A DNA stretch of 64,000 bases from a virus. Its lineage: Duplodnaviria > Heunggongvirae > Uroviricota > Caudoviricetes. This document shows, piece after piece, positions 1 to 64,000 of this stretch. The DNA is taken from IMG/VR virus record IMGVR_UViG_2740892229_000011. One strand, 5' to 3'. The translations under genes and the position numbers were made by a program. The notes beneath the pieces were generated by a model. That model did not search any database. It worked only from the letters and a program-made list of their open reading frames with translations, and had not been told where the DNA came from. The number at the start of each line of letters is the position of its first letter. Within the stretch, counting starts at the first letter, position 1.

Positions 1-1549
1 TTCGTATGTTTCTTTGTTTGGGGTTAACTCTATTGGTGATATTAAAAAAGCTCTTTATCATTGTGCCACACCAATTAATGAAAAGAAATATAAAGAACTA
101 ATTTTATCTGAAACGGATCGAACTATGATTCGTTATAGAAATGGGTTTTTGGGATGGTTGAAATACAACTCCTTGTCAAAATTTTTAATACATTTCGGAA
201 AGAACGATTTTTTTGGGTTCAAAACAGATAACCTGCTGTCATCTCTTGAGTATAAATTTGTTAATAATTATTTGGTTTGTATTGATGATGTTGAAAGAAA
301 AGGTAATTCGCTAGAAGTTAAAGAAATTATGGGGGTAATTGATGAATTGGCAAGAAGAAAAGGCTGCAAAGTTGTTCTAATTTTAAATGAAGATAATTTA
401 CATGATGAAACTGCAAAAAAACAGTTTTTAGAGTACAGAGAAAAAGTAATTGATGTCGAAATAAAATACGATCCTACGCCTGAGAAGAACTTACGTAAAG
501 TTTTTTATGAAACTGATTCTGATTTTCTTTTGTTAAAAGTCTTAGCAAATGACTTAGACATTAAAAATATCCGTATATTAAATAAAATAAAAACATCTCT
601 GGTTAATCTTAGGAATGAGCTAAGCTTGGCAGAGGATAAGGTTAGAGAAAGTTTTATCAATAGATTGGTTCTGTTTTCAGTGGTTTACTATTCTGGTGTT
701 CCAGGTGTTGATTATGCCTTGTTTAAAGAATCAATTAAAAACATACATGTATTTGATTACATGTTAGATGATAAAAAGGATGATTCTGTATATTCATTTA
801 TTAATAGTCTTGATATTATTTATGAACGAGCGGAAATTGCTTTCGATGATGACATAGATTTTTATCTCAAGAATGGTTATCTTTCTACTGAAAGCAATAT
901 TCGAGGTATAATAGAAGAAAAAAATAAACAATATAAAGAACACAAGGCTTTATGTGAGGTTAACAATGTTTGGGATATTTTTAGTGACTCATTCAAGGAC
1001 AATGAATCTGAGTTTATTTCTAAGATAAAATGTGTAATTAACGACAATCTTTCACACATACCTGTTGCTCACTTCATAGGCTTGATTGATATCTTAAATA
1101 GATTGGAGATTGATTGTGATAGTTATATAGAGGCATATGCAGATGCCTTTGTTAGCCAAGATGATGCTTATACTGCTTTTCGGAATTTGTATGTAGAGAT
1201 ATTTGGTAACGAAAAGTTAGGTCTGCTAATTCAAAAAAAATTGATGGATAAGAAGCCTGAAGAGACTAATTTAGAGAATGTTTTATACAAAATAATTGAA
1301 GGCAAATTTAATCATAGTGACATAGCATATCTTAACAGTTTCTCTGAAGATGATTATTTAAAGTGGATATTATCCCGCAATCAGGATGCTTTGGATTTAG
1401 TGAGAAAGGGGTTGCTCAGATTCAAAAGTATGCAAGAACTAACAGAAGAACAGCAAAAAATCACGAATAAAGCAATAGGTGCATTAACGAAACTGGCCTC
1501 TAGATCAAGTCTTAACAAACTACGTGTGAGCAGATTGCTTAATAATTAA
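1..1549 (+). CDS. AT-rich cargo gene, 5'-partial (open to window edge); possible P-loop NTPase (KAP/Abi-like) of unknown function
   Basis: Reading frame open from nt 2 to stop at 1547-1549; about 30% GC versus about 50% for neighbours; Walker-B-like hhhhDD motif (LVCIDDVER) near the visible N-terminus; no Walker A in the visible part (expected upstream of window). Confidence 0.45.
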   Translation, partial: SYVSLFGVNSIGDIKKALYHCATPINEKKYKELILSETDRTMIRYRNGFLGWLKYNSLSKFLIHFGKNDFFGFKTDNLLSSLEYKFVNNYLVCIDDVERKGNSLEVKEIMGVIDELARRKGCKVVLILNEDNLHDETAKKQFLEYREKVIDVEIKYDPTPEKNLRKVFYETDSDFLLLKVLANDLDIKNIRILNKIKTSLVNLRNELSLAEDKVRESFINRLVLFSVVYYSGVPGVDYALFKESIKNIHVFDYMLDDKKDDSVYSFINSLDIIYERAEIAFDDDIDFYLKNGYLSTESNIRGIIEEKNKQYKEHKALCEVNNVWDIFSDSFKDNESEFISKIKCVINDNLSHIPVAHFIGLIDILNRLEIDCDSYIEAYADAFVSQDDAYTAFRNLYVEIFGNEKLGLLIQKKLMDKKPEETNLENVLYKIIEGKFNHSDIAYLNSFSEDDYLKWILSRNQDALDLVRKGLLRFKSMQELTEEQQKITNKAIGALTKLASRSSLNKLRVSRLLNN

Positions 1550-1557
1550 GTATTCAT

Positions 1558-1612
1558 GACCTGTTTCTGTATATAAATAATAAGTAACTTATTAAATATA
1601 CGGAAGCAGGTC
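1558..1612 (+). terminator. Stem-loop A: 15-17 bp stem with AT-rich loop, near-identical to stem-loop B at 49601-49657
   Basis: Arms cctgtttctgtatat / atatacggaagcagg; the two mismatches are G-U wobbles only in the plus-strand transcript; sits 9 nt after the stop of the AT-rich gene. Confidence 0.45.
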
Positions 1613-1718
1613 TTTCAAAAGATACCCACCAGAACAACTCCCTTCCGTTTCCACTTCCAAAAACTGCCACCAATCGCTATCATCAGCTCATTGTGATAAG
1701 TAAGTAACCACCTACCAG

Positions 1719-2468
1719 GTGAGCCACATGAGCCAAATCTTTTTCGACACCATCGACAACGACCAGTACGACTTCATGACAGAGTGGAATACCGCTGTTA
1801 TGGATAAGTGGGTTGCTGAAAACATTGGTTTGTCGCGCTGCAAAGACGAGGCTGAACTCTTCGAGACGAAGTGGTTTGATTACCGCGACATGCATCCTCT
1901 CATGGCCACCTGCCTTTTTACGGAGGCATACAAACGTCAGTACTCAAATATCATGCTGACGCACGGTCGCGAACACTTTGAAACAGCTCCGTTCACCACC
2001 GGGTTAAAACGCCTGCCTTATCAGGAGTTGTCGACTGCCAATAAAACGTCTCTATGGAAAGCACGCCAGTTTGCTGACCGCTATTGCTGCTCATACGACT
2101 ACTTTATCTCCACCGTTCTTTCCGCAGCTGCACGACGGCTGTGGGACAAGCTGCCGCGCCCACAGCATTTATGGCAGCCAGAACTGATTGAGATATTTGA
2201 AGAGAAATTAGCCAGACGCGCAACAACCCGTCTGGATGACTCTCTGGTTAGCTTTAAGCATATGGGAGACATGCAGTTCAACCCGATTCAGGAAAGCTAT
2301 TTTGAATGGATTCTGGAGCGTTTGCGCACCATCCCTCGCAGTAAGCGCATACGCGCAATTTTCTCCGCTATCTGGCTAATGGAAATCGTTCCAGAGCGCC
2401 TTATTTCCGCCCACTTTCCAGAAGAACTGGAAGAAGCACGGCGGTTTATTGATCCCCTATCTAATTAA
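1719..2468 (+). CDS. hypothetical protein immediately upstream of the replicative helicase
   Basis: 249-aa ORF, 51 bp upstream of the helicase gene; no recognisable motif. Confidence 0.5.
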   Translation: MSHMSQIFFDTIDNDQYDFMTEWNTAVMDKWVAENIGLSRCKDEAELFETKWFDYRDMHPLMATCLFTEAYKRQYSNIMLTHGREHFETAPFTTGLKRLPYQELSTANKTSLWKARQFADRYCCSYDYFISTVLSAAARRLWDKLPRPQHLWQPELIEIFEEKLARRATTRLDDSLVSFKHMGDMQFNPIQESYFEWILERLRTIPRSKRIRAIFSAIWLMEIVPERLISAHFPEELEEARRFIDPLSN

Positions 2469-2511
2469 CTAATACTAGAAAACAATTTGTTTAAAAAACA
2501 AAGGAAAGCAC

Positions 2512-3852
2512 ATGACCGAACTTTGCCATACAGGACGCGGGCTGTCCGAAGAGTTTGATGAAGATTTCCAGAACAGACTGACGGCATATTTTTGTCGTGA
2601 TCACGAGTTTCTTACTCGTGCGGGAGATCTGGTTGTGCCTAGCCAATTTGCCAATGCGGCCAATGCCATATTGGTTAATATGGTTTCGGGCTATTACCGT
2701 ATGTACAAGAGCGCGCCTTCTTCATCTGCGATTCTGGATATGCTTAAGCGTGCGAAACGCGATAAGACCATCCGTGAGGAACTCTTCCCGGATGTTGTTG
2801 CTGCGTTTAAGCGCATCCTTGCAGAAAAATTGTCTGATACCTCGTACATGGTTGACCAGGTATCCACATTCGCAAAAAGTGTAGCGTTTGATGATGCTCT
2901 GATTAAAGCTGCTGAACTGAAAGAGAAGGGCGACTTTCAGGGGGCGATGGCAATCATGGCCAAGGTTCAGCAGATAGGCTCGAACGAAGCGACCGGAATC
3001 TATGACTACTACACCTCCGCAAGTGAGCGATTGAAAGCGCGTGAATATGAGGCTTCAGAGGAGTATGTGCCAAACAGCATTACAACTGGACTCCCTCTGC
3101 TTGATAGATTGCTGTACCAAAAAGGCTGGGCAAAGCGCGAAATGGTGCTCTTCATGGGTTTTGCTAAATCCGGTAAATCGACCGCAATGGGTGAGTTTTC
3201 CATAAACGCAACGCTTGCTGGCTACAATGTTCTGTATCTCTCGCTGGAGGTTCACACCACCATTTTATCCGACCGTTTTGATGCAAGATTGTCGGAGACA
3301 GAAATGTCCAAGCTGGTGGAACGGCGCGATGAGGTTCATCGTAAGTTGGCAGAGTTGGGAGCCACGAAGGGGATTGGTAGTTTGTGGGTGGTTGAGCGTC
3401 CGTCAGGAAGTATGTCACCGGCAGATCTGGACCGTATGCTTAACAGCATGAAAGCCAACGGCATGGTGCCTGACATGGTTGTTGTCGACTACGCAGATTT
3501 GATGCGTGCCAGTTATGACCTTCGTGATGATCGCGCCAACATTCGTAGTATCTACACCGATTTACGTGCTCTTTATGACAAGCATAACGTTGCTGGAATA
3601 ACGGCATCGCAGACAAACCGTGAAGGTGGCGCGTCAGAAGTTGCCACAATGATGCACGCCGCCGACAACATCGAAAAAGTACGTATTGCTGACCTGGTAA
3701 TAACGATCAACAAAACCGAAGAAGAAGAAGCGAAAGGAGAGGCTCGTCTCTACTTTGCTGGTTCGCGTAACCAGCAGGGAGGGATCAGCATTCGCGTTAA
3801 ACAAAACCTCGAACAAATGCGCTTCATTGAGCGAATCTTAGACGTTACCTAA
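2512..3852 (+). CDS. DnaB-family replicative DNA helicase
   Basis: RecA-like C-terminal domain with Walker A (GFAKSGKST), Walker B (MVVVDYADLM) and the overall DnaB/gp41 layout; conserved TIR AAAGGAAAGCACATG. Confidence 0.8.
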   Translation: MTELCHTGRGLSEEFDEDFQNRLTAYFCRDHEFLTRAGDLVVPSQFANAANAILVNMVSGYYRMYKSAPSSSAILDMLKRAKRDKTIREELFPDVVAAFKRILAEKLSDTSYMVDQVSTFAKSVAFDDALIKAAELKEKGDFQGAMAIMAKVQQIGSNEATGIYDYYTSASERLKAREYEASEEYVPNSITTGLPLLDRLLYQKGWAKREMVLFMGFAKSGKSTAMGEFSINATLAGYNVLYLSLEVHTTILSDRFDARLSETEMSKLVERRDEVHRKLAELGATKGIGSLWVVERPSGSMSPADLDRMLNSMKANGMVPDMVVVDYADLMRASYDLRDDRANIRSIYTDLRALYDKHNVAGITASQTNREGGASEVATMMHAADNIEKVRIADLVITINKTEEEEAKGEARLYFAGSRNQQGGISIRVKQNLEQMRFIERILDVT

Positions 3853-3933
3853 AAAATAAGCGTGGAGAACACCTCCACGCTTGATTCATTGGTGAAACAA
3901 CTTTTCTTTTGCCAAACCACAAAAGAAAAACAC

Positions 3934-5115
3934 ATGAGCCTTTATGTTATATCAACATTTAGGTTGGTAACAATATTGCCTGTTAAAAGTGGAATTATCG
4001 TGAGCGAGCTGAAAGAGTTAATTACCGAATTAGATTTTGAACAATGGTTGGACACTGAAGGTATCGTTTATCGACGTGGAGGCGTGAGTACTCGCGGTCG
4101 TGAAGTGAATATCAAGGAGTGTCCGGTATGCGGCAGCTCCAACTGGAAGGTATATTTCAATCTGACCAGTGGCGTCGGTAAATGCTTCGCTGGTGATCAT
4201 CCCGAAGAGATTCAGTTCAATAAGCTGGTCTTCCTCAAGCACTACAGCGGCAAATCACGACGACAGTTCGAGGAATATGTGCAGAACGCCCTTCTTTCCC
4301 AGGGGTGGGCACCAAAGAAAGAAGAGCTAGTGCTTGCAAGCACAGTCGAGTTAGAGGGGCCAGTTGCACTCCCTCGTCATTACGAACTTCCTATAGATGG
4401 CCGTCTTCCAGACTATCTGGTTGAACGAAATATATCGCCTGAAATGGCAAAGTATTTTGACCTACGATACTGCGTCGAAGGTAAGCACGCCTATGTAGAT
4501 CCGTATACAGATCAGGTTAAAGGACAGATATTCGATATGCGAATACTGATACCGGTTTACGATCTGGATGGGGTAATGAAGACATTTCAGGGACGAGACA
4601 TTACCGGTACAGCAGAACGCCGCTACCTCTTTCCTATGCAGCTTCCAGCTTCAGGTAAGTTTCTCTACAACGGCTATAATGCAGTCGGCAAACAGACTGT
4701 AGTTGTCTGTGAGGGGGCGTTCGATGTTATGGGGGTTAAACGAGCTATTTTTGACGAAGAAACATTACGTGATTACGTGGAACCAATAGGAACGTTCGGG
4801 ATGCATCTATCTGGTAACACCACTCAGGATGCAGAAGATCAGTTAGGCGCGTTCCTGACGCTCAAGGCGCGTGGGTTACGTAATGTGATCATGATGTGGG
4901 ATAGTGAAAAGCAAGCTATACGAAACACTATGGCCGCAGCCAGGCGACTGACCAGTATCGGTCTTAATGTGAAAATTGCATGTTTGGGCGAGGAAGGACT
5001 CGACCCCGGCGATGCGACCCCGGGGCAGATTATCAAAGCCTACTATTGCGCAAAACCTTACTCACGACGGCTTGAACTTTTAAGCAAGGTAAAAGGCATA
5101 GCAGCATTAGTTTGA
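3934..5115 (+). CDS. DnaG-like DNA primase (zinc ribbon + TOPRIM)
   Basis: CPVCGSS..CFAGDH zinc-binding motif; TOPRIM motifs VVVCEGAFDVMGV and MMWDSE; start chosen at internal ATG preceded by the conserved AAAAGAAAAACACATG context (track ORF begins 3862). Confidence 0.75.
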   Translation: MSLYVISTFRLVTILPVKSGIIVSELKELITELDFEQWLDTEGIVYRRGGVSTRGREVNIKECPVCGSSNWKVYFNLTSGVGKCFAGDHPEEIQFNKLVFLKHYSGKSRRQFEEYVQNALLSQGWAPKKEELVLASTVELEGPVALPRHYELPIDGRLPDYLVERNISPEMAKYFDLRYCVEGKHAYVDPYTDQVKGQIFDMRILIPVYDLDGVMKTFQGRDITGTAERRYLFPMQLPASGKFLYNGYNAVGKQTVVVCEGAFDVMGVKRAIFDEETLRDYVEPIGTFGMHLSGNTTQDAEDQLGAFLTLKARGLRNVIMMWDSEKQAIRNTMAAARRLTSIGLNVKIACLGEEGLDPGDATPGQIIKAYYCAKPYSRRLELLSKVKGIAALV

Positions 5116-5797
5116 ACCAGTATTAGTCACGTACACATTGACCGAAAATGATTTAACTTCTGTGTTGAAGTTGTCAGTCATTACCGCGAGGTAGGCATTC
5201 TTGGTATCTCTGAATTGCTTCAGTATGATTTGAACGTTATCGGTGCAAACAAACGAGGTAGCCAGATTGCCTCCTTTCTCTGAAAAATCCTTCAGGAAGG
5301 TGCAGTCAACTTTGCCATCATTAGCGGTGAAGGTAGCATCATCACCCTGCCAGGTAAATGTAGCGTTAACGCCCTTATCAATGGATTTAGCAATAAGTCG
5401 CTGGGTGGCGGATTTTGTTTTGGCTTTGGAAGCCGGCGCTCGATATTTGCCGCTTTCTTTCAGTTCTGCAATGTAATCACAGCCATTTTTATCTTCTTTA
5501 TCACAAGCAGCCTGATAAAGCTCAGCTGCTTTTTTATAGTCTTTTTTAACCCCTTCACCATACTCATACATAATGCCAAGATTTGTCATGGCATCGGCGT
5601 TTCCGAGTTCAGCAGCTTTTTTATACCACTTAATTGCTTCGGCATCGTTGCGTTTAACACCTAAACCGTCATCGTATAAGGTGCCTAATGCGAACATGCC
5701 ATCTGAACTACCTTGATCCGCCGCTTTTTTGTAATAAGTAAAAGCTTTTTTATAACTCTTTTGTACACCTTTACCATATTGGTAATACGCACCAAGA
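5107..5797 (-). pseudogene. Sel1-repeat secreted protein, C-terminal fragment (gene split by IS100-like insertion)
   Basis: Sel1/TPR-like repeats (KWYKKAAELGNADAMTNLGIMYEYGEGV) continue in frame upstream of the annotated Met up to the IS boundary at 5797. Confidence 0.6.
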
Positions 5798-8211
<2,414 letters not shown>

Positions 8212-8444
8212 ATTTTTTGTTCTGTTGATATAGGATGAACAGTTTAGACGCGGCAAGTGTCAAGTGTGCGAAAAATGGTACTTAAATTTAGTTAATATGT
8301 CAGCTTTGTTGATTTAGTTTATGGTCGGTAAAGTTACTAGGAAACTAATAACCATAAGAAATAGTACGTCATTTAATTATTGTGGCACTGCTCGTGTTTT
8401 GATTAACTAATACCTGCGATAAATATAAATAAAGGGAAGCCAAC

Positions 8445-8858
8445 ATGAGCAAAAATAAGCTGATTTTAACAGGAGCTTTATTGTCTTTGTTTGCTTTAGT
8501 GGGGTGTAAGCCTACAGACGAGAAGGCTATTGCTCTGGGCCAACAAGCAATTGCGGATGATATGAAAGATCCCACGTCGGTGATGTTTAGGAAAGATAAG
8601 TTTGTCAGGACTGATCATGACGATGGGAGTGTGACAGGCTTTGTGTGCGGAGAATTGAACGCCAAAAATGGCTTTGGTGCATACGTGGGCTATCACTCAT
8701 ATGTTGTTGAACTCGAAATGAAGCCAAAGGGCATGTTTTCGAAAGGGGTGGTATACAAAATCCTATCGAAGTCGTTGGCACCTAATGATCCTCATGACTT
8801 ACAGCGTTATAAGCAGGTCTACAGAAAGATGTGCAACAGTGAGGCTGTAGCTCATTAA
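8445..8858 (+). CDS. putative lipoprotein
   Basis: Signal peptide with lipobox LVGC (MSKNKLILTGALLSLFALVGC). Confidence 0.5.
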   Translation: MSKNKLILTGALLSLFALVGCKPTDEKAIALGQQAIADDMKDPTSVMFRKDKFVRTDHDDGSVTGFVCGELNAKNGFGAYVGYHSYVVELEMKPKGMFSKGVVYKILSKSLAPNDPHDLQRYKQVYRKMCNSEAVAH

Positions 8859-8983
8859 TGGTGAATGCCGGGCAGACTATAAGCCCGGCATCTTCGTATA
8901 GGGAACTATTGCGCCTAAAATGATAAGTAGATACATACTTAGTTTTTTGTAAGAATACTTTCATCTGTTAGCTAGGAGTTGGT

Positions 8984-9760
8984 ATGAAAGACGAAATTCA
9001 GAAATTGGCCTGTGACATCATTGATAAAACAGGTTTAGAAATCAGCGAGGGCAGTCGACTAGACATCATTGGAAAGGCCGTCAATACAGCAATGAATCAT
9101 ATCGCTGCTCGTATGGACGAGATCCCGCTACCAGGGTTGCCTTATCTGAAAGTTGAGTTACACGTATGGGGCGAACCTTCTTGTGCACGGCGTTCTGCAT
9201 TAGTTGTTTTTATTAGCAAAGAAAACCCGCTCAGTCTTAAAGTGCAGGTTGGAGCATGGCTTGATGGCAGAGTGATCTACACAAATACCGTTTTTTGTCT
9301 TTCAAACGACGAAACTATTGAAGCGGCCATTCAAGAAGCAGTTCTAGCAATGCGCAGCAGCGGTTTGATGAAGAATAACTACGAAGAGTACTTGCGTTCG
9401 ATAAGTGGTGAAAAGACATTATCTCTGAAAGCAGATTTCGTTACCCCGAAAAATCTGTTGGAAGTTTTGATTAATAAAGGGGCTAATAGTGCCGTAAATG
9501 TAATCAGAGAGAGTGAATACGCGTCTCTTTGGGATATGTGCAAAAGCCAGTTGGATCTTGTGCATATCGTTGTTGATGCGGGGAAGGCTTGTGATGGCGT
9601 AATGGCGGAATTTGCTGGGAAGATGGTCAGGATTGCTAACGAATTACCGATGATTAAGCAAGAGGCTAAATCATACGCCACCAATCATGTCACAGAGCTT
9701 CTTGCCCCTTATCGCTTAGAAAGCGATCAGCGCAAGATGATTAGCTGGGGAAGTTGGTAA
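8984..9760 (+). CDS. hypothetical protein
   Basis: 258-aa ORF with SD AGGAG upstream. Confidence 0.45.
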   Translation: MKDEIQKLACDIIDKTGLEISEGSRLDIIGKAVNTAMNHIAARMDEIPLPGLPYLKVELHVWGEPSCARRSALVVFISKENPLSLKVQVGAWLDGRVIYTNTVFCLSNDETIEAAIQEAVLAMRSSGLMKNNYEEYLRSISGEKTLSLKADFVTPKNLLEVLINKGANSAVNVIRESEYASLWDMCKSQLDLVHIVVDAGKACDGVMAEFAGKMVRIANELPMIKQEAKSYATNHVTELLAPYRLESDQRKMISWGSW

Positions 9761-9827
9761 GCTCTCTGTGTGTCGTTTTTTACGCAAACAATGATAGGTA
9801 AGCACAAGATTATTTCTGGCGGTAATT

Positions 9828-10298
9828 GTGAAAGCTGATTTATCAAAAATCCCTTCTATTTCAGGAAATAACGGTTATTCACTTCGTTGTGAGGAAGTAA
9901 AGATAAACGGTGAGTCGGCATATTGCAGCTATTCCGTTTGCCAGCACACCATTCTTGCCTTCAAAGAAAACCGTCTTCCTCGAACTTCTTTCCAGTCGTG
10001 CGCAACCGCTATTAAAGCAGGCAAATGCAAGGCGTTAAAAATGATGGTTGAAGAGATTCGTAAAGGAGAATCTCTGTATTTCGAAGATATGACCGCACTC
10101 ATTAAGGAGGTTGAAGAACGGAATAAACAAGCCAGAACTATAAAACGAAAACGTGACAGTGTAACGATTAATAGCATGGTTAAGAAGAGCGCCACATCAC
10201 AAACAGCGATCACTGACGTGTATGCGGCGTTGCTTGAAGAAACAACAAAAGAAACACATGAGCAAATCGATCAACATATGGAGGCAAAACAACAATGA
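9828..10298 (+). CDS. hypothetical protein (start uncertain)
   Basis: ORF in the gene string between 8984 and the ligase; weak RBS at the listed start. Confidence 0.3.
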   Translation: MKADLSKIPSISGNNGYSLRCEEVKINGESAYCSYSVCQHTILAFKENRLPRTSFQSCATAIKAGKCKALKMMVEEIRKGESLYFEDMTALIKEVEERNKQARTIKRKRDSVTINSMVKKSATSQTAITDVYAALLEETTKETHEQIDQHMEAKQQ

Positions 10299-11617
10299 AA
10301 AAGTTGATCGCACTTAAGCATAAGCTGGACGAAATGAAAGCTATGGGAACCAATGCAAAAAAAGAGGCATTGGCCAACATGGATGACTTCGAGCAAAGCA
10401 TGGTTTCATTGATGCTCAACCCTTTCATCCGTTTTGGGGTAAAGAAATACAAAGTGGTAGAGCCGCTTAGTGAGTCCGTCCCAAGTGACGAAAAAGCCAT
10501 TGATATACTGAATAAGCTGGCCTCTCGCGAGCTGACGGGGAACGCAGCAATAGCTGCTGTTGAGTCTATCGTGGCGTCAATGTGCGCCGATGGGCAGGAC
10601 GTCTTCCGTCGTTTCCTCTTAAAAGATCCGAAAGCTGGCGTTGGGATTAGCCTATGCAACAAGGTTTTTGAAAATCCCATTCCGAAATTCGAGGTGCAGC
10701 TGGCGTCACCGTATAAAGAAAAAGGCGACAAATACCCCTTCAAGCCAAACCCTAAAGCAAAATGGCCGATGATTGGCAGCCTTAAGCTCGATGGTTTGCG
10801 AGTAATTTGCGAGGTTATTGTTGACGAGGAAGAGGTTAACTTCCTTTCTCGTACTGGTAATCCAATCACGTCTCTCGATCACTTAAAGCCAGCCATGCTC
10901 GAATTAGGCAAACTTTCAGGCCACAAACACATCTTCTTCGATGGTGAAGGAACAGCCGGTTCATTTAACCAGTCCGTATCTGCATTGCGCAAAAAGAACG
11001 TGCAGGCAATTGGCGCTATTTATCATGTTTTCGACTTCTTCCTACCGGAATGGCGAGCACAGGCTAAATCCAAAGAGTATGCAAAGACAGGTATGAAGCT
11101 GAAAGAGCGCCTGGCTATGCTGGTGGCGTTGTTCAAAAACGATCGCAGTGAAGGCTACACACAAGACATTCACCTGCATCCGTTCTACATCATCCATAGC
11201 CACGAAGACTTCATCGAACGCTTCATGAAACGCCTGGACGATAACGAAGAAGGGGAGATGGGCAAAGATCCGAACTCTGTTTACGAGTTTAAACGTACCC
11301 GCAGCTGGTGGAAGTTAAAAGACGAAGACTCAGAAGATGGTGAAATTATCGACTTTGAGCCGGGCGACCCGGACTCTGGTTTTGCCAACACGCTTGGAAA
11401 AATTGTTATTCGCCTTGAAAACGGTGTGATTGTTCGTGCGAGCGGCATTAAGCATAAATATCTGGACGAGATCTGGAACAACAAAGAGAAGTACCGTGGT
11501 CGTATTGTCGAGGTTCATTGTCACGAGAAAACGCCGGATGGCAGCTTACGCCACCCACGACTGAAATGGCCGCGTTGCTTACGCGATACCGAAGATCGAA
11601 TCGGAGATAAAGAATGA
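10295..11617 (+). CDS. ATP-dependent DNA ligase
   Basis: Adenylation motif KLDGLR (motif I), EGEMGK (motif IV-like) and WWKLK (motif V). Confidence 0.7.
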   Translation: MKKLIALKHKLDEMKAMGTNAKKEALANMDDFEQSMVSLMLNPFIRFGVKKYKVVEPLSESVPSDEKAIDILNKLASRELTGNAAIAAVESIVASMCADGQDVFRRFLLKDPKAGVGISLCNKVFENPIPKFEVQLASPYKEKGDKYPFKPNPKAKWPMIGSLKLDGLRVICEVIVDEEEVNFLSRTGNPITSLDHLKPAMLELGKLSGHKHIFFDGEGTAGSFNQSVSALRKKNVQAIGAIYHVFDFFLPEWRAQAKSKEYAKTGMKLKERLAMLVALFKNDRSEGYTQDIHLHPFYIIHSHEDFIERFMKRLDDNEEGEMGKDPNSVYEFKRTRSWWKLKDEDSEDGEIIDFEPGDPDSGFANTLGKIVIRLENGVIVRASGIKHKYLDEIWNNKEKYRGRIVEVHCHEKTPDGSLRHPRLKWPRCLRDTEDRIGDKE

Positions 11618-11829
11618 TCGTATTAAGTAAAAGGGAGAAAGAAACGCTTCATGAAATCAGTAAGTGGCCGGAGTTCCCTGAGTACTGGAAGCCTAAAACG
11701 CGAGCTAAGTTAGAGCGTTTAGGGTTGGTTGCAAACGTTTCTGAAACGTGGTGCTCGGCCAACTACCAGTTAACTGATAAAGGGAAAGTATTGCTACAGC
11801 AATTAGTAGAATCAGGAGCGTTAAAATGA
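11614..11829 (+). CDS. hypothetical small protein
   Basis: ATGA start/stop overlap with the ligase gene; SD GGAG. Confidence 0.4.
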   Translation: MIVLSKREKETLHEISKWPEFPEYWKPKTRAKLERLGLVANVSETWCSANYQLTDKGKVLLQQLVESGALK

Positions 11830-11974
11830 TTCCATACATCTCATTAGCTTTTATGGGTGGCTTCCTTATTGGCTTCGGCATCTGTCGTGATTTAATTAAG
11901 CAGGAACTTAAAACCAAAACACTGTGCATCGGAAAGCGTGTGTATCGGGTAGTTCATGAAACAAAGGTTAGAAA

Positions 11975-12265
11975 ATGAGCAATTTAACTTCTTGGGACTG
12001 GTGGTTGGCCACCTATTTCTTAGCGGCCGGAGTCGCATTCGCCTTTTACGTAGGTCAGTTAGTCGTAAAACTGTTGCTGATAAAATTTGCTAGTCATAAA
12101 CGTATCGATGATGGTCTGTGGCGTCTTGGCACTCTGGTGGAAACTCGCTACGGGCAACTTAAGGAGAACGAAACCATTACTATCCAAGCGAAACGGTTCA
12201 CTGCCACCATCACAAGAACACCTAGTCGTAGAGTGGCCTTGATCAAAAAAGTCACAACCGAATAA
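11975..12265 (+). CDS. small membrane protein
   Basis: Hydrophobic N-terminal segment (WWLATYFLAAGVAFAFYVGQLVV). Confidence 0.4.
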   Translation: MSNLTSWDWWLATYFLAAGVAFAFYVGQLVVKLLLIKFASHKRIDDGLWRLGTLVETRYGQLKENETITIQAKRFTATITRTPSRRVALIKKVTTE

Positions 12266-12655
12266 AAACACAATGATAAGTATTTACTTACTTATCTTTT
12301 ATGTATAAGATGACTTTGTTTTCGTTGAGACGCGACTGTTTGAACTTAAATACAAGTGCAAACGAAGAAGTCTATCTGGCAGTAGCCTAATAAGCCAAAC
12401 ACCAGCGAGGTCAGTTTCCAGCCTCGTTACCGAAATGGGACACACTGAGCGAGTGTGATTGCAGAACGCAGGAGGGAACATTCATGTTCCCTCCGATGAA
12501 GTAACAGAATGGGCGGTTGGTATATTTTCAACTCCATATGACTCCCGGATTCTTAGCCACTGACCGCCCATCCTGTTACGTCATTTTGTTCAATTATGTC
12601 GTTTATACTGGGTTAAAAAGCGGCGACGTAGCCCGGCTGGTATGGTTAGCCAGCA

Positions 12656-12777
12656 CACAACGTTGAGGCCATTACATTTTTATCAATTCTAAGGTTCTAT
12701 TCACAGAGATACCGGCGAGCGTTGATATGTAACATGTTGGGCAAACATTCAATCGGAGTAGTGGCCTCAACGTTGTG
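12656..12777 (+). repeat. Long inverted-repeat hairpin element E1 (CACAAC..GTTGTG termini)
   Basis: 16-nt arms cacaacgttgaggcca / tggcctcaacgttgtg enclosing about 90 nt. Confidence 0.5.
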
Positions 12778-13043
12778 AAGACAGGATTGTTGTGTAGGTT
12801 TAACCACTGTTGCCATTGGTGCCTGTTTTCACAACAAATGATTCCATACATCACATTGTATAAATTACAAAGTAGGTGCTGTCCTCAGAAACATCATCTA
12901 CTTAAAGATTTTGCCTTCTACTATTGAGCGAAGTCGAAAGCGTCTGGCACTAACGAAAAGTGCAAGTAGCGGTGCGTTTCCTGGCAGAAACTAAACCGTC
13001 GCGATTGGCACTGTTGAGTAATAAATACTGGCAGTGCTGAATT

Positions 13044-13118
13044 GATGGTGTAGCTCAGCGGTAGAGCAGTTGGCTGTTAACCAACTGGTCGGTGGTTCGA
13101 ATCCACCCACCATCGCCA
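13044..13118 (+). tRNA. tRNA-Asn (anticodon GTT)
   Basis: Cloverleaf read by hand: acceptor gatggtg/caccatc, anticodon loop ctGTTaa, T-loop GGTTCGAATCC, 3' CCA encoded; differs from the recalled E. coli tRNA-Asn. Confidence 0.85.
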
Positions 13119-13123
13119 ATTTA

Positions 13124-13210
13124 GGGGAGTTAGTCCGTAGGGGCAGCGGGGTAGACTGTAAATCTACTGTCATTGCGACTCGGGTGGTTCGACTCCATCA
13201 CTCCCCACCA
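13124..13210 (+). tRNA. tRNA-Tyr (anticodon GTA), type II with long variable arm
   Basis: Acceptor ggggagt/actcccc, anticodon stem gtaga/tctac with loop ctGTAaa, long variable arm, T-loop ttcgact, CCA encoded. Confidence 0.7.
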
Positions 13211-13214
13211 AATT

Positions 13215-13290
13215 GCCGGTTTAGCTCAGTTGGTAGAGCGCCTGCCTTGTAAGCAGGATGTCAGCGGTTCGATCCCGTTAACCGGCACCA
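13215..13290 (+). tRNA. tRNA-Thr (anticodon TGT)
   Basis: Acceptor gccggtt/aaccggc, D-arm tagctcagttggtagagc, anticodon loop ctTGTaa, T-loop ttcgatc, CCA encoded; 4-nt spacer from tRNA-Tyr. Confidence 0.8.
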
Positions 13291-13291
13291 A

Positions 13292-13380
13292 CACAACAGG
13301 TAAGAGCATTGGGCGAATCGGCGATACTGACCCACAAGCCCGTAAATCGATAGAGTCAGACCAGTGCTCTTACCGTTGTG
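13292..13380 (+). repeat. Long inverted-repeat hairpin element E2
   Basis: Arms cacaacaggtaagagca / tgctcttaccgttgtg enclosing about 56 nt, directly after tRNA-Thr. Confidence 0.5.
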
Positions 13381-13426
13381 AGGAAGTGCAGCTCTTTGAA
13401 GCAACCAGAAGATAAGCATCTGGCTT

Positions 13427-13510
13427 CACAACACAACGATAAGATCATTACGGTTAATCGTCGTTCATGTGCACAATGACTGGTCGAAAGGTAGTGATCT
13501 TACCGTTGTG
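13427..13510 (+). repeat. Long inverted-repeat hairpin element E3
   Basis: Arms cacaacgataagatca / tgatcttaccgttgtg; the 3' arm is near-identical to that of E2. Confidence 0.5.
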
Positions 13511-13610
13511 ATGAATGCACAGGCTGATGTGCCGCAACTACAGTAGTGCGCGCTTTGCGGGGCTTGCTACAACCCTGTGTCGGAGTTCAGCACCGACCAT
13601 CACAATAGCT

Positions 13611-13697
13611 GGAGAGTAGGGAGCATGGTGCTCAAGCGGTCTTGAAATCCGTCCCATTGTGCAAACGATGATGGTTCGATTCCATTACTCTCCGCCA
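13611..13697 (+). tRNA. tRNA-like element, type II (possible tRNA-Ser, anticodon TGA) with weak anticodon stem
   Basis: Acceptor ggagagt/actctcc, T-arm gatggTTCGATTccatt, CCA encoded, loop cTTGAaa; the anticodon stem is only 4 bp plus a U-U, so function is uncertain. Confidence 0.4.
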
Positions 13698-13699
13698 GA

Positions 13700-13777
13700 C
13701 ACAGCGTTGAGCGGTTTGGCCTTTTAATCACCCAGATTAAGACTCCGCTAACATAAACCAGACCGCTCAACGCTGTG
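13700..13777 (+). repeat. Long inverted-repeat hairpin element E4
   Basis: Perfect 16-bp arms cacagcgttgagcggt / accgctcaacgctgtg enclosing about 46 nt. Confidence 0.5.
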
Positions 13778-13918
13778 ATAGACAATTACGGCAGACGTTC
13801 TTAACCATAGCTTGCTAACATCCTAGCAACACTTTTTTTCAGCGCAAAATTCAAAGGGGCTTCGGCCCCTTTTTTGCAACTGAAAGAGTCAAGTCTACGA
13901 ACTTTGTAGGAAGAAATA

Positions 13919-14269
13919 ATGACCAGCAAAGAGAACACACCACTAAAAGTCACCCCTGAACACATTGAACAACTCATTCAAAGTGAACATTATTTCACTG
14001 CATATGATGCCAGCCACGGGGATAACTTCATCTCTGTTTACAATTCAAAAACAGATATCGACAAAGGTCATGAGTCGTTAAAACTCTTAACGTTCTGCGT
14101 TATGGTTCTCAAAAATGGATATACCGTAACGGGAAAATCTGCGTGCGTAAGACCAGAAATCTTCAACTTTGATGTTGGTCGCGAGTACGCTCGAAAAGAT
14201 GCTATCGATCAAATCTGGCCACTGGAAGGCTATCTCCTGAAGCAAAAGTGGCATGAGGCAAAGCAATGA
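13919..14269 (+). CDS. hypothetical phage protein (Gp49-like family suspected)
   Basis: 116-aa ORF with SD AGGAAG; motif LTFCVMVLKNGYTVTGKSACV resembles the phage Gp49 family. Confidence 0.4.
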   Translation: MTSKENTPLKVTPEHIEQLIQSEHYFTAYDASHGDNFISVYNSKTDIDKGHESLKLLTFCVMVLKNGYTVTGKSACVRPEIFNFDVGREYARKDAIDQIWPLEGYLLKQKWHEAKQ

Positions 14270-14511
14270 CGATCACTATCTACGGACGAGATAACTGCTC
14301 ATACTGCAAACGTGCAGTCGAGCTGGCGAAGCAACTAAAGGGACATGGCTACGGTGATTATGAGTACATCGACATCACCACTGCCGGTATCGACAAGGAA
14401 AAACTAAGTGAAATTGTTGGTAAACCGGTAGAGACTATCCCCAAGGTGCTGATCGATGGCCAGCCGATTGGCGGATACACAGAACTGGCTGCATACGTCA
14501 GCACCCTCTGA
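14266..14511 (+). CDS. glutaredoxin-like protein (NrdH/T4 NrdC-like)
   Basis: CSYC active-site motif near the N-terminus; 81 aa; followed by a stem-loop plus T-run at 14518-14545. Confidence 0.65.
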   Translation: MTITIYGRDNCSYCKRAVELAKQLKGHGYGDYEYIDITTAGIDKEKLSEIVGKPVETIPKVLIDGQPIGGYTELAAYVSTL

Positions 14512-14675
14512 TTTTAACGGCTCACAGGAGCCGTTTTTATTCCCACCAAACTCACTCCCATTTCCCTTAAAATTCAAAAAACAACGTCAAAATGATTCCA
14601 TACCTACTATGTATGGAATCATTGCTGAAAATGAGTTACTTTTACTCTTGATCCTATAAGAATCTATGCCTAATA

Positions 14676-14695
14676 TACTGTTTACTTATACAGTG
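14676..14695. promoter_or_regulatory. LexA (SOS) box-like palindrome upstream of the recombinase gene
   Basis: TACTGTTTACTTATACAGTG matches CTGT-N8-ACAG with an AT-rich centre; 26 bp upstream of the ATG at 14722. Confidence 0.5.
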
Positions 14696-14721
14696 CATCG
14701 GCGTAACTCGGTGATTGTCAT

Positions 14722-15825
14722 ATGAAAAATAGCTTTGACAGAGCACGCGCTGCGGAGAACACCTCAAAAGAGGCGATAGAGTATCTCGAAAGAGCATCTC
14801 AAATGCAGGCCGTTATGATCTCCCAGGTCAGCAATGACATGAGATTCTCGGACGCATTCATGTTATTCACTCGCTTATCTCTGCTGATAACCAGACGTCG
14901 GCCAGAGATCGCTGTTCATTGTATTTTGATACATGTTTTGCCGCACATTGCCGATGTAAAAGTAAGTGACATTAATAGGTTCATGGTGAACCAACTGGTC
15001 AACCCACTAATACTGGATGGCAAAATTGTTATGGGCCGCCGCGTTTTCTCTCTGATGAAGCAGTTCCTTAGCTGGTGCGCCTTCCAGGGGATGATAGACG
15101 TGTCACCGTTAAACGATATGTCACTTAACAAAGTTGCCGGTGGCGCAAAGCCCACACCTCGCGAGCGGAAGCTGACCGACGCAGAGGTATGGGTGTTCTG
15201 GAATATATGGGACTACTTCAATGTGTGTGCTGGTACAAAATGGGCGGCCAGGCTATGTCTTGTATCCGCAAGACGACCTGACGAAGTACTGCGGGCTAAA
15301 AAAAGTGAGTTCAATCTTAAGCGTGGGGTTTGGAATCAAGGCAAGAGGAACAAATCTGCCCGTGAGCATTCTCTGCCTTTAAGCTCATTAATGCGCACTT
15401 GTATTGAAGAGTTGTTCGAATATGGTAAAGACAGCCAGTGGCTCGTGCCTTCGAATAAAAAAATCGGGAAAGACCTTCCTATGTCTAAAGTGGCAATAGC
15501 CCAGGCATTACGTCGTATTCTGGAACGACCAGAACTGATGGAGCTTGAGCCATTTACACCCCGAGATTTGCGCCGTACTGCGCGTAGTTACTTCCCAGCA
15601 TTAGGCATAAGCCAGGAGGTATCACGTAAAATCATGAACCACAGTCTTGAGGGGATAGATCGGGTCTACGACCGGCACGATTATATGGACGAGATGCGAG
15701 ACGCCTTAGAAAGTTTCTCGACGTACATCGCATCAATCGTAGAGCAACCGGATTTAGACGAAATTGACCACAAATTTAAGGGAGATCGTCTATCAACAGA
15801 GCTTATTCGTGTAAATTTTTCATAG
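14722..15825 (+). CDS. tyrosine site-specific recombinase / integrase (P4-like family)
   Basis: C-terminal catalytic region FTPRDLRRTARSYF ... KIMNHS ... RVYDRHDY (R, RxxR, H and Y positions of tyrosine recombinases; the usual H of the HxxR box is R here). Confidence 0.7.
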   Translation: MKNSFDRARAAENTSKEAIEYLERASQMQAVMISQVSNDMRFSDAFMLFTRLSLLITRRRPEIAVHCILIHVLPHIADVKVSDINRFMVNQLVNPLILDGKIVMGRRVFSLMKQFLSWCAFQGMIDVSPLNDMSLNKVAGGAKPTPRERKLTDAEVWVFWNIWDYFNVCAGTKWAARLCLVSARRPDEVLRAKKSEFNLKRGVWNQGKRNKSAREHSLPLSSLMRTCIEELFEYGKDSQWLVPSNKKIGKDLPMSKVAIAQALRRILERPELMELEPFTPRDLRRTARSYFPALGISQEVSRKIMNHSLEGIDRVYDRHDYMDEMRDALESFSTYIASIVEQPDLDEIDHKFKGDRLSTELIRVNFS

Positions 15826-16206
15826 AGACTTTATGGCCTCAACAACCTTTTGTGATGCGCCTTTCTCTTTACCGAATCGCTCGTTATATGCAGCAAGAAC
15901 CTGTTTTTCGTCCTCGTTAAGAGGAGCAGTGCCTTCTTTGTATAAAAATGCTGCGAGTTCGGGTTGGCGTTCTTCCAGCACCATCATCATAAGACGACTT
16001 GGCTCAATACCCAGTGCCAGCGCCAGCGGACGAACCTTATCGATAGGCAAAGGAATTTTGCCGCTTTTAATTAAAGAAAGGTTGTTGGCGTTTTTATACC
16101 CAATTGTTTTGGCTATCTGGGCCTGGCTCATAGGTGAGGATTCAATCAACCCTGCGATAAAAGCAGCGTAGCGACTTTCTATAAATTCAATCTTGTTATC
16201 AGACAT
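15820..16206 (-). CDS. XRE-family HTH transcriptional regulator (repressor-like)
   Basis: Helix-turn-helix MSQAQIAKTIGYKNANNLSLIKSGK; divergent from downstream genes, with a 250-bp intergenic region. Confidence 0.55.
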   Translation of the reverse strand: MSDNKIEFIESRYAAFIAGLIESSPMSQAQIAKTIGYKNANNLSLIKSGKIPLPIDKVRPLALALGIEPSRLMMMVLEERQPELAAFLYKEGTAPLNEDEKQVLAAYNERFGKEKGASQKVVEAIKSL

Positions 16207-16457
16207 GGTTACAACCTTTGCGCGTTCAATTCTCTCTGGTAAGTGCTTACCGATATTACATCAAAGGTTAGGGTTGTAAAGCTATTATCATTTTTTTCGA
16301 TAGGCACTTAAAAGACCGGTTAAAGGCCATTGCACGGAGAAAAATTAGCCCAAAACAGGTAAGAAAATCAACTTGCATATGATATGAATGTATTCAGTAT
16401 TGATACAAATTTTAGTAGTATTCCTTACCATAGTATAAGTTAGAATGGATTGATTGA

Positions 16458-16670
16458 ATGAACACCACTATTTCCAGCCTAATCGCTCTTGAGATCGGAC
16501 ACGTACAGAAATTAGCTGATGAGTGTGTAGCTGACATCCTCACCGATCTACCGAATGAGCAGATTCAGGTTGGTGTGAATGACACAACTGGATTTATATT
16601 CGAACTTAACAACAAACGCTTCACGCTTCTCAATACCGGCTCCGGGTCTTTAGCCGTCAGAATCTGTTAA
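16458..16670 (+). CDS. hypothetical small protein
   Basis: 70-aa ORF divergent from the XRE regulator; followed by a 9-bp-stem palindrome. Confidence 0.3.
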   Translation: MNTTISSLIALEIGHVQKLADECVADILTDLPNEQIQVGVNDTTGFIFELNNKRFTLLNTGSGSLAVRIC

Positions 16671-16768
16671 CCCCTCTTCTCCCTGCGCGAATGGCTTAGT
16701 TCCCTGTTCGCGCAGTGCTACATTAAACACACTAGTAAATAATTTGTTTTCATAACAAAGGATTAGCC

Positions 16769-18877
16769 ATGTCTAAAAAACGTTCCATCAAAGAGGTTCA
16801 GGACTTCCGTGACAGTGTAAAACGAGTAGTCGCTCTCCTTTCAGGTAAAAACATCCCTGTTGCAGAACGAGGGGACGACGCTTATGTATGCTATAACGAT
16901 GATGGAGAGCCAATTCTCGTAAACATCCCATCAATCCCGGATAACGCAACACCGGCATTGATGAATGCTGTGCGCGGATTTCTCGATCATGAGGTTGCTC
17001 ACATTTTGTTTACCGATATTCGTGTGTCCAACAAAATGAGAGAAAAAGGACGCGTTCCTTCCTGGTCGCTATGGAATGCCTTAGAAGACGTGTTCATCGA
17101 GCGAAAAATGGGTCAGGTCTTTAACGGAACAAGACGTAATCTGATGGCAACTCAGCGCCTTATAATCGAAAAAGTCTTTAAACCAAAGGCTTCAGAGGCT
17201 ATTGCTTATTGTGGCAAAGATCAGCGCGCGCTTTTTCTAAACTTCTTTCTCTGTCCGGTTGTAAGAGCCTGGGATGGCCAAGCACCGTTCGTAGATTTCA
17301 TGGATGAATATTGGCCTGTCATTGAGAAACCAATTTCATTATTAAAAGAACATGGTATCGATGTGGCCGTGCGTAACATGTCTTGCACCGAGGATTGTGT
17401 AAAGGTGGCTGCGACCATAGCTAAGATCCTCAAAGACACTGAAAGTGAAAGCAAAGGTAAGGAGTCAGCTCCGGGAAAAACTTCCGATCCTTCAGACGCT
17501 GAACAGACGGATGCCTCTGGAGAAAACAATGAAGATAACGAAGATCATGAGACACCCTCAGCGTTAGATAATCACAAATCTATCAAATCAGAATCACACA
17601 GTAAGCACAAACATGATAATAACGACGGTGATGATTCAGATAATTCTGAATCATCAGAAACAATATTCGATGATACAGAAAATGATAAAGAGGTATCAGA
17701 TTCTGATGCTTCTGATAACGCGGTGTCAGAATCATTTACCGCTGACCACGAAAAAAGAAAAACGACAGAAGACGGCTCTTCAGATATCCCAACTCCGTCA
17801 AAAATGAGTCTGGAAGAGGCTTTAGAGGAGCTGGATAGCATAGAAGATGAAGTCGGAGGCATGACAGAAGATGCTCTATCCGAAACGATTAAAAGCGAGT
17901 TAACAGAAAGCTCGAAAAGCGAATACAGGCCATACAATCGCTCATACGACTTCATCGGCTCGATTGATCAGGCAGAAGCCCATATCAAACGGCTTATTAA
18001 AACATTCTCCGATATTGATTTAGGAGGATATCCAATCAGCCGCTATCGCATCGTTCCTGAAGGCAACCAGCTCTTCGACAAATATATTGAAAAGCATCTT
18101 TCGTCAGGTGTTTCGTCGACGCTGGCAAAAGACCTGGAGCGAGCAATAGCAAGCAGAAACAGAGTTCAGTTTATACCGGGCCAGCGTCGGGGGCGCATTC
18201 ATGGTTCTAGTATCTACAGATTAGCAATGAATGATGATCGCGTGTTTCGTAAAAAAGAAGAATCTAAAGCCGTTAACGCCTGTGTTCAACAAGTGATTGA
18301 TTTATCAGGTTCAATGAGTGGTATAACGATACAATTGGCTCTTGCAAGTGCATATACCATCGCCGATGCCCTTGATCGAATAAATGTTCCCAACATTATC
18401 ACCGGCTTCACTACATTTGGTAGTCATATGGCGGCAGGAGAACTTAAGGCTGTCAAGTATGAGTTCTCTCGCTTTGAATCTTTAATGCTACCTATCATCA
18501 AAAATTGGAATGAAAAGGTAAATTCTCGCGAAGTTCGCTCACGTATGGGGTGCGTAGGCTACACATTCCCACTTCTTAATAACGTGGATGGTGAAAGCAT
18601 AGCCAGCCTTGCATCGTTATTTTCCGGTCGCATGGAGGACAGGAAGATCATGCTTGTTCTGAGTGATGGCGCGCCGTGGGCTGTTGGGAGAGGTTTTGAC
18701 GCTCATTTGCGTTCGGTTGCGAAGCAAATTGAAACGCAGACTGACATTGATTTGATGGCAATTGGCATCATGACTGACGCACCGGAGAGATTTTACTCAA
18801 ATCATGCCCTGGTAACGAGCGTTGATAGTCTTGGTTCATCTGTAGTTACTGAACTATCTCGTATCATTTTGAAGTGA
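16769..18877 (+). CDS. CobT-like protein: N-terminal HExxH region, acidic linker, C-terminal vWA domain
   Basis: HEVAH motif; long D/E/S-rich central stretch; vWA MIDAS motif DLSGSMSG and VLSDGAPW; conserved TIR. Confidence 0.6.
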   Translation: MSKKRSIKEVQDFRDSVKRVVALLSGKNIPVAERGDDAYVCYNDDGEPILVNIPSIPDNATPALMNAVRGFLDHEVAHILFTDIRVSNKMREKGRVPSWSLWNALEDVFIERKMGQVFNGTRRNLMATQRLIIEKVFKPKASEAIAYCGKDQRALFLNFFLCPVVRAWDGQAPFVDFMDEYWPVIEKPISLLKEHGIDVAVRNMSCTEDCVKVAATIAKILKDTESESKGKESAPGKTSDPSDAEQTDASGENNEDNEDHETPSALDNHKSIKSESHSKHKHDNNDGDDSDNSESSETIFDDTENDKEVSDSDASDNAVSESFTADHEKRKTTEDGSSDIPTPSKMSLEEALEELDSIEDEVGGMTEDALSETIKSELTESSKSEYRPYNRSYDFIGSIDQAEAHIKRLIKTFSDIDLGGYPISRYRIVPEGNQLFDKYIEKHLSSGVSSTLAKDLERAIASRNRVQFIPGQRRGRIHGSSIYRLAMNDDRVFRKKEESKAVNACVQQVIDLSGSMSGITIQLALASAYTIADALDRINVPNIITGFTTFGSHMAAGELKAVKYEFSRFESLMLPIIKNWNEKVNSREVRSRMGCVGYTFPLLNNVDGESIASLASLFSGRMEDRKIMLVLSDGAPWAVGRGFDAHLRSVAKQIETQTDIDLMAIGIMTDAPERFYSNHALVTSVDSLGSSVVTELSRIILK

Positions 18878-18972
18878 ATAAAACAGCCTTAATGATAAGT
18901 AACCACTTACGATAGTTAATGGTATATTTATATAAGAAGTTGAACGCTCATTAGAGAACAAAGGAAAAACGC

Positions 18973-20208
18973 ATGACGACTACTGCACTGCAAAATGAAA
19001 AAAATCATTCTGATTACCTTGTTTGCAAGTGGTGCGGCAAATCATTTCACTATTTTAAGTCCCATGTAGCCAATGGTAATTGCGAGGGCATTCCTGAGTC
19101 AGTAAAAGATGCCGATCCTGACACCGTACTGAAAATGTACACAACGCAGTTTCCAGATGAGCCAACGCTATCGAAAAAGGCACTTGATGCAATTCAAGCT
19201 AAACGTGCCGAGCAAAAAAGCGAAATGGCCAAATCTTCTGGCTTGACCAGTAGCCCTGGCTACACAGGCACAGTTGAGTACAAGACAGATCTGGTCGCAG
19301 CTCACGAACTGCTAAACGTAACGGTGGAAGAACTCGGAACAAAACGTGGGACGCCGCTCATGGTTAGCGTCAACGTCAATACGCCGTATCCAGAGTTCGT
19401 TCCAGAAGTGAAGAAGGGCTACGTATATGGCGACTTCGAACTGATCAAAGATATTTTCATGATGCTTGAACTTGGCATACCTGGCTATTTGTGGGGTCAT
19501 GCAGGAACAGGCAAATCGTCATTGCCTACACAGCTATGTGCTTTGCTCAATCGTCCGTTGATCCGTGCCCAACATACAGCATCAATGGAAGAGGCACATG
19601 TTACGGGGCAAATTCTGGCGCGTGATGGCTCTACGTATTTCGAGCCTGGCTTGCTTGCGCTCGCAATGAAGCATGGCTGGGTTTACCTCGCGGATGAATA
19701 CGACTTTGCGTTTCCACAGATTCTTGGCGTGTATCAGCCAGTGCTGGAAGGTGAAGCGTTGGTCATCAAAGAGGCGACTCCAGAATGGCGTCGCATTACT
19801 CCGCATGAACGGTTTGCTTTCATTGGCACTGGCAACACGAACGGATCTGGTGATGAAACCGGCTTGTACCAGGGTACAAACATCCAGAACGCCGCGAACT
19901 TTTCGCGTTTTGGCATCGTTTCGAATGTGAAATACATGAGCAAAGAGGCAGAGATCAACATGTTGATAAATGCCGGTATCGTGGGTGAATACGCAGAAAA
20001 GATGGTTAAGTTTGCCGGTATCGTTCGCGATGGATACGAAGAACACCTTATCAGTCAGCCAATTGGCCCTCGTGAACTTTTGTTGTCGGCCAAGATTGGA
20101 ATGATGCGAGGCGACTTTGTGACAGGTATTGAGCGTTCTTTCATTAACAAACTCCCTTCAGCTTCTGCACAAGCGGCTCGTGAAGTTGTTCAAAAAATAT
20201 TTGGTTGA
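18973..20208 (+). CDS. CobS/MoxR-like AAA+ ATPase with N-terminal Cys-rich extension
   Basis: Walker A GHAGTGKSS, Walker B VYLADEYD; N-terminal CKWCGKSFHYFKSHVANGNC zinc-ribbon-like motif. Confidence 0.65.
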   Translation: MTTTALQNEKNHSDYLVCKWCGKSFHYFKSHVANGNCEGIPESVKDADPDTVLKMYTTQFPDEPTLSKKALDAIQAKRAEQKSEMAKSSGLTSSPGYTGTVEYKTDLVAAHELLNVTVEELGTKRGTPLMVSVNVNTPYPEFVPEVKKGYVYGDFELIKDIFMMLELGIPGYLWGHAGTGKSSLPTQLCALLNRPLIRAQHTASMEEAHVTGQILARDGSTYFEPGLLALAMKHGWVYLADEYDFAFPQILGVYQPVLEGEALVIKEATPEWRRITPHERFAFIGTGNTNGSGDETGLYQGTNIQNAANFSRFGIVSNVKYMSKEAEINMLINAGIVGEYAEKMVKFAGIVRDGYEEHLISQPIGPRELLLSAKIGMMRGDFVTGIERSFINKLPSASAQAAREVVQKIFG

Positions 20209-20388
20209 TCGTGCGTAAAGGATGTTTCGGCTCTCTTATCGCTGCTTCTGAAACTGGTAAGGCTTGTCTGGTGTGTCCAGACAAGCCTGATTGTCACCAA
20301 TCAGCAAAAGAAGTTGCGATTTCGATGCATGGGAAGTTCGTAGGCTTCCCAAATGACAAAATCAAAAAAACCAGAAAGGTAAAAACAC

Positions 20389-23300
20389 ATGAAGGCACTG
20401 ATGGTTCGAACTGACTTCTCACTTGGGGAGTCGGCTTTAAAAGCAGAAAACGCGGTGAAGATTGCCAGAGAAGCTGGCTACACCGCTGTAATTTCAGCAG
20501 ATAGCATGAATATTGCGAGTGTTATTCCACTACAACGTGCCGCTGGTGACGACATGGCGGTTATTTGTGGTGTGAAACTAAATATCGTTGATGATCCCAC
20601 ATACGAGCACCGGGCTAAACTTGCTAAAGAATCTAAGGGATGTATGGAATCATTAGAGCGAGGACGTAACTACTCGTTTACCGCTCTAATTAAAAATGAG
20701 AAAGGATATCGCGACATCTGCGAACTAATGACGGCGGCCAACACACGAGAACAGTTCTACTTTGTACCGCGTCTCTCGCTCGAACAGTTGGTTTCTACAT
20801 ATGCCAAAGGCAACATCATCCTGCTTACTTCCGACATCGGTAGCGTGTTCCAACGCAACGATTTTGCAAAAATCATAAGCACACTGATTACAGCGGGTGG
20901 AAAAGACAACTTCTATAGTGTGGTTTATCCGCACCCTACCCCATTCTACGACCAGATTAACGTCCGGGCGATGAAAGTCGCCAGCGCATTGAAAATAGAG
21001 CCAGTGGCGTTCTATCCCGCTTATTACGAATCGATCGACGATGCAGACATTAAAGACATTGCGCACATGGTTACGAACAACATCAAAATCGACCAGCCGC
21101 ATCGTCTGCGTATCCCCCACCAGCGAGATAACGCCGTCAATGGTCGCCGCCATCTCCTTGAGGCGCTTAAAGCCTTCTCCGTTCGCATGGATGTGCCGGT
21201 AACAGCTGCAATGGCCTCAACAACGCAGGATACCATTATCGATGCCTGCACATGGCGCTGGCATGAATTGCCGCCAGCACTGCCAAAGATGGCAGACGAC
21301 GAGCCTGCAACGCTTATGAAACTGGCTGTTGCAGGGCTGCGTAAACGTCTTACCACAAAAGAGTTTGGCTACACACCACCTGCTTCTGAGAACAGGGTTT
21401 ATGTTGAGCGGCTAAAGTACGAAATGGACACGCTGACTCGCCTGGGATTTTGTGGTTACTTCCTGATGGTACGCGATCTGATGAATCACAGCCGTGAAAC
21501 TGGCATTCCTGTCGGGCCTGGTCGTGGTTCCTCCGCTGGCTCTTTGGTGGCATGGTGCATAGGCATAACCAACGTCGACCCTATCCGTCACGGTCTTCTG
21601 TTTGAACGTTTCATCAACCCTGAGCGTCTCGACTTGCCAGATGCGGATTTGGACTTCAGCCAGGCACGTCGCCATGAGGTGATCGAGTATCTGAATGAAC
21701 GATACGGCGAAGATTACGTTGCGGGTATTCCGAACTTCACATATCTGGGCGCAGCCTCTGCACTACGTGACACCGCTCGTATTTATGGTGTGGAGTCCGC
21801 AGATATGGCGGTATCAAAAGAGCTGAGGAACGTCGAGGATGATAGCCTTCCATTGGAAGAGCTGCGCGAACAACTGGCAAGTCTCGACAAATACGCGACA
21901 AAATACCCTGATGCATTCAATGCTGCCTGCAAGTTACAAAGTCTTATGCGTGGCTTTGGTAGACATGCGGCAGGGATGATCGTAGCAGGTGTTCCTCTGA
22001 CAGAACGTACACCGGTTGAACGCCGTGGTGACGCGCGTTGTATCGCATTTGACAAGCGTTACTGCGAGGCTATGGGCCTAATTAAGCTGGACGTACTTGG
22101 TCTGGCAACTCTCGATTTGCTCGATAGTGCAAAACGCTACATAAAAGAGAACACAGGTGAAGATATCAATCTTGATGCCATTTCTCTTGAAGATCGCAAG
22201 GTGCTGGATGGTTTTGCTGCTGGGTACACTCAAGGTGTTTTCCAGCTTGAATCAGGCCCAATGCGCAAGCTGCTTAAAGATTTAGGTGGTGGAATTGAGC
22301 CAATGAGCTTTAAAACGGTCGTTGCTACGACTGCGCTCTTCCGGCCGGGGCCAATTCAGTCAGGCATGTTGGATGATTATGTTTCTGTCGCCAAAGGCTT
22401 TATGACGCCGGAATCATTACACCCCGTTCTTGATGAACTTACCGCAGAAACAAATGGCGTGATTCTCTATCAGGAACAGACGATGAACGCGACTCGATTG
22501 CTTGCCGGCTTCACAATGGCTGAAGCTGACGGTGTTCGTAAAGCGATCGGCAAAAAAGACATGGAGAAAATGAAGAGCATGGGTGAGAAGTTCATCGTTC
22601 AGGCTCAAGCTGGCTGGATCGACGTTGAGCTGGAAGATGGCACTACACAGCGCATTCACCGTGCGGAACATTTTAAATGCGAAGACGGAACTCTGAAAAC
22701 TGTCGAAGAGGCACTTGAGTTCGGTGCAAAACTACCTATAAACGCAGTACGCGTTACAGCGTCACATCCAGGGCTATCAGAGATGAAAGCGAAGGAGATC
22801 TGGACCGCATTCGAAAAGAATGGTGCCTACCAGTTCAACAAATCACACTCTGTTGCTTACTCCTTAATCAGTTATCAATCTATGTGGTTGAAAACTCATT
22901 ATCCCGCAGAGTTTTTCGCTGCTGCTCTCACTATTCTTGGCGAAGATAAACACCAGGGGCTGGTTAAAGATGCGCTGACCTATGGTATTCGCGTATTGCC
23001 ACCAGACGTTAACGTGTCATCTAACCGAATCGAGATCCGCACGCTTGAAGATGGCAGCCAGGTGCTGTATGCGCCCTTCTCTGCTGTGAAGGGGTGTTCT
23101 GAGAATGGCTGCCAGGCCATCATGAGAGCGCGAGAAAAGGTTGGCGGCAAATTCGAGTCACTTGCGCAATTCGAAGAAGCTGTCGAGAAACGTGCCTGTA
23201 ATAGTCGAGTGCGCGAATCGCTGCAAAAAGTAGGGGCGTTTGCATCCATCGAGCCAGGTAGTCTGCCAGCAACTGATCCAGAGCGCCTCCGCGACCAGGC

Positions 23301-23907
23301 TGAATTGATGGGAAACCTTGTCATAGATGCAGTTAAAGCCTCACGTCCGTTTGAGATGAACCCCAAACGTTCGGCTGAGATTAACGTGCTCATGACACGG
23401 ATGGCGGCTGAAATGGGCTTAGGTGATGAACTAATCCGCCCCAGCATTGGTATTAAGCCGAAAATCATGATCATTCTGGACAATGCAAACGGCAATGATG
23501 CTCGAACCGGTTACTTCATGGAGAACGGATACGACGATTTTAAGGCCAAGCTGTTGACGGCTGGAGATTTGCGCATGGGCGATCTGTATGTCACAGGCGT
23601 TTGCAAAAAGGTGAAAGACAAAGAAAAGGACTACACCAAAGACGAGATCGGCCAGTTCACCGACTTTATGCGTGAAGAGATCAATCTGGTACGTCCGACC
23701 TATGTGCTGACGTGTGGCAGTCGGGCAACGGCATTGTTTAACAACAAAAACAAGCCATCCGATTTAGTCGGTAGGAAGGAGTATCTTCCAGACCTTGACG
23801 TTACAGTCTTTTACGGGTTTAACCCCAACATTCTTTACTTCAGACCTGAAGAGGGAGAACGACTAGAAGCGATATTAGCCGACGTAGCAGAAACTATTAA
23901 GTCGTGA
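20389..23907 (+). CDS. DnaE-type DNA polymerase III alpha subunit homolog (PHP + polymerase core)
   Basis: 1172 aa; layout with N-terminal PHP-like region and central polymerase region (motifs GFCGYFLMVRDL, PGRGSSAGSLVA) resembling bacterial DnaE. Confidence 0.85.
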   Translation: MKALMVRTDFSLGESALKAENAVKIAREAGYTAVISADSMNIASVIPLQRAAGDDMAVICGVKLNIVDDPTYEHRAKLAKESKGCMESLERGRNYSFTALIKNEKGYRDICELMTAANTREQFYFVPRLSLEQLVSTYAKGNIILLTSDIGSVFQRNDFAKIISTLITAGGKDNFYSVVYPHPTPFYDQINVRAMKVASALKIEPVAFYPAYYESIDDADIKDIAHMVTNNIKIDQPHRLRIPHQRDNAVNGRRHLLEALKAFSVRMDVPVTAAMASTTQDTIIDACTWRWHELPPALPKMADDEPATLMKLAVAGLRKRLTTKEFGYTPPASENRVYVERLKYEMDTLTRLGFCGYFLMVRDLMNHSRETGIPVGPGRGSSAGSLVAWCIGITNVDPIRHGLLFERFINPERLDLPDADLDFSQARRHEVIEYLNERYGEDYVAGIPNFTYLGAASALRDTARIYGVESADMAVSKELRNVEDDSLPLEELREQLASLDKYATKYPDAFNAACKLQSLMRGFGRHAAGMIVAGVPLTERTPVERRGDARCIAFDKRYCEAMGLIKLDVLGLATLDLLDSAKRYIKENTGEDINLDAISLEDRKVLDGFAAGYTQGVFQLESGPMRKLLKDLGGGIEPMSFKTVVATTALFRPGPIQSGMLDDYVSVAKGFMTPESLHPVLDELTAETNGVILYQEQTMNATRLLAGFTMAEADGVRKAIGKKDMEKMKSMGEKFIVQAQAGWIDVELEDGTTQRIHRAEHFKCEDGTLKTVEEALEFGAKLPINAVRVTASHPGLSEMKAKEIWTAFEKNGAYQFNKSHSVAYSLISYQSMWLKTHYPAEFFAAALTILGEDKHQGLVKDALTYGIRVLPPDVNVSSNRIEIRTLEDGSQVLYAPFSAVKGCSENGCQAIMRAREKVGGKFESLAQFEEAVEKRACNSRVRESLQKVGAFASIEPGSLPATDPERLRDQAELMGNLVIDAVKASRPFEMNPKRSAEINVLMTRMAAEMGLGDELIRPSIGIKPKIMIILDNANGNDARTGYFMENGYDDFKAKLLTAGDLRMGDLYVTGVCKKVKDKEKDYTKDEIGQFTDFMREEINLVRPTYVLTCGSRATALFNNKNKPSDLVGRKEYLPDLDVTVFYGFNPNILYFRPEEGERLEAILADVAETIKS

Positions 23908-24032
23908 TCCAATAAACATGGCCTCTATGGCCATGTTTTCTCTTATCCCCTCATATCCCCTATCCTCGAACTCCTTGCCTTATCATCACAATGATATAAT
24001 CAATATAAGATGATAAGTAAAAAGGAAAGCAC

Positions 24033-24464
24033 ATGATCACCGATATTTACGAGAAAATAATGTCTGATCTCGAGTTTGACCGAGACAATCTGGAGGAAGT
24101 CTGGCGTAGACAACCCCGCCTTTTAATGGAGTATGGCTCAAAACTCGCTCATGCAGAAAGAAGTGTCGCAGAGGCAAAACTTAACCTTGAAGCTGTTGAA
24201 GCAAAGCTATACGACACAGAGCGTAAGAACTTGAGTATGAACGGCATTAAGTTCAACGAGTCTGTACTGGACGCTAAGGTTAAAACAAACCCACAGTATC
24301 TATCTAAACGTCAGAAGTTGGATGACGCACGGCACATAGCAGACATATACAAACATGCTGTCGCCGCCTTTTCGCATCGCCGAGACATGATCGTTCAGGC
24401 GTCGAAGATGGCCATTGTTGAATTAGAGCGATTAGGCTCCGAACGCTTTATTACTCCCCGTTGA
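24033..24464 (+). CDS. hypothetical protein (possible UvsY-like recombination mediator)
   Basis: 143-aa helical protein immediately upstream of the SSB gene; similarity to UvsY is only impressionistic. Confidence 0.3.
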   Translation: MITDIYEKIMSDLEFDRDNLEEVWRRQPRLLMEYGSKLAHAERSVAEAKLNLEAVEAKLYDTERKNLSMNGIKFNESVLDAKVKTNPQYLSKRQKLDDARHIADIYKHAVAAFSHRRDMIVQASKMAIVELERLGSERFITPR

Positions 24465-24581
24465 TTTTTGATAGATAATAAGTAAGTACTGATCTATCAT
24501 TTAACAGCTCGAAAGAGCCACGAATGAACGAAAGCCCAACGCGCATAGCGCCATCGGCCAAATCACAACAAGGAGAAACAC

Positions 24582-25610
24582 ATGTCTAAGACATTACTTG
24601 ATTTGCTTAACAAAACTCGTGAAGACATTGCCGCCAAACGTGGTAACAACGTTGATCTGACTCGCTTAAAAGACGGCGTCAACTATATCCGCATCTTCCC
24701 GAATAAAGACGACCCAAACGGTAAGTTCTTCCAGACTTTCGGTATGCACTACGTTAAGTATCAGAACGAGGAAGGTAAAGAAGCAACCAACGCTTATATT
24801 TGTGAGCAACATACTCACGGTCGCGCTTGTCAGCTATGCGAAATGGTGATGGAAGGTCGCGCTCGTCACAAGGGTAACAAAGCAATGGAAGAACGCATCG
24901 GTCAAATGCGTGCCACTCCTCGCTACCTGGTCAACGGCATTCTTTCTGCTCGTGAGGATTTCGCAGATGCTGAGAAATGCCAGTTAATCGAGCTGCCGTC
25001 TACTGTATTCGATGATATCTGCAAAGCAATCACCGAAGACATCGCTGATGATATCGGCAATCCACTGAGCAAAGAGGAAGGCTACGCATTCCTGATTAAA
25101 CGTACTGGCTCTGGTCGCGATACCAAATATGACGTCTCGCCTAAGCGTAAAGTCTACAAAGGCGATATCGAAGATAAATTCTGGAACACCCAGCATGATC
25201 TGATCGCATACGCAAATCAGGCTGATGAAACTCGTCTTCTGTCGACAGTTCGCACTATGGGTCGTCTGATTGGCATCGCTGCACCAACTGCCGCAGCATC
25301 TGCACCAGCAATATCCTCAACCGCGAAAACATCGGCTGCGGCACTACCTGGATTTGGCTCTGTCACTGGTCATACAGAAGGAGCGACGGCTGTAGCAACC
25401 GCGCACACACCGGCTTCTGAACCAACCAGTCTGGTTGATGAAGAAATCCTCCGTGCCGTTGAAACTGAATTTAAACCAGAGGCAAGTTCCGCTGCCGTTG
25501 CCGTATCAGTCAAAGAGTCTGAAGCAGTCGCAGCGACATCTGTAGCAACCGCATCTGCGACGGAAGATGAAGGTCTGGATGACCTACTGAGAGAGCTGGA
25601 CTCTCTGTAA
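24582..25610 (+). CDS. T4 gp32-like single-stranded DNA-binding protein
   Basis: His/Cys zinc motif (H..C..C-x2-C in HYVKYQ..YICEQHTHGRACQLCE), N-terminal resemblance to gp32 (YIRIFPNKDDPNGKFF), acidic C-terminal tail. Confidence 0.55.
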   Translation: MSKTLLDLLNKTREDIAAKRGNNVDLTRLKDGVNYIRIFPNKDDPNGKFFQTFGMHYVKYQNEEGKEATNAYICEQHTHGRACQLCEMVMEGRARHKGNKAMEERIGQMRATPRYLVNGILSAREDFADAEKCQLIELPSTVFDDICKAITEDIADDIGNPLSKEEGYAFLIKRTGSGRDTKYDVSPKRKVYKGDIEDKFWNTQHDLIAYANQADETRLLSTVRTMGRLIGIAAPTAAASAPAISSTAKTSAAALPGFGSVTGHTEGATAVATAHTPASEPTSLVDEEILRAVETEFKPEASSAAVAVSVKESEAVAATSVATASATEDEGLDDLLRELDSL

Positions 25611-25626
25611 TCCCATTACGTGACCA

Positions 25627-25656
25627 GTAAGGCGTCTACGGACGCCTTACTTTTTG
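25627..25656 (+). terminator. Intrinsic terminator (AGGCGTC-N4-GACGCCT + T-run); one of three near-identical copies
   Basis: taaggcgtctacggacgccttacttttt directly after the SSB stop; copies at 29228-29255 and 30366-30392. Confidence 0.6.
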
Positions 25657-25670
25657 GAAGGAATGTACCG

Positions 25671-26615
25671 GTGAATTATCTCTTCGTAGATGGCAATAGC
25701 CTGGGTTATTACCACCAACAATCTGACAAATTGCACAACGGCGAAATGGAAGTACAGGCTGCTTTCGGCTTTGTTAAGAACGTCCGTCGTTATGCCTCCA
25801 TCCTCCATGCCCGACCTATGATTCTTTGGGATGGATTTAGTGACAAGCGTCGCGACTTTTACCCGGACTACAAAGCAAATCGCGACGACGATCCTGATAT
25901 GAAAAAGATGAAGGAAGGCTTTGCTATCCAGAAGCCATACATCCTCAAAATGATGACCGCGCTTGGAGTTACCCAACTCATTGCAAAAGATGCAGAAGCG
26001 GATGATCTGGCCGGGCTGCTGGTATCCCGCATGGCACCGCAGCCAACCGTTGAACACATCTATCTGTTAACAGGCGATAGCGACTGGCTTCAGTTAGTTC
26101 GTGAAAACGTAAGCTGGGTAAGCCTGCGTGAAGACGCCAAAAACAAGCAGGTTAATTTTGAGCAATTTGCGGAGCTGACAGGATTCGCCACGCCTCGCGC
26201 ATTTTTGGAAGCAAAAGCATTACAAGGCGATAACTCGGACAACATTAGCGGTGTTGGTGGCATTGGTGCTGGCGGTGCGAAAGAGCTGCTGCATGAATGG
26301 GGAAGTGTCGCAACGATGGTACGCGGCATCAACGACGGCTCAATCGTGGTTAATAAAGGGCGTCATAAGACCGCCTTCAACAAACTAGCGAAGAATGCCT
26401 TCAACGAGAAAACAGGCTGTCGAATGCTCGAAGCGTTCAAGAGAAACATCACGCTAATGAACCTGATTGAGACGAAGTTTCCGCCTACCGAAATCGAAAC
26501 AATCAAAGGCAATCGTGACGTGAAAGCATTCGAGCAACTGTGCTACGAGCTGAATTTCCGTTCGTTCCTTGAAGACCTTGAAGTGTTTGTTCTTCCATTC
26601 GAAAGGTATTGCTAA
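25671..26615 (+). CDS. 5'-3' exonuclease / flap endonuclease (FEN, T4 RNase H / Pol I 5'-exo family)
   Basis: Motifs LFVDGNSLGYY, ILWDG, EADDLAGLL, LLTGDSDWLQL, H3TH GVGGIGAGGAKELL; start set at GTG after the terminator (track ORF begins 25620). Confidence 0.75.
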   Translation: MNYLFVDGNSLGYYHQQSDKLHNGEMEVQAAFGFVKNVRRYASILHARPMILWDGFSDKRRDFYPDYKANRDDDPDMKKMKEGFAIQKPYILKMMTALGVTQLIAKDAEADDLAGLLVSRMAPQPTVEHIYLLTGDSDWLQLVRENVSWVSLREDAKNKQVNFEQFAELTGFATPRAFLEAKALQGDNSDNISGVGGIGAGGAKELLHEWGSVATMVRGINDGSIVVNKGRHKTAFNKLAKNAFNEKTGCRMLEAFKRNITLMNLIETKFPPTEIETIKGNRDVKAFEQLCYELNFRSFLEDLEVFVLPFERYC

Positions 26616-26881
26616 TGCTTAAATCGATTATCAATGGCGCTACAACCACCCCTGCCCAACTGGCAAAAGAGATTGTCTTTTATCACGGTGAGTACGCTGT
26701 CATCGCACTGCCGTCAATTCTAGGCGCTGCCGGAATGAAAGCGACAGATCGCGAGTTTGGATTAGTCAGCGAGCAGGTCGTAAAAATCCTCGCTCGTGTA
26801 TCCAGACTCCTTAACCACGATGCGATTGTATTCGATGAATCCGCCGCTTTAAAACGAATCAACGAAACAAAAGGAGCCTGA
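26609..26881 (+). CDS. hypothetical protein
   Basis: 90-aa ORF between the FEN and RecA genes. Confidence 0.4.
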   Translation: MLMLKSIINGATTTPAQLAKEIVFYHGEYAVIALPSILGAAGMKATDREFGLVSEQVVKILARVSRLLNHDAIVFDESAALKRINETKGA

Positions 26882-26883
26882 TC

Positions 26884-29223
26884 ATGGCAAAAGGAAAATC
26901 CGCACTGGCACTTGCTCTGAAAAAGAAAATCGGTAGCAACGACGAAATTCAGAAAGTAACTCATTGGATTGATACAGGCTTTCCACCGTTAAACAAAGCT
27001 ATTTCTGGTCGTTACGATGGCGGCTTCCCATGTGGTCGTATCGTCGAAGTATTCGGTCCTCCAAGTGCAGGGAAATGTGTTACCGCAGACACCATGCTGC
27101 TGACGGAGCGTGGAATGGTAACAGTGAAAGAGTTGTTTGAGATTGAAGGGTACAAAGCGACATGCACTACTCGCGATGTAGAGCATAACGTTGGACTCAT
27201 CAATGAAAATGGCGTGATAGAGAAGACCTCACACCTGACATGGAACAACCGTCGCAAATTCAAGCGTATTAAGCTGGCATCAGGCGGTTATATCGAGGCT
27301 ACGTTCCGTCACCCAATCCGTGTGGTTGACGACTTAGGTAATGTCGTCTGGCGACATGCTGAAAAAATCAGTGTAGGCGACACGATTCCTTCAATGGTTG
27401 GCACACATCAATTCGGCGATCAGCACCTGGATGCCAATATCGCAAAACTGATGGGCTATTTAATTGCTGACGGATACGTGGCCTCTGAAAATTCAGTGAA
27501 TTTTTCTAACACAGATCCTTTCATCAAGGATGAGTACTACCGCCTCATTTCGCTGGTATCAGACAAGATGCCAGTTACGAGAAAACATAACGGCTCGGAA
27601 GACCATGTGCTGTTTAGCAAAGAGGTGCGTTCGCTGCTTTTTAAAGAATATGGTCTGGAGTATGAGAAAGCTGCTGGCAAGCAGGTTCCGTTGAGTGTGC
27701 GTCGCGCCAATAGCGAGGCTCAAATTGCATTCCTTCGCGGCTACTTTGAGCTGGAATGCCACGTCAATGATGGTCGCTGCATTGAGGTTGTGAGCGCGAG
27801 TGGGCTGCTGCTACAGCAAATTCGCCTCATGCTCCTGAATCTGGGGATTACGTCAACTATCTCTGAAAAACACGTCGCGGGTTATGAAAATACATATTAC
27901 CGGCTGTCATTCAGTGGCTCTAATTACGACCTTTTTCTGTCAACGATTGGTTTCGAATCTCCGGCACGTTTATCAGTGGCAACCAAACGGGACATTGGTT
28001 TTGACCGCACTTACTCAGGCTATGTTCCGCACATCAGCGGCTTAGTGAAATCACTCTACGAGTCGCTCACCAAGACCACCCGTGAAGACTACGCTCTGGT
28101 AGACCACGTTATTGGCCGCGGCGATCGTGTCGGAATAGACAAACTGCGAGAAATCTATGTCTCCTTCATTGGCAGAAAGAATCGTTTTAACGAGCATCTG
28201 TTTGCACAACTGGCAGCGGTAATTGGCTCTAACTTGTTCTACGACGAAGTCGTGGCTATTGAGGAAGGTGAAGCACCAACGTTCGACGTAGCGATGCCGG
28301 AAACACACTCTTTCTGGTCTAACGGGATTATCAGCCACAACACATTCCTTGCAACAGCAGCGATGATCTCCGCTCAAAAACAAGATGGTCTGGCGGTATT
28401 CCTCGATCATGAAAACAGTTTTGACGTTGGCCTGGCTGTAGCCAATGGCCTGAACGCAGATGAGGATGACGGTCAGTGGGTATACAAGCAGCCAGATACC
28501 TTCGAAGACTCTGTAGAGTTGATCGGCACAATACTTAAATTGGTTCGTGATGAAGAGCTTATCCCCGAATCAGCACCTATCTGTATCGTGGCTGACTCAC
28601 TTGCGTCTATGGTTCCGAACTCCAAAGCCGAGAAGTTCGAAAAGATGGCTGAAGGCACTGCCAAAGACAAAGATCAGCTAAACATGAACGACAATACGGC
28701 ACTGGCTCGTGCGACAAGTGCGAACTTCCCTACTCTGGCTTTGTGGGCACGCAAATACAACGCCTGCATCATCTTCTTGAATCAGGTTCGCACAAAAATC
28801 GGTGTAATGTTTGGCGACCCTACTACGTCGCCAGGTGGAGATTCACCGAAGTTCTACGCTTCTGTACGTATCCGTCTTGGTGCATCGGTGATGAAGGATG
28901 GTAAAGAGAAGATCGGCCAGGACGTAGGCGCAGAATGCATCAAAAACAAAGTTGCACCACCGTATGGCAAATGCACCTGGAAATTCTACTTCGATCCTAC
29001 TCGTGGCCTCGACGTTATCGAATCGCTCGTCGAGTACATGCTGGAAGAAGGATACCTGCCAAAGAACGCCAGCGGGCGAGTTGAAATTGGTGACAAGAAA
29101 TACACCAAATCGCAGATCGTCGAGATGTATCGGGAGAAGCCACTGGCTGAAATCATTGCGGCTTTGCAGGCAATCGACGACCGAAGAGCAAAAGACAACC
29201 CCACCGAGTCAGTAGAAGAGTAA
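26884..29223 (+). CDS. RecA-like recombinase interrupted by an intein in the P-loop
   Basis: Extein joins to GPPSAGK|TFLATAAM ... FLNQVRTKIGVMFGDPTTSPGGDSPKFYASVRIRLG, closely matching RecA core motifs; extein about 357 aa. Confidence 0.85.
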   Translation: MAKGKSALALALKKKIGSNDEIQKVTHWIDTGFPPLNKAISGRYDGGFPCGRIVEVFGPPSAGKCVTADTMLLTERGMVTVKELFEIEGYKATCTTRDVEHNVGLINENGVIEKTSHLTWNNRRKFKRIKLASGGYIEATFRHPIRVVDDLGNVVWRHAEKISVGDTIPSMVGTHQFGDQHLDANIAKLMGYLIADGYVASENSVNFSNTDPFIKDEYYRLISLVSDKMPVTRKHNGSEDHVLFSKEVRSLLFKEYGLEYEKAAGKQVPLSVRRANSEAQIAFLRGYFELECHVNDGRCIEVVSASGLLLQQIRLMLLNLGITSTISEKHVAGYENTYYRLSFSGSNYDLFLSTIGFESPARLSVATKRDIGFDRTYSGYVPHISGLVKSLYESLTKTTREDYALVDHVIGRGDRVGIDKLREIYVSFIGRKNRFNEHLFAQLAAVIGSNLFYDEVVAIEEGEAPTFDVAMPETHSFWSNGIISHNTFLATAAMISAQKQDGLAVFLDHENSFDVGLAVANGLNADEDDGQWVYKQPDTFEDSVELIGTILKLVRDEELIPESAPICIVADSLASMVPNSKAEKFEKMAEGTAKDKDQLNMNDNTALARATSANFPTLALWARKYNACIIFLNQVRTKIGVMFGDPTTSPGGDSPKFYASVRIRLGASVMKDGKEKIGQDVGAECIKNKVAPPYGKCTWKFYFDPTRGLDVIESLVEYMLEEGYLPKNASGRVEIGDKKYTKSQIVEMYREKPLAEIIAALQAIDDRRAKDNPTESVEE
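27076..28341 (+). other. Intein (422 aa) with LAGLIDADG homing-endonuclease domain inside the RecA Walker A motif
   Basis: Starts with Cys (CVTADTML), block B TxxH (ATFRHPIRV), LAGLIDADG motifs (LMGYLIADGYV, FLRGYFELECHV), ends SHN followed by Thr +1. Confidence 0.8.
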
Positions 29224-29227
29224 ACAC

Positions 29228-29255
29228 AAGGCGTCCACAGGACGCCTTTTTTATC
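29228..29255 (+). terminator. Intrinsic terminator after the RecA gene
   Basis: aaggcgtccacaggacgcctttttta. Confidence 0.65.
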
Positions 29256-29315
29256 TCTTGAAAATATATAAGTACTTACTTATTATTTTCGCATAACAAC
29301 CACATAGGAAAACAC

Positions 29316-29516
29316 ATGATCAAAATCTATCTATTGGCAGTAGCCACAGGCCTTTCAGTGGCTCTCATCTACGGTTTACTGGTTCCGTCGCTGATTTCTA
29401 CCAAGAGTGATTTAGCCGTCATGTTTGGAGTTATCGTTGGTTTTGGTGCTCCTGTAATCGGTCTTATTGCTGGTCGTAAGTTTATCAACTCATTAATCAA
29501 AGCAAAGGGGAAATAA
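29316..29516 (+). CDS. small membrane protein
   Basis: 66 aa, two hydrophobic helices; immediately upstream of the SPFH lipoprotein gene. Confidence 0.45.
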   Translation: MIKIYLLAVATGLSVALIYGLLVPSLISTKSDLAVMFGVIVGFGAPVIGLIAGRKFINSLIKAKGK

Positions 29517-29519
29517 GTA

Positions 29520-30350
29520 ATGAAGAAAGGTTTACTTGCAGTTGCTCTGGCGGCTATTTGCACAATGGGTCTTACTGGCTGTGATCGCGTGGAGCCTGGA
29601 TACGTTGGCATCAAAGTAAACAAATTAGGTGAAGACAAAGGGATCGGTGAAGTGGTTGGCGTTGGTCGCCAATGGACAGGTCTTAACACCGAACTTTACG
29701 TATTCCCGACCTTCAAACAAATGAAGACCTACGACGAGCCGTTCACATTCCAGATGAGTGACGGTACTGCTATTGGTCACAAAATTGGCGTTGCGTATCT
29801 GGTTAATCGTGACAAGGTAACGACGGTGTTCCAGACCTATCGCAAAGGCGTAGACGATATCACCGAATCAGATCTGCGTCAGAAAATTGCCGACTCTCTA
29901 AACCGTTTGGCCAGCCGTATGACCACTGACTCATTTATCGACGGTGGTAAGGCGCAATTGCTGGACAACGCACTGAAAGATATTCAGAAAGAGATGTCTC
30001 CGGTTGGTATTGAGGTACTGAGCCTGTCATGGGTTGGAAAGCCTGATTACCCAAAAACTGTCATTGAATCTATTAACGCCAAAGTAACGGCTAACCAGCG
30101 TACTCTGCAACGTCAGCAGGAAGTTGAACAACGTAAAGCTGAGGCGAATATGCTACGTGAACAGGCTAATGGTGAAGCTGATGCTATCCGTGCTCGTGCG
30201 CAAGCAGAAGCAGACGCCATTCGTCTGCGCGGTGAAGCTCTGCGTCAAAACCCGAACGTTATGGAACTGGAAGCCATCAATAAATGGAATGGCCAGTTAC
30301 CGCAGTACATGACTCAAGGGGCTAACACTCCTTTCATTACAGTGAAATAA
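29520..30350 (+). CDS. SPFH/band-7 (prohibitin-like) lipoprotein
   Basis: Lipobox LTGC; band-7-like core; C-terminal coiled coil rich in EAxA/RxR repeats. Confidence 0.55.
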   Translation: MKKGLLAVALAAICTMGLTGCDRVEPGYVGIKVNKLGEDKGIGEVVGVGRQWTGLNTELYVFPTFKQMKTYDEPFTFQMSDGTAIGHKIGVAYLVNRDKVTTVFQTYRKGVDDITESDLRQKIADSLNRLASRMTTDSFIDGGKAQLLDNALKDIQKEMSPVGIEVLSLSWVGKPDYPKTVIESINAKVTANQRTLQRQQEVEQRKAEANMLREQANGEADAIRARAQAEADAIRLRGEALRQNPNVMELEAINKWNGQLPQYMTQGANTPFITVK

Positions 30351-30365
30351 CTCCCCTAAAAAGTT

Positions 30366-30392
30366 CAGGCGTCCAGTTGGACGCCTTTTTTA
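30366..30392 (+). terminator. Intrinsic terminator after the SPFH gene
   Basis: caggcgtccagttggacgcctttttta. Confidence 0.65.
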
Positions 30393-30441
30393 TCGCAATT
30401 ATCTTATTAAGAAAACAATTTGTTTAAAAGAATAAGAAAAC

Positions 30442-30867
30442 ATGACAGCTATTAAGAAACTCTACGATGCCGCAAACGTGGCTCTGGATGTTATTGATGA
30501 TGAAGCAGCAAAAGGCTTTCCTGAACCTGATTGGGCGCATCAGCTACGAAACGCTATCGCCGAAATGAATCCACCAGATCCGACCACCGACGAGACAGAC
30601 TGGCAGCGATTTATCCGTATGTACGCTCAGGAAATAGGTCCAACGCCAACGGCAGAGCAAGCAATGCTGCTGAAATACTTCAAAGAGGCGGGAGAGGATT
30701 TACCAATTGATGACTCAGCATATTGGTTCCACTGCGCATGGCGTAAGTATGACGTGATATTCACACAAGGCATGGGGAGCAAAGATATGGTTGTGTGGCA
30801 TCTACTCCATATAGACACAGCCGTTGACAGAGTTATTGAACAGTTTTTCCCTAAACAAGAAGATTGA
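30442..30867 (+). CDS. hypothetical protein
   Basis: 141-aa ORF preceded by motif-1 palindrome and RBS. Confidence 0.5.
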   Translation: MTAIKKLYDAANVALDVIDDEAAKGFPEPDWAHQLRNAIAEMNPPDPTTDETDWQRFIRMYAQEIGPTPTAEQAMLLKYFKEAGEDLPIDDSAYWFHCAWRKYDVIFTQGMGSKDMVVWHLLHIDTAVDRVIEQFFPKQED

Positions 30868-30922
30868 TCGCCTATTCATAACTAACAAAATAAGTAAACA
30901 CTAACCACAAAAGGAAAAACAC

Positions 30923-31198
30923 ATGAGAGTTTTAGTTCGAATCGTTACCAGCACTGTCTATGACGTGTTTCCGCTTTTTATGGTCAAAGCCGATGGCCTT
31001 AACGACGAAGAAACTGACGCGCTGATCCAGCGTATTCTCGTTGAATATACAGGTCATGACGCTGATTCAGTGATGGTTGATGATGATGGTGTTTGTTGGC
31101 ATAACGGCAACTGTTGGTACGTAGAAGAGACTCAACAAATCAGTGATGAAGATGCCGCACATCTTGAGCGTATTTTAAGCATCAGCACTTTTGAGTGA
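30923..31198 (+). CDS. hypothetical protein
   Basis: 91-aa ORF with the conserved TIR AAAGGAAAAACACATG. Confidence 0.45.
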   Translation: MRVLVRIVTSTVYDVFPLFMVKADGLNDEETDALIQRILVEYTGHDADSVMVDDDGVCWHNGNCWYVEETQQISDEDAAHLERILSISTFE

Positions 31199-31413
31199 GT
31201 TTACAGTAAAATTTATATAAGTTAGTGTCTACCTATCATGAAGATTTTTATTGAATACTTGTTACTCATCGTTTCAATAGCTTTTGTCATCGACTGCATT
31301 TTCACCGGTGTCATTCGTAAAGTCTTTTCCCCGGTGAACGACGTAGTCATAAACGCTTTGGCTATCGTGCTCGTATTTAATTCAGCATTTGATGTAATCA
31401 AAGAGGTGGCAGC

Positions 31414-31749
31414 ATGAAGGCCATCCCATTCGCGCTGTTGTTCCTTTCTTCGATCGTTGTGGCCGACACCACTGTTTATCAGTGTGAAATGTCTGTAGCC
31501 GACGTTAAGAATGGCGCTCTTACCGACGTCATAAAAGCACCATATGGAGCGATGGTCGTAGACAGCGGCGACCAGTTCTATGTTGTGCGTGACGATCGAG
31601 TGTTGTCATCCCCATATCTCACAAATCGTAATGGCAAATTAACCGGCGTCGGAGAAGACCACTTCGTATACAACAAATACAAGGGCTTCTATGGTGTTCA
31701 CGCTTCTCAGCAAAGCTACCTTTTCGATGACTGCAAGGAGGTTGGATAA
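31414..31749 (+). CDS. small secreted protein
   Basis: N-terminal signal peptide MKAIPFALLFLSSIVVA; SD AGAGG. Confidence 0.45.
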   Translation: MKAIPFALLFLSSIVVADTTVYQCEMSVADVKNGALTDVIKAPYGAMVVDSGDQFYVVRDDRVLSSPYLTNRNGKLTGVGEDHFVYNKYKGFYGVHASQQSYLFDDCKEVG

Positions 31750-31961
31750 TGGCATTAACACTGGCAGGTCTGGAAATCGAGAAAACAAGCGGCTACTGGC
31801 GTGCTAAGGGTTTCAAGCAGCCTGGCATTCTTGAGCGTCTGGAACGTGAAGATGGGTATATCGTCCACCAGCGGCGTGAATGGCGTATGTACGATCCAGA
31901 AACAGGAAAACTGACTACAAAAGCCGGAACACTTTGGGGTCTGTTAAAGAAAATACACTAA
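31749..31961 (+). CDS. hypothetical small protein
   Basis: ATAATGG overlap with the upstream gene; SD AGGAGG. Confidence 0.35.
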   Translation: MALTLAGLEIEKTSGYWRAKGFKQPGILERLEREDGYIVHQRREWRMYDPETGKLTTKAGTLWGLLKKIH

Positions 31962-32004
31962 ATGCAAACTGACTGCGGTACGTTCCGCAGTCATATTTCA
32001 TAGT

Positions 32005-32541
32005 CGTCACCGCTGACAGCATACACAATCAACTACCGCTGATAGCATATCGAGAGTCTATCTCACCGCTCACAGCATACTTTACTCGATTTTTTACCGC
32101 TGACAGCATACTTAAGACATTGCATGAATAATGTGTACCGGTATGGGTATAACCAGAACAAAATTACCGCTGGCAGCATACGAAGGTCTGACATATACCA
32201 TTAATTACCGCTGATAGCATATCCAAACAAAAATTCCTCAATAAAACACCGCTGACAGCATACGTTCTATCAGGGAGCAGCAGGCAATAAATGCCTTTCA
32301 CTACAAGCAATCAGCGCAATAGCAATAGAATGTTAGTGAGCGCAAACCTATATGGAATGCACTCTTCGAGGTTAGTAACCACTGGGGAGGTATGACAGAG
32401 CATTGAGTGGTGATAGATGATTTACCGCCCACAGCATACGTTCATCTCACTATACCGCTGGTAGCATATATTTAACCGTTTACAGCATACTTTTCAGAAA
32501 AATAGCCGCTGATAGCATACATTTCACCGCTGACAGCATAT
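32005..32541. repeat. Iteron array (about 12 copies of 17-bp ACCGCTGACAGCATA[CT]), incA-like copy-control locus downstream of rep
   Basis: Direct and inverted copies at irregular 10-40 bp spacing, with a 150-bp repeat-free gap at 32270-32420. Confidence 0.8.
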
Positions 32542-33635
32542 CAAAGCAGTTTGAGACTATTGGAAAGGATCTCAATCATCTTGATATTTTCAGGCGTCAA
32601 ATTCTGCGAAAGTTCGGTTATCTTGTTGATAATGTTCTGTTTGGCATCAATTTCCCCAGCTTTCTCATCTAGTTTTTTGGGTTCGATGTCTTCAGGTTTT
32701 GGCGGTGCGACTTTGAGTTTTGGATTGCGGCTGTGAATCTGGATATAGATCGACCGCCCTCGCTTAATCTCGCTGTATTCGAGATAACCCAAATCTTGGA
32801 GAGCTTTTAAGCCGTTGCGTATAGTCTGATTCTGCGAGCTGACATTCCTGCTACTCAAATTGAGTCGCGCACGCAATCGAGCAAGCGATACCGGCGCAGG
32901 CTTGGTTGGAAGACTTTCGATGAAGGTGTACAGAGCCTGTGCTGTTTCTTTGCGTGGTAGCTTATTGATAACCTTTAACTGCAAAAGAACCTTATGGTCA
33001 AAGCGATATAGTTCGGCCAGCTTCGGTTCTGCATAGAACACCACCGTATCTTTCTGCTCGTTGTAGTCCACGCTATTGATGAGGTGCACCATCAGAAGCG
33101 AGATCTTGTTAGAGCCGTCGACGTTCTTTTCTTCATACGTTCTCTGGAAAGACAGAGTTGTACGCATGATCTTCAAAAGACTGTTTGTAAGCCGGTCGCG
33201 GAGTGTTTTGCGGATCTGTGACGATGGATAGCCACAAAACTTCGCAAATTTCGTGATGCTTAACTCGACACGACCGTTAGGTTCGCCGTATTCTGCCAGC
33301 GAACGCACAACGCCCACCCACGTTTTGAAATCATGATCCATGTCGAGACGAGGACCGGTTATCTTGATATCGGAATAGCCTTCAGAACGGGCTACTTCGA
33401 GCTGAACAAGCTCCTTTGAAGCATCGATCTCATTTGGCTTGTTACGCTTGCTGTATTTTGTCCCCTTGAGCGTGGGCACGAACAATCCCAGCCGCATCAA
33501 CGCAATTGGTTGGACTGTATTGTTGCTATTAGGGACAAGTTCCCCTGTGTACAATTCAAGGGAACCTTCTTCAAAGTTGTCGAGATTATCTTCTACTTCT
33601 TTGTTATTTTTACCTTTTTTATTTTTTGTGGACAT
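32541..33635 (-). CDS. Iteron-binding replication initiator (RepA/Rep_3-like)
   Basis: Gene flanked on both sides by iterons; start set at internal ATG with SD AAAGG (MSTKNKKGKNNK...); motif IALMRLGLFVPT resembles Rep_3-family initiators. Confidence 0.65.
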   Translation of the reverse strand: MSTKNKKGKNNKEVEDNLDNFEEGSLELYTGELVPNSNNTVQPIALMRLGLFVPTLKGTKYSKRNKPNEIDASKELVQLEVARSEGYSDIKITGPRLDMDHDFKTWVGVVRSLAEYGEPNGRVELSITKFAKFCGYPSSQIRKTLRDRLTNSLLKIMRTTLSFQRTYEEKNVDGSNKISLLMVHLINSVDYNEQKDTVVFYAEPKLAELYRFDHKVLLQLKVINKLPRKETAQALYTFIESLPTKPAPVSLARLRARLNLSSRNVSSQNQTIRNGLKALQDLGYLEYSEIKRGRSIYIQIHSRNPKLKVAPPKPEDIEPKKLDEKAGEIDAKQNIINKITELSQNLTPENIKMIEILSNSLKLL

Positions 33636-33654
33636 GTGGACACCTTTGTCATTC

Positions 33655-33757
33655 AACCGCTGACAGCATACTTGATTTGCCGCTGACAGAATACCAAAAA
33701 CAGTTGGCAGCATACGGTGAACCGCTGACAGACTATCAATTACCGCTGACAGCATAC
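33655..33757. repeat. Upstream iteron set (about 4 copies) overlapping the rep promoter region (incC-like)
   Basis: aaccgctgacagcatac, tgccgctgacagaatac, gaaccgctgacagactatc, taccgctgacagcatac. Confidence 0.75.
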
Positions 33758-33794
33758 ATGAACATGGCTTCAGACCAGTCGTGGCGCGGCTTAC

Positions 33795-33870
33795 AGCGAT
33801 CGGGGATCTTATTTGATCTATACAAGGATCTATCTATGGATCTCTTTATTAGGATCTATCCTGTGGATAT
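33795..33870. promoter_or_regulatory. Origin core: cluster of six GATC (Dam) sites plus DnaA-box-like ATATCCACA
   Basis: Six GATC within about 60 bp, followed by tcctgtggatat (reverse complement ATATCCACAGGA, 8/9 match to TTATCCACA); adjacent to the upstream iterons, as in the P1 oriR layout. Confidence 0.6.
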
Positions 33871-33956
33871 GTGAATAATTAAAACAGGCATTTACTACCT
33901 TCGGCGCACCTGGTGGGTTATCGTTGCCTCGGCTAACAATCACAGAAAAATGACAT

Positions 33957-34601
33957 ATGGATCTAAAACGCACGCGCTGGGTTCGTCGTCTTGAAGACGG
34001 CTCCTACACTATCGAATCAAATTCCAACCTGAATAAGCAGAAGTTGCTTTGTGACATCTGCGGTATAGCGGCGAAGTGCCCGATCTACGAAACCAGAATT
34101 AAACTTGATAAGGCTGGTGTGAATTTTCATTTAAACAGTTGCATCAGGTACGTTCCATTACTCGCATTTCGTAAACCGATCATCGGATTGGATGCTCCCT
34201 ACTTCAACACACTCCGTTCAGGTGTGACGTGGCGAGATCGTTTATCACCAGACAAGCTGATTTGCCTCGTATCCGCAGACACAGGGAAAATCATCCGTTT
34301 TGGGAAAGTAGACAAGGTTTACTCAGGCCCAGTAGACGAAATGTTGCGGAAGCACAGCCGGTTTAATCATCTCTGTATGGGTGGTGAGAAAATCGAGAAA
34401 GTAGAAGAAGTGATCCGCAAATCCTACGGACACTTTCTGACCAAAGATAGCCTGCTCACCGCAATCTACATCAGACATGTAAAACGTGAGTTCGACCTCG
34501 AATACCACAGCGAAGAAGAGCTTAACCTTGTTGACCCACGTCCAAAAGCTGGCGTCATAAGCATAAACGCAGCGCGTAAAAAGCCCACTGACGCGCTGTA
34601 A
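33957..34601 (+). CDS. hypothetical protein adjacent to the origin
   Basis: 214-aa ORF; no recognisable motif. Confidence 0.4.
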   Translation: MDLKRTRWVRRLEDGSYTIESNSNLNKQKLLCDICGIAAKCPIYETRIKLDKAGVNFHLNSCIRYVPLLAFRKPIIGLDAPYFNTLRSGVTWRDRLSPDKLICLVSADTGKIIRFGKVDKVYSGPVDEMLRKHSRFNHLCMGGEKIEKVEEVIRKSYGHFLTKDSLLTAIYIRHVKREFDLEYHSEEELNLVDPRPKAGVISINAARKKPTDAL

Positions 34602-34855
34602 CCCTCCAGATCGTATATTGGCGTAGATAGAATCTACGCCCCCTCAAAATAGCTCTCATAGCGTTCTACAGTGATCCTGTCTTATTTTTAGTCATACAGA
34701 CAAGCAAAGTTGCGCCACGATAAATAGGTATATACTTACTTATAAATTTTGTATATTAAGGCGCTCGTTTCATTCCTAACATACCGTTATGCATAGTTGT
34801 TTACCTCCTCATTGCTCTTAGAATTTGTATCAAAATAACCACAAAGGAAAAATAC

Positions 34856-35941
34856 ATGACTTTGCCATACGGCGTCATTTCTGACTGCCACTACCACAAA
34901 TGGGATGCGTTCTCCACGACGAACGCTGAGGGGCTTAACTCCAGACTTGAAATACAGTTGGAAGCAACGAAAGAAGCAGCCATCGCCATGAAGAAGGCCG
35001 GTTGTAAGTACATGTTGGTTGCCGGTGATACATTTCACGTCCGAGGAACTGTGTCCCCTTCTGTTTTGCATTACGTAACTGAAACGTACAAGTGGATTAT
35101 CAACGAGCTTGATCTGACAGTAGTAATGCTGGCCGGTAATCACGATCTTGAAACCAACGATTCAGTATATAGCGCCAACGCAGCAGCATCGCTGAGTTCT
35201 ATCGGCGTGGTAATCGTATGTGGCAAGCGCCCACACTCAATAAAAATTGGTGATGTGACTGTCCACCTGATTAGCTGGCGTAACAATCATGCGGAGCTTA
35301 TCAGCGATCTGAAAGCATTACGTAAGAGCGTAGAAGGTGATAATCATGACGTTGTTATCCATACATCCATTAACAAAGCCATTCCAACAATGCCTGACGT
35401 CGGTATCGATGCGCAGGAGTTAAAGGATATCGGCTTTCGTCTCGTGCTTAGTGGGCATTACCACAACCACAAAGAGGTCATTCCTGGAGTTATCAGTGTC
35501 GGTGCACTGACTCATCAAAATTGGGGAGATGTTGGATCTCTGGCTGGCTACATGATCGTAAACCCGGACGGCAGTTTCAGTCACTACGAAACCAGTGCGC
35601 CTAAATTCATTAACCTGGAAGATGATGTTGCTGATGACCAAATTCGCGGCAACTACGTGCGTTTCCGCGCCGTAATTGAGAACGATGAAGAAGGCATTAA
35701 GTACCAGAACATCCTCAAAACAATGGGTGCAAAAGGTGTCGTGTGCAACTTCATCCGTAAGTCATCAATGATGGAAGGGACAGCCAGCACAACTGAAACC
35801 AGCAAAATCGATAGCCTGGGAGAGTCGGTATCTGCTTATTGCAAGATTGTCCACGATACTGACGGCGGATTTGATCTGAGCAAATTGGATATTTTGTGTC
35901 AGGAAATCCTCACCGAAGCGGAGAGTTCGGAGGCTGTGTGA
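34856..35941 (+). CDS. Mre11/SbcD-like nuclease (calcineurin-like phosphoesterase; T4 gp47-like)
   Basis: Phosphoesterase motifs VISDCHYH, AGDTFH, LAGNHD, SGHYHNH; conserved TIR. Confidence 0.75.
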   Translation: MTLPYGVISDCHYHKWDAFSTTNAEGLNSRLEIQLEATKEAAIAMKKAGCKYMLVAGDTFHVRGTVSPSVLHYVTETYKWIINELDLTVVMLAGNHDLETNDSVYSANAAASLSSIGVVIVCGKRPHSIKIGDVTVHLISWRNNHAELISDLKALRKSVEGDNHDVVIHTSINKAIPTMPDVGIDAQELKDIGFRLVLSGHYHNHKEVIPGVISVGALTHQNWGDVGSLAGYMIVNPDGSFSHYETSAPKFINLEDDVADDQIRGNYVRFRAVIENDEEGIKYQNILKTMGAKGVVCNFIRKSSMMEGTASTTETSKIDSLGESVSAYCKIVHDTDGGFDLSKLDILCQEILTEAESSEAV

Positions 35942-36170
35942 AGCAAAGTCGTTATGGGAGCTTTCGAGACTTTGCCATCACGATGAAAAGACTTGAACGA
36001 GGCCAGACGGTGATGTTTCACAAGCCCTACCCGCCACAAGGAAATCCCGTAGCGTTTTATCTTGGAAGGTTAACAAGAAAAGGCGTATTGAGGCGCAGAT
36101 CCTTCCCGGCGCATACGGAGTTCAGATTGAAAGAAGGCCAAAAGCTAACACACGGTATCAGAGGTGTTAT

Positions 36171-38087
36171 ATGAAGTTTTTAAAGCTCCAGGTTGAGAAT
36201 TTTATGGCTATCGCCAGCGCGGAGGTCGAGTTAGATCAGCGTGGTTTAGTGCTCATTCAGGGTGTTAATAGTGATGATAGTTCCGCATCAAGTAATGGCT
36301 CTGGAAAGTCAACTCTAATGAATAGCCTGATGTGGTGTCTTTATGGCGAAACAGCTCATGGTGTGAAGGGTGACGATGTGTTGTCTACCGACCATGAAAA
36401 GAACTGTCGTGTTGCAGTAACCATCGAGGATGAAGGCAAGAGATACGCAATCATTCGTCACCGTAAACACAAAGAGTTCAAAAATCGTCTTATCGTTCGT
36501 GGTGAAGATGGCGATATGACGAAAGGCAAAGATGCGCTGACGCAGGAGTTCGTCGAGCGTCTGATCGGTGCATCTAAAGAGGTTTTCATGGCTTCCATCT
36601 ATGCGAGCCAAGAAGCTATGCCAGATTTACCTGGAATGTCCGACAAAAACCTCAAAACCATCGTAGAAGAAGCCGCTGGCGTTGACAGACTGACACGCGC
36701 CTACGCTATTGCTTGTGAGCGAGCTAATGCAGCTGCCGCACGTATGGATGTGGTTAAAACCAAATTGGAGTCGACAATCTCGACCATTGAGGCAACACAG
36801 TCAGAAATTGAGTCAGCGAAAGCCTCCTCTGAATCATGGGAGCAAGAGCGTTTTAAACGTTATGACGATGCCCTGGCTGGGCTGGCCAGTGCCGAAGTTG
36901 AGTTAACGGAAGTTGAACTTGAGATCCGCACTCTGCCCGAACAGATACGTGATACCGAGAAGGCAATCGAAAGTGAGCGCAAAAAGTTAGCCTCAAAAGA
37001 AGAACATGACGCCAAGTTGCTCAAAGTTCGTGGTGCGATAACTGATATTCGGGCAAGCATCAAAGCTACAGAAAATAGTCAGGCTGATGCAATGAACCGC
37101 GCGCGTAATTTTAAGACCAAAGCAGAAGAGGTTGGTACTAAAGTGGGATCACCATGCCCTACTTGTGGCAAAGCCTACTGCGAAGAAGATCTATCAACGG
37201 TGAAGGAGAATTTCATTGAACAAGCACGACAGGAAATTGGTCAGGCGAAGACACTTGCAGAGGCAATGGCTAAACACAAAACGAATCTTGAGAAAGCGTT
37301 AAGCATTGAGTCTGCCCTTGTTAAAACGACACCTGATGTAACGGCTATCATTGCCCGGATTGAAGAGCTTACGAAACAACTCTCATCTTTGCGTCATCGT
37401 GAGAAGGAGGTTGTTGCTATTGAGTCTCTTGTGACTCGTGCTCGTACTGAGGTCGATCGTATATCAAAAGAGATTAATCCGTTTATTGCTCTTATCGCCA
37501 GACACGAAAATAACTTGGTATCCAGTAAGTCTACCTTCAAGTCCTTAAAAGATGAGTTGAAGGCTATTCAGGAACAAACGTTGCTATTGGAAAAAGCTCG
37601 TCAGGTCTACTCTCCTGCCGGGGTGCGTTCTCATATTTTGACGTCTGTTACGCCTTTCCTGAATACACGCACTGCCGAGTATCTCAATACGTTGTCTGAC
37701 GGGAATATTACTGCTGAGTGGTCGACGATGGATGTCACTAAAAAAGGTGAGTATCGCGACAAATTCAACATTAGTGTGCAGAAGAAAGGTTCAAGTAAGT
37801 CGTTCCAAACCCTCTCTGGTGGTGAGAAGCGGAAGGTTCGCATTGCGTGTTCTTTGGCATTGCAGGATCTGGTTAGTAACCGGGCGAGTAAAAACATCGA
37901 TTTGTTTATCGGCGACGAAATTGACGATGCACTCGATACAGCCGGTCTTGAACGCCTCATGGGTATTCTGGAGTCCAAAGCTCGCGAGCGAGGTACTGTG
38001 CTGATTATCTCCCATAAAGAGATGAAGTCATGGTTCCGGGAAACTATTACGCTGGAAGTTAAAGAGGGGCGCAGCTATGTCGTTTAA
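36171..38087 (+). CDS. Rad50/SbcC-like ATPase (T4 gp46-like)
   Basis: Walker A NGSGKSTL, central coiled coil with zinc-hook-like CPTCGKAYC, signature LSGGEKRKV, Walker B LFIGDEIDDALD. Confidence 0.8.
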   Translation: MKFLKLQVENFMAIASAEVELDQRGLVLIQGVNSDDSSASSNGSGKSTLMNSLMWCLYGETAHGVKGDDVLSTDHEKNCRVAVTIEDEGKRYAIIRHRKHKEFKNRLIVRGEDGDMTKGKDALTQEFVERLIGASKEVFMASIYASQEAMPDLPGMSDKNLKTIVEEAAGVDRLTRAYAIACERANAAAARMDVVKTKLESTISTIEATQSEIESAKASSESWEQERFKRYDDALAGLASAEVELTEVELEIRTLPEQIRDTEKAIESERKKLASKEEHDAKLLKVRGAITDIRASIKATENSQADAMNRARNFKTKAEEVGTKVGSPCPTCGKAYCEEDLSTVKENFIEQARQEIGQAKTLAEAMAKHKTNLEKALSIESALVKTTPDVTAIIARIEELTKQLSSLRHREKEVVAIESLVTRARTEVDRISKEINPFIALIARHENNLVSSKSTFKSLKDELKAIQEQTLLLEKARQVYSPAGVRSHILTSVTPFLNTRTAEYLNTLSDGNITAEWSTMDVTKKGEYRDKFNISVQKKGSSKSFQTLSGGEKRKVRIACSLALQDLVSNRASKNIDLFIGDEIDDALDTAGLERLMGILESKARERGTVLIISHKEMKSWFRETITLEVKEGRSYVV

Positions 38088-38820
38088 ATTAAGCCGCTCG
38101 CAGTTTTTGCAGGTATTTGCAGTGATGCAGTCGATAAAACTGATCAATGGGCATACTTCCAATGGTGCGGCTCCACGTATTCTGTGGGGCAGCAACAATA
38201 TTGACGGAGTACAATTCGCCGCGTTGCTTGGTCTAATATCCGAGACACCATTGATGCAAAGTTTGAAATCACTACCACCTGGATGTATTGCGCCGATCCT
38301 GATTAATCCTTTTGTTGAGGGGGGATATCTTCCCAACGTCGGGCCTGGGTTTATTGCATCCCATGAAACTGAAGATCTTAACATTAATAGCGAAGGGTTC
38401 TTTGGGGGAATGGGTGCGCATCACTGTATGGCTTTCACGAACCTTATTCGACTTGCCAATAAGCGGGTGGATAGTTTGGCATCGCCAGGTGATGCTTTTA
38501 CTGGTTTCCTTATCCAAAGGAGGGATAAAAAGTACAGTGCGGACAAACTACAGTTTGTTGGTAAGTATGGAGAAATGGTAGAAATCGAACTTCAGCTCCC
38601 TCATGTTTTAGCAAACGATAGTGCAGACAGTCGGAGGCTGTTGGGCATCATGCGTCATTTCATAGCAAGTGGCGTTAAACATGCCGTAGATAAACGTGTC
38701 ACGCAGGAAAATGAGTATTCAGACTTTGCAAACTATCCCCAACCAACGTTGCAAACGGCAATAGTAACCAATTCGTTGGAGGCGAGATTATTGGAAAACC
38801 CTATATGGGGAACATGGTAA
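38077..38820 (+). CDS. hypothetical protein
   Basis: 247-aa ORF overlapping the end of the Rad50-like gene; SD GAGGGG. Confidence 0.45.
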   Translation: MSFKLSRSQFLQVFAVMQSIKLINGHTSNGAAPRILWGSNNIDGVQFAALLGLISETPLMQSLKSLPPGCIAPILINPFVEGGYLPNVGPGFIASHETEDLNINSEGFFGGMGAHHCMAFTNLIRLANKRVDSLASPGDAFTGFLIQRRDKKYSADKLQFVGKYGEMVEIELQLPHVLANDSADSRRLLGIMRHFIASGVKHAVDKRVTQENEYSDFANYPQPTLQTAIVTNSLEARLLENPIWGTW

Positions 38821-38829
38821 GGAGACTAT

Positions 38830-39399
38830 ATGAGTAAAAAAATCAGCGTAGTTGGTGTTGATCCCTCTATGAGCAACTTTGGGCTTGCTGTGGGCACTTT
38901 AGACCTTGAAACGGACGAACTTGAGATTCACGGCCTTACTCTTGTTGAGACTAAAGCGGGGAGTAACAAAAAGACCGTTCGTGTGAACAGTGACGATCTG
39001 CGCCGTGCCAGTGAAATATGGCGTGTTGCGAAGCCAATCATTGATAAGGCGAATATGGTTTTTTGTGAACTACCGGTTGGGAGCCAAAACTCTCGTTCGC
39101 AGACGTCTTACGGTATTTGTATCGGTGTACTTGCGTGTGTGGATAAGCCATTGATCCAGGTCACTCCAAACGAAATCAAGCATTTTGTTGGCAATAAACT
39201 TACTACATCGAAAGAAGAGATTATCCAGTGGGCTACGAAAAAACACCCTAAAGCACCGTGGCTGCGTCGTAAGCAATCTGGACAGGATGTTCTCGTGAAC
39301 AAAAACGAACATTTGGCTGATGCGGTGGCTGCCATCCATACCGGTATGCAAACGGATCAGTTCCGCCAGGTTCGCGATGTTCTTAAGTCTCTCATTTGA
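38830..39399 (+). CDS. RuvC-like Holliday-junction resolvase
   Basis: N-terminal VVGVDPSMSNFGLAVG, acidic residue in FCELPVG, C-terminal ADAVAAIHTG, matching the RuvC catalytic layout. Confidence 0.6.
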   Translation: MSKKISVVGVDPSMSNFGLAVGTLDLETDELEIHGLTLVETKAGSNKKTVRVNSDDLRRASEIWRVAKPIIDKANMVFCELPVGSQNSRSQTSYGICIGVLACVDKPLIQVTPNEIKHFVGNKLTTSKEEIIQWATKKHPKAPWLRRKQSGQDVLVNKNEHLADAVAAIHTGMQTDQFRQVRDVLKSLI

Positions 39400-39472
39400 T
39401 TTCATTGATAGGTAAGTGCTTATCTATTAACATGGGCCACTATATTTAGTGGCCCTCTTTATTTGGTGATAC

Positions 39473-41788
39473 ATGATAAGCATCGTAAAACGTAACGGCC
39501 AAACAGAGCCGTTATCCGAAGAAAAATACAACCGCGTCGTAATGTATGGCGTAGAAGGCATTCGTGGCGTAAGCGCATCCGCTGTAGCAATGGGAGCTGC
39601 GGCCAGCATTTTTGATGGGATGACCACCAGCCAGTTGCATGAGGCTTTGGTTAAATCTGCCGCTGATTTGATCTCACCAGAAGCACCAAATTACTCACAG
39701 GTGGCTGCCCGCCTGAACATTTTTAAAATCCGCAAAGATGCCTTCGGTCGTTACGACTATCCGAACTTCTACCAACACATTGTCAAGAACGTTAACAAGG
39801 GCGTTTATGACAAGGATTTGCTGACACATTATTCGTTTGAAGAGATCGAAGAACTCGGCAATTACATTAAGCCGAAACGTGACGATCTTTTTGGCTATGC
39901 AGCTACGGTGCAGTTGCAAAGCAAATACCTCGTTCAAAACCGTGTTACTGGTGAGATTCATGAGGGGCCGCAACATATCTATATGCTGGTAGGCATGTGT
40001 CTGTTCCAGAATTGGGAAGACGACTGCGCTGGCAAAACACGTATGGAGATGGTCAAAGGTTTCTATGACGTTACAAGTACGTTCAAACTGTCTCTGCCCA
40101 CACCAATCATGGCCGGCGTCCGTACTCCAACCCGTCAGTTCTCCAGTTGTGTGCTGATTGAGTCTGGCGATAGTCTGAAAGGGATTAGTGCAGCTTCAGC
40201 CGCAATTATCGACTACGTTTCACGTCGTGCTGGAATTGGTATTGGTTTTGGCCGTATCCGTGCGCTGGGCAGCGAGATCCGCAATGGTGAAGCCACCCAT
40301 ACCGGAGTTATTCCATTCCTGAAGCATTTCCAGACGGCTGTTAAATCTTGTTCGCAAGGTGGTGTTCGTGGTGGCGCAGCAACAGCGTTTTACCCGATCT
40401 GGCATCTTGAAGTTGAAAGTCTGCTGGTGGTGAAAAATAACCGTGGTATTGATGAAAACCGCGTTCGCCATCTTGATTACGGCGTCATGAGTAACCGTCT
40501 AATGTACCGTCGACTCGTCAGAAGCGAGAACATCACTCTGTTCAGCCCGCATGATGTGCCTGATATGTACGAAGCCTTCTTCACAGACCAGGAGCTGTTT
40601 GAAAAGCTGTACCATAAATACGAAGCCGATGATTCAATTCGCAAGAAGTCAGTACCTGCCATTGAGCTGTTCTCATCTCTGATGCAGGAACGAGCGTCCA
40701 CGGGCCGAATTTATATTGCGAACGTAGATCATATTAACGAGCATGGCGCTTTCATTCCTGCTCTTGCACCTGTTCGCCAGTCAAACCTGTGCATGGAGAT
40801 CACTCTACCCACTCGTCCACTGGCATTTACCGACGACCCGAACGGTGAGATCGCGCTATGCACTTTATCCGCTTTTAACCTCGGAGCCATCCGTTCACTG
40901 GAGTCTCTTAAAGAGGTGGCGTTCTATGCCGTTGCTGCACTGGATTCGTTACTGGATTATCAAGACTATCCGATGGAGGCAGCCGAAGTGCCTGCCAAAG
41001 CTCGTCGTAGCTTGGGAATTGGTGTAACCAACTTTGCTTATTACCTGGCAAAGAATGGCGTTCGTTATTCTGATACCGCTGGCAATAAACTGGTGCATGA
41101 AACGTTCGAAGCTATCCAGTATTACCTTCTTGATGCCAGCTGCCGACTTGCTGAAGCAAAAGGTGAGTGTGACTGGTTTGAGCAGACCAAGTACGCAATT
41201 GGTCAGTTGCCGATCGACCATTACCGTTCTTCATTAGACGAAAGTGGCGAAACCAACTTTGAGTTAAAGATGCCGTGGGAAGAACTGCGTGAACGTATTG
41301 CAAAATACGGCCTTCGCAACTCCACACTGACGGCACAAATGCCATGCGAGACTTCCAGCCAGATCACTAATTCCACCAACGGCATCGAACCGCCTCGTGG
41401 CCCGGTGTCGGTGAAATCTTCTAAGGACGGCATCGTTAAGATGGTCGTGCCTGAGTTTGAAAAACTGAAGGAACAGTATGAATACCTGTGGGATATGCCG
41501 GACAACCGCGGCTATCTGACAAAGGTGGCGATCATCCAGAAGTTCTTTGACCAGGCTATTTCAGCCAATACCAACTATGACCCTTCTCGCTTTGAAGGCG
41601 ATAAAGTCCCAATGATGACGCTACTGTCAGATTTGCTTCTCGCCTACAAGATGGGAGTTAAAACGCTTTACTACCACAACACCAGAGATGGGGCAGGAAA
41701 GCGTGATGACGACGAACCGCAGAATCCACTGACGCAAGCTGTAGCCGTCGAGCCAGAAGATGAGTGCGACGGAGCCTGCAAAATCTGA
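39473..41788 (+). CDS. nrdA: Ribonucleotide reductase class Ia large subunit
   Basis: Full-length alignment by eye to E. coli NrdA, including KYLVQNRVTGEI, PTRQFSSCVLIE, VKSCSQGGVRGGAAT, and the C-terminal CxxC tail. Confidence 0.9.
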   Translation: MISIVKRNGQTEPLSEEKYNRVVMYGVEGIRGVSASAVAMGAAASIFDGMTTSQLHEALVKSAADLISPEAPNYSQVAARLNIFKIRKDAFGRYDYPNFYQHIVKNVNKGVYDKDLLTHYSFEEIEELGNYIKPKRDDLFGYAATVQLQSKYLVQNRVTGEIHEGPQHIYMLVGMCLFQNWEDDCAGKTRMEMVKGFYDVTSTFKLSLPTPIMAGVRTPTRQFSSCVLIESGDSLKGISAASAAIIDYVSRRAGIGIGFGRIRALGSEIRNGEATHTGVIPFLKHFQTAVKSCSQGGVRGGAATAFYPIWHLEVESLLVVKNNRGIDENRVRHLDYGVMSNRLMYRRLVRSENITLFSPHDVPDMYEAFFTDQELFEKLYHKYEADDSIRKKSVPAIELFSSLMQERASTGRIYIANVDHINEHGAFIPALAPVRQSNLCMEITLPTRPLAFTDDPNGEIALCTLSAFNLGAIRSLESLKEVAFYAVAALDSLLDYQDYPMEAAEVPAKARRSLGIGVTNFAYYLAKNGVRYSDTAGNKLVHETFEAIQYYLLDASCRLAEAKGECDWFEQTKYAIGQLPIDHYRSSLDESGETNFELKMPWEELRERIAKYGLRNSTLTAQMPCETSSQITNSTNGIEPPRGPVSVKSSKDGIVKMVVPEFEKLKEQYEYLWDMPDNRGYLTKVAIIQKFFDQAISANTNYDPSRFEGDKVPMMTLLSDLLLAYKMGVKTLYYHNTRDGAGKRDDDEPQNPLTQAVAVEPEDECDGACKI

Positions 41789-41888
41789 CATATGGTGGGG
41801 CATATCCCCACCTTATCTTTGATTTGTAAGCCTTGTTTAAACACATAAGATAACAACTTGTTTAAACACATCAAAAAAGGAAAAACAC

Positions 41889-43031
41889 ATGTCATATTCA
41901 ACGTTCCGTTTGGGTGCTAATGATGCAACCAAAGAGCCTATGTTCCTCGGACAATCTGTCAACGTGGCACGTTACGATCAGCAAAAATACCGTGATTTTG
42001 AAAAGTTGATTGAACGTCAATTGTCTTTCTTCTGGCGGCCGGAAGAAGTTGATATTTCGAGCGATCGTATCGACTTCAACACGAAGCTGCGTGACCACGA
42101 ACGTCACATTTTTCTGAGCAATCTCCGTTATCAAACGTTACTCGACTCAGTTCAGGGACGTAGCCCAAATGCAACGCTGCTGCCGCTTATCTCTATTCCT
42201 GAACTGGAAACGTGGGTTGAAACATGGTCTTTCTCTGAGACTATCCATAGCCGCAGCTACACCCACATTATTCGTGGCATGGTGGACGATCCGAGCATTG
42301 TTTTTGACGGTATTGTTACGGATGAAGAAATCATCAACCGAGCGATCAGTATCTCTGCTGAATATGACAGGCTTTATGGGATGACCTGCGAGCGCCAGTC
42401 GTTAGGTGAGAAAGAGTTTGAACGTCTGTACGTAAATGAATATGGCTGGGAGCCATACCCTTTGCACCGTCAGCTTTTCCGCACGTTGGTGTCCATTAAT
42501 GCGCTTGAGGCGATCCGTTTCTATGTAAGTTTTGCATGTACGTTTGCCTTTGGCGAACGGAAGTTGCTTGAGGGTAACACCAAAATTATGCGCTTTATTG
42601 CCCGTGATGAAGCTCTGCATTGCGAAGGAACTGAACGCATGATCCGCTTCATGCGTACCGGTCGCGAAGGTTTATTGTGGAAAGAGATTGCTGCTGATGA
42701 AGAAAACGTCATTTACGACACCATGAAATCAGTCGCCGAACAAGAAATGAACTGGGCAGACTATCTCTTCAAAGACGGTTCGATGATTGGTTTAAACGCG
42801 GATATTCTGAAGACCTATGTAAAATACCGAACCAATCTGGCTATGAATCGTCTTGGCCTGAAGGCTTTATTTCCAGAAGTTACCACAGATCCGCTGGTCT
42901 GGATGAACAAGTGGTTGTTAACCGACACACTGCAAATTGCACCACAAGAGGCAGAGCAAAGCACATATCTGGTAGGTCAGATCGATTCTACCGTGGACAA
43001 GGCTTCTCTAAGCCAGTTTGCAGACCTGTAA
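41889..43031 (+). CDS. nrdB: Ribonucleotide reductase class Ia small subunit
   Basis: Unusually close to recalled E. coli NrdB ([42 protein letters not shown]); di-iron ligands present. Confidence 0.9.
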
Positions 43032-43108
43032 ACCGATACAAAGCATTATGTGGCCTGGCAACGCTGGGCCACAATGGATCACAAGAATTAAGAAGGAACA
43101 AAACTAGC

Positions 43109-43978
43109 ATGAACTTTACCAAACTGACTGACCACCTGAAACTTGCCACCGATCGTCTCATTGGATTTAAGCCAGAACCATATGAGTTGCATGAAGGTCA
43201 TGGTGTAGCTACTGAAAGTATTTACAAGATGGTCGATCAGTTTCATGAACTCTTCCAGCATCCGAGACGCGTTATGCCGACACCAGAGCTGCTTCGTCTC
43301 CGTGCAAGCCTGATTCATGAAGAAGCTGTAGTGGAAGGTATTCCAGCTGCAATGAATGGGGATATTGAGCAACTGCTGGATGCAATGGCCGACTTTTTAT
43401 ACGTTGGTGTTGGTACGATGGTCGCCATCAAAGGTGGTATTTCTACCGGCATGACCTATTACACGCAGGAACAGAGCATTGATCGCTTTATGCAGACAAT
43501 TTTTGTGCCCGGTAACACTGTTTTCGATGATATGGCAATGCCATTTCAGGAAGCTCGTGAGGCGTCATGTATGCTCGAAGAGCTGGCAGATAAACTTGAG
43601 AACAAGACTGTTAAGGATTCTGAGCTGATTCAGGAACTGCGCCGTGTCATGAACAAAATCTATGTGGCGTGCATGATGACCTATCGACTGGCTGATTTCC
43701 TCGGTATCAATGTAGTCGAGCTGGTTGGCGAAATTCATCGGTCTAACATGACAAAATTATGGCCTGCTGATGTAGAGGAACGTCGCCAGGCTGTGGCCAA
43801 CTGCAAATACGACTCTTCAGACCTGGGATTTCGCCATGCTGATGGTACCGATAAGATGATCGGTTTTCGAATTTCCGATGGAAAGATTCTGAAGTCTCCA
43901 ACCTATAGTGATGTCGATTTATCCTCCTTTGTTGAGCAAGCTAAAGCCTCAGCAATGTACGGAATGATCAAAAAATAA
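43109..43978 (+). CDS. MazG/HisE-like nucleoside triphosphate pyrophosphohydrolase (putative)
   Basis: Two all-alpha NTP-PPase-like modules (LIHEEAVVEG...LLDAMADFLYV and LEELADKLENK...RLADFLGIN); start at internal ATG with SD AAGGAA (track ORF begins 42911). Confidence 0.45.
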   Translation: MNFTKLTDHLKLATDRLIGFKPEPYELHEGHGVATESIYKMVDQFHELFQHPRRVMPTPELLRLRASLIHEEAVVEGIPAAMNGDIEQLLDAMADFLYVGVGTMVAIKGGISTGMTYYTQEQSIDRFMQTIFVPGNTVFDDMAMPFQEAREASCMLEELADKLENKTVKDSELIQELRRVMNKIYVACMMTYRLADFLGINVVELVGEIHRSNMTKLWPADVEERRQAVANCKYDSSDLGFRHADGTDKMIGFRISDGKILKSPTYSDVDLSSFVEQAKASAMYGMIKK

Positions 43979-44149
43979 TTGTAGGTAGTTATCTATCTAT
44001 GTATATTGTGTTGGCGCGTTAAATTCCTGAAACAACTATTCGTTTTTGGTGGCCTATGGCCACCATTTTTTTATCTATCTGGCCTTGTTCCCTCAATAAA
44101 TGTAAACTCACGTAATGAATAAGTGGTTACTTATCTTTGTGAGGTTTTT

Positions 44150-45253
44150 GTGTCACTCCTTTTGAATCGTGAGCATACGAACGGTCAGGTAACAAACGCA
44201 TCGTATGCAAAAGTTATTGAGACGGTGCTTAAAAGCGGCGTGCAGGCTGATGATCGCACAGGCACTGGTACTTTAAGCACCTGCTACGTTCCCTCTTACT
44301 ACATGCTTACTGGTGGGACTGTGCCGCTTATTTCTGGAAAGGCGGTAAATCTTAAGCCACTGCTTGTCGAACTTGAGTGGTATCTGAAAGGCACGGGCAA
44401 CATCCAATTTCTCAAGGATAACGGCGTTAAGATTTGGGATGCATGGGCCGATGAGAATGGCGATTTGGGGCCGGTTTACGGTAAGCAGTGGCGTCGATGG
44501 GAAGATACCCGCATCGTGAGCCATAGTGAATATCTGAGCAAGATCGATACTTTCCGTGAACGCGGGTACAAAGTCGAGGGATACCTGGGTATCAGTGAAG
44601 ATCGCGTAGTGCTGTCCCGTGAAATCGATCAGCTACAGCGTATTGTCGATACACTGCGCACGAACCCTACCGATCGTCGCATCATGCTTAACGCATGGAA
44701 CGTAGGCGAGCTTGAGGATATGAAACTGCCACCTTGCCACTTTGTCTTCTCTTTGTGGAGTCGTGAGCTGGATTTTGAAACCCGTTTAACGATGGCAACT
44801 GACATTGGTCTTCAACACAGTCGCCTCGGTTACGAGTCTATCTACACCAAGATGCTATACGATCTGGAGATGGACGGCAGTGTTACTGAAGCTGAACTGG
44901 ATGAACTTGGAATCCCCAAACGCATCCTCAACTCCTGCCTCGTACAGCGTAGCGTAGACACTTTTGTTGGTATGCCATTCAATATTGCTGGCTATGGCAT
45001 TCTCACTCATTTTCTCGCGAAGATTACGGGTCACATGGCCGGTGCATTTGTGCATTTTGGCTTTGACGTGCATTTGTACAACAACCACATGGAAGGTGTG
45101 TGTGAGCTAATGAAACGACAAGCTCCAGAGCATTCAGATCCGGTCGTTATTTTCCCTCATGAATGGTCAGAGTTGGATGATTTCAAATGGGACGAGATTT
45201 TAATTCTTGGCTATGACCCTCTACCGTGGATCAAGGTTCCAGTGGCGGTGTGA
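44150..45253 (+). CDS. thyA: Thymidylate synthase (ThyA family) with two insertions
   Basis: DRTGTGT, WADENGDLGPVYGKQWR, catalytic PPCH, QRSVDTFVGMPFNIAGY, HLYNNH; insertions of about 35 and 60 aa relative to E. coli ThyA; start set at GTG with SD GAGG (track start 44123). Confidence 0.8.
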   Translation: MSLLLNREHTNGQVTNASYAKVIETVLKSGVQADDRTGTGTLSTCYVPSYYMLTGGTVPLISGKAVNLKPLLVELEWYLKGTGNIQFLKDNGVKIWDAWADENGDLGPVYGKQWRRWEDTRIVSHSEYLSKIDTFRERGYKVEGYLGISEDRVVLSREIDQLQRIVDTLRTNPTDRRIMLNAWNVGELEDMKLPPCHFVFSLWSRELDFETRLTMATDIGLQHSRLGYESIYTKMLYDLEMDGSVTEAELDELGIPKRILNSCLVQRSVDTFVGMPFNIAGYGILTHFLAKITGHMAGAFVHFGFDVHLYNNHMEGVCELMKRQAPEHSDPVVIFPHEWSELDDFKWDEILILGYDPLPWIKVPVAV

Positions 45254-45254
45254 T

Positions 45255-45668
45255 ATGGCAAGAGGTATGTATGTCTTATGCGAAATTGAAGGTGTGCTGG
45301 CAAATACCAGTCATCGTAAATCTGTATCTGACGCGGATGCAGGCCAGCTCATTGCCGGTGATGAACTCATTTTCCCCACCAGCCGTATGTTGCGTGGTTT
45401 TGCTCGCTCAGGGGCTGAAGTGGTGCTTATCAGTAGCCGCTCTGAAACTCTTGAAGCGCCCACTAAACGATGGCTGAAAGATTTTGGCGTTGATTACGAC
45501 TGGCTTCATCTCGTACCGAATAGCACCAGTTATGAGAAGCATATTAAACGCACATTAGCGGAGCATAAAGGCGATCTGCTTATCGCTGCGCTGGTGCACG
45601 ATCCTCGACTCCGTGCCGCTTTAGCTGACTCTCATCATAGACCGGTCATCTATGAGGTGAGCAAATGA
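45255..45668 (+). CDS. hypothetical protein (HAD-like fold possible; catalytic Asp motif not evident)
   Basis: Sits between thyA and the DHFR gene; N-terminal CEIEGVL where HAD enzymes have DxDGV. Confidence 0.35.
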   Translation: MARGMYVLCEIEGVLANTSHRKSVSDADAGQLIAGDELIFPTSRMLRGFARSGAEVVLISSRSETLEAPTKRWLKDFGVDYDWLHLVPNSTSYEKHIKRTLAEHKGDLLIAALVHDPRLRAALADSHHRPVIYEVSK

Positions 45669-46141
45669 AGATGATAGCTGCTGTTGGCCGTAACTATGAG
45701 ATCGGCATAGCGAACGAACTGCCCTGGCGTTGTTCTACCGATCTGAAGCTATTTAAGAGACTCACCAAAAACGCCACTGTCGTTATGGGGCGTAAAACGA
45801 TGGAAAGTCTCAAACGCCCTCTTCCAGAGCGTCATAACCTCGTTTTGACGCGCTCTCATGGCTTTGTACCAAATGGATTCTACCCTGCTGGTGTGGATGA
45901 TGTGTTGCGATTACCAGAGCCTGTGTGGGTGATTGGCGGGGAACAAATTTACTCGCTATTCATGCCGCATGTTGAAGAGATTTGGCTCTCCCACATCGGC
46001 GTTGATGTGCCAAACGCCGATGCATTCTTCCCGGCAAGCATGATGCGTAATTTAGGCTTTGTGCCTGTTGAAACAGTTTTTACCCAACGAGCCAGCGAGG
46101 AAGAGCCTGGCTTTTCGCAGATCGTATACAGAAGGTCGTAA
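45665..46141 (+). CDS. Dihydrofolate reductase
   Basis: DHFR signature ELPW...LFKRLTKN...VVMGRKTMESLKRPLPER...VIGGEQIY. Confidence 0.8.
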   Translation: MKMIAAVGRNYEIGIANELPWRCSTDLKLFKRLTKNATVVMGRKTMESLKRPLPERHNLVLTRSHGFVPNGFYPAGVDDVLRLPEPVWVIGGEQIYSLFMPHVEEIWLSHIGVDVPNADAFFPASMMRNLGFVPVETVFTQRASEEEPGFSQIVYRRS

Positions 46142-46785
46142 TGGATTACCGGATTGGGATCACTGGTGCTCAGGGCAGTGGGAAAACAACCCTGGCAAAA
46201 TATATCGACAAACATTACGGAATCCCTTACGTGGATGCTGGGGTCGGAAGTTTGATGAGCCGACTCGGTGTTCGAGTAGGTGAGTCTATGCCTCTATATG
46301 AGCGGCTTCAGATTCAAATGGAAATAGCAAAGCATATAGAGCTACTTACGCGTGGTGTTGAAGGCTTTGTTATCGATCGCACACCTGCTGATGTTATGGC
46401 CTACACGTTGGATTTGGTCGGCCATACCAATGAAGATCGATGTATTGAGTTAGCCCTCGATATCGAAAAGTTTTGCCACAAAACTGCTATTTCAAACTTT
46501 AACGCCATTGCTGGCCTACGCCCGGGGGTCGCTCTCTCAGAGCGAGATTACTTGCGGTCACAACGAGCATCATTAGACCGTCTGTATGTCGCTCGTATTG
46601 ATGCGTTGATGTGCGGGGAACTGACAAAAATTCACCTGCATCCGCAAAGGGGAGATCTGCAAACCTTCGTCGTTTCCAACCGGTATCGCACAGTTGAAGC
46701 AAGAGCCAGATCAGTAATGAGAATGCTCGATAACGCGGTAGAAAAGATAGAAAACCGCTTCTGTGGCCGAGTAACCGTTCATTAG
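46141..46785 (+). CDS. P-loop nucleotide kinase (dNMP-kinase-like)
   Basis: Walker A GITGAQGSGKTTLA at the N-terminus; small kinase size; located in the nucleotide-metabolism cluster. Confidence 0.45.
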   Translation: MDYRIGITGAQGSGKTTLAKYIDKHYGIPYVDAGVGSLMSRLGVRVGESMPLYERLQIQMEIAKHIELLTRGVEGFVIDRTPADVMAYTLDLVGHTNEDRCIELALDIEKFCHKTAISNFNAIAGLRPGVALSERDYLRSQRASLDRLYVARIDALMCGELTKIHLHPQRGDLQTFVVSNRYRTVEARARSVMRMLDNAVEKIENRFCGRVTVH

Positions 46786-46846
46786 AAATTGTTCGCCTCT
46801 TCGACATTGCGACAATAAAACTCTCAAAATGGGTTAAGGATAAAAA

Positions 46847-47266
46847 ATGTTTAGTGAAATGTTGCTTGAAGATGAACTGGATCGGAAAACAACAGAGGCT
46901 TTGATTCGTGTAGCGGACGAACATTCCCGGTCGCTTATGAGCGATCGAGAGGCTCGTCTGGCTATTCGTGCCATATTCGAAACTGCGCAGGGGCTTGTTG
47001 GCGCACAAGTAGGTGAAGCCATTAACATCGCCATGTCTCAGTTCAGTGAAGACAGTAAAAAGCCTCTGTTTCCTATGCATTTGATGCTGGCTGGTGGCAC
47101 GGTGCTTTATATCTCTGTTTGTCTGGATAGCAACCAAATCAATATTCTCAACACTGCGTCAGGTAAGTGGAAAGATCCGATTGTCTGTGAAACCAGTGAA
47201 GAAACTTTGAAAAAAGCGGCTCAATTTGTACGTAGCGCACTACTTAAGGGCGCTAAGAAGTTGTAA
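46847..47266 (+). CDS. hypothetical protein
   Basis: 139-aa ORF with SD AAGGA. Confidence 0.45.
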   Translation: MFSEMLLEDELDRKTTEALIRVADEHSRSLMSDREARLAIRAIFETAQGLVGAQVGEAINIAMSQFSEDSKKPLFPMHLMLAGGTVLYISVCLDSNQINILNTASGKWKDPIVCETSEETLKKAAQFVRSALLKGAKKL

Positions 47267-47275
47267 GGAGTTCTG

Positions 47276-47833
47276 ATGACAACGATTGTTGCAGGCATCG
47301 ATATCGAGTCTACGGGACTGGATTTCCTTGCTGGTCATAAAATTATTGAAATCGCAATTACCCGCTATGAACTGGAGACACAGAGACATATTGATAGTCT
47401 GGAGATGCGTTTTAACCCTCGCAGAAACATAGATCCGAAAGCTCAAGCCGTTCATGGCATTTCATTAGAACAGCTCGCAGCTGAACCTTTGTTGTCAAAT
47501 CATGCCAGCGAAATTGGCGCTTATATGGGGGCATGTAGTGCGTGGATTGCTCATAACGGCGAAGCGTTTGATATACCATTTATTCGACACGAGTTTTCAG
47601 GGTATGGAGTAAGACTGCCAGACGTTCCCGTTATAGATACTATGTTATCGGGATTGTGGGCCACAGAAGACGGTAAACGTCCTCGCCTTGAAGAATTGGC
47701 CTTCTCTCTTGGCTTTATATACGATCATGCCAAAGCACATAGTGCCTTATATGACACAAACTTAATGATGCAATGCTTCTTTAAGGCACGTAATAAATAC
47801 GGATTTTTTAAATTACCCTCTGAAATTGTGTAA
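47276..47833 (+). CDS. DnaQ-like 3'-5' exonuclease (DEDDh family)
   Basis: Exo I GIDIESTG, Exo II HNGEAFDIPFI, Exo III HSALYDTNL. Confidence 0.7.
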   Translation: MTTIVAGIDIESTGLDFLAGHKIIEIAITRYELETQRHIDSLEMRFNPRRNIDPKAQAVHGISLEQLAAEPLLSNHASEIGAYMGACSAWIAHNGEAFDIPFIRHEFSGYGVRLPDVPVIDTMLSGLWATEDGKRPRLEELAFSLGFIYDHAKAHSALYDTNLMMQCFFKARNKYGFFKLPSEIV

Positions 47834-47993
47834 AACAAAAGCCTGCTTTAAAGAGAGTTTGAAGCAGGCTTTCTTTTAAAGAACAGTCGCCTTTCAATCA
47901 TTTCCTGCCTGTATTTAATACTTTTCCGCCTGATAGGTTTAGTCAAAATGTAGCCATCGAAACGCAAATGCAACTAAACAGAAGGAGACTTAC

Positions 47994-48803
47994 ATGAGTT
48001 CGGTTGAAAATGTAATGACAAATGATGATCTGGATGAGCTGACAGCCATGTTGCAATCACTTGATGAACCAGTAAAAAAAGCTGCACAGGTTGAAAATAC
48101 TGATGATATTGACGATCTGCTTCTCGGCCTCGATGCTGGCGTAGCCATGAGTTCTGATGATGTTGCCGAAGAACTGTTCAATGAAGAAAAAGCAGGTGAT
48201 TTCAGCTCCGCTTTAAATGAGTTGGAGTTAGCTCATGAGCCTATAAACGTAATTAAGGCTGAAAGTGTTGAATCTGCCGAAAACGAGCCAGAACAATTGG
48301 GATTTATTGAGGTTGAAGAGTGTGTTGAGGTTAATGATGAATTAAAAGTTCAACAGTCAAATGATAGCAATACAAATAAAATAGCTCGTACTGCAAGAGG
48401 TCCTCGTTTTACTTTAAGTGATAAAGATGATTTGTTTTTCAATAAAGCAGGCTTAGAAAAAGATATTTTCTTAGACGCTTACGAAAACGCGCCTGTCAAA
48501 GCAAAGGATAAGATATTAAACCTTCTTAATTGGTTTAGCGGAGGTCCAGATATTAGTGTTTACACGGTAATTTCCATGAGACACCTTCTCACAGAAAAGA
48601 AGGCTACAAGTAATAGTATTAAGATTGCTTTAATGAGCAATCCAGAAAAACCGTATCCGCTTAACACTGCGTCAACTCAGGCTGGGCAAATGATGGCTGT
48701 ATTTCCAGCTACAGGAATTGCTGTTAGAGACGGTGGAAATCTAACATTGAACGAAGAATCACCGATCGTTAAGAAGTTTGTCGCGGAGTACACTATTGGA
48801 TGA
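47994..48803 (+). CDS. hypothetical protein with strongly acidic N-terminal half
   Basis: About 40% GC (lower than neighbours); N-terminal 120 aa rich in D/E; lies directly upstream of the Dam-like MTase gene. Confidence 0.45.
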   Translation: MSSVENVMTNDDLDELTAMLQSLDEPVKKAAQVENTDDIDDLLLGLDAGVAMSSDDVAEELFNEEKAGDFSSALNELELAHEPINVIKAESVESAENEPEQLGFIEVEECVEVNDELKVQQSNDSNTNKIARTARGPRFTLSDKDDLFFNKAGLEKDIFLDAYENAPVKAKDKILNLLNWFSGGPDISVYTVISMRHLLTEKKATSNSIKIALMSNPEKPYPLNTASTQAGQMMAVFPATGIAVRDGGNLTLNEESPIVKKFVAEYTIG

Positions 48804-48985
48804 CGTTCCCCTACTGAAAATAAAGCCCATAGAGAGCTTTATAGTGCTGGGTAAGCTAACCCATACCCAGCACCACAAAAACGCGCCAGAGAGCTTCTTG
48901 TTCGCATTTCTGGCGCGTTTTATTTTATTGCCATACATAAAATCAAATGCAAAAATAGGTAATCACTTACCTACCGAGAAAGAAG

Positions 48986-49579
48986 ATGATTGCAGCCGAA
49001 AAAATCAAACAGCGAAAGCGCGACAACTCTCTTCGTGACCTCTGGAGAACACCTGATTGGCTGTTTTCTGCCATTCAACGTTATCTTGGAGTGACATTTG
49101 ATGTTGACGTTGCCTGCAACAAGGACAATGCAAAGCTGCCTATTTTCATAGGCGTTGAGCGCGATGCTTTGAAATCTGAATGGGGGCAGCCAGGTACAAT
49201 TGCCTTCCTCAATCCACCCTACTCCAAAATCTCCCCCTGGATTGATGCGGCTATACGTGAGCAGGCTCGCGGAGTTACAACAGTGATGCTAATTCCTCAA
49301 TCCCTCGATACAAAGTGGTATGAGCGTGCAACAGAGTGTGCGAATGAGACGATTATTCTGTCTGGTGGCCGCGTAGCGTTTGTCGAGCCTGACGTCAATT
49401 TGGGTCAGGTAGAAGTAAACATCAACCCCGGTGGCAGTATGCTCGTTGTTTTTCGAGGATTCTGTCAGGACGCTGGGCACTCTATAAGCAAGATCCCTTT
49501 GGACGTCATGAAAAGTCTGGGAGGGTATGATCCTGCGAATGTGATCAGGAAAAAAAGACCATCAAAGAAGGCTGCTTAG
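48986..49579 (+). CDS. Phage-type DNA N6-adenine methyltransferase (Dam-like)
   Basis: FLNPPYSKI (NPPY catalytic motif), about 197 aa, phage Dam-like architecture. Confidence 0.75.
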   Translation: MIAAEKIKQRKRDNSLRDLWRTPDWLFSAIQRYLGVTFDVDVACNKDNAKLPIFIGVERDALKSEWGQPGTIAFLNPPYSKISPWIDAAIREQARGVTTVMLIPQSLDTKWYERATECANETIILSGGRVAFVEPDVNLGQVEVNINPGGSMLVVFRGFCQDAGHSISKIPLDVMKSLGGYDPANVIRKKRPSKKAA

Positions 49580-49600
49580 TTTGTTCTGGCGTCTGTAATT

Positions 49601-49657
49601 AGCCTGCTTCTGTATATAAATAACTACATATTAATTATTAATATACGGAAGCAGGCT
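49601..49657 (+). terminator. Stem-loop B, near-identical to stem-loop A
   Basis: Arms agcctgcttctgtatat / atatacggaagcaggct; the single mismatch is a G-U wobble in the plus-strand RNA; 22 nt after the MTase stop. Confidence 0.45.
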
Positions 49658-49763
49658 GTTTTATATCAGAGACTCCCAGACCTGAACACCACTACAGAAT
49701 CCACTAGAACCCCTTCCCAGACGCTTTAAAATCGATTTTATGAACCACTTTAAGGAAACCAAC

Positions 49764-49994
49764 ATGTCATACCCGACTAATGTCGTTGCGCTCGTAGAGA
49801 GCGATTTTCTGGCCCAGGCTCGTGAAATGATGAAAGATCGTGAGCAGGCTTTCAACTTGTACGAGTGGGCAATTAAGTGCTTGCATCTTGGCGAGCATCG
49901 CGAACTTGTTGAACAGCTTTTAGGTGAGTTGATCAATGAGGTGTTTGCCTTGAATGTTCAACTACATGGTCGAGAAAATAATCAATCAAAATGA
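49764..49994 (+). CDS. hypothetical small protein
   Basis: Start chosen at the ATG preceded by AAGGAAACCAACATG (track start 49740). Confidence 0.35.
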   Translation: MSYPTNVVALVESDFLAQAREMMKDREQAFNLYEWAIKCLHLGEHRELVEQLLGELINEVFALNVQLHGRENNQSK

Positions 49995-50577
49995 TAGATA
50001 AGTACAAACTATTCATAAAGTGAATTGTAAGTGCTAAGATCTGATAGTTTCCAGTCGTAGACTGGAGGCTCGACCTGATGGGTGGGGGTAAGCGTCACTG
50101 GCGTCAGGTTTAAAAAAGCTCACTACCAGCGTAGAACCGGTGCCGTATAGGTGTCGGGGAAGGGGGAACCAAAGTGAGCGGAGACAAGGGTCACTTTATG
50201 ATTGTCGAGTCTGGGGTGTTTCGAGAGGTTGAATCCAGTACTCCCCTTCATAAAGTGTGGGAAGATCTCGGTTCTGGGGTGCTGTCATCCATAACTTCCC
50301 AAGTCTAAGCTGGCAGTAGACTTAGACCATAGCTTTTCAGGTTATGAAACGACCAGGTTGGTGAGGAATTTTATACTCACCTCCCTGGGAGAGTATTACC
50401 TGAAAAGACAACCTCTCACTTCGTTCGAGGTGAACTTCACTCACTTCGTTCGTTCAGTTCAGGTTTATAAAAACCTGTTCTGGGAAGTAATTTGTTTATT
50501 TTAATAATTATTAACACGCACGCGTGTGCGCACGCGCGAGGAAAAAAATCGGCGCGGCGCTTGATTCAGGAGTTTAT

Positions 50578-51168
50578 ATGACGACGAAGACACCAGCCCG
50601 ATCGCAAGCAAAAACTCGCAAAAAAGCCAAAAACAAAAATTCTCCCCGCACCAATCCCACAACGCCTGTCGTAGAGTTCAATCCCCAGCTTAAAACCGTG
50701 AAAATCTTCAGTGATGGCTCTTGCCTTAAAAATCCGGGTGGCCCGGGCGGTTACGGTATCGTTCTTCAGTATCGTGGAGAGGAACGCGAGTTCTCAGATG
50801 GTTTTCATAGCACCACCAATAACCGCATGGAGATGATGGGGGCACTTATCGGGCTGGAGCGTTTGAAATATCCATGCAACGTTATTTTGCACTCTGATAG
50901 CCAGTATCTGAAAAACGGCATGACACAGTGGATGAAATGGTGGAAACGCAATGGATGGATGACTTCTGACAAAAAACCGGTAAAGAATGTTGATCTGTGG
51001 AAGCGTCTGGATGAGGCCGCAAGTCGACATAATGTTCGCTGGAAGTGGGTTAAAGGTCACGCCGGGCATCGTGAAAATGAAATATGTGATCGACTCGCGA
51101 AGATCGCAGCTTTTTCAGCAGCAGATATGCCTCACAAGAAAGATATTGGTTTTGTTTATAACAAGTAG
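50578..51168 (+). CDS. rnhA: Ribonuclease H (RnhA type) with short N-terminal basic extension
   Basis: Near-complete match to recalled E. coli RNase HI motifs ([47 protein letters not shown]); start at ATG with SD AGGAG (track 50524). Confidence 0.85.
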
Positions 51169-51316
51169 TAAGTAAGTGTTTACCTATCATTTTAAATCAT
51201 GTATCTTATCGGCGTCAGGATGACAATGTGTCGGTAAGACACAGTTCCAGGATGGAACGAGAAAGGCGGCTGGCAATCGCCAGCCGCAACTCTTTCTGAC
51301 ACTGGATGGGGTCCAC

Positions 51317-51811
51317 ATGGCACGTCAAACCTATTTCACTTCTGCAACTAAACGTCCTCGTTCTTTACGTCAAATTTTGGCCGAATTATTTAGCGGTCGT
51401 GTTATGTCACGTCTTGATGAACTAGAGACTACCGTTCGGTTGCTGAATGAACGTTTAGATAATCAAGCGTCAGTTGTTGCGAACGTGGGGGCGATTGTTG
51501 CCTCTGGTTCTTCACGCGAAGCGAAAAATGCACGGCCTTTAGTGAAGGAGAAAAACAACAAGGACAGTTCGAATGGAAAATTTTCAAAGAAAGAGGCTGA
51601 AACCAATGGCCTACGTTCTCATTATAGTTTCACTGGCGACGGTAGCCGTTCCAGCCGGTCAGTGCCTTTTGATGCCGGATTCATCCATCACCACACCTTC
51701 GTCGACGACAATTACCACCACTCCAGTGGAGCGTCCTGTCACTCTGGATGGGATGGCGGTGGATGCGATACCTCAAGTTCATCCAGTTACTCAGGATCAT
51801 GCTGTGACTAA
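51317..51811 (+). CDS. hypothetical protein
   Basis: 164-aa ORF; low-complexity Ser/Gly/His-rich C-terminus. Confidence 0.3.
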   Translation: MARQTYFTSATKRPRSLRQILAELFSGRVMSRLDELETTVRLLNERLDNQASVVANVGAIVASGSSREAKNARPLVKEKNNKDSSNGKFSKKEAETNGLRSHYSFTGDGSRSSRSVPFDAGFIHHHTFVDDNYHHSSGASCHSGWDGGGCDTSSSSSYSGSCCD

Positions 51812-51820
51812 GGCGGTTGT

Positions 51821-52009
51821 ATGAACTGGTTTTCAAATCACTTTGGAAAAATTTGGCTGGCAATTCTTGCCCTCATGGCCGCCGGTTGGGTATCGAACAT
51901 TATAAAACTTGTTTGCTCTGGCGATCTCCAGTTTCAGGCTGGTATGACCTTGGCTCGTGTAGTTGGGATTTTTATTTTTCCAGTCGGTTCGGTACTTGGT
52001 TATTTCTGA
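51821..52009 (+). CDS. small membrane protein
   Basis: 62 aa with two hydrophobic segments. Confidence 0.3.
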   Translation: MNWFSNHFGKIWLAILALMAAGWVSNIIKLVCSGDLQFQAGMTLARVVGIFIFPVGSVLGYF

Positions 52010-52102
52010 CGGTTGTTAGTGCATATGCATTGACCGTCTTTGCGTAAGCAATTTATTTAACTAGAAAACAACTTGTTTTGACAAATAACAAAAGGAAAAC
52101 AC

Positions 52103-52528
52103 ATGTTAGGTTTCTTCAAAAAGAAAACTCGTAAAGCAGTTATCGAAGTCAAAAAAATGGAGAACCGTGATGCGGTTGAGGCCACCGTGTGGGGCGCGTA
52201 CATGATCTCCTATGCCGACGGCACATGTGACGCAAAAGAAATTGCCATTCTTGAGAAGACAATTGCAGCTCTGCCTGCGTTTTCTCCGTTTGCTGGTGAA
52301 ATTGCCCAAATGAGCGCCAATATCCGTGCTCGTTACGAAGCGTCCCCTCGTTCTGCTAATGCACAGGCTATTCGTGAGCTGTCTGATATTGCGGGTACTC
52401 CAGAGGCGGTCGATGTTCTGTGTCTGTGCCTTGATATTGCCGATCAGGATGGCATTGGTGAACAAGAAGAGCAGGCACTGAAAAAGATCGCCCAGGCGCT
52501 TCAGTTGTCACTGGATGCTTATCTCTAA
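52103..52528 (+). CDS. TerB-like domain protein (putative)
   Basis: 141 aa; helical with an acidic patch (DIADQDGIGEQEEQALKKIA) resembling TerB-family proteins; motif-1 palindrome and conserved TIR upstream. Confidence 0.35.
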   Translation: MLGFFKKKTRKAVIEVKKMENRDAVEATVWGAYMISYADGTCDAKEIAILEKTIAALPAFSPFAGEIAQMSANIRARYEASPRSANAQAIRELSDIAGTPEAVDVLCLCLDIADQDGIGEQEEQALKKIAQALQLSLDAYL

Positions 52529-52825
52529 TGCTTGAGAGATTCCGGCTTGTGATCGTCATTGCTCTTCTGGTGATGGCGGTGTTGGTGGATTTTACGGGAA
52601 AGATGATGTCTGTCATTTCTGATGGCGTCCTCATTGGTTTGGCGATCTACTTCGCTTATCCGTTAGTTCGTAAAGCAAAGTGTTAATGACAAGGGCCATT
52701 TGGCCCTTGTGTTTCGTTGACCGAAATAGAGAGTTTGCACCTTTACGTTTAGCTTGCTCCCCTCATATGCCACATCACAATAAAGCCAATAAGAAAACAA
52801 CTTGTTTAAGCATTAAGGAAAACAC

Positions 52826-53392
52826 ATGTGCGAGAAATGCAAAGCAATAGCTGATGAACAAAACGCCCTATTCGAAGAAATGGATGCTAATGAACTTGTC
52901 AAAATGTTAGCCATTCTTCGAGGAATAGAAGACGTTTCCATATTTGAGAGACTGTTTACAATACTTAATTTTAATTCCACCTTTGAAGAGCCAACTCAGA
53001 TTGTAGCTTTGGCACACCATTTCGGTGTTCATTACCTTGCTGAAAAAGAGAGAGTTGATAAGTTGCAAGCGACTTTGGATATGGTGAGCGAGACTCAAGG
53101 AACTCATGACGGTAACAAAAGTGAGACGATTATTGCCAGCAAAGATCGTGAAATTGCCGGGCTTAAATCCTCTCTAATGATGTTGATGTCTGCAATTAAC
53201 CTTATGTCTTCTAAAGCAGGTTATAAAATGCCATCACTAAACAGCGACGATCCGATGGCCGTTCGCCAGCTTTTAGGTGCAATGGCCGACCAGCTCGACG
53301 ACACAAAGAGTCGCCTTGAAGACATGATGCGGGAGCTCACGCATCGCCATGACTTGAATAAGCAGCCGCACAAAACGCAATACGCACTCTAA
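52826..53392 (+). CDS. hypothetical protein
   Basis: 188-aa ORF with motif-1 palindrome and conserved TIR upstream. Confidence 0.45.
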   Translation: MCEKCKAIADEQNALFEEMDANELVKMLAILRGIEDVSIFERLFTILNFNSTFEEPTQIVALAHHFGVHYLAEKERVDKLQATLDMVSETQGTHDGNKSETIIASKDREIAGLKSSLMMLMSAINLMSSKAGYKMPSLNSDDPMAVRQLLGAMADQLDDTKSRLEDMMRELTHRHDLNKQPHKTQYAL

Positions 53393-53533
53393 TACTGCAC
53401 CAGTCGACAGGGGGCGAAAGCCCCCATTTTTACGCCTTTAATCTGCTGTAACGCCTATGAATACAGCTTTTATGCCTTTTCAAGTTTGCGATAATTACAC
53501 CAATCAGAAAACAAATTATTTAATGGTGTAATT

Positions 53534-55222
53534 ATGAATACAGCCCTTTCCATCATCGACGATGCCAGCTCAAACACGGCTATCGACTATCGTCAGGAAA
53601 TGAATGTCATCCACGAAATCGTGGCCGAGTGCGAGAAAGAGATCGCCTTCATGTATCAGGTACACGACTTCGTTTATGGCGACGAACGCCACAACATGAT
53701 TAATCGCCTGCTGAGACTAAACCATCGACCAGATGAAGATCGCTCGCGTTTAAATCGAGGTTGGTTGGATAAAGTCGATCTGGAATGGGTGAAACAGAAT
53801 ATTTGGGCCGAGTACTGGAGGAAGGTCACGGACATGACTAACGTTTTGCTGATCATGCCAGCTTCCCGTCGAGATGAGTGGCGCGAGCAGTTTATAGAGG
53901 GCAAACAGGAAGTCATCAAAACTGACAGAACCGGCTACCAGATGAAGGTTAAAGAGTTCGTTGGTGTACCGGAGTTCAAAGCAGAAACGGTCATACCCAC
54001 GATGCTTAATTTGCTGAATGACAGGCACAAATATCTCTCTGAGCGCGTGTATGGCTTGTTTAAGGCGCTGAGTCCTGCGCACAAGACAAATAAGACAAAC
54101 GGTTTCAGCGAGCGTCTGATAATCGCTGACTGCATTTCTGATTTCTGGCGGGACAGCGTTAGCGTGAACTATCGCAAAGAGGACTACATCGACGATCTGC
54201 GTGTCTTGCTTCATTTCTTCGCGCACAAAGAATTTATTACCATCAACCGCACTGCTGAGGTGCTATCAGCTGCGTATCGGGCAAACGACTGCCAGACCGG
54301 TGACTGGATGAACGTCGATGGAAATCTGATGCGCGTGAAGATGTTCAAGAACGGCAACGTTCACTTTGAAATACATCCTGACGTGGCCTGGAAGTTGAAT
54401 GAGGTGCTGGCTTACAGTATGCCTGCTGCAATCCCCGCGCCATGCCGAACTGCGCCAAAAACACGGGCACCAAAGCAGTTCGGGTTAATCCAGAAGACGA
54501 TCTCCATGCCGGTTCGCACTGCGCTTCGTGACGGGCGATTGAGCAAAGACAAAGGCGTATGGTACTTCTCTGATTCAGCTCTCCAGAAGTCGCAGGTGGA
54601 AGAGCTTGAGCGCACACTGAGCTTCATTGGCGGCGTGCAGGAGAAAAAGCACTGGCAGTTCCCGTATGAGATCGGCCATACGCTAAATACGATTGTGGCT
54701 ACCGGATTAATACCGGATACAAAATCACACCAGTTCTACCCTACCCCACGCTTGATTGCTGAGTACGTTGCCAGAGCCACTGAATTGAAGCCTGGTGAGA
54801 AGCTGCTGGAGCCTCAAGCCGGACGTGGGGATCTTCTGGCCTATATTAACGCCGATCTGGAAGATGTTACCTGTATAGAAATCGCACCTCTCTTCGCTGA
54901 TATCCTGCGTGGAAAAGGGTATACGAACACGATTTGCTGCGACTTCATAAAGTGGTCTGAGGACAACGCAGGTTATCAGTTCGACAAAATCGTTATGAAC
55001 CCGCCGTACTCGCTTGGTCGTCATAGAGAGCACACGATGGCTGCGCTGGGGCATCTGAAAGTCGGCGGGCGTCTTGTAGCAGTATTGCCGGGCACTGCAC
55101 CAATACTGGACTGGATGACGATGGATAATTACGTTTATGCCAGAGGGAAGTCGTTTACCAACGAGTTTGAAGACACAGGGATCACAGTCAGCGTATACGT
55201 TTTCAAACGCGTTAAAAGATAG
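53534..55222 (+). CDS. DNA methyltransferase (N6-adenine/N4-cytosine class) with large N-terminal domain of unknown function
   Basis: C-terminal SAM-MTase motifs LEPQAGRGDL (motif I) and IVMNPPYS (motif IV); about 380-aa N-terminal region without recognisable motifs. Confidence 0.65.
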   Translation: MNTALSIIDDASSNTAIDYRQEMNVIHEIVAECEKEIAFMYQVHDFVYGDERHNMINRLLRLNHRPDEDRSRLNRGWLDKVDLEWVKQNIWAEYWRKVTDMTNVLLIMPASRRDEWREQFIEGKQEVIKTDRTGYQMKVKEFVGVPEFKAETVIPTMLNLLNDRHKYLSERVYGLFKALSPAHKTNKTNGFSERLIIADCISDFWRDSVSVNYRKEDYIDDLRVLLHFFAHKEFITINRTAEVLSAAYRANDCQTGDWMNVDGNLMRVKMFKNGNVHFEIHPDVAWKLNEVLAYSMPAAIPAPCRTAPKTRAPKQFGLIQKTISMPVRTALRDGRLSKDKGVWYFSDSALQKSQVEELERTLSFIGGVQEKKHWQFPYEIGHTLNTIVATGLIPDTKSHQFYPTPRLIAEYVARATELKPGEKLLEPQAGRGDLLAYINADLEDVTCIEIAPLFADILRGKGYTNTICCDFIKWSEDNAGYQFDKIVMNPPYSLGRHREHTMAALGHLKVGGRLVAVLPGTAPILDWMTMDNYVYARGKSFTNEFEDTGITVSVYVFKRVKR

Positions 55223-55280
55223 GTAAATACTTACTTAATTTGTGTAAGAATGTAGTTACTAAACGATAAGAGAAAAACAC

Positions 55281-55985
55281 ATGAACAACCTCCAGTTAGA
55301 GCATTTTAACGTCACAGGCCATTCTGATTTTCCTTTCAAGTTTACATTGAAAGGTTATGCAGAGGATGCGGTAGGCCAGATCATTATTGATAAAGGCATC
55401 GTTAAGTTTGAGGGGAATTTTGATGAATCCGCGAAAACATTCATAGACTTCGTTGCCAAACGTTGGAGCGAGCAATGGAAAGACCTGGAAAAGCGCGCTA
55501 GTGAGTTTGATCGGTTCATGGATGCAATGGATACAGCAAAAGAGGCTCTTGCTGCCGGTACTCCGTTAGATCTGGAGTCACTTTTCAACGGCGAAGTGGC
55601 CTCTGCGATGTTCGCCACCATGTTCGCGGGTGAGTTCGTCCGCAGCGGTGCCAAAAACTACCTTGAGCTGGATTACAACGTCCCTGCAATTGGCGATTTC
55701 GTCGTTACCATCCAACGCAAAGAAGGTAAGACGCCAGGTGAACGCGTCGCAGAGCTTGAGGCCGTTGTGGATCAGCGTAACGGAGAGTGTGACCGTTTGG
55801 TCAACGAGCTTCATGCACTTCGGGAAGAAAGAATATGTGCGGGTAGCAATACACGTAATGCAGCGGATATCTACTTCCAGTTAGTTGAGGAATGCCAGAT
55901 TCCACCAGGTGGCTCTCTTGTCGATTACGTCAGACATTTAATGGCGGAAGTTAACTCCAGCCATAAAGATGGTGAGGTGCGCTGA
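55281..55985 (+). CDS. hypothetical protein
   Basis: 234-aa ORF with conserved TIR; stop overlaps the next start. Confidence 0.5.
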   Translation: MNNLQLEHFNVTGHSDFPFKFTLKGYAEDAVGQIIIDKGIVKFEGNFDESAKTFIDFVAKRWSEQWKDLEKRASEFDRFMDAMDTAKEALAAGTPLDLESLFNGEVASAMFATMFAGEFVRSGAKNYLELDYNVPAIGDFVVTIQRKEGKTPGERVAELEAVVDQRNGECDRLVNELHALREERICAGSNTRNAADIYFQLVEECQIPPGGSLVDYVRHLMAEVNSSHKDGEVR

Positions 55986-56365
55986 TGTTCGGCATTGACG
56001 CACAGCGTATAGCCGCTTTTGCAAAAAGCCCTCTTGATAATCCCTTGTCTCGTAGTGAGCAAATGGAGCTGGCAAGGCTTTTTCTTCACATTCAAAAACA
56101 GGCAGACATTTTCAATAACATGCCTAATCAACCTATTCTGGATGGTCACATCCAGATGGTCATTAACAGTCATGAGAAAGGCTGGGCTGCAATCGTCCCC
56201 TGCACAATTACATACAAGTTGGCGAAAGAGGTTCAAGAGTTTCGAAAAGCCAGTGTCGAATCGGAGTCTACCAAAGCCGCAATAAACACTCTTATTCGCA
56301 TGGGGTTCACATGGACCGGTGGAGCCTACTGGCAAGCACCTCACCCCATTTTATCCGGCAATTAG
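55985..56365 (+). CDS. hypothetical protein
   Basis: 126-aa ORF translationally coupled to the upstream gene. Confidence 0.45.
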   Translation: MFGIDAQRIAAFAKSPLDNPLSRSEQMELARLFLHIQKQADIFNNMPNQPILDGHIQMVINSHEKGWAAIVPCTITYKLAKEVQEFRKASVESESTKAAINTLIRMGFTWTGGAYWQAPHPILSGN

Positions 56366-56484
56366 ACGCTACAAATCCTTCGGCATGAATAAATAAAGGC
56401 CATAAGTTGTGGCCTTAAATAAATTGTTTTCTACATTTTCTTATTTGTGAAAATAACCACAACTAGAAAACAACGGAGTTAAGA

Positions 56485-57126
56485 ATGTCTAGTATTTCCG
56501 AAGCTCATATGTTCGCCGCTGGCGCTCATGGTGGCGTTGGTCAGAAAAGAAAATATACCGGCGAAGACTACATCAACCACCCGGTTGCTGTCCGAGAGAT
56601 TGTTGCATTGCATGACGGAACCGTGGAGATGCAAATCGCGGCGCTTCTGCATGATGTGGTCGAAGACACCCATGTAACCATAGAGATGGTTCGTGATCAC
56701 TTCGGTGAGCGCGTAGCTGAAATGGTTCAGGCTCTGACCAACATTGCAAGGCCAGAAGACGGCAATCGAATACAGCGTTTCATCATCAATGTCCGGGAGC
56801 TGGAGCAAAATCTCGACATGCAGACGCGCATGATCAAGCTGGCTGACCTGCTCGACAATACCTCTTCTATCGTGAGTCGCGATCCCGAGTTTTCAGCTGT
56901 CTACCTCGCAGAGAAAGAACTGATGCTGGACGTACTCTTTCACGGCAAAGAGATTGGTGCCAACGCTGATGTTGTCGAGTACATGGAGAGGATAGGTATA
57001 GAACACCCGTTGCTATTAAGCGCAATGGCGAAAGTCACTGAAGGTATTGCGCTTCTGAAACCGGTACACATCAAACGTTATGAAAAACACAAATCGCTGA
57101 TCTGGAGCGCGTTGGAGGCTGCATGA
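56485..57126 (+). CDS. HD-domain hydrolase of the RelA/SpoT type (putative small alarmone (p)ppGpp hydrolase)
   Basis: AHGGVGQKRKYTGEDYINHPVAVREIVAL...ALLHDVVEDT, close to the SpoT/RelA hydrolase HD motif; 213 aa with no synthetase domain. Confidence 0.65.
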   Translation: MSSISEAHMFAAGAHGGVGQKRKYTGEDYINHPVAVREIVALHDGTVEMQIAALLHDVVEDTHVTIEMVRDHFGERVAEMVQALTNIARPEDGNRIQRFIINVRELEQNLDMQTRMIKLADLLDNTSSIVSRDPEFSAVYLAEKELMLDVLFHGKEIGANADVVEYMERIGIEHPLLLSAMAKVTEGIALLKPVHIKRYEKHKSLIWSALEAA

Positions 57127-57665
57127 AGGTCGAAAAAATAGATGTTCTTTCCTTTGTGCTGACGGATCTGGAACGCCTCGATCCGGTTCGAGTGATGATT
57201 GAAAACTACGAACCTGGTAAGGGAAGAATCACCATCATCTGCTACGGAAAAGCGTGGACTGCGGCTTGGTTTGCTATGGGCGGTGATGATGTGCAGACGT
57301 TCATTAAGCGGGTCAGCAACGAGTATCTAATCGGCTATTTCGACTCTCAACTGCGAAGCACGGTCGACGATGACAACGATGCAAATCTGCTTTTCGTGAA
57401 GTCAGAAATCATAAAGTTACGAAGAGAGAGAGAAATCGACGCCGTACTGGCTCGTGAAATGTGGGACGAGGCGGAAAACGCCGATGACGTAAAAGAAAGC
57501 TGCTGTTGTTTCGGCGTCGGTAACAAACTGCTGAATCTCTTTGGTGATGATCCGTGGTATGCCGACTGGCCAACGGTACCAAACCCGAAATACCAGTATC
57601 TGGAACGCATTGTGAACGCGGTACGTGAAGGGCTGAAAGAGTTAGATAAGTTAGAGGCATCGTAA
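57123..57665 (+). CDS. hypothetical protein
   Basis: 180-aa ORF; ATGA overlap with the upstream gene. Confidence 0.45.
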   Translation: MKVEKIDVLSFVLTDLERLDPVRVMIENYEPGKGRITIICYGKAWTAAWFAMGGDDVQTFIKRVSNEYLIGYFDSQLRSTVDDDNDANLLFVKSEIIKLRREREIDAVLAREMWDEAENADDVKESCCCFGVGNKLLNLFGDDPWYADWPTVPNPKYQYLERIVNAVREGLKELDKLEAS

Positions 57666-58165
57666 TGAGAGAGAAAATCAAGAACCCGGTCGTCGTATTG
57701 TATAAACGGGAAACCAGCGATTCTTATGCGGTATCCATCACTGATGGAAGCCAGAACATGCACGATGGTCTGCTAATGGCCTCCGTATCTCCTGATGATT
57801 CTGACTACCCTTTCGCCACTTTCGCTATGGTTGGTTACTACATGGCTGCCGAAATTGAGAAGTTGCGAGCGCAGAGAGACGCATTAGCGGCGGAGAATGC
57901 AGCCCTGAAAGAATCTGAGCGAGCATTCGATGCGATGTGTGCCGAGGAACACGGAGATAATTGGGTTAGCGAATTAACGGAGACTCCAGCCACCGATGCT
58001 TTTCTGGCTGAAGTACGTGCGCAGGGCGTGGATATGGCTCGTAACGCGATGATTGATTTTGTTGATGGTGAAGTTGGGCCAAACAAGAACGTTCCGGGGC
58101 TGATTAGAGGCGCAGAGATATGCGTAAGTATTGCTGAACAGCTTCGTAAAGGAGTCATCCAGTGA
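57665..58165 (+). CDS. hypothetical protein
   Basis: 166-aa ORF; overlapping start/stop. Confidence 0.45.
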   Translation: MREKIKNPVVVLYKRETSDSYAVSITDGSQNMHDGLLMASVSPDDSDYPFATFAMVGYYMAAEIEKLRAQRDALAAENAALKESERAFDAMCAEEHGDNWVSELTETPATDAFLAEVRAQGVDMARNAMIDFVDGEVGPNKNVPGLIRGAEICVSIAEQLRKGVIQ

Positions 58166-58563
58166 GCAAGATTGACTATCAGGCACTGCGTGAGGCGGCA
58201 GAGCGTGCAATTCCGGCAATGGAACGCCTGTTAATGTTGCCAGTTGATGATGATCTGATAAGCGAACAGGAACTTAAAGATAGCGGTGTTGATATTGATG
58301 CCCTCAACGCCTTCAAATTTCTGGCCGGACCAGAAACCGTGCTGGCACTACTGGATGAGATCAACGCATTAGAGGAAACGCGTATCAACGATGTTTGCCG
58401 TATTGCGGAACTAACAAAACAACTGGAGTTGGCAAAATCAAAACTCAACGAGCAGCGTGAGCATTACGAGAGCGTTATCTCGGATGGAAGTAAGCGCATA
58501 GCCGCTCTTCTTCGCAAGGACAATCTTGCCAGCGCCACGAACATTGAAGGTGAAAGAAAATGA
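58162..58563 (+). CDS. hypothetical coiled-coil protein
   Basis: 133 aa; GTG start with SD AAGGAG. Confidence 0.45.
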
Positions 58564-58883
58564 CCACATCGCACTCTGCTATTACCCAAGAAAAAGCCTT
58601 CAACATACTCGAACGACTAGAGACGCTCGCTACGGAGGAGGATATATCCCCGGAGAAACTGGTTGAGTTCAGCCGTGTGATATTGCGTCGCAAGAACGAT
58701 ATGGAGCGGCTGACATCTGGCGCTCCATCCTTATCAGTCAGGCGAACACTTTGTTGCAGCTTCTGCAACAAATCCCAGTACGCCGTCAAAAAGTTAATTG
58801 CTGGGGACGCCGTTTTCATCTGCGACGAGTGTGTGGATGTGTGCAACAGAATTATCCGGGGAGAGAAAGAGGGATCAGCATGA
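58560..58883 (+). CDS. ClpX-type zinc-binding domain (C4 zinc finger) protein lacking any AAA+ module
   Basis: [36 protein letters not shown] is near-identical in pattern to the ClpX N-terminal ZBD ([34 protein letters not shown]); only 107 aa. Confidence 0.65.
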
Positions 58884-59410
58884 AATTTTCCAAATTTTCT
58901 GAGTTGGTGAATCGTATTTTGTCCAACAACCACAGCCATCGTCGCGATATGGATGTAACGATCGTTGTTCATTCGCCTGGTCGCATCGGTTCAACACCAT
59001 CAGTTGAGGTTCAGTCAATTCAGGCTGGTTTTGATTGGGATTCCGGGAAAGTGATGATTTTTCCAGCACAGCCACTGACCACGCTAACACCAGAGCAGGT
59101 TGCTGATATCACTGATAGTGTGCGCAAAGGTCAGTCTTGGCACGCGTATCAGGAATACAAGAAGCATAAAGAGCAGTTGGAAAAATTGTCGATGGAGTTG
59201 GAAGCCGCTAAACAGCGGGAAAAAGATCTGTTTATGGAAAATGTTCGACTTAAGTCAGGTATAGCCGGTCTGATACACCTCGGTATTCGATATGCGGATG
59301 TTGAGGTCATGAAAATTGCTGGAGATGCCCAGCTTTCTACTCCATGCACTGACAGCATCATAAACAGCATTGCAGCAGGCATTTTCACCAAAGAGGGGGC
59401 AGCACGATGA
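58880..59410 (+). CDS. hypothetical protein
   Basis: Start at ATG with SD AGAGGGA (track ORF begins 58751); overlaps the upstream stop. Confidence 0.45.
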
Positions 59411-59592
59411 GAACACTAGAGGTTCGCGCTGAAGACGTAATCCCTGGTGATGTGCTCATAACATCTAAAGGTCAACAATGTGCGGTTAAATCTTTTTGGA
59501 TGGAAAATGACAAAGTGACTCTGTTCGGTACGGATGGTTCCGAAACTGATTATGACTACGACGAATTGCTTGTTGTTGAGAGAGCTGCCTAA
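59407..59592 (+). CDS. hypothetical small protein
   Basis: 61-aa ORF, translationally coupled. Confidence 0.35.
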   Translation: MRTLEVRAEDVIPGDVLITSKGQQCAVKSFWMENDKVTLFGTDGSETDYDYDELLVVERAA

Positions 59593-60245
59593 TGACCACC
59601 GTTAACAATAAGAAATGCTACCCAAGCGAGAAATATCTTAATGAGCTGATCACCAACATTGAGTTTGCTGCAAGGGCACCAGTTGAAGTCGTGAGAGCGA
59701 TTGCAGCAGAGCTACAGAAGCACCGTAAGGCCTATGCCAATACAGCCGCATCTAAGGATGGTTGGATAAGCTGTAGTGAGCGAATGCCTGTAATTGGCGA
59801 GCTAAATTGGAGAACTAGTTTTCCTTTACTGGTTACGTGTGAGATCGGCGTTATACCTGCTTATTACGGCTTTGTGAGCGTTAATGGTGATAGGCATTAT
59901 GGCTTTATGGAGAGTCTTAAATACGGAGACGATAACGGCAACCATCCTCAAACTAATGAATATGGTCTGATTAGCAATGTCACACACTGGATGCAACTAC
60001 CAGAACGCCGCAGGAGTCGAACAGTGAATAATGCAGAGTTATTTCAGAAAATATCGGCTCTCGCGACTGAATGCCACGCTATAGCATCTGAGCTTGATGT
60101 TGGCGATGAACGAACCGAGATGTTCGAAATATACAGTGTGCTGCGCAATCTCTGTCGGCGTGGCTACGCCACTCAAGTAGGGCGAATGACTAACCCACTA
60201 CTCTCATCCTGTGATGAGGATGACTCGGATGAGGATGACGAATGA
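59592..60245 (+). CDS. hypothetical phage protein (DUF551-like suspected)
   Basis: GWISCSERMP motif reminiscent of the DUF551 phage family; acidic C-terminal tail. Confidence 0.35.
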   Translation: MTTVNNKKCYPSEKYLNELITNIEFAARAPVEVVRAIAAELQKHRKAYANTAASKDGWISCSERMPVIGELNWRTSFPLLVTCEIGVIPAYYGFVSVNGDRHYGFMESLKYGDDNGNHPQTNEYGLISNVTHWMQLPERRRSRTVNNAELFQKISALATECHAIASELDVGDERTEMFEIYSVLRNLCRRGYATQVGRMTNPLLSSCDEDDSDEDDE

Positions 60246-60913
60246 TGCATAAATCAGTAGCCGGTGAGTTTCAGAAGGAAGTCGATAATACCACTGATCT
60301 ATTGGACGATATTTTAAGCATTCTCGCGCTGCTTGAGGCTGGCGATTGGTCAGAACATTGCACTAAAACGGAGTTAGGCGGTCGGCTTGAAAGAGAGATT
60401 ACACGACTTATTGGTGATGCGCAGGAAGCTACAGTCACTAGTTATGAGTTAATCGCTGAAGCCTGGCGTTTGATGGATGGACAAGATCCTAAAACCAGCG
60501 ATTGGCATAGCAAGGCTTCGAAGTATTTAAATTCCGATAGGGTAGAAAAAGTTGATGATGTGAAACCGAAGCCAGTAGATCACGGTTTCCGCGATAACTG
60601 CGAATGCTCTAGTTGCCAGACCACGGCCCGTATTTGTTCCGAATTGACAGATAAGTCCAGCCTAATCTACGAAGTTAATGTAGGCGGTAATACATGGGTC
60701 GAATGCACAAGAGCTGCATACGTAAGAGCAAAAGACAAGGGTGAATTAACCAGAGTTGTTGCCCATCACCCAAATAATGAGCTTAAAGATCACCAGATTA
60801 GAGAACTGGTGAATGAGTTGCGGGATATTGCGGTTCAGTACCACGGAACGCAGCAATTGCGGGAGAAAATTGCCAGAGCAGTGAACAACTCAATTAGATC
60901 AGAAAGTATGTAG
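60242..60913 (+). CDS. hypothetical protein
   Basis: 223-aa ORF; last gene of the coupled string; followed by a hairpin ggccccatttggatggggcc. Confidence 0.45.
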   Translation: MMHKSVAGEFQKEVDNTTDLLDDILSILALLEAGDWSEHCTKTELGGRLEREITRLIGDAQEATVTSYELIAEAWRLMDGQDPKTSDWHSKASKYLNSDRVEKVDDVKPKPVDHGFRDNCECSSCQTTARICSELTDKSSLIYEVNVGGNTWVECTRAAYVRAKDKGELTRVVAHHPNNELKDHQIRELVNELRDIAVQYHGTQQLREKIARAVNNSIRSESM

Positions 60914-61673
60914 TCAATACAATAAAATGGCCCCATTTGGATGGGGCCGGTAACAACTAGCATTATGGGCGCTGGTTGACGTACTCAATGATCGCTTCGA
61001 TGATTGCGAACATAGGCGGCACGATTTTGAAAAGTAAGTTAAGCACTATAGGCCTCACTTAGTTTTATCGCACCTAGCTGCAAATACCTTTGAGCTTGCC
61101 TTTGCAGTTGCAATATCTGTAGTCGCCAGATACTTACGGCACGATTTCGAGTTAAGGTAAGGTTTTAGAGTCACCAAAAACCTGGACTTAAATCTTCTTT
61201 GAGAACAACGATGTTTGGTAAATGGTCATTATTACCTAGCATGACGGCTCAACGTTTCTTGATGAATCCAGTACATTCGGTTAATCTTAGCTCAGTCGCC
61301 AGATACTTATGGCTCAGGAACAGAGGCGCAAACTCTGTTTCCTTTTAAAAAGCCCAGCCTAGTCAACTGGGCTTTTTTAATGTCCGTTTTTAACCAAATG
61401 TACCCACAATACCGCAACATCAGTGTCTTGCGAATTAAGATAGGATTTATAGAGACTATGTGCAAGTGCATAACTTTGTGGATAACTCGTAAAGGAAAAA
61501 GTGGTTTCCGCGGACATTAGTTCAGACAAGGAGTCTGGGAAAGTCAATGGGAAGTAAAAATTTGTTAAAAATAACGTTTGTTGGAATTGTATATATTTAT
61601 GCCTTTCAATAGTTAGCATCTTATTAACATCTTTTTTAAGAGATAGAGTTCAAAAATATATAGCTTCAACATA

Positions 61674-61693
61674 TACTGTATGCATATACAGTA
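61674..61693. promoter_or_regulatory. LexA (SOS) box
   Basis: TACTGTATGCATATACAGTA, a near-perfect match to the consensus TACTGT-N8-ACAGTA; 16 bp upstream of the UmuD'-like ATG. Confidence 0.7.
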
Positions 61694-61709
61694 TTAAGAG
61701 GCGAGTATT

Positions 61710-62099
61710 ATGGGCTTCCCTTCTCCTGCGGCGGATTATGCTGAGAGCCGTATTTCTCTTGATCAGCAGATAATTAGACATCCTTCAGCGACCTACTTCA
61801 TGAGGGCGGCTGATAGTCATCATCGTGAGGGAATATTGCAGGGTGCATTGCTGGTGGTCGATTCCTCACTGACTCCTGTTGATGGATCTCTTCTTGTATG
61901 TGCTCTGGATGGGGAATATCGCGTAAAAAGATACCGGAAGTATCCACGTCAACATCTGGAGGATTTAAGAACTGGTAAGAAGGAAGCATTGCCAAAGGAT
62001 GATGATGGATGCACGGGCAGCAATGCCGTGTTTGGTGTGATCACTCACATTATCAACGACGCAAGAAGTGGCGAGTTTGATGATTGTCCTGTGATGTAG
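61710..62099 (+). CDS. UmuD'-like (HumD-like) S24-family protein encoded directly in the processed form
   Basis: Begins M-GFPSPAADYAE, i.e. at the position equivalent to the UmuD Cys24/Gly25 cleavage site; in-frame stop 15 nt upstream prevents any N-terminal extension; Ser and Lys catalytic positions present; no umuC-like gene follows. Confidence 0.75.
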   Translation: MGFPSPAADYAESRISLDQQIIRHPSATYFMRAADSHHREGILQGALLVVDSSLTPVDGSLLVCALDGEYRVKRYRKYPRQHLEDLRTGKKEALPKDDDGCTGSNAVFGVITHIINDARSGEFDDCPVM

Positions 62100-62136
62100 G
62101 AGAACTGTTTAGGTGGTGCATTGCACCACCTTTTTA

Positions 62137-63237
62137 TCACACTGCGCGGAATGCGATTTCGCCAGGTATTACTTCACCTTGCCAATACATTTGGGCAGCA
62201 ACGCGATCTGCGAGGTCACGATAAATAGCCGTAAATTCGCTATCTGGACGACTAATAACGGTTGGTGTTCCGTTATCCAGATCTTCACGAAGAGAGATAT
62301 GAAGTGGCATTTGGCCTAACAACTGCGTGTTGTATTTCTCGGCCAGTTTCTGTGCGCCACCGGTGCCAAAAATTGGCTCGTGATGACCGCAGTTACTGCA
62401 AATATGCACACTCATGTTTTCGACGATACCTAGTACCGGCACTTCGACTTTTTCGAACATCACAATGCCTTTCTTCGCATCGATCAGCGCGATGTCTTGC
62501 GGCGTAGTTACCACAACCGCACCAGTTACAGGAATGTTCTGCGCCAGCGTCAACTGAATATCACCAGTGCCCGGCGGCATATCGAGAACGAGATAGTCCA
62601 GATCAGGCCATAGAGTTTCCTGCAACATCTGCATCAGCGCCTTGCTGGCCATCGGTCCACGCCACACCATTGCATTGTCGTCGGTGACCAGATAACCAAT
62701 AGAGTTGGTTGCCAGGCCATGAGACATGATAGGTGCCATGTGAGTACCGTCAGGTGAGGTTGGACGTTGGTTTTCCGCGCCCAGCATGGTTGGAATTGAT
62801 GGACCATAGATATCGGCATCCAAAATACCAACTTTCGCACCTTCAGCAGCCAAAGCCAGTGCCAAGTTTACTGCTGTGGACGATTTGCCTACACCGCCCT
62901 TGCCTGAGCTTACGGCGATAATATTCTTAACACCATTAATGCCTGGTTGGTTTTTGACGCGCTTAAGCGTGGCAATGTTGTACGACAGCTTCCAGTCAAT
63001 AGCCTTTGCGCCAGTGATACGGAGCAGATCACCACTACATTGCTCTTTCAGGTCTTCAAAAGGCTTATTCCACACGAAAGGCATGATTAGTTCGACATGC
63101 AGTGTGTCATCCATCAACGCAACATGGTGTAACGCTTTAAGCGTAGTCAGGTTGTGTTTCAGGGTTGGGTGCTGAAAATTAGCCAGCGTACCGGCTACCA
63201 TTGCTCTCAGGGCATCCGGCGATTTGGACTCGCTCAT
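62137..63237 (-). CDS. mrp: Fe-S cluster carrier ATPase Mrp/ApbC
   Basis: Full-length near-identity to recalled E. coli Mrp (P-loop GKGGVGKSST, CSNCGH motif). Confidence 0.95.
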   Translation of the reverse strand: MSESKSPDALRAMVAGTLANFQHPTLKHNLTTLKALHHVALMDDTLHVELIMPFVWNKPFEDLKEQCSGDLLRITGAKAIDWKLSYNIATLKRVKNQPGINGVKNIIAVSSGKGGVGKSSTAVNLALALAAEGAKVGILDADIYGPSIPTMLGAENQRPTSPDGTHMAPIMSHGLATNSIGYLVTDDNAMVWRGPMASKALMQMLQETLWPDLDYLVLDMPPGTGDIQLTLAQNIPVTGAVVVTTPQDIALIDAKKGIVMFEKVEVPVLGIVENMSVHICSNCGHHEPIFGTGGAQKLAEKYNTQLLGQMPLHISLREDLDNGTPTVISRPDSEFTAIYRDLADRVAAQMYWQGEVIPGEIAFRAV

Positions 63238-63394
63238 CCCGTCTCCTTTATTTTAATTTGCGCAATTGTCGCCTTGTAGTGTACTCCAGCTGCGACATTT
63301 AATCATTTATGAGAAATGCTGTTATCACATGGCAGACATAAGGCCATTTTGTTACTATCAAGCCCCTTTTCACTACAAAGAAGTAATGCCTACT

Positions 63395-64000
63395 ATGACC
63401 CAAGTCGCGAAGAAAATTCTGGTGACGTGCGCGCTGCCGTACGCTAACGGCTCAATCCACCTCGGCCATATGCTGGAGCACATCCAGGCTGATGTCTGGG
63501 TTCGTTACCAGCGAATGCGCGGCCACGAGGTTAATTTCATCTGTGCCGACGATGCCCACGGTACGCCGATCATGCTGAAAGCACAGCAACTTGGTATCAC
63601 ACCGGAGCAGATGATTGGCGAAATGAGTCAGGAACACCAGACTGATTTCGCAGGCTTTAACATCAGCTATGACAACTATCACTCGACGCACAGCGAAGAG
63701 AACCGTCAGTTGTCTGAGCTTATCTATACTCGCCTGAAAGAGAACGGTTTTATTAAAAATCGCACTATCTCTCAGTTGTACGACCCGGAAAAAGGCATGT
63801 TCCTGCCGGATCGTTTTGTGAAAGGCACCTGCCCGAAATGTAAAGCGCCAGATCAATACGGCGATAACTGTGAAGTTTGCGGCGCGACCTACAGCCCGAC
63901 TGAACTGATCGAGCCGAAATCGGTGGTTTCTGGTGCTACCCCGGTAATGCGTGATTCTGAACACTTCTTCTTTGATCTGCCCTCTTTCAGCGAAATGTTG
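63395..64000 (+). CDS. metG: Methionyl-tRNA synthetase, 5' portion (continues beyond window)
   Basis: [35 protein letters not shown]..., HIGH-type motif and zinc knuckle CPKC...CEVC; no stop before the window end. Confidence 0.95.

Follow-up and report, generated by a model that had tools for sequence, protein, structure and literature searches.

New large structured RNAs are rare, and the known orphan classes are mostly found in organisms that are hard to manipulate. GOLLD, ROOL, OLE, and raiA are conserved, covarying RNAs of several hundred nucleotides with multiple domains, and GOLLD has been reported to be expressed during lytic growth. The secondary-immunity RNAs of the phage-plasmids and satellites P1/P7 (c4), N15 (CB), and P4 (CI) are processed RNAs of 70 to 80 nt that pair with repeated sites in their own operon, and type III toxin–antitoxin (TA) systems have a tandem array of 34 to 36 nt repeats followed by an endoribonuclease toxin gene. 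Transcribed non-coding regions of 400 to 500 bp are necessary and sufficient for the replication of mycobacteriophage prophages that do not use RepA (Wetzel et al. 2020, PMC7157519).

Here we analyse a 64,000-nucleotide stretch of DNA (the window), which is part of an SSU5/pHCM2-type phage-plasmid. Such phage-plasmids are common in clinical Escherichia coli, Klebsiella, Salmonella (including pHCM2 of Typhi), Enterobacter, and Cronobacter, and some bear resistance genes, for example CTX-M-15. The best-conserved sequence of the phage-plasmid region appears to be an unannotated RNA gene that is made in the carrier state; a literature search returned no RNA described for SSU5/pHCM2 elements. Its candidate roles include maintenance, immunity, host manipulation, and replication.

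Like GOLLD, ROOL, OLE, and raiA, this RNA is several hundred nucleotides long, multi-domain, conserved, and covarying, and has a phage-type carrier, but Rfam searches match it to none of them, even at E <= 10. In contrast to GOLLD/ROOL-type RNAs, it does not lie beside tRNA genes (the tRNA cluster of the element is 37 kb away) and its distribution is limited to a single family of enterobacterial phage-plasmids; unlike GOLLD, it is expressed in the prophage state. Unlike GOLLD, ROOL, and OLE, it is carried by hosts that are easy to manipulate genetically (E. coli, Salmonella, and Klebsiella), and is amenable to deletion, mutation, and pull-down in E. coli K-12-compatible systems. It resembles the mycobacteriophage 'ori' RNA regions in being a transcribed non-coding region of 400 to 500 bp on a plasmid-prophage that is expressed in lysogeny. 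However, there is no sequence relationship, and the mycobacteriophage regions adjoin parABS in phages that lack RepA (PMC7157519), whereas here RepA is present in the family and the ParB/partition genes are ~26 kb away on the 110-kb record. With ColE1/pMB1 RNA II it shares a structured, G-rich transcript, a similar length from promoter to A-run, and a GC-rich segment followed by an A-run at the 3' edge, here with an RNase H gene adjacent. Unlike in ColE1/pMB1, there is no antisense RNA I unit, the family has a Rep protein, the RNA is retained even without RNase H, and there is no homology. A promoter active in lysogeny that heads an operon with silent downstream genes is reminiscent of P1/P7 c4, N15 CB, and P4 CI, but this RNA is about six times larger (with a conserved fold of ~440 nt) and has neither detectable target complementarity nor a match to the C4 family. 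Finally, an abundant, repeat-containing RNA upstream of a weakly expressed gene recalls the ToxI-like antitoxin RNAs of type III TA systems, although here Tandem Repeats Finder detected no tandem array, there is no ToxN-like toxin, and the downstream gene is interchangeable.

A conserved non-coding interval in SSU5-type phage-plasmids

The interval was found in ~690 PLSDB plasmids from at least six enterobacterial genera, in 12 phages, and in 232 of 5426 complete E. coli genomes. Its core (50069-50468) has 91% to 97% nucleotide identity to seven divergent relatives, compared to 50% to 80% for flanking coding sequence in the same genomes, and conservation within the 6.6-kb neighbourhood is highest in this interval. 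The conserved block was present in every SSU5-family locus that we examined, with clade-specific substitutions, as would be expected from vertical descent under selection. Searches of plasmids, phages, and E. coli genomes with blastn in its 'distant' mode returned no homologues below ~88% identity except a spurious 21-nt hit, and revealed no partial similarity in host chromosomes. In IMG/VR, a 15-mer scan and a subsequent nhmmer profile search of 277 loci (2 Mb) recovered full-length family members only, and retrieval of loci from the genome collection on the basis of RNase H recovered only chromosomal rnhA loci. No homologue outside the SSU5-type phage-plasmid family was found in the plasmid, phage, E. 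coli, and IMG/VR searches.

The initial annotation had described the interval as free of open reading frames (ORFs), and this description holds. Between the stop codon of an 84-aa ORF (49994) and the ATG of rnhA, the longest ORFs are 53, 48, 44, and 42 aa. A 214-aa ORF with a GTG start at 50524 is merely an upstream extension of rnhA, whose start according to PGAP is the ATG at 50578, preceded by AGGAG at 50568-50572. The downstream gene encodes RNase HI (Pfam PF00075, E = 1e-44) and gives no hit in PADLOC. Between clades, the internal ORFs of 44 and 48 aa differ by frameshifts or truncations, and we therefore reject a protein-coding reading of the interval. Several hundred PGAP/PLSDB records carry no annotation under the match to the interval.

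The Rfam/Infernal scan that had been proposed for the region was run and matched no known family. At the gathering threshold, the 4227 covariance models of Rfam 15 identified only three tRNAs, at 13 kb, in the whole window. For the region itself, permissively filtered searches at E <= 10 and E <= 1 gave sub-threshold noise (best score 24 bits against a gathering threshold of 81; an HCV stem-loop scored 21 against 56), and ARAGORN detected no tRNA or tmRNA. The features of the locus are listed in Table 1.

Table 1. Features of the RNA locus, with positions in the window
Feature	Position	Strand	Description
Dispersed 20-bp palindrome (copy)	49994..50013		Consensus ATAGGTAAGTACTTACCTAT; abuts/overlaps the -35 of the predicted RNA promoter
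Putative sigma-70 promoter	50012..50040	+	-35 TTCATA (50012-17), 17-nt spacer, TG (50032-33), -10 TAAGAT (50035-40)
H1 hairpin (5' end)	50047-55 with 50061-69	+	6 of 9 pairs changed on both sides
H2 hairpin	50072-87 with 50093-110	+	3 of 15 pairs covary (AU>GC x9, CG>UA x12, AU>GC x8); 100% of cells paired
Core	50111..50417	+	Nearly invariant; domain H3 plus multi-helix domain
Domain H3	50118-23 with 50174-79	+	Holds H5 and purine-rich GGGGAAGGGGGAACC
Multi-helix domain	closed by 50181-91 with 50411-17	+	Holds H9, H11/H13, H14, H15/H16
Candidate pseudoknot	50223-31 with 50409-17		GAGAGGUUG with CAACCUCUC
Direct repeats (feature 50415..50452)	50415-27 and 50440-52	+	CTCACTTCGTTCG; GAGGTGAA between the copies
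3' three-way domain	50418..50488	+	H17 (50418-22 with 50484-88), H18 (50423-33 with 50441-51), H19 (50454-64 with 50473-83)
A/U-rich spacer	50489..50513	+	Always AT-rich; indels up to ~13 nt; little inter-clade identity
Alternating Pu/Py tract	50514..50538		ACACGCACGCGTGTGCGCACGCGCG; 25 nt, perfect, CG/CA/TG
GC-rich hairpin (single-sequence prediction)	50527..50560	+	Loop of GAGG plus A7 run (50542-50548); 3' boundary of the conserved unit

A covarying fold read from the plus strand

Several stem-loops had been noted in the interval, and our analyses support them. Folding of the segment 50040-50510 as the + strand gives -172 kcal/mol (z = -4.8 relative to dinucleotide shuffles), and the + strand fold is more stable than the - strand fold by 31 kcal/mol. 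The modelled fold comprises 19 helices and 143 pairs, with 98.8% of cells base-paired over 42 sequences, compared to 36% to 48% when the partners were slid. Double changes were observed at 14 pairs (144 cells) against 2 to 4 pairs (2 to 18 cells) with slid partners, and the observed covariation score was reached by none of 500 shuffles. The structure is conserved and has compensatory substitutions above the controls. G·U was the commonest form at 13 pairs, and one-sided changes between A and G occurred opposite U. The compensatory pairs together with the many G·U pairs indicate that the RNA is read from the + strand.

At the 5' end, pairing in H1 and H2 (50047..50110) is held while the sequences vary between clades. 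The core also contains compensatory pairs (in alignment columns, 189:247 UA>CG x14, 264:325 CG>UA x3, and 374:396 CG>UA x6), and H19 in the 3' domain has one (UA>GC x9). Covariation is limited to about six of the 19 helices and most of the core is invariant; as the sequences represent few clades, the number of independent covariation events is small.

The initial annotation had reported tandem repeat copies at about 50415-50455. CTCACTTCGTTCG does occur exactly twice, with 25 nt from start to start, but Tandem Repeats Finder identified no array, and the copies are therefore a direct-repeat pair and not tandem. In the modelled fold, H18 has repeat 2 as its 3' arm while repeat 1 provides strands of H7 and H17, and the segment GAGGUG could, according to the model, pair with either copy. 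Neither repeat varies across the 42 aligned sequences, which places their pairing beyond covariation testing.

Expression in the prophage state

For the 97%-identical phage-plasmid Cyrano of E. coli LF82, published RNA-seq covers this segment as CYRAN_81 (PMC9928086). CYRAN_81 corresponds to positions 50174-50308 of the window, inside the nearly invariant core. In gene-level and possibly unstranded counts for this one strain on the 135-nt annotated ORF, CYRAN_81 in the prophage state is 8 to 40 times above both flanking genes and at about the level of the putative repressor (PMC9928086). The S1 Table of that study gives log2 fpkm values for two replicates per condition; these are 6.8 to 10.35 for CYRAN_81 in five conditions, 3.1 to 5.8 for CYRAN_80, and 2.6 to 5.0 for the RNase H gene, whose expression in the prophage state is background (PMC9928086). 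The normalised counts in LB are 117 for CYRAN_81 versus 9.5 and 8.4 for its neighbours, and 96 for the putative repressor (PMC9928086). For this data set (GEO GSE154648), profiles exist separately for the + and - strands. The literature records CYRAN_81 solely as a hypothetical 'moron' of 44 aa; we correct this annotation here, as neither CYRAN_81 nor any of its equivalents is a protein.

Two outcomes that would have spoken against the non-coding RNA or regulatory region proposed in the initial annotation, transcriptional silence and a lack of conserved structure in relatives, were not observed; the proposal is supported by the conservation of the interval, its covariation-supported + strand fold, and its transcription in Cyrano.

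Transcription of the RNA probably begins at a sigma-70 promoter of moderate strength with a predicted start at ~50047. The putative promoter scores 8/12 and is unlisted in our consensus scan, which had a cut-off of 9/12. Its geometry is common to all clades despite drift in the -35 (TTTAAA/TTTACG/TTTACT) and -10 (TAAAAT/TACAAT/TAGAAT) sequences. The 12-fold step-up in RNA-seq signal from CYRAN_80 to CYRAN_81 is consistent with a start at this position, although part of the high signal could come from a stable processed fragment instead of a separate promoter. Copies of the dispersed palindrome next to the -35 give 19 strand-hits across 13 sites of the window, versus 0.18 expected, and all of the sites are intergenic. 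The copy next to the -35 is kept at the same position in relatives, where it reads GGTAAGTACTTACC, and it is possibly an operator, a terminator, or a processing site.

The 3' module and the interchangeable downstream gene

Beyond the 3' domain lies the A/U-rich spacer, which is U-rich in most clades; the Klebsiella clade has no U run after the 3' domain. The spacer is likely to be the main 3' end of the abundant RNA, by either termination or processing; in Cyrano, the RNase H gene is expressed at background. The alternating purine-pyrimidine tract that follows had been reported as 23 nt long; it is present but one or two bases wider. The next longest alternating run in the window is 14 nt, and none of 200 shuffles reached 25 nt (maximum 23). 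Every relative has an alternating run of 18 to 29 nt in this position, and the differences are transitions and even-numbered changes in length. As an alternating run of at least ~12 bp rich in CG and CA, the tract has the sequence properties of Z-DNA and hence a potential to form it.

In the RNA, this tract makes up the 5' arm of the predicted terminal GC hairpin. We rejected the GC tract as a covarying RNA hairpin, because it has no compensatory pairs and its folding energy is ordinary (z = -0.3). In variants with other downstream genes, homology stops just past the A-run, around which pairing with a different 3' strand is still possible.

The rnhA gene is replaced or truncated in five loci among 134 full-length copies of the interval. 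At these loci, the downstream slot is taken up by a TIR-NLR gene (PADLOC E = 8e-166), by an IS3-type transposase, by other genes, or by a shortened rnhA. All five preserve an intact RNA together with its spacer, its GC tract, and its A-run, and the alternating tract is retained in the variants without rnhA. The tie to RNase H that the initial annotation implied therefore does not hold; as the RNA and its 3' module are kept without rnhA, the unit is not an RNase H leader. Searches of the neighbouring proteins using Pfam, PHROGs, and PADLOC detected no RNA-related partner.

Alternative explanations for the conserved RNA

A transcript of this kind, made from a promoter active in lysogeny, might act in cis as a leader or attenuator that doubles as an 'immunity RNA' similar to P4 CI, N15 CB, and P1 c4; it would end before the downstream early or anti-immunity genes and block them until induction. 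This would account for an abundant promoter-proximal RNA with rnhA and the following genes at background in the prophage state, for a unit that heads a + strand block of early genes, and for a 3' module that stays with the RNA regardless of the gene that follows; the identical repeats, which flank a segment able to pair with either of them, also resemble an alternative-hairpin switch. However, known immunity RNAs pair with repeated sites in their own operon, and this RNA has no above-chance complementarity elsewhere on the element and no match to C4 or any other Rfam family. An invariant multi-domain fold of 400 nt far exceeds the needs of an attenuator, the regulated gene would have to be interchangeable (rnhA, TIR-NLR, and others), and the downstream Shine-Dalgarno and start regions are poorly conserved. 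We regard cis-acting control as unlikely. A partnership between the RNA and its downstream cargo, as a type III antitoxin-like or defence-associated RNA with a terminator before a weakly expressed effector gene, is highly improbable given that the cargo varies between variants and the RNA does not. The RNA is far more abundant than the downstream gene is expressed, direct repeats are present, and the slot can hold a TIR-NLR defence gene, but there are just two 13-nt repeats, buried in helices and with no tandem array, and what usually follows is a gene for an ordinary RNase HI without a hit in PADLOC.

Poor prospects also attach to an RNA-primed (R-loop) replication origin, in which a transcript of ~500 nt would form a persistent hybrid near the GC tract and A-run and be cut by RNase H to prime DNA synthesis, on the pattern of ColE1 RNA II. 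The distance from the predicted start to the A-run is ~495 to 500 nt, the RNA has G-rich segments, and GAGGAAAAAAATCGGCG in the RNA region resembles GGAAAAACGCC of the ColE1/pMB1 origin. Homology between variants breaks right after the A-run, the RNA is expressed in the plasmid state, an RNase HI gene is usually next to it, and the mycobacteriophage prophage regions that act without RepA offer a precedent (PMC7157519). Nevertheless, RepA replicons vary among members of the family (48% identity between pECOH89 and pLF82; PMC3999498) while the RNA is invariant, although Pfam and PDB searches did not identify a RepA in this plasmid. On the - strand of 50047-50200, the consensus scan and inspection of the alignment did not reveal any conserved promoter or terminator that could serve an RNA I-like antisense regulator, and the sole - strand promoter-like site (50053-50024) is directed away from the RNA. 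Furthermore, the RNA is kept without RNase H, a GC-skew switch is absent, the helicase/primase genes are 45 kb off and the ParB/partition genes ~26 kb off on the circular record, and conservation is greatest in the internal core and not in the 3' end that would form the hybrid. Conservation at the DNA level, with the RNA as a by-product, could reflect a recombination anchor, a Z-DNA/cruciform element, a protein-binding array, or a recently spread mobile segment. The conserved block is sharp-edged and adjoins the point of cargo exchange, it includes a conserved Z-DNA-prone tract, and the dispersed palindrome abuts it. The compensatory changes and the abundance of G·U pairs, though, are signatures of RNA that are specific to one strand, transcript accumulation appears discrete in the gene-level counts, and the block occurs with clade-specific substitutions in all SSU5-family loci examined, which leaves very little room for a DNA-level explanation.

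A proposed model for the RNA

We favour, with an even chance of being correct, the explanation that the interval is an autonomous gene for a large structured non-coding RNA that acts in trans in the plasmid-prophage state. The + strand RNA would be ~450 nt long, from ~50047 to the U-rich spacer near 50500, or alternatively ~510 nt if it extends to the end of the GC hairpin at ~50560. It would be driven by its own promoter, protected by its 5' hairpin, and folded into ~19 helices in three domains, and would be made constitutively during plasmid-prophage carriage at a level near that of the putative prophage repressor. The A/U-rich spacer and the GC hairpin, with its alternating tract and A-run loop, would form the 3' module of the RNA gene. 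This module may halt or destabilise transcripts such that the silent early genes downstream are not driven by the constitutive promoter. The data show that the unit is conserved, structured, read from the + strand, non-coding, expressed in lysogeny, and independent of rnhA; its promoter and start site, its 3' end, insulation by the 3' module, and action in trans are inferred.

Neither long antisense pairing nor a role as an rnhA leader is apparent for the RNA. The longest complementarity in the window and in the rest of a 100%-identical 110-kb plasmid was 11 to 12 nt, which equals the shuffled controls, and we therefore rejected antisense regulation on the element. Most likely, it is the folded shape of the RNA that would act in trans, serving a conserved protein or host component as scaffold, decoy, or ligand; we reach this step by elimination, as the analysis revealed no partner, phenotype, or outside homologue. 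The near-invariance of the RNA makes it a marker for the plasmid family and a possible point of attack.

A bolder and tentative proposal is that the RNA founds a new class of large functional RNAs with tertiary structure and is needed for the SSU5-type plasmid-prophage lifestyle; the Z-DNA-prone 3' tract would be a supercoiling-sensitive gate against read-through on the supercoiled plasmid. Examples of roles for such a class are a ribonucleoprotein or RNA-only machine that works on a conserved host component, or a Rep-independent device for replication or copy control.

A conserved non-coding interval upstream of rnhA

The window is an SSU5/pHCM2-type phage-plasmid. Between the stop codon of an 84-aa ORF at 49994 and the RNase H gene (rnhA) there is no ORF of at least 60 aa on either strand, as the initial annotation stated, the longest being 53, 48, 44 and 42 aa. 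A 214-aa GTG ORF from 50524 was rejected as a separate gene, as it is only an in-frame 5' extension of rnhA. The other features noted in this interval are real overall, with coordinates shifted by a base or two. Two exact copies of CTCACTTCGTTCG are present, but Tandem Repeats Finder detected no array in the region, so they are a repeat pair and not the tandem repeat originally described. The alternating purine/pyrimidine tract, first given as 23 nt at about 50515-50537, is 25 nt long, a length reached by none of 200 shuffles; the runner-up in the window is 14 nt. The tract measures 18-29 nt in every relative, and changes within it are transitions and even-numbered length differences.

Coordinates of features in the window and in related records
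Feature	Position	Strand	Remark
Predicted sigma-70 promoter	TTCATA 50012-50017; TG-n-TAAGAT 50032-50040	+	17-nt spacer; by inspection
First hairpin	50047-50069		drifting or length-variable
RNA core	50069-50468	+	91-97% identity to seven relatives
Mostly invariant columns	50111-50488		loops and stems alike
CYRAN_81 equivalent	50174-50308		44-aa call in Cyrano
GAGAGGUUG with CAACCUCUC	50223-50231; 50409-50417		long-range complementarity
AUAACUUCCCA with UGGGAAGUAAU	50291-50301; 50481-50491		long-range complementarity
CTCACTTCGTTCG copies	50415-50427; 50440-50452		exact
A/T-rich spacer	~50489-50513		drifting or length-variable
Alternating tract	50514-50538		25 nt
AGGAG	50568-50572		precedes rnhA
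rnhA start (ATG)	50578	+
RNase HI N-terminal extension	50578-50700	+	~40 aa
Palindrome ATAGGTAAGTACTTACCTAT, ~20 bp each	1696, 12276, 17564, 24478, 29264, 31217, 34724, 39408, 44119, 48955, 49994, 51168, 55219		13 intergenic sites
tRNA cluster	13044-13697	+	Asn-GTT, Tyr-GTA, Thr-TGT, Ser-TGA
RecA-like gene	26884-29223	+	split by intein
TIR-NLR gene, locus L250	6033-8501	-	822 aa
CYRAN_43, Cyrano OV696614	40268-40822		'hypothetical protein'
metG and apbC, NZ_CP027358.1 (L278)	20593-24311		outside window
Repeat-containing gap, NZ_CP027358.1	17200-18771		1.5 kb

The interval was found by blastn in 67 of 71 SSU5-family loci collected via the RNase H protein, at 86-99% nucleotide identity, with RNase H amino-acid identity as low as 75% across the same loci. 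In a sliding comparison of 6.6 kb with seven divergent relatives, identity was 50-80% in the coding sequence flanking the highly similar core and 50-61% over the first 100 nt of rnhA. A 42-sequence alignment showed sharp edges to the conserved block, with variation in the promoter area, the first hairpin and the A/T-rich spacer. Purifying selection on the RNA encoded here is far stronger than on the protein-coding genes around it.

Matches were obtained in 12 phage records (among them SSU5, Cyrano and CMS-2020a), in 687-692 PLSDB plasmids from Klebsiella, Escherichia, Enterobacter, Salmonella, Citrobacter, Cronobacter and Shigella, and in 232 of 5426 complete E. coli genomes. Searches of 72,556 plasmids, 50,697 phages and IMG/VR turned up no relative less than about 88% identical, and there was no partial similarity to E. 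coli chromosomes. The matched records carry no gene or RNA annotation over the core except CYRAN_81, a 44-aa 'hypothetical protein' called in phage Cyrano. The corresponding GTG ORF encodes 44 aa in 29 sequences, a different frame-shifted product of 39 aa in nine, and stops after 15-16 aa in four, while a 48-aa TTG ORF takes nine different forms across the aligned sequences; these changes in frame and length rule out a protein-coding reading.

Searches of Rfam gave no family match, permissive thresholds included, and no tRNA or tmRNA lies inside the region. Complementarity to the rest of the 110-kb element was not above chance, evidence against an antisense immunity RNA of the c4/CB/CI type, and the absence of both a tandem array and a toxin gene argues against a type III antitoxin. 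Because the defining features tested for every family considered were lacking, we rate the RNA as a new class, within a phylogenetically narrow family. The only trace of it in the searchable literature is a 44-aa 'moron' annotation.

Structure and strand of the RNA

The stem-loops originally noted belong to an extensive fold. Positions 50040-50510 fold at -172 kcal/mol on the + strand (z = -4.8) and at -141 kcal/mol on the - strand (z = -4.6), and the RNAalifold model has 139-143 pairs in 19 helices (H1-H19). We counted pairing on the 42-sequence alignment, with partners slid by 1-3 columns and 500 column shuffles as controls. Standard pairs filled 98.8% of cells (slid, 36-48%; shuffles, mean 96.9%, 0/500 reaching the observed value), and the covariation score was 0.103 (slid, 0.012-0.033; 0/500). 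There were 14 pairs changed on both sides (slid, 2-4; 4/500 shuffles reach 14) and 144 double-change cells (slid, 2-18; 0/500), in an alignment where most core columns are invariant and hence uninformative and where few clades provide few independent substitution events. Six helices contain compensatory changes: H1 (6 of 9 pairs), H2 (AU>GC, CG>UA, AU>GC), the closing stem of the H3 domain (UA>CG in 14 sequences), H9 and H14 (CG>UA in each) and H19 (UA>GC). G·U is the commonest form at 13 pairs and several pairs alternate between U-A and U-G only; since these would mismatch on the - strand, the functional molecule is the + strand RNA. The locus is thus a gene for a highly structured non-coding RNA read from the + strand.

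Two perfect or near-perfect long-range complementarities, listed in the table, compete with consensus helices and could form pseudoknots or alternative folds. All their positions are invariant, so covariation is uninformative on both.

Predicted promoter and expression in the prophage state

The predicted promoter scores 8/12 and is absent from the consensus-scan list. Its predicted transcription start, at about 50047, is the exact foot of H1, and all clades retain its spacing and TAnnAT/TTnAnn character while individual bases drift.

Expression data are available for E. coli LF82, which carries the phage-plasmid Cyrano; in this region Cyrano and the window share 97% identity. The RNA-seq data set, which has separate strand profiles, was re-analysed by Misson et al. 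2023, who list CYRAN_81 in Table 1 as a 'moron' expressed 12-fold over prophage background (PMC9928086). Their gene-level values for this one strain indicate that the core segment is transcribed or accumulates 8-40x above both neighbours in the plasmid-prophage state, and that most of the core RNA stops short of rnhA.

Expression of Cyrano genes in LF82 (log2 fpkm, two replicates per condition; PMC9928086, S1 Table)
Gene	LB overnight	B1	B6	MB1	MB6 (macrophage, 6 h)	LB normalised count
CYRAN_80 (upstream)	3.36/3.13	4.62/4.2	4.1/4.07	5.81/5.14	5.22/5.01	9.5
CYRAN_81 (RNA core)	6.82/6.92	9.34/9.02	6.94/6.89	8.97/8.23	10.35/10.30	117
CYRAN_82 (RNase H)	2.59/3.44	3.87/3.83	4.42/4.27	4.7/4.01	5.02/4.78	8.4
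CYRAN_45 (putative repressor)	6.75/6.39	9.08/9.36	7.35/7.56	10.35/10.33	9.76/9.98	96

In the RNA-seq table for LF82, CYRAN_43 reaches 723-fold over the background of the prophage; possible explanations are another RNA wrongly annotated as a protein and a small gene with very strong expression.

A dispersed palindrome gave 19 strand-hits in the window (0.18 expected). It usually lies directly after a stop codon and 2-40 nt ahead of the next start, often with a T-rich run behind it. One copy adjoins the predicted promoter of the RNA and another follows rnhA; the palindrome also occurs 5' of rnhA in two phage loci without the RNA (L143 and L144). Candidate functions are operator for a global regulator, weak terminator and RNA processing site.

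The 3' module and the downstream slot

The loci retrieved contain 134 full-length copies of the RNA; all have the 84-aa gene upstream, and nearly all have rnhA downstream. Five loci lack a normal rnhA after the RNA, which is followed by a TIR-NLR anti-phage gene in L250 (PADLOC E = 8e-166), an IS3-type transposase in L269, unrelated genes in L268, and rnhA cut after nine codons in L212 and L229. All five keep the RNA core, AT-rich spacer, alternating GC tract, GAGG and A-run, and homology stops just past the A-run. A GC stem around the A-run is still possible in each variant, using a different 3' strand; the hairpin shows no formal covariation and its stability is not unusual. The RNA and its 3' hairpin are inherited as a unit, whatever gene follows. 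We conclude that the conserved unit extends from the promoter to about 50560, that the GC tract is part of this unit and not of rnhA, and that the position directly downstream is a cargo-exchange point. A junction sequence resembling CCCATCGYAATGTCTTCAATGTGCCAAAAGC is common to three of the variants.

Possible roles of the RNA

The RNA would be transcribed from its own putative promoter, starting at H1, and the 3' ends of most transcripts would lie at the GC hairpin or within the A/U-rich spacer. Such 3' end formation could shield repressed early genes from a constitutive promoter, and the RNA may act in trans via its tertiary fold. We give this combination of own promoter, insulating 3' end and trans action an even chance of being correct. 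That loops and junctions are nearly invariant across host genera suggests dense tertiary contacts or a bound conserved protein or host component rather than base-pairing with a variable target. Carrier-state maintenance, host manipulation and defence are candidate processes.

The main rival is a role as attenuator or immunity leader. Both identical repeats can alternately pair with the intervening GAGGUG, and the downstream genes are silent, but this reading leaves the 400 invariant nucleotides and the interchangeable downstream gene unexplained, and we consider it unlikely. Still less probable, in our judgement, is an RNA-primed replication origin, a reading favoured by the promoter-to-A-run distance of about 500 nt, by GAGGAAAAAAATCGGCG, which we take to be reminiscent of the ColE1 origin, by the RNase HI gene usually next downstream and by expression in the plasmid state. 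There is precedent in non-RepA mycobacteriophage prophages, where a transcribed non-coding 400-500 bp is necessary and sufficient for replication (PMC7157519). However, RepA is reported in the SSU5-type family and is divergent, with 48% identity between members (PMC3999498), whereas the RNA is invariant and is retained without rnhA. Moreover, promoter scanning and alignment inspection found no RNA I-like antisense unit, a GC-skew switch is absent, and the helicase/primase and ParB/partition genes are distant.

Gene neighbourhood

The neighbouring genes have nucleotide-metabolism and DNA-transaction functions and are all on the + strand: DnaQ-like exonuclease, phrog_5235, Dam methylase, the 84-aa phrog_5343 protein, the RNA region, RNase HI, phrog_10411, TerB-like protein and DUF4942 methyltransferase. 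RNase HI has a basic, low-complexity N-terminal extension, where the gene is least conserved (50-61% nucleotide identity); this extension is missing from chromosomal RnhA, alignments to which begin at query residue ~41.

On NZ_CP027358.1, a 110-kb plasmid 100% identical to the window, a 396-aa hypothetical gene, its product without Pfam or PDB match, adjoins a repeat-containing gap, and the two may be the RepA/iteron replicon. On the same plasmid, an S24-peptidase gene has host-like metG (methionine-tRNA ligase) and apbC as neighbours. In the window, the intein of the RecA-like gene has a LAGLIDADG homing-endonuclease domain (Pfam RecA, Intein_splicing, LAGLIDADG_3), and the tRNA cluster adjoins glutaredoxin and integrase genes.

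Follow-up and report, generated by a model that had tools for sequence, protein, structure and literature searches.

A syntenic orthologue of the phage SSU5 small alarmone hydrolase in a phage-plasmid of Escherichia coli

The window analyzed here, a stretch of viral DNA of 64,000 nucleotides, encodes at 56485..57126 (+ strand, ATG start, TGA stop) a 213-aa protein that is the syntenic orthologue of SSU5_099 (YP_006906731.1) of Salmonella phage SSU5; sequence identity, flanking genes and element family all agree. The two proteins align without gaps over their full length, with 185 of 213 residues identical (87%). A tblastn search of phage SSU5 returned a single RSH-hydrolase homologue, and SSU5_099 must therefore be the protein named 'Salmonella phage SSU5 SAH (PaSpo)' by Jimmy et al. 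(2020), who placed this small alarmone hydrolase (SAH) in the PaSpo subfamily (PNAS; PMC7229694). The window protein would inherit its membership of the subfamily from the SSU5 protein, by virtue of the 87% identity and the synteny. By analogy with PaSpo-SSU5, the window gene is likely, at a probability of about 0.8, to encode a stand-alone SAH of the PaSpo type that can neutralize toxic small alarmone synthetases (toxSAS).

Since the SSU5 protein, 87% identical to the one described here, has already been tested and serves routinely in the laboratory, the finding as such is already known, and both the protein family and the idea of a counter-defence function were published between 2020 and 2022. 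The details that are new here are a cassette indel, an occurrence on plasmids only, occasional deletion or truncation, and the lack of a toxSAS partner. They place the experimentally used SSU5 enzyme in a mobile two-gene cassette; the SSU5/pHCM2-like phage-plasmids among which it circulates are clinically common and come from E. coli, Salmonella (S. Typhi pHCM2 included), Enterobacter and Citrobacter. The residual interest lies in the polymorphism of this cassette, which offers a natural presence/absence system for the role of the SAH, and in a putative conflict between SSU5-like phage-plasmids bearing the SAH and P1-like ones bearing CapRel.

The hydrolase and its predicted active site

A preliminary description of this DNA had proposed a RelA/SpoT-type HD hydrolase without a synthetase domain, and the sequence searches bear this out, the similarity being much too strong for chance. 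The 213-aa protein scores 67.8 bits with Pfam HD_4, for which the cutoff is 27.2 (E=1.1e-18), and is matched by Pfam HD with E=6e-6; it contains no domains other than these two, which is the domain content of a single-domain SAH. From TIGR00691 (spoT_relA) only positions 1-123, the hydrolase part, are matched (E=1.4e-24); at 86 bits the score stays below the cutoff of 499, and 123 of the 687 profile positions are covered. Profile searches found no synthetase domain in the protein, nor in the ORFs on either side, and as both the synthetase and the C-terminal regulatory domains are absent, the protein is not a long bifunctional RSH such as SpoT or Rel. The family phrog_990, annotated as 'metal-dependent phosphohydrolase', matches with E=2.9e-55. 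A sequence search of the PDB gave RSH hydrolases only, small alarmone hydrolases included, with the hydrolase domains of SpoT, Rel and MESH1 at 1e-13 to 1e-9 and the best matches to SpoT of A. baumannii (7qps, 1.7e-13) and Rel of M. tuberculosis (5xnx, 5e-13). The hydrolase domains of SpoT and Rel, which are thus the best sequence matches, have the same HD motifs as the window SAH, whereas the synthetase, TGS and ACT domains of these long enzymes are absent from its 213 residues. The further suggestion of a small alarmone hydrolase is supported by the single domain and by the 87% identical SSU5 orthologue, which neutralizes RelA/SpoT-type toxins in vivo.

The HD signature quoted in that description, including ALLHDVVEDT, is present in the protein, residues 14-42 reading AHGGVGQKRKYTGEDYINHPVAVREIVAL and residues 53-62 ALLHDVVEDT. 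We took the residue correspondence to human MESH1 from the HMMER alignment. The codons from R22 to H32 (QKRKYTGEDYINH; 56548..56580, +) align to R24, K25 and H35 of MESH1 (3nr1), and this segment is predicted to provide the substrate-phosphate-binding Arg/Lys and the first metal-ligand His. The codons of H56-D57-V-V-E60-D61 (56650..56667, +) align to H61, D62, E65 and D66 of MESH1 as well as to SpoT and Rel; H56-D57 would be the HD metal ligands and E60-D61 the ED catalytic pair. Further downstream, D121 to N125 in the motif KLADLLDN (56845..56859, +) align to D122 and N126 of MESH1, with D121 as the predicted last metal-ligand Asp and N125 as the conserved Asn. In MESH1 the aligned residues are reportedly, from work by Sun et al. 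in 2010, metal ligands and catalytic residues. The catalytic set (HD1, R22/K23; HD2, H32; HD3, H56-D57; HD4, E60-D61; HD6, D121...N125) is complete in the window protein. In alignments of 29-32 homologues, with identities down to 41%, residues R22, Y24, T25, Y29, H32, H56, E60, D61, K118, D121 and N125 do not vary, and at least 90% of the sequences keep D57.

The AlphaFold2 model of the protein (pLDDT 96.3, pTM 0.92) is all-helical and points to an RSH hydrolase fold. All 40 matches with E<=1e-3 that Foldseek returned from the PDB are RSH hydrolases or close relatives; the best are MESH1 (9chy, 3nr1), Drosophila Mesh1, T. thermophilus Rel, PaSAH of P. aeruginosa, RelH of C. glutamicum, SpoT, lmo0812 and Aph1, a (p)ppApp hydrolase, and the SAH of Leptospira also belongs to the set. 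The bacterial stand-alone SAHs PaSAH (6yvc), C. glutamicum RelH (7qod) and B. caccae Aph1 (7smg) consist of a single domain, like the window SAH, and resemble it in fold (TM-scores of 0.73-0.77, normalized to the target), but their identity to it is only 20-27%, and their genes are chromosomal, with housekeeping or immunity functions, whereas the window SAH is carried by a mobile element. PaSAH, RelH and Aph1 are reported to hydrolyze (p)ppGpp and/or (p)ppApp. Compared with homologues of ~175 aa, the SSU5 clade has an insertion at ~156-172 and an extra C-terminal helix at 193-212, and both are also lacking in the metazoan MESH1, which is ~28% identical to the window SAH.

Between PaSpo-SSU5 and the window SAH the catalytic residues are all identical, and 28 amino-acid substitutions separate the two proteins. 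The nonsynonymous changes relative to SSU5 are distributed unevenly, with 9 in the core and 21 in the C-terminal part, mostly after residue 140. The corresponding dN/dS values are 0.20 overall, 0.10 for the catalytic core and 0.32 for the C-terminal part, and the gene is under purifying selection.

Single-domain hydrolases of this kind have no synthetase domain, yet in public records they frequently bear wrong names such as 'GTP pyrophosphokinase' or 'bifunctional (p)ppGpp synthetase/hydrolase'; the Klebsiella homologues P0005 and P0061 and gene 014 of Rhizobium phage V1VFA-S are examples.

Genomic setting and the two-gene cassette

In the SAH region the window matches the circular plasmid unnamed3 of E. 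coli 2013C-4991 (NZ_CP027358.1, 110001 bp) with 100% identity and pECOH89 with 99.5%; for Salmonella phage SSU5 the identity is ~86% over the common part, which makes up 43% of the 4-kb query. The identical plasmid carries capsid, terminase and tail genes along with RepB, ParB, DnaE, primase, NrdAB, ThyA, four tRNAs and MetRS, and the replication and nucleotide genes of the element also include a helicase and DHFR. The presence of phage structural genes together with RepB and ParB on a plasmid identifies an SSU5/pHCM2-type phage-plasmid of E. coli, and the gene had therefore been rightly described as element-encoded. In the window, the tRNA cluster (Asn-GTT, Tyr-GTA, Thr-TGT, Ser-TGA) is located at 13044-13697 (+), ApbC at 62137-63237 (-), and MetRS extends from ~63395 to the window end. 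The replication module contains an annotated LAGLIDADG homing endonuclease of 779 aa (26884-29223, +), and the phage-type DHFR (45665-46141, +) bears the NCBI label of trimethoprim-resistant DfrA51.

The organization of the PaSpo-SSU5 locus is the same as here, with a DUF4942 methyltransferase, two small ORFs, the SAH and an overlapping ORF of the phiTE_072 family, except that the SSU5 locus has an additional Eaa gene upstream, unlike the window. The DUF4942 protein (562 aa; 53534-55222, +; phrog_6263) has a C-terminal DNA methyltransferase region, with PADLOC matches to mad2 and type II MTase models at residues 394-523, and is probably an anti-restriction methylase. This methyltransferase adjoins the SAH in all SSU5-like elements examined, and the SAH lies within an accessory region beside DNA methyltransferases. 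PADLOC reported nothing for the SAH or its small-ORF neighbors, its matches being limited to the methyltransferase models on the DUF4942 protein. On a 110-kb Logan contig (L017) that encodes a 41% identical SAH (P0097), a Tad2-like anti-Thoeris gene (563-874; PF11195, E=2.6e-8) and a TerB gene are found ~2 kb upstream of the SAH, which itself lies upstream of the DUF4942 methyltransferase. These surroundings are consistent with an anti-defence or accessory region.

The SAHs ATfaRel (C. marina, a type IV antitoxin) and MESH1 have the single-domain RSH hydrolase fold and the motifs of the window SAH, and both neutralize toxSAS. ATfaRel shares an operon with its toxSAS, whereas the window SAH is an orphan. 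A toxSAS toxin-antitoxin operon of the ATfaRel type was considered and rejected, as the flanking ORFs contain no RelA_SpoT domain and PADLOC was negative. In the identical plasmid, no RelA/SpoT synthetase is annotated within positions 1-100000 of 110001.

A Shine-Dalgarno sequence, GGAG (56474..56477, +), can be read 7 nt 5' of the SAH start codon. The 119-nt spacer 5' of the gene includes a G+C-rich, terminator-like hairpin (AAGGCCA-loop-TGGCCTT, 56396..56416), seen in both the scan and the sequence and assigned by the scan to the - strand. The hairpin is situated outside the indel cassette described below and is kept in the cassette-less phage PhiR41_1. The promoter scan detected no sigma-70-like promoter on the + strand near the SAH gene, the upstream hairpin being all that it returned, and a dedicated SAH promoter was rejected on these grounds.

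The ATG of the downstream ORF (180 aa; 57123..57665, +), a member of Phage_phiTE_072 (PF26211), overlaps the SAH stop codon (ATGA). Its AlphaFold2 model (pLDDT 77) had no significant structure match in the PDB, and its PDB sequence search gave only noise. We considered this ORF as an obligate partner of the SAH and rejected it, because the family occurs without the SAH and the SAH without the family. Many chromosomal lambdoid prophages carry a Phage_phiTE_072 ORF and lack an SAH; conversely, Klebsiella-type SSU5-like elements have no Phage_phiTE_072 ORF beside the SAH, and the genes 3' of the SAH in Rhizobium phage V1VFA-S and Escherichia phage PJ16 are unrelated to the downstream ORF of the window.

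Comparison with PhiR41_1 (PV340561.1), an SSU5-like phage of E. coli, cleanly delimits a two-gene indel cassette of ~1.2 kb (56458..57664, +) that comprises the ribosome-binding site, the SAH and the overlapping ORF. Homology to PhiR41_1 runs from 55000 to ~56457 and starts again from 57665; at the cassette site (L008 2958-3004) PhiR41_1 has ~47 bp of unrelated sequence, directly followed by an Eae-like gene homologous to window 57665-58165. In phage Cyrano the genes are arranged in the same way, again with the SAH absent, and it is from the homology gap and this gene order together that the cassette was defined. The match to phrog_3451 (287 positions) is split in the window: positions 13-101 match the N-terminus of ORF 55281-55985, and positions 105-282 match the whole ORF 57123-57665. 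Some phages thus appear to have one fused gene, and the sequence suggests that the segment between ORFs 55281 and 57123, including the SAH, was inserted into a fused gene or recombined out of it.

Carriers, loss and variant alleles

PaSpo-SSU5 and the window SAH are carried by one common family of phage-plasmids of ~105-115 kb. Full-length SAH copies, defined by a coverage of at least 80%, were found on 122 plasmids, which among the matches listed are mostly 105-115 kb in size, and copies in many plasmids are 98-100% identical. The 144 matching plasmid records include 49 from Escherichia, 41 from Enterobacter, 39 from Salmonella (S. Typhi pHCM2 among them) and 14 from Citrobacter, and 143 of the 144 are classed as non-mobilizable. 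Of 5426 complete E. coli genomes, 36 carry the SAH, invariably on a plasmid; no chromosomal copy was seen.

The gene is dispensable: it is missing in PhiR41_1 and Cyrano, deleted in pSLy3 and damaged in some plasmids. In pSLy3 (NZ_CP015915.1; L003 3501-3680), the SAH gene is cut short after nt 43 and gives way to an IS1 transposase remnant, beyond which lies apbC; the whole stretch between is deleted. The alleles P0011 and P0012 are chimeric and lack the active site; of these two inactivated chimeras, one has an AAA P-loop N-terminus joined at ~residue 59, and the other starts like the ORF-55281 homologue, whose N-terminus is joined at ~residue 75. In a further inactivated allele, P0009, HG replaces HD.

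What appears to be a different family of plasmids carries CapRel-SJ46, the product of J46_0058 of phage SJ46 (L020 6389-7510, -). Near-identical genes are present in 14 of the 5426 complete E. coli genomes, on plasmids only (H131-H142 among the carriers). These plasmids are mostly ~93-110 kb and presumably P1-like, as is SJ46 itself. Their carriage in E. coli places a toxSAS, a known target of the SAH family, in a rival phage-plasmid family of the same host species.

Activity of PaSpo-SSU5 and candidate roles

In the original study, PaSpo-SSU5 neutralized all five of the toxic small alarmone synthetases tested, namely CapRel, PhRel2, FaRel2, PhRel and FaRel (PMC7229694). It has since served as a helper to detoxify PhRel2 (bioRxiv 2021.04.30.441581), and it detoxified the anti-phage effector CapRel-SJ46 (PMC9712102) as well as FaRel2 in E. 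coli, where leaky expression was enough (PMC11559606). FaRel makes (pp)pApp, and FaRel2, PhRel, PhRel2 and CapRel pyrophosphorylate tRNA-CCA. The removal of this tRNA modification by PaSpo-SSU5 is stated by citation in PMC11559606. In vitro, MESH1 and ATfaRel reversed the pyrophosphorylation of the tRNA 3'-CCA and restored aminoacylation after FaRel2 (bioRxiv 2021.04.30.441581); for PaSpo-SSU5 itself we found no in vitro enzymology in the literature. By analogy, pyrophosphorylated tRNA is probably a relevant substrate of the window SAH, besides (pp)pApp and (p)ppGpp.

We propose that the SAH would act as a metal-dependent 3'-pyrophosphohydrolase, with Mn2+ by analogy with MESH1 and Rel, stripping pyrophosphorylated tRNA as well as (pp)pApp or (p)ppGpp of the 3'-pyrophosphate. 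The phage-plasmid could thereby survive or replicate in cells in which abortive-infection defences of the toxSAS type, such as CapRel, are firing; a blunted accumulation of (p)ppGpp would be a secondary effect. That such counter-defence is the natural role of the window SAH we regard as an evenly balanced proposition. The discussion of the 2020 study raised the idea that incoming phages may bypass toxSAS defence through encoded alarmone hydrolases (PMC7229694), and in the literature from 2022 on we found no phage SAH proven to be anti-defence during infection. To our knowledge, phage SAHs are the only enzymes that undo toxSAS damage, be it (pp)pApp or pyrophosphorylated tRNA, and for this reason they are candidate broad-spectrum anti-defence proteins.

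A more specific form of the counter-defence proposal, which we put forward tentatively and think less probable, is that the cassette serves as a weapon between phage-plasmid families, the SAH of SSU5-like elements erasing the product of CapRel-SJ46 from P1-like ones. If so, it would depend on the presence or absence of the cassette whether CapRel-bearing cells are open to infection by an SSU5-like element or to its residence beside CapRel, and the SAH would be a true enzymatic anti-defence that undoes the damage done by the effector and does not block the sensor.

Alternatively, the main role could be suppression of the stringent response, with hydrolysis of host (p)ppGpp keeping translation, transcription and replication at a high level in lytic growth or plasmid maintenance of the 110-kb element, and neutralization of toxSAS being a by-product of promiscuity. 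Like counter-defence, this idea has been published before. The motifs of the window SAH are those of the (p)ppGpp hydrolases SpoT, Rel and MESH1, and phage infection has been tied to alarmone accumulation (discussion in PMC7229694). The element is moreover rich in replication and nucleotide genes (DnaE, primase, helicase, NrdAB, ThyA, DHFR), and many large lytic and jumbo phages encode SAH homologues, phiKZ and the jumbo phages of Erwinia and Klebsiella among them. However, the phenotypes reported for PaSpo-SSU5 are those of toxSAS neutralization only, neither ppGpp hydrolysis nor a measurement of cellular ppGpp was found for it in the literature, and close phages are viable without the cassette, which is not needed for replication as such. 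The explanation is plausible and compatible with counter-defence, but as an account of the main role it is rather doubtful.

It is less probable still, and on the whole unlikely, that the SAH provides immunity by lysogenic conversion, shielding the carrier from the (p)ppApp toxins of competitors such as Tas1-type T6SS effectors or exported alarmone synthetases. An immunity role of that kind has been proposed for the P. aeruginosa SAH and Aph1. It would suit an element that is kept as a plasmid in gut Enterobacteriaceae, the orthologue neutralizes the (pp)pApp producer FaRel, and PaSAH (6yvc) and the (p)ppApp hydrolase 7smg are among the structural neighbors. Against this, PaSAH and Aph1 resemble the window SAH less closely than MESH1 and SpoT do, and the gene is part of a co-directional early/accessory gene array and is not located beside a repressor-independent moron promoter.

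A metabolic role on a non-alarmone 3'-phosphorylated metabolite (NADPH or PAPS), as for human MESH1, appears very improbable. The best structural matches are indeed MESH1 with PAPS (9chy) and with NADPH (5vxa), and promiscuity of SAHs is documented (PMC9765508), but removal of the 3'-pyrophosphate accounts for the tested PaSpo phenotypes. Truncated or chimeric, HD-to-HG and whole-gene-deletion alleles in other plasmids and elements might suggest that the window SAH is itself a decaying, non-functional remnant, which its full length, intact catalytic residues, good ribosome-binding site, dN/dS of 0.20 and the many plasmids with 98-100% identical copies make hardly credible.

As for a possible neutralization of toxSAS by the phage-plasmid, one further gene of the element deserves mention. 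FaRel2 targets tRNA-Gly and tRNA-Thr, and phage tRNAs evade tRNA-targeting defences (PMC11559606); the tRNA-Thr of the element may be relevant to toxSAS that target tRNA.

Follow-up and report, generated by a model that had tools for sequence, protein, structure and literature searches.

A phage-plasmid-borne humD gene that encodes a UmuD'-form protein downstream of a putative LexA operator

A gene in the 64,000-nt virus DNA analysed here (Caudoviricetes; IMG/VR record IMGVR_UViG_2740892229_000011; hereinafter the window) is, judged by its sequence, humD, the already catalogued mobile-element version of umuD that encodes the protein in its UmuD' form. The gene is under purifying selection, with dN/dS of 0.04 and dS of ~1.0 relative to P1 humD (Nei-Gojobori). 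A sequence-only reading had described it as a LexA-controlled gene for a pre-processed UmuD' at the edge of an element beside chromosomal mrp. That interpretation is partly supported: its core stands, while its genomic context was wrong. One correction is that the window belongs to a phage-plasmid and contains no prophage beside chromosomal mrp. The features of the locus are listed in Table 1.

Table 1. Features of the humD locus (positions in the window)
Feature	Position	Strand	Remarks
Predicted sigma-70 promoter of humD	61649-61677	+	Consensus scan, 9/12 matches
Putative LexA operator (SOS box) TACTGTATGCATATACAGTA	61674-61693		Consensus match; conserved upstream of relatives
TAA stop and Shine-Dalgarno sequence	61695-61701	+	TAA overlaps AAGAGG (61696-61701), 8 nt 5' of ATG; direct sequence reading
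humD CDS	61710-62099	+	UmuD'-like S24 fold, no N-terminal arm, C-terminal tail SGEFDDCPVM
Stem-loop AGGTGGTGCATTGCACCACCT and T-run	62111-62131		Between humD and convergent apbC; terminator scan
apbC/mrp	62137-63237	-	Convergent with humD
metG (methionyl-tRNA synthetase)	63395 to >64000	+	Runs past the end of the window

The family of the protein is well defined. The humD product matches the NCBIfam HumD equivalog model NF051876 over positions 1-129 of 129, with 219.8 bits (cutoff 120; E=8e-66). It also matches PF00717 (Peptidase_S24; 37.9 bits) and PHROG 811 ('UmuD-like'), and its best match among solved structures is UmuD' (PDB 1UMU; E=6.7e-23). Two related families do not include it. Specifically, it scores 87 bits against the UmuD subfamily model NF007621 (autoproteolytic Pol V subunit; cutoff 110) and has neither the arm nor the Cys/Ala-Gly self-cleavage site, so that it is related to that subfamily but is no member of it. 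Its match to TIGR00498 (LexA) reaches 27 bits (cutoff 111) and is confined to profile positions 91-166; only the C-terminal S24 domain matches and there is no N-terminal winged-helix/HTH domain, which excludes a repressor of the LexA or phage CI type. The labels 'LexA family transcriptional regulator' on some relatives are therefore misnomers.

CYRAN_98 of Escherichia phage Cyrano (phage-plasmid pLF82) has the same protein sequence (100% identity). Identity is 91.5-93% to HumD of P1 and of the P1-like phages RCS47, SJ46, and D6, and falls to 68-73% for N15 gp26 and phiKO2 gp23. Among related phage-plasmids, P1, N15, phiKO2, and Cyrano thus carry the gene or a homolog. An identical protein in RefSeq (WP_000506720.1) is already named 'HumD family translesion DNA polymerase' in newer annotations. 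A database search returned 555 clusters of relatives at E<=1e-10, many of them already named HumD family. They occur mostly in Escherichia, Citrobacter, Klebsiella, Enterobacter, Salmonella, and Kluyvera, on contigs of both plasmid and chromosome size. The gene has the full-length model match, the start at Gly25, the absence of an operonic umuC and, at the level of sequence, the LexA box that characterise the HumD family. The earlier assignment as HumD-like is supported by the model match, the identity to P1 HumD, the alignment of UmuD from Gly25, the conserved LexA box, and the lack of umuC on the whole element.

The N-terminus of the protein coincides with that of processed UmuD. The CDS encodes 129 aa and begins MGFPSPAADY. 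When full-length E. coli UmuD was searched against the window by tblastn, only residues 25-139 aligned, with 42% identity, and no frame upstream of humD encoded the N-terminal arm. In a multiple alignment, M1-G2 of the humD protein lie opposite C24-G25 of UmuD, and Gly25 is the first residue of UmuD'. The ORF thus starts at the residue where UmuD is cleaved, as had been claimed. An in-frame TAA at 61695-61697 lies 15 nt upstream of the ATG with no start codon in between; the stop reported to bar a longer N-terminus is indeed present, and a search for an upstream in-frame start that would restore the full N-terminus of UmuD found none. The start is also common to the relatives. Among the 120 closest of the 555 clusters, 106 begin with M-GFPSP, and lengths cluster at 126-130 aa; the 14 exceptions are mostly start-codon overcalls through the operator or substitutions in the GFPSP motif, and one is a partial sequence. 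The upstream stop, the tblastn result, and the starts of the relatives rule out a longer N-terminus reached by a frameshift or an alternative start.

Many longer HumD entries in the databases owe their length of 148-223 aa to a start codon called too far upstream, so that the annotated protein includes translated tandem SOS boxes; the peptide '...IQYLYC...', for instance, is the translation of ATACAGTA..TACTGT. Overcalled or mislabelled relatives include P0023, P0024, P0031, P0046, P0048, P0070, and P0082.

The putative operator TACTGTATGCATATACAGTA agrees with the LexA consensus TACTG(TA)5CAGTA in 18 of its 20 nt. Neither of the 8-nt arms has a mismatch, while the central 4 nt are not palindromic; the box is therefore 'perfect', as it had been called, in its conserved arms and not in its centre. 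It is the sole site within 3 mismatches of the LexA 20-mer in the 64-kb window, and no such site arose in 100 dinucleotide-preserving shuffles. The looser core CTGT-N8-ACAG occurs 3 times in the window versus 0.9 expected. The box is separated from the ATG by 16 nt, compared with ~20 nt at E. coli umuDC, and a LexA box lies 14-44 nt upstream of the M-GFP start in P1, N15, and phiKO2. The predicted promoter comprises a −35 hexamer TTCAAA (61649-61654), a 17-nt spacer, and a −10 hexamer TATACT (61672-61677) that extends into the left arm of the LexA box. Downstream of the gene, the stem-loop in Table 1 is likely the humD terminator, and annotated terminators follow the N15 and phiKO2 homologs at the equivalent position. 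An Rfam scan of 60200-63500 detected no known RNA in the ~800-bp intergenic region upstream of humD; the single sub-threshold match (E=0.4) lies on a terminator hairpin.

DNA similarity between P1 and the window spans exactly the interval from the first base of the LexA box to the stop codon, with 83% nucleotide identity, and the flanks are unrelated. These limits indicate that the box and humD move as one cassette. The homology begins downstream of the predicted humD promoter, so the promoter is probably specific to this element.

A second LexA-box-like site, TACTGTTTACTTATACAGTG, is located at 14676-14695, with 4 mismatches and an intact CTGT-N8-ACAG core. It lies 27 nt upstream of a tyrosine recombinase/integrase ORF (14722-15825, + strand), which is convergent with a putative repressor gene. 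In macrophages, expression of the Cyrano homolog of this ORF, CYRAN_44, climbs alongside that of humD, from log2 5.6 to 10.3. The integrase ORF may be a second LexA-controlled gene of the element.

In the intergenic region 5' of humD, a stretch of 124 nt (61461-61584) is 72% identical to the upfN/upfO region of P1, which is annotated as carrying DnaA boxes. A perfect consensus DnaA box, TGTGGATAA, lies at 61477-61485 (TTATCCACA on the − strand). Between this stretch and humD, the window lacks the hot and lxr genes that P1 has.

The locus resides on a phage-plasmid. The window is 99.98-100% identical to the circular plasmid unnamed3 of E. coli 2013C-4991 (NZ_CP027358.1; 110,001 bp) apart from one extra segment. 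The plasmid encodes a RepB-family initiator, ParB proteins, terminase, major capsid, tape measure, and tail fibre proteins. It also encodes dnaE, a DnaB-like helicase, primase, ligase, a 3'-5' exonuclease, nrdAB, thymidylate synthase, dfrA51, and four tRNAs. It thus has the features of an SSU5-like phage-plasmid, namely a circular genome of ~100-115 kb with siphovirus structural genes and replication and partition genes, and Cyrano (pLF82) has been called SSU5-like (PMC9928086). A megablast search with 61300-62400 found the humD-apbC junction in 103 of 5426 complete E. coli genomes (~2%), always on circular plasmids of ~100-120 kb.

Two segments of the window deserve mention in this context. 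Window positions ~1-61000 (24,700-84,000 of NZ_CP027358.1) contain, along with the DNA-metabolism genes, RNase HI, a LAGLIDADG homing endonuclease, and the trimethoprim-resistance gene dfrA51. The extra segment, at 5798-7751, is a 1.95-kb insertion relative to NZ_CP027358.1 that codes for an IstA-like protein of 340 aa and an IstB-like protein of 260 aa and interrupts a gene for a Sel1/TPR-repeat protein; identified by eye, it looks like an IS21-family element.

The apbC and metG genes downstream of humD belong to the plasmid. The block is 84.2% identical in DNA to the chromosomal copies of K-12, with 94.8% identity for the ApbC protein, and the homology is confined to the block. This divergence and the plasmid location identify the two genes as plasmid-borne paralogs. 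The pair is kept in phages Cyrano, CMS-2020a, and PhiR41_1 and on the plasmids of >100 complete E. coli genomes; SSU5 itself is absent among the apbC-metG matches. During lysogeny, the LF82 copy of apbC is expressed 9-fold above the prophage background (PMC9928086). Past metG, the element continues with genes for terminase, capsid, and tail proteins, which places humD in its interior. Thus humD does not, as had been claimed, sit at the extremity of an element beside chromosomal mrp: it is internal to a circular phage-plasmid of ~110 kb, and the mrp beside it is plasmid-borne. A prophage integrated beside chromosomal mrp-metG is ruled out by the circular-plasmid locus, the phage genes beyond metG, and the diverged paralogs.

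The element carries no partner for humD. No UmuC homolog was found in the window or in the rest of the 110-kb plasmid (best tblastn match, E=0.7), and no Y-family polymerase is present among all 126 annotated features of NZ_CP027358.1. The stated lack of a umuC partner therefore holds for the whole element. The umuC gene is carried by 5423 of 5426 complete E. coli genomes.

Transcript data are available for the Cyrano gene CYRAN_98, whose protein is identical to humD here and whose LexA box differs at 2 central nucleotides. The values, in log2(fpkm+5) for two replicates, are from S1 Table of PMC9928086, a re-analysis of GSE154648. CYRAN_98 is at 7.44/6.94 in LB stationary phase (BLB), 9.56/9.89 in condition B1, 9.14/9.03 in condition B6, 11.37/11.30 in THP1 macrophages at 1 h, and 12.12/12.31 at 6 h, a rise of ~30-fold relative to LB (PMC9928086 S1 Table). 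The neighbouring apbC-like and metG genes of Cyrano are flat or falling in macrophages (same table). The macrophage is a genotoxic, SOS-inducing environment, and Cyrano is induced by ciprofloxacin (PMC9928086). The rise of CYRAN_98 fits an independently transcribed, stress-inducible gene. LexA control does not follow from it, since transcripts of several further Cyrano genes go up in macrophages too.

Comparison with P1 suggests what the protein does. P1 HumD, like the protein here, has 129 aa, the M-GFPSP start, the C-terminal tail, an upstream LexA box, and no adjacent umuC, and both genes are borne by phage-plasmids. In the P1 GenBank record, a LexA site is annotated for both lxr and humD, and the note on P1 HumD (AAQ14181) states that it 'functionally complements E. 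coli UmuD''; PMC7092418 likewise describes it as a functional UmuD' substitute. By analogy, given 91.5% identity to P1 HumD, the protein here would replace UmuD' in mutagenesis and in binding to UmuC and the RecA filament. The two loci differ in their surroundings. The neighbours of humD are divergent lxr and phd-doc in P1, whereas here the gene lies between the ~800-bp intergenic region and convergent plasmid-borne apbC; the promoter is not common to the two, as the DNA homology starts at the LexA box. The host elements also differ, namely an SSU5-like siphovirus-type phage-plasmid here and a P1-like myovirus there. P1 HumD is reportedly poorly expressed and is said to complement well only from a high-copy plasmid (McLenigan et al. 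1999), so the natural contribution of the protein to mutagenesis may be small.

The genes N15 gp26 and phiKO2 gp23, which are carried by linear phage-plasmids, have the same truncated architecture, tail, and upstream LexA box, and the box of phiKO2 gp23 is identical to TACTGTATGCATATACAGTA in all 20 nt. Unlike humD here, both encode Thr in place of the nucleophile Ser and adjoin the sopAB partition genes; phiKO2 also has a divergent dinI-like gene. E. coli UmuD and UmuD' (the Pol V accessory subunit; PDB 1UMU, 1I4V, and 8GMT) have the S24 fold in common with the humD protein, and in umuDC, too, a LexA box closely precedes the start codon. Compared with UmuD, the humD protein lacks the 24-residue arm and the Cys24-Gly25 cleavage site, the gene has no downstream umuC, and the protein has an extra C-terminal tail of 10 residues. 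MucA, ImpA, and RumA, encoded on plasmids or ICEs, are likewise S24 subunits of Y-family polymerases on mobile elements (~38-44% identical to the humD protein), but they are full-length, self-cleaving, and encoded with their own polymerase gene. Their alignments end at query residue 119-120 and thus these proteins lack the HumD tail.

We consider it likely that humD is repressed by LexA and that, upon SOS induction, HumD dimers replace UmuD' on host UmuC to give a Pol V-like activity that requires no cleavage. We infer LexA binding at 61674-61693, pairing with UmuC, and a benefit to the phage-plasmid. Specifically, in an unstressed cell, host LexA on the operator overlapping the −10 element would keep humD transcription low. 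DNA damage would activate RecA and trigger self-cleavage of LexA, and humD would be transcribed as a single-gene unit. HumD would dimerise and join host UmuC to form a Pol V-like translesion polymerase, HumD2-UmuC. This route would skip the slow RecA-dependent cleavage of UmuD to UmuD' that normally delays mutagenic bypass. The benefit could be that the ~110-kb replicon tolerates damage, or that the host does so during SOS, a state in which the element is induced as well.

One feature counts against the UmuD'-substitute model, as it has no role in it: the conserved C-terminal tail of HumD. The tail (residues 120-129), (S/N)(G/A)EFDDCPV(M/I/L), is acidic-hydrophobic, near-invariant in HumD proteins, and absent from UmuD, MucA-type proteins, and LexA. 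It loosely resembles the C-terminal tip of SSB, DFDDDIPF. An AlphaFold2 model of the protein, built on an insufficiently diverse alignment of 96 sequences that are all at least 67% identical, is of low confidence, with a mean pLDDT of 54.5 and values below 50 for residues 1-24 and the tail region 117-129. The tail could be a docking peptide for a partner that UmuD' does not have, such as SSB-interacting replisome proteins or the element's own Pol III alpha, although we regard this as doubtful; if true, HumD would be more than a pre-cut UmuD'. The tail also bears on a broader alternative, in which HumD acts mainly as a modulator of the replisome or the RecA filament during SOS rather than in mutagenesis with UmuC. 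HumD might bind the alpha, epsilon, or beta subunit of Pol III, perhaps also the DnaE-type polymerase of the phage-plasmid, or it might bind RecA-ssDNA filaments and thereby tune recombination or prophage induction. The family-specific tail suggests an interaction that UmuD' lacks. The element itself carries genes for a Pol III alpha (dnaE), a DnaB-like helicase, a primase, a ligase, and a 3'-5' exonuclease, and genotoxic stress induces it (PMC9928086). In P1, humD is close to hot, which encodes a homolog of Pol III theta, and umuD products reportedly act on the Pol III alpha-beta complex (Silva et al. 2012). However, the P1 ortholog is documented to complement UmuD', and the surfaces in common with UmuD' are conserved, with 42-44% identity over the whole core, so that such a main role is unlikely. 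It and the role in mutagenesis with UmuC are not mutually exclusive.

The catalytic residues speak to another alternative, that HumD is an active S24 protease in trans which accelerates SOS outputs, e.g., by cleaving host UmuD or a LexA-like repressor. Intermolecular cleavage is reportedly known for UmuD-like proteins (McDonald et al. 1998). The Ser-Lys dyad is kept in the humD protein, with Ser in ADSH and Lys in RVKRY, and 104 of 106 family members retain the general-base Lys (Lys97 position). However, only 60 of 106 relatives have Ser at the nucleophile position (Ser60 of UmuD, residue 36 of the humD protein), whereas 44 have Thr and 2 have Ala, and the G-D-S-M motif is degraded to A-D-S-H, which looks like relaxed selection on catalysis; we consider a protease role highly improbable. 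The absence of the N-terminal 24 residues and of a umuC partner might instead suggest that humD is a functionless, decaying remnant of umuDC that lost its 5' end and umuC. A dN/dS of 0.04 over synonymous divergence of ~1 argues against decay, as do the 555 related clusters, which agree in start and in length (126-130 aa), the predicted RBS, operator, and terminator of its own, and the transcription and inducibility of the gene for the identical protein in LF82. The conservation data effectively refute decay, which is scarcely credible as an explanation of the gene. The preferred reading is thus that HumD serves, probably, as a UmuD' substitute for host UmuC.

Little of this is new with respect to the family: HumD has long been characterised, reportedly since McLenigan et al. 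1999, has an NCBI-curated model, and the identical protein already bears the name HumD in RefSeq. We found no mention of humD, umuD, metG, or apbC in two phage-plasmid surveys. The LexA box and humD form a portable cassette common to the three classic lineages of enterobacterial phage-plasmids, namely P1, N15/phiKO2, and an E. coli branch of SSU5-like elements. Given that clinical E. coli commonly harbour SSU5-like elements and that SOS induces these elements, a cleavage-independent, SOS-induced Pol V cofactor encoded on them could modestly affect stress-induced mutagenesis.
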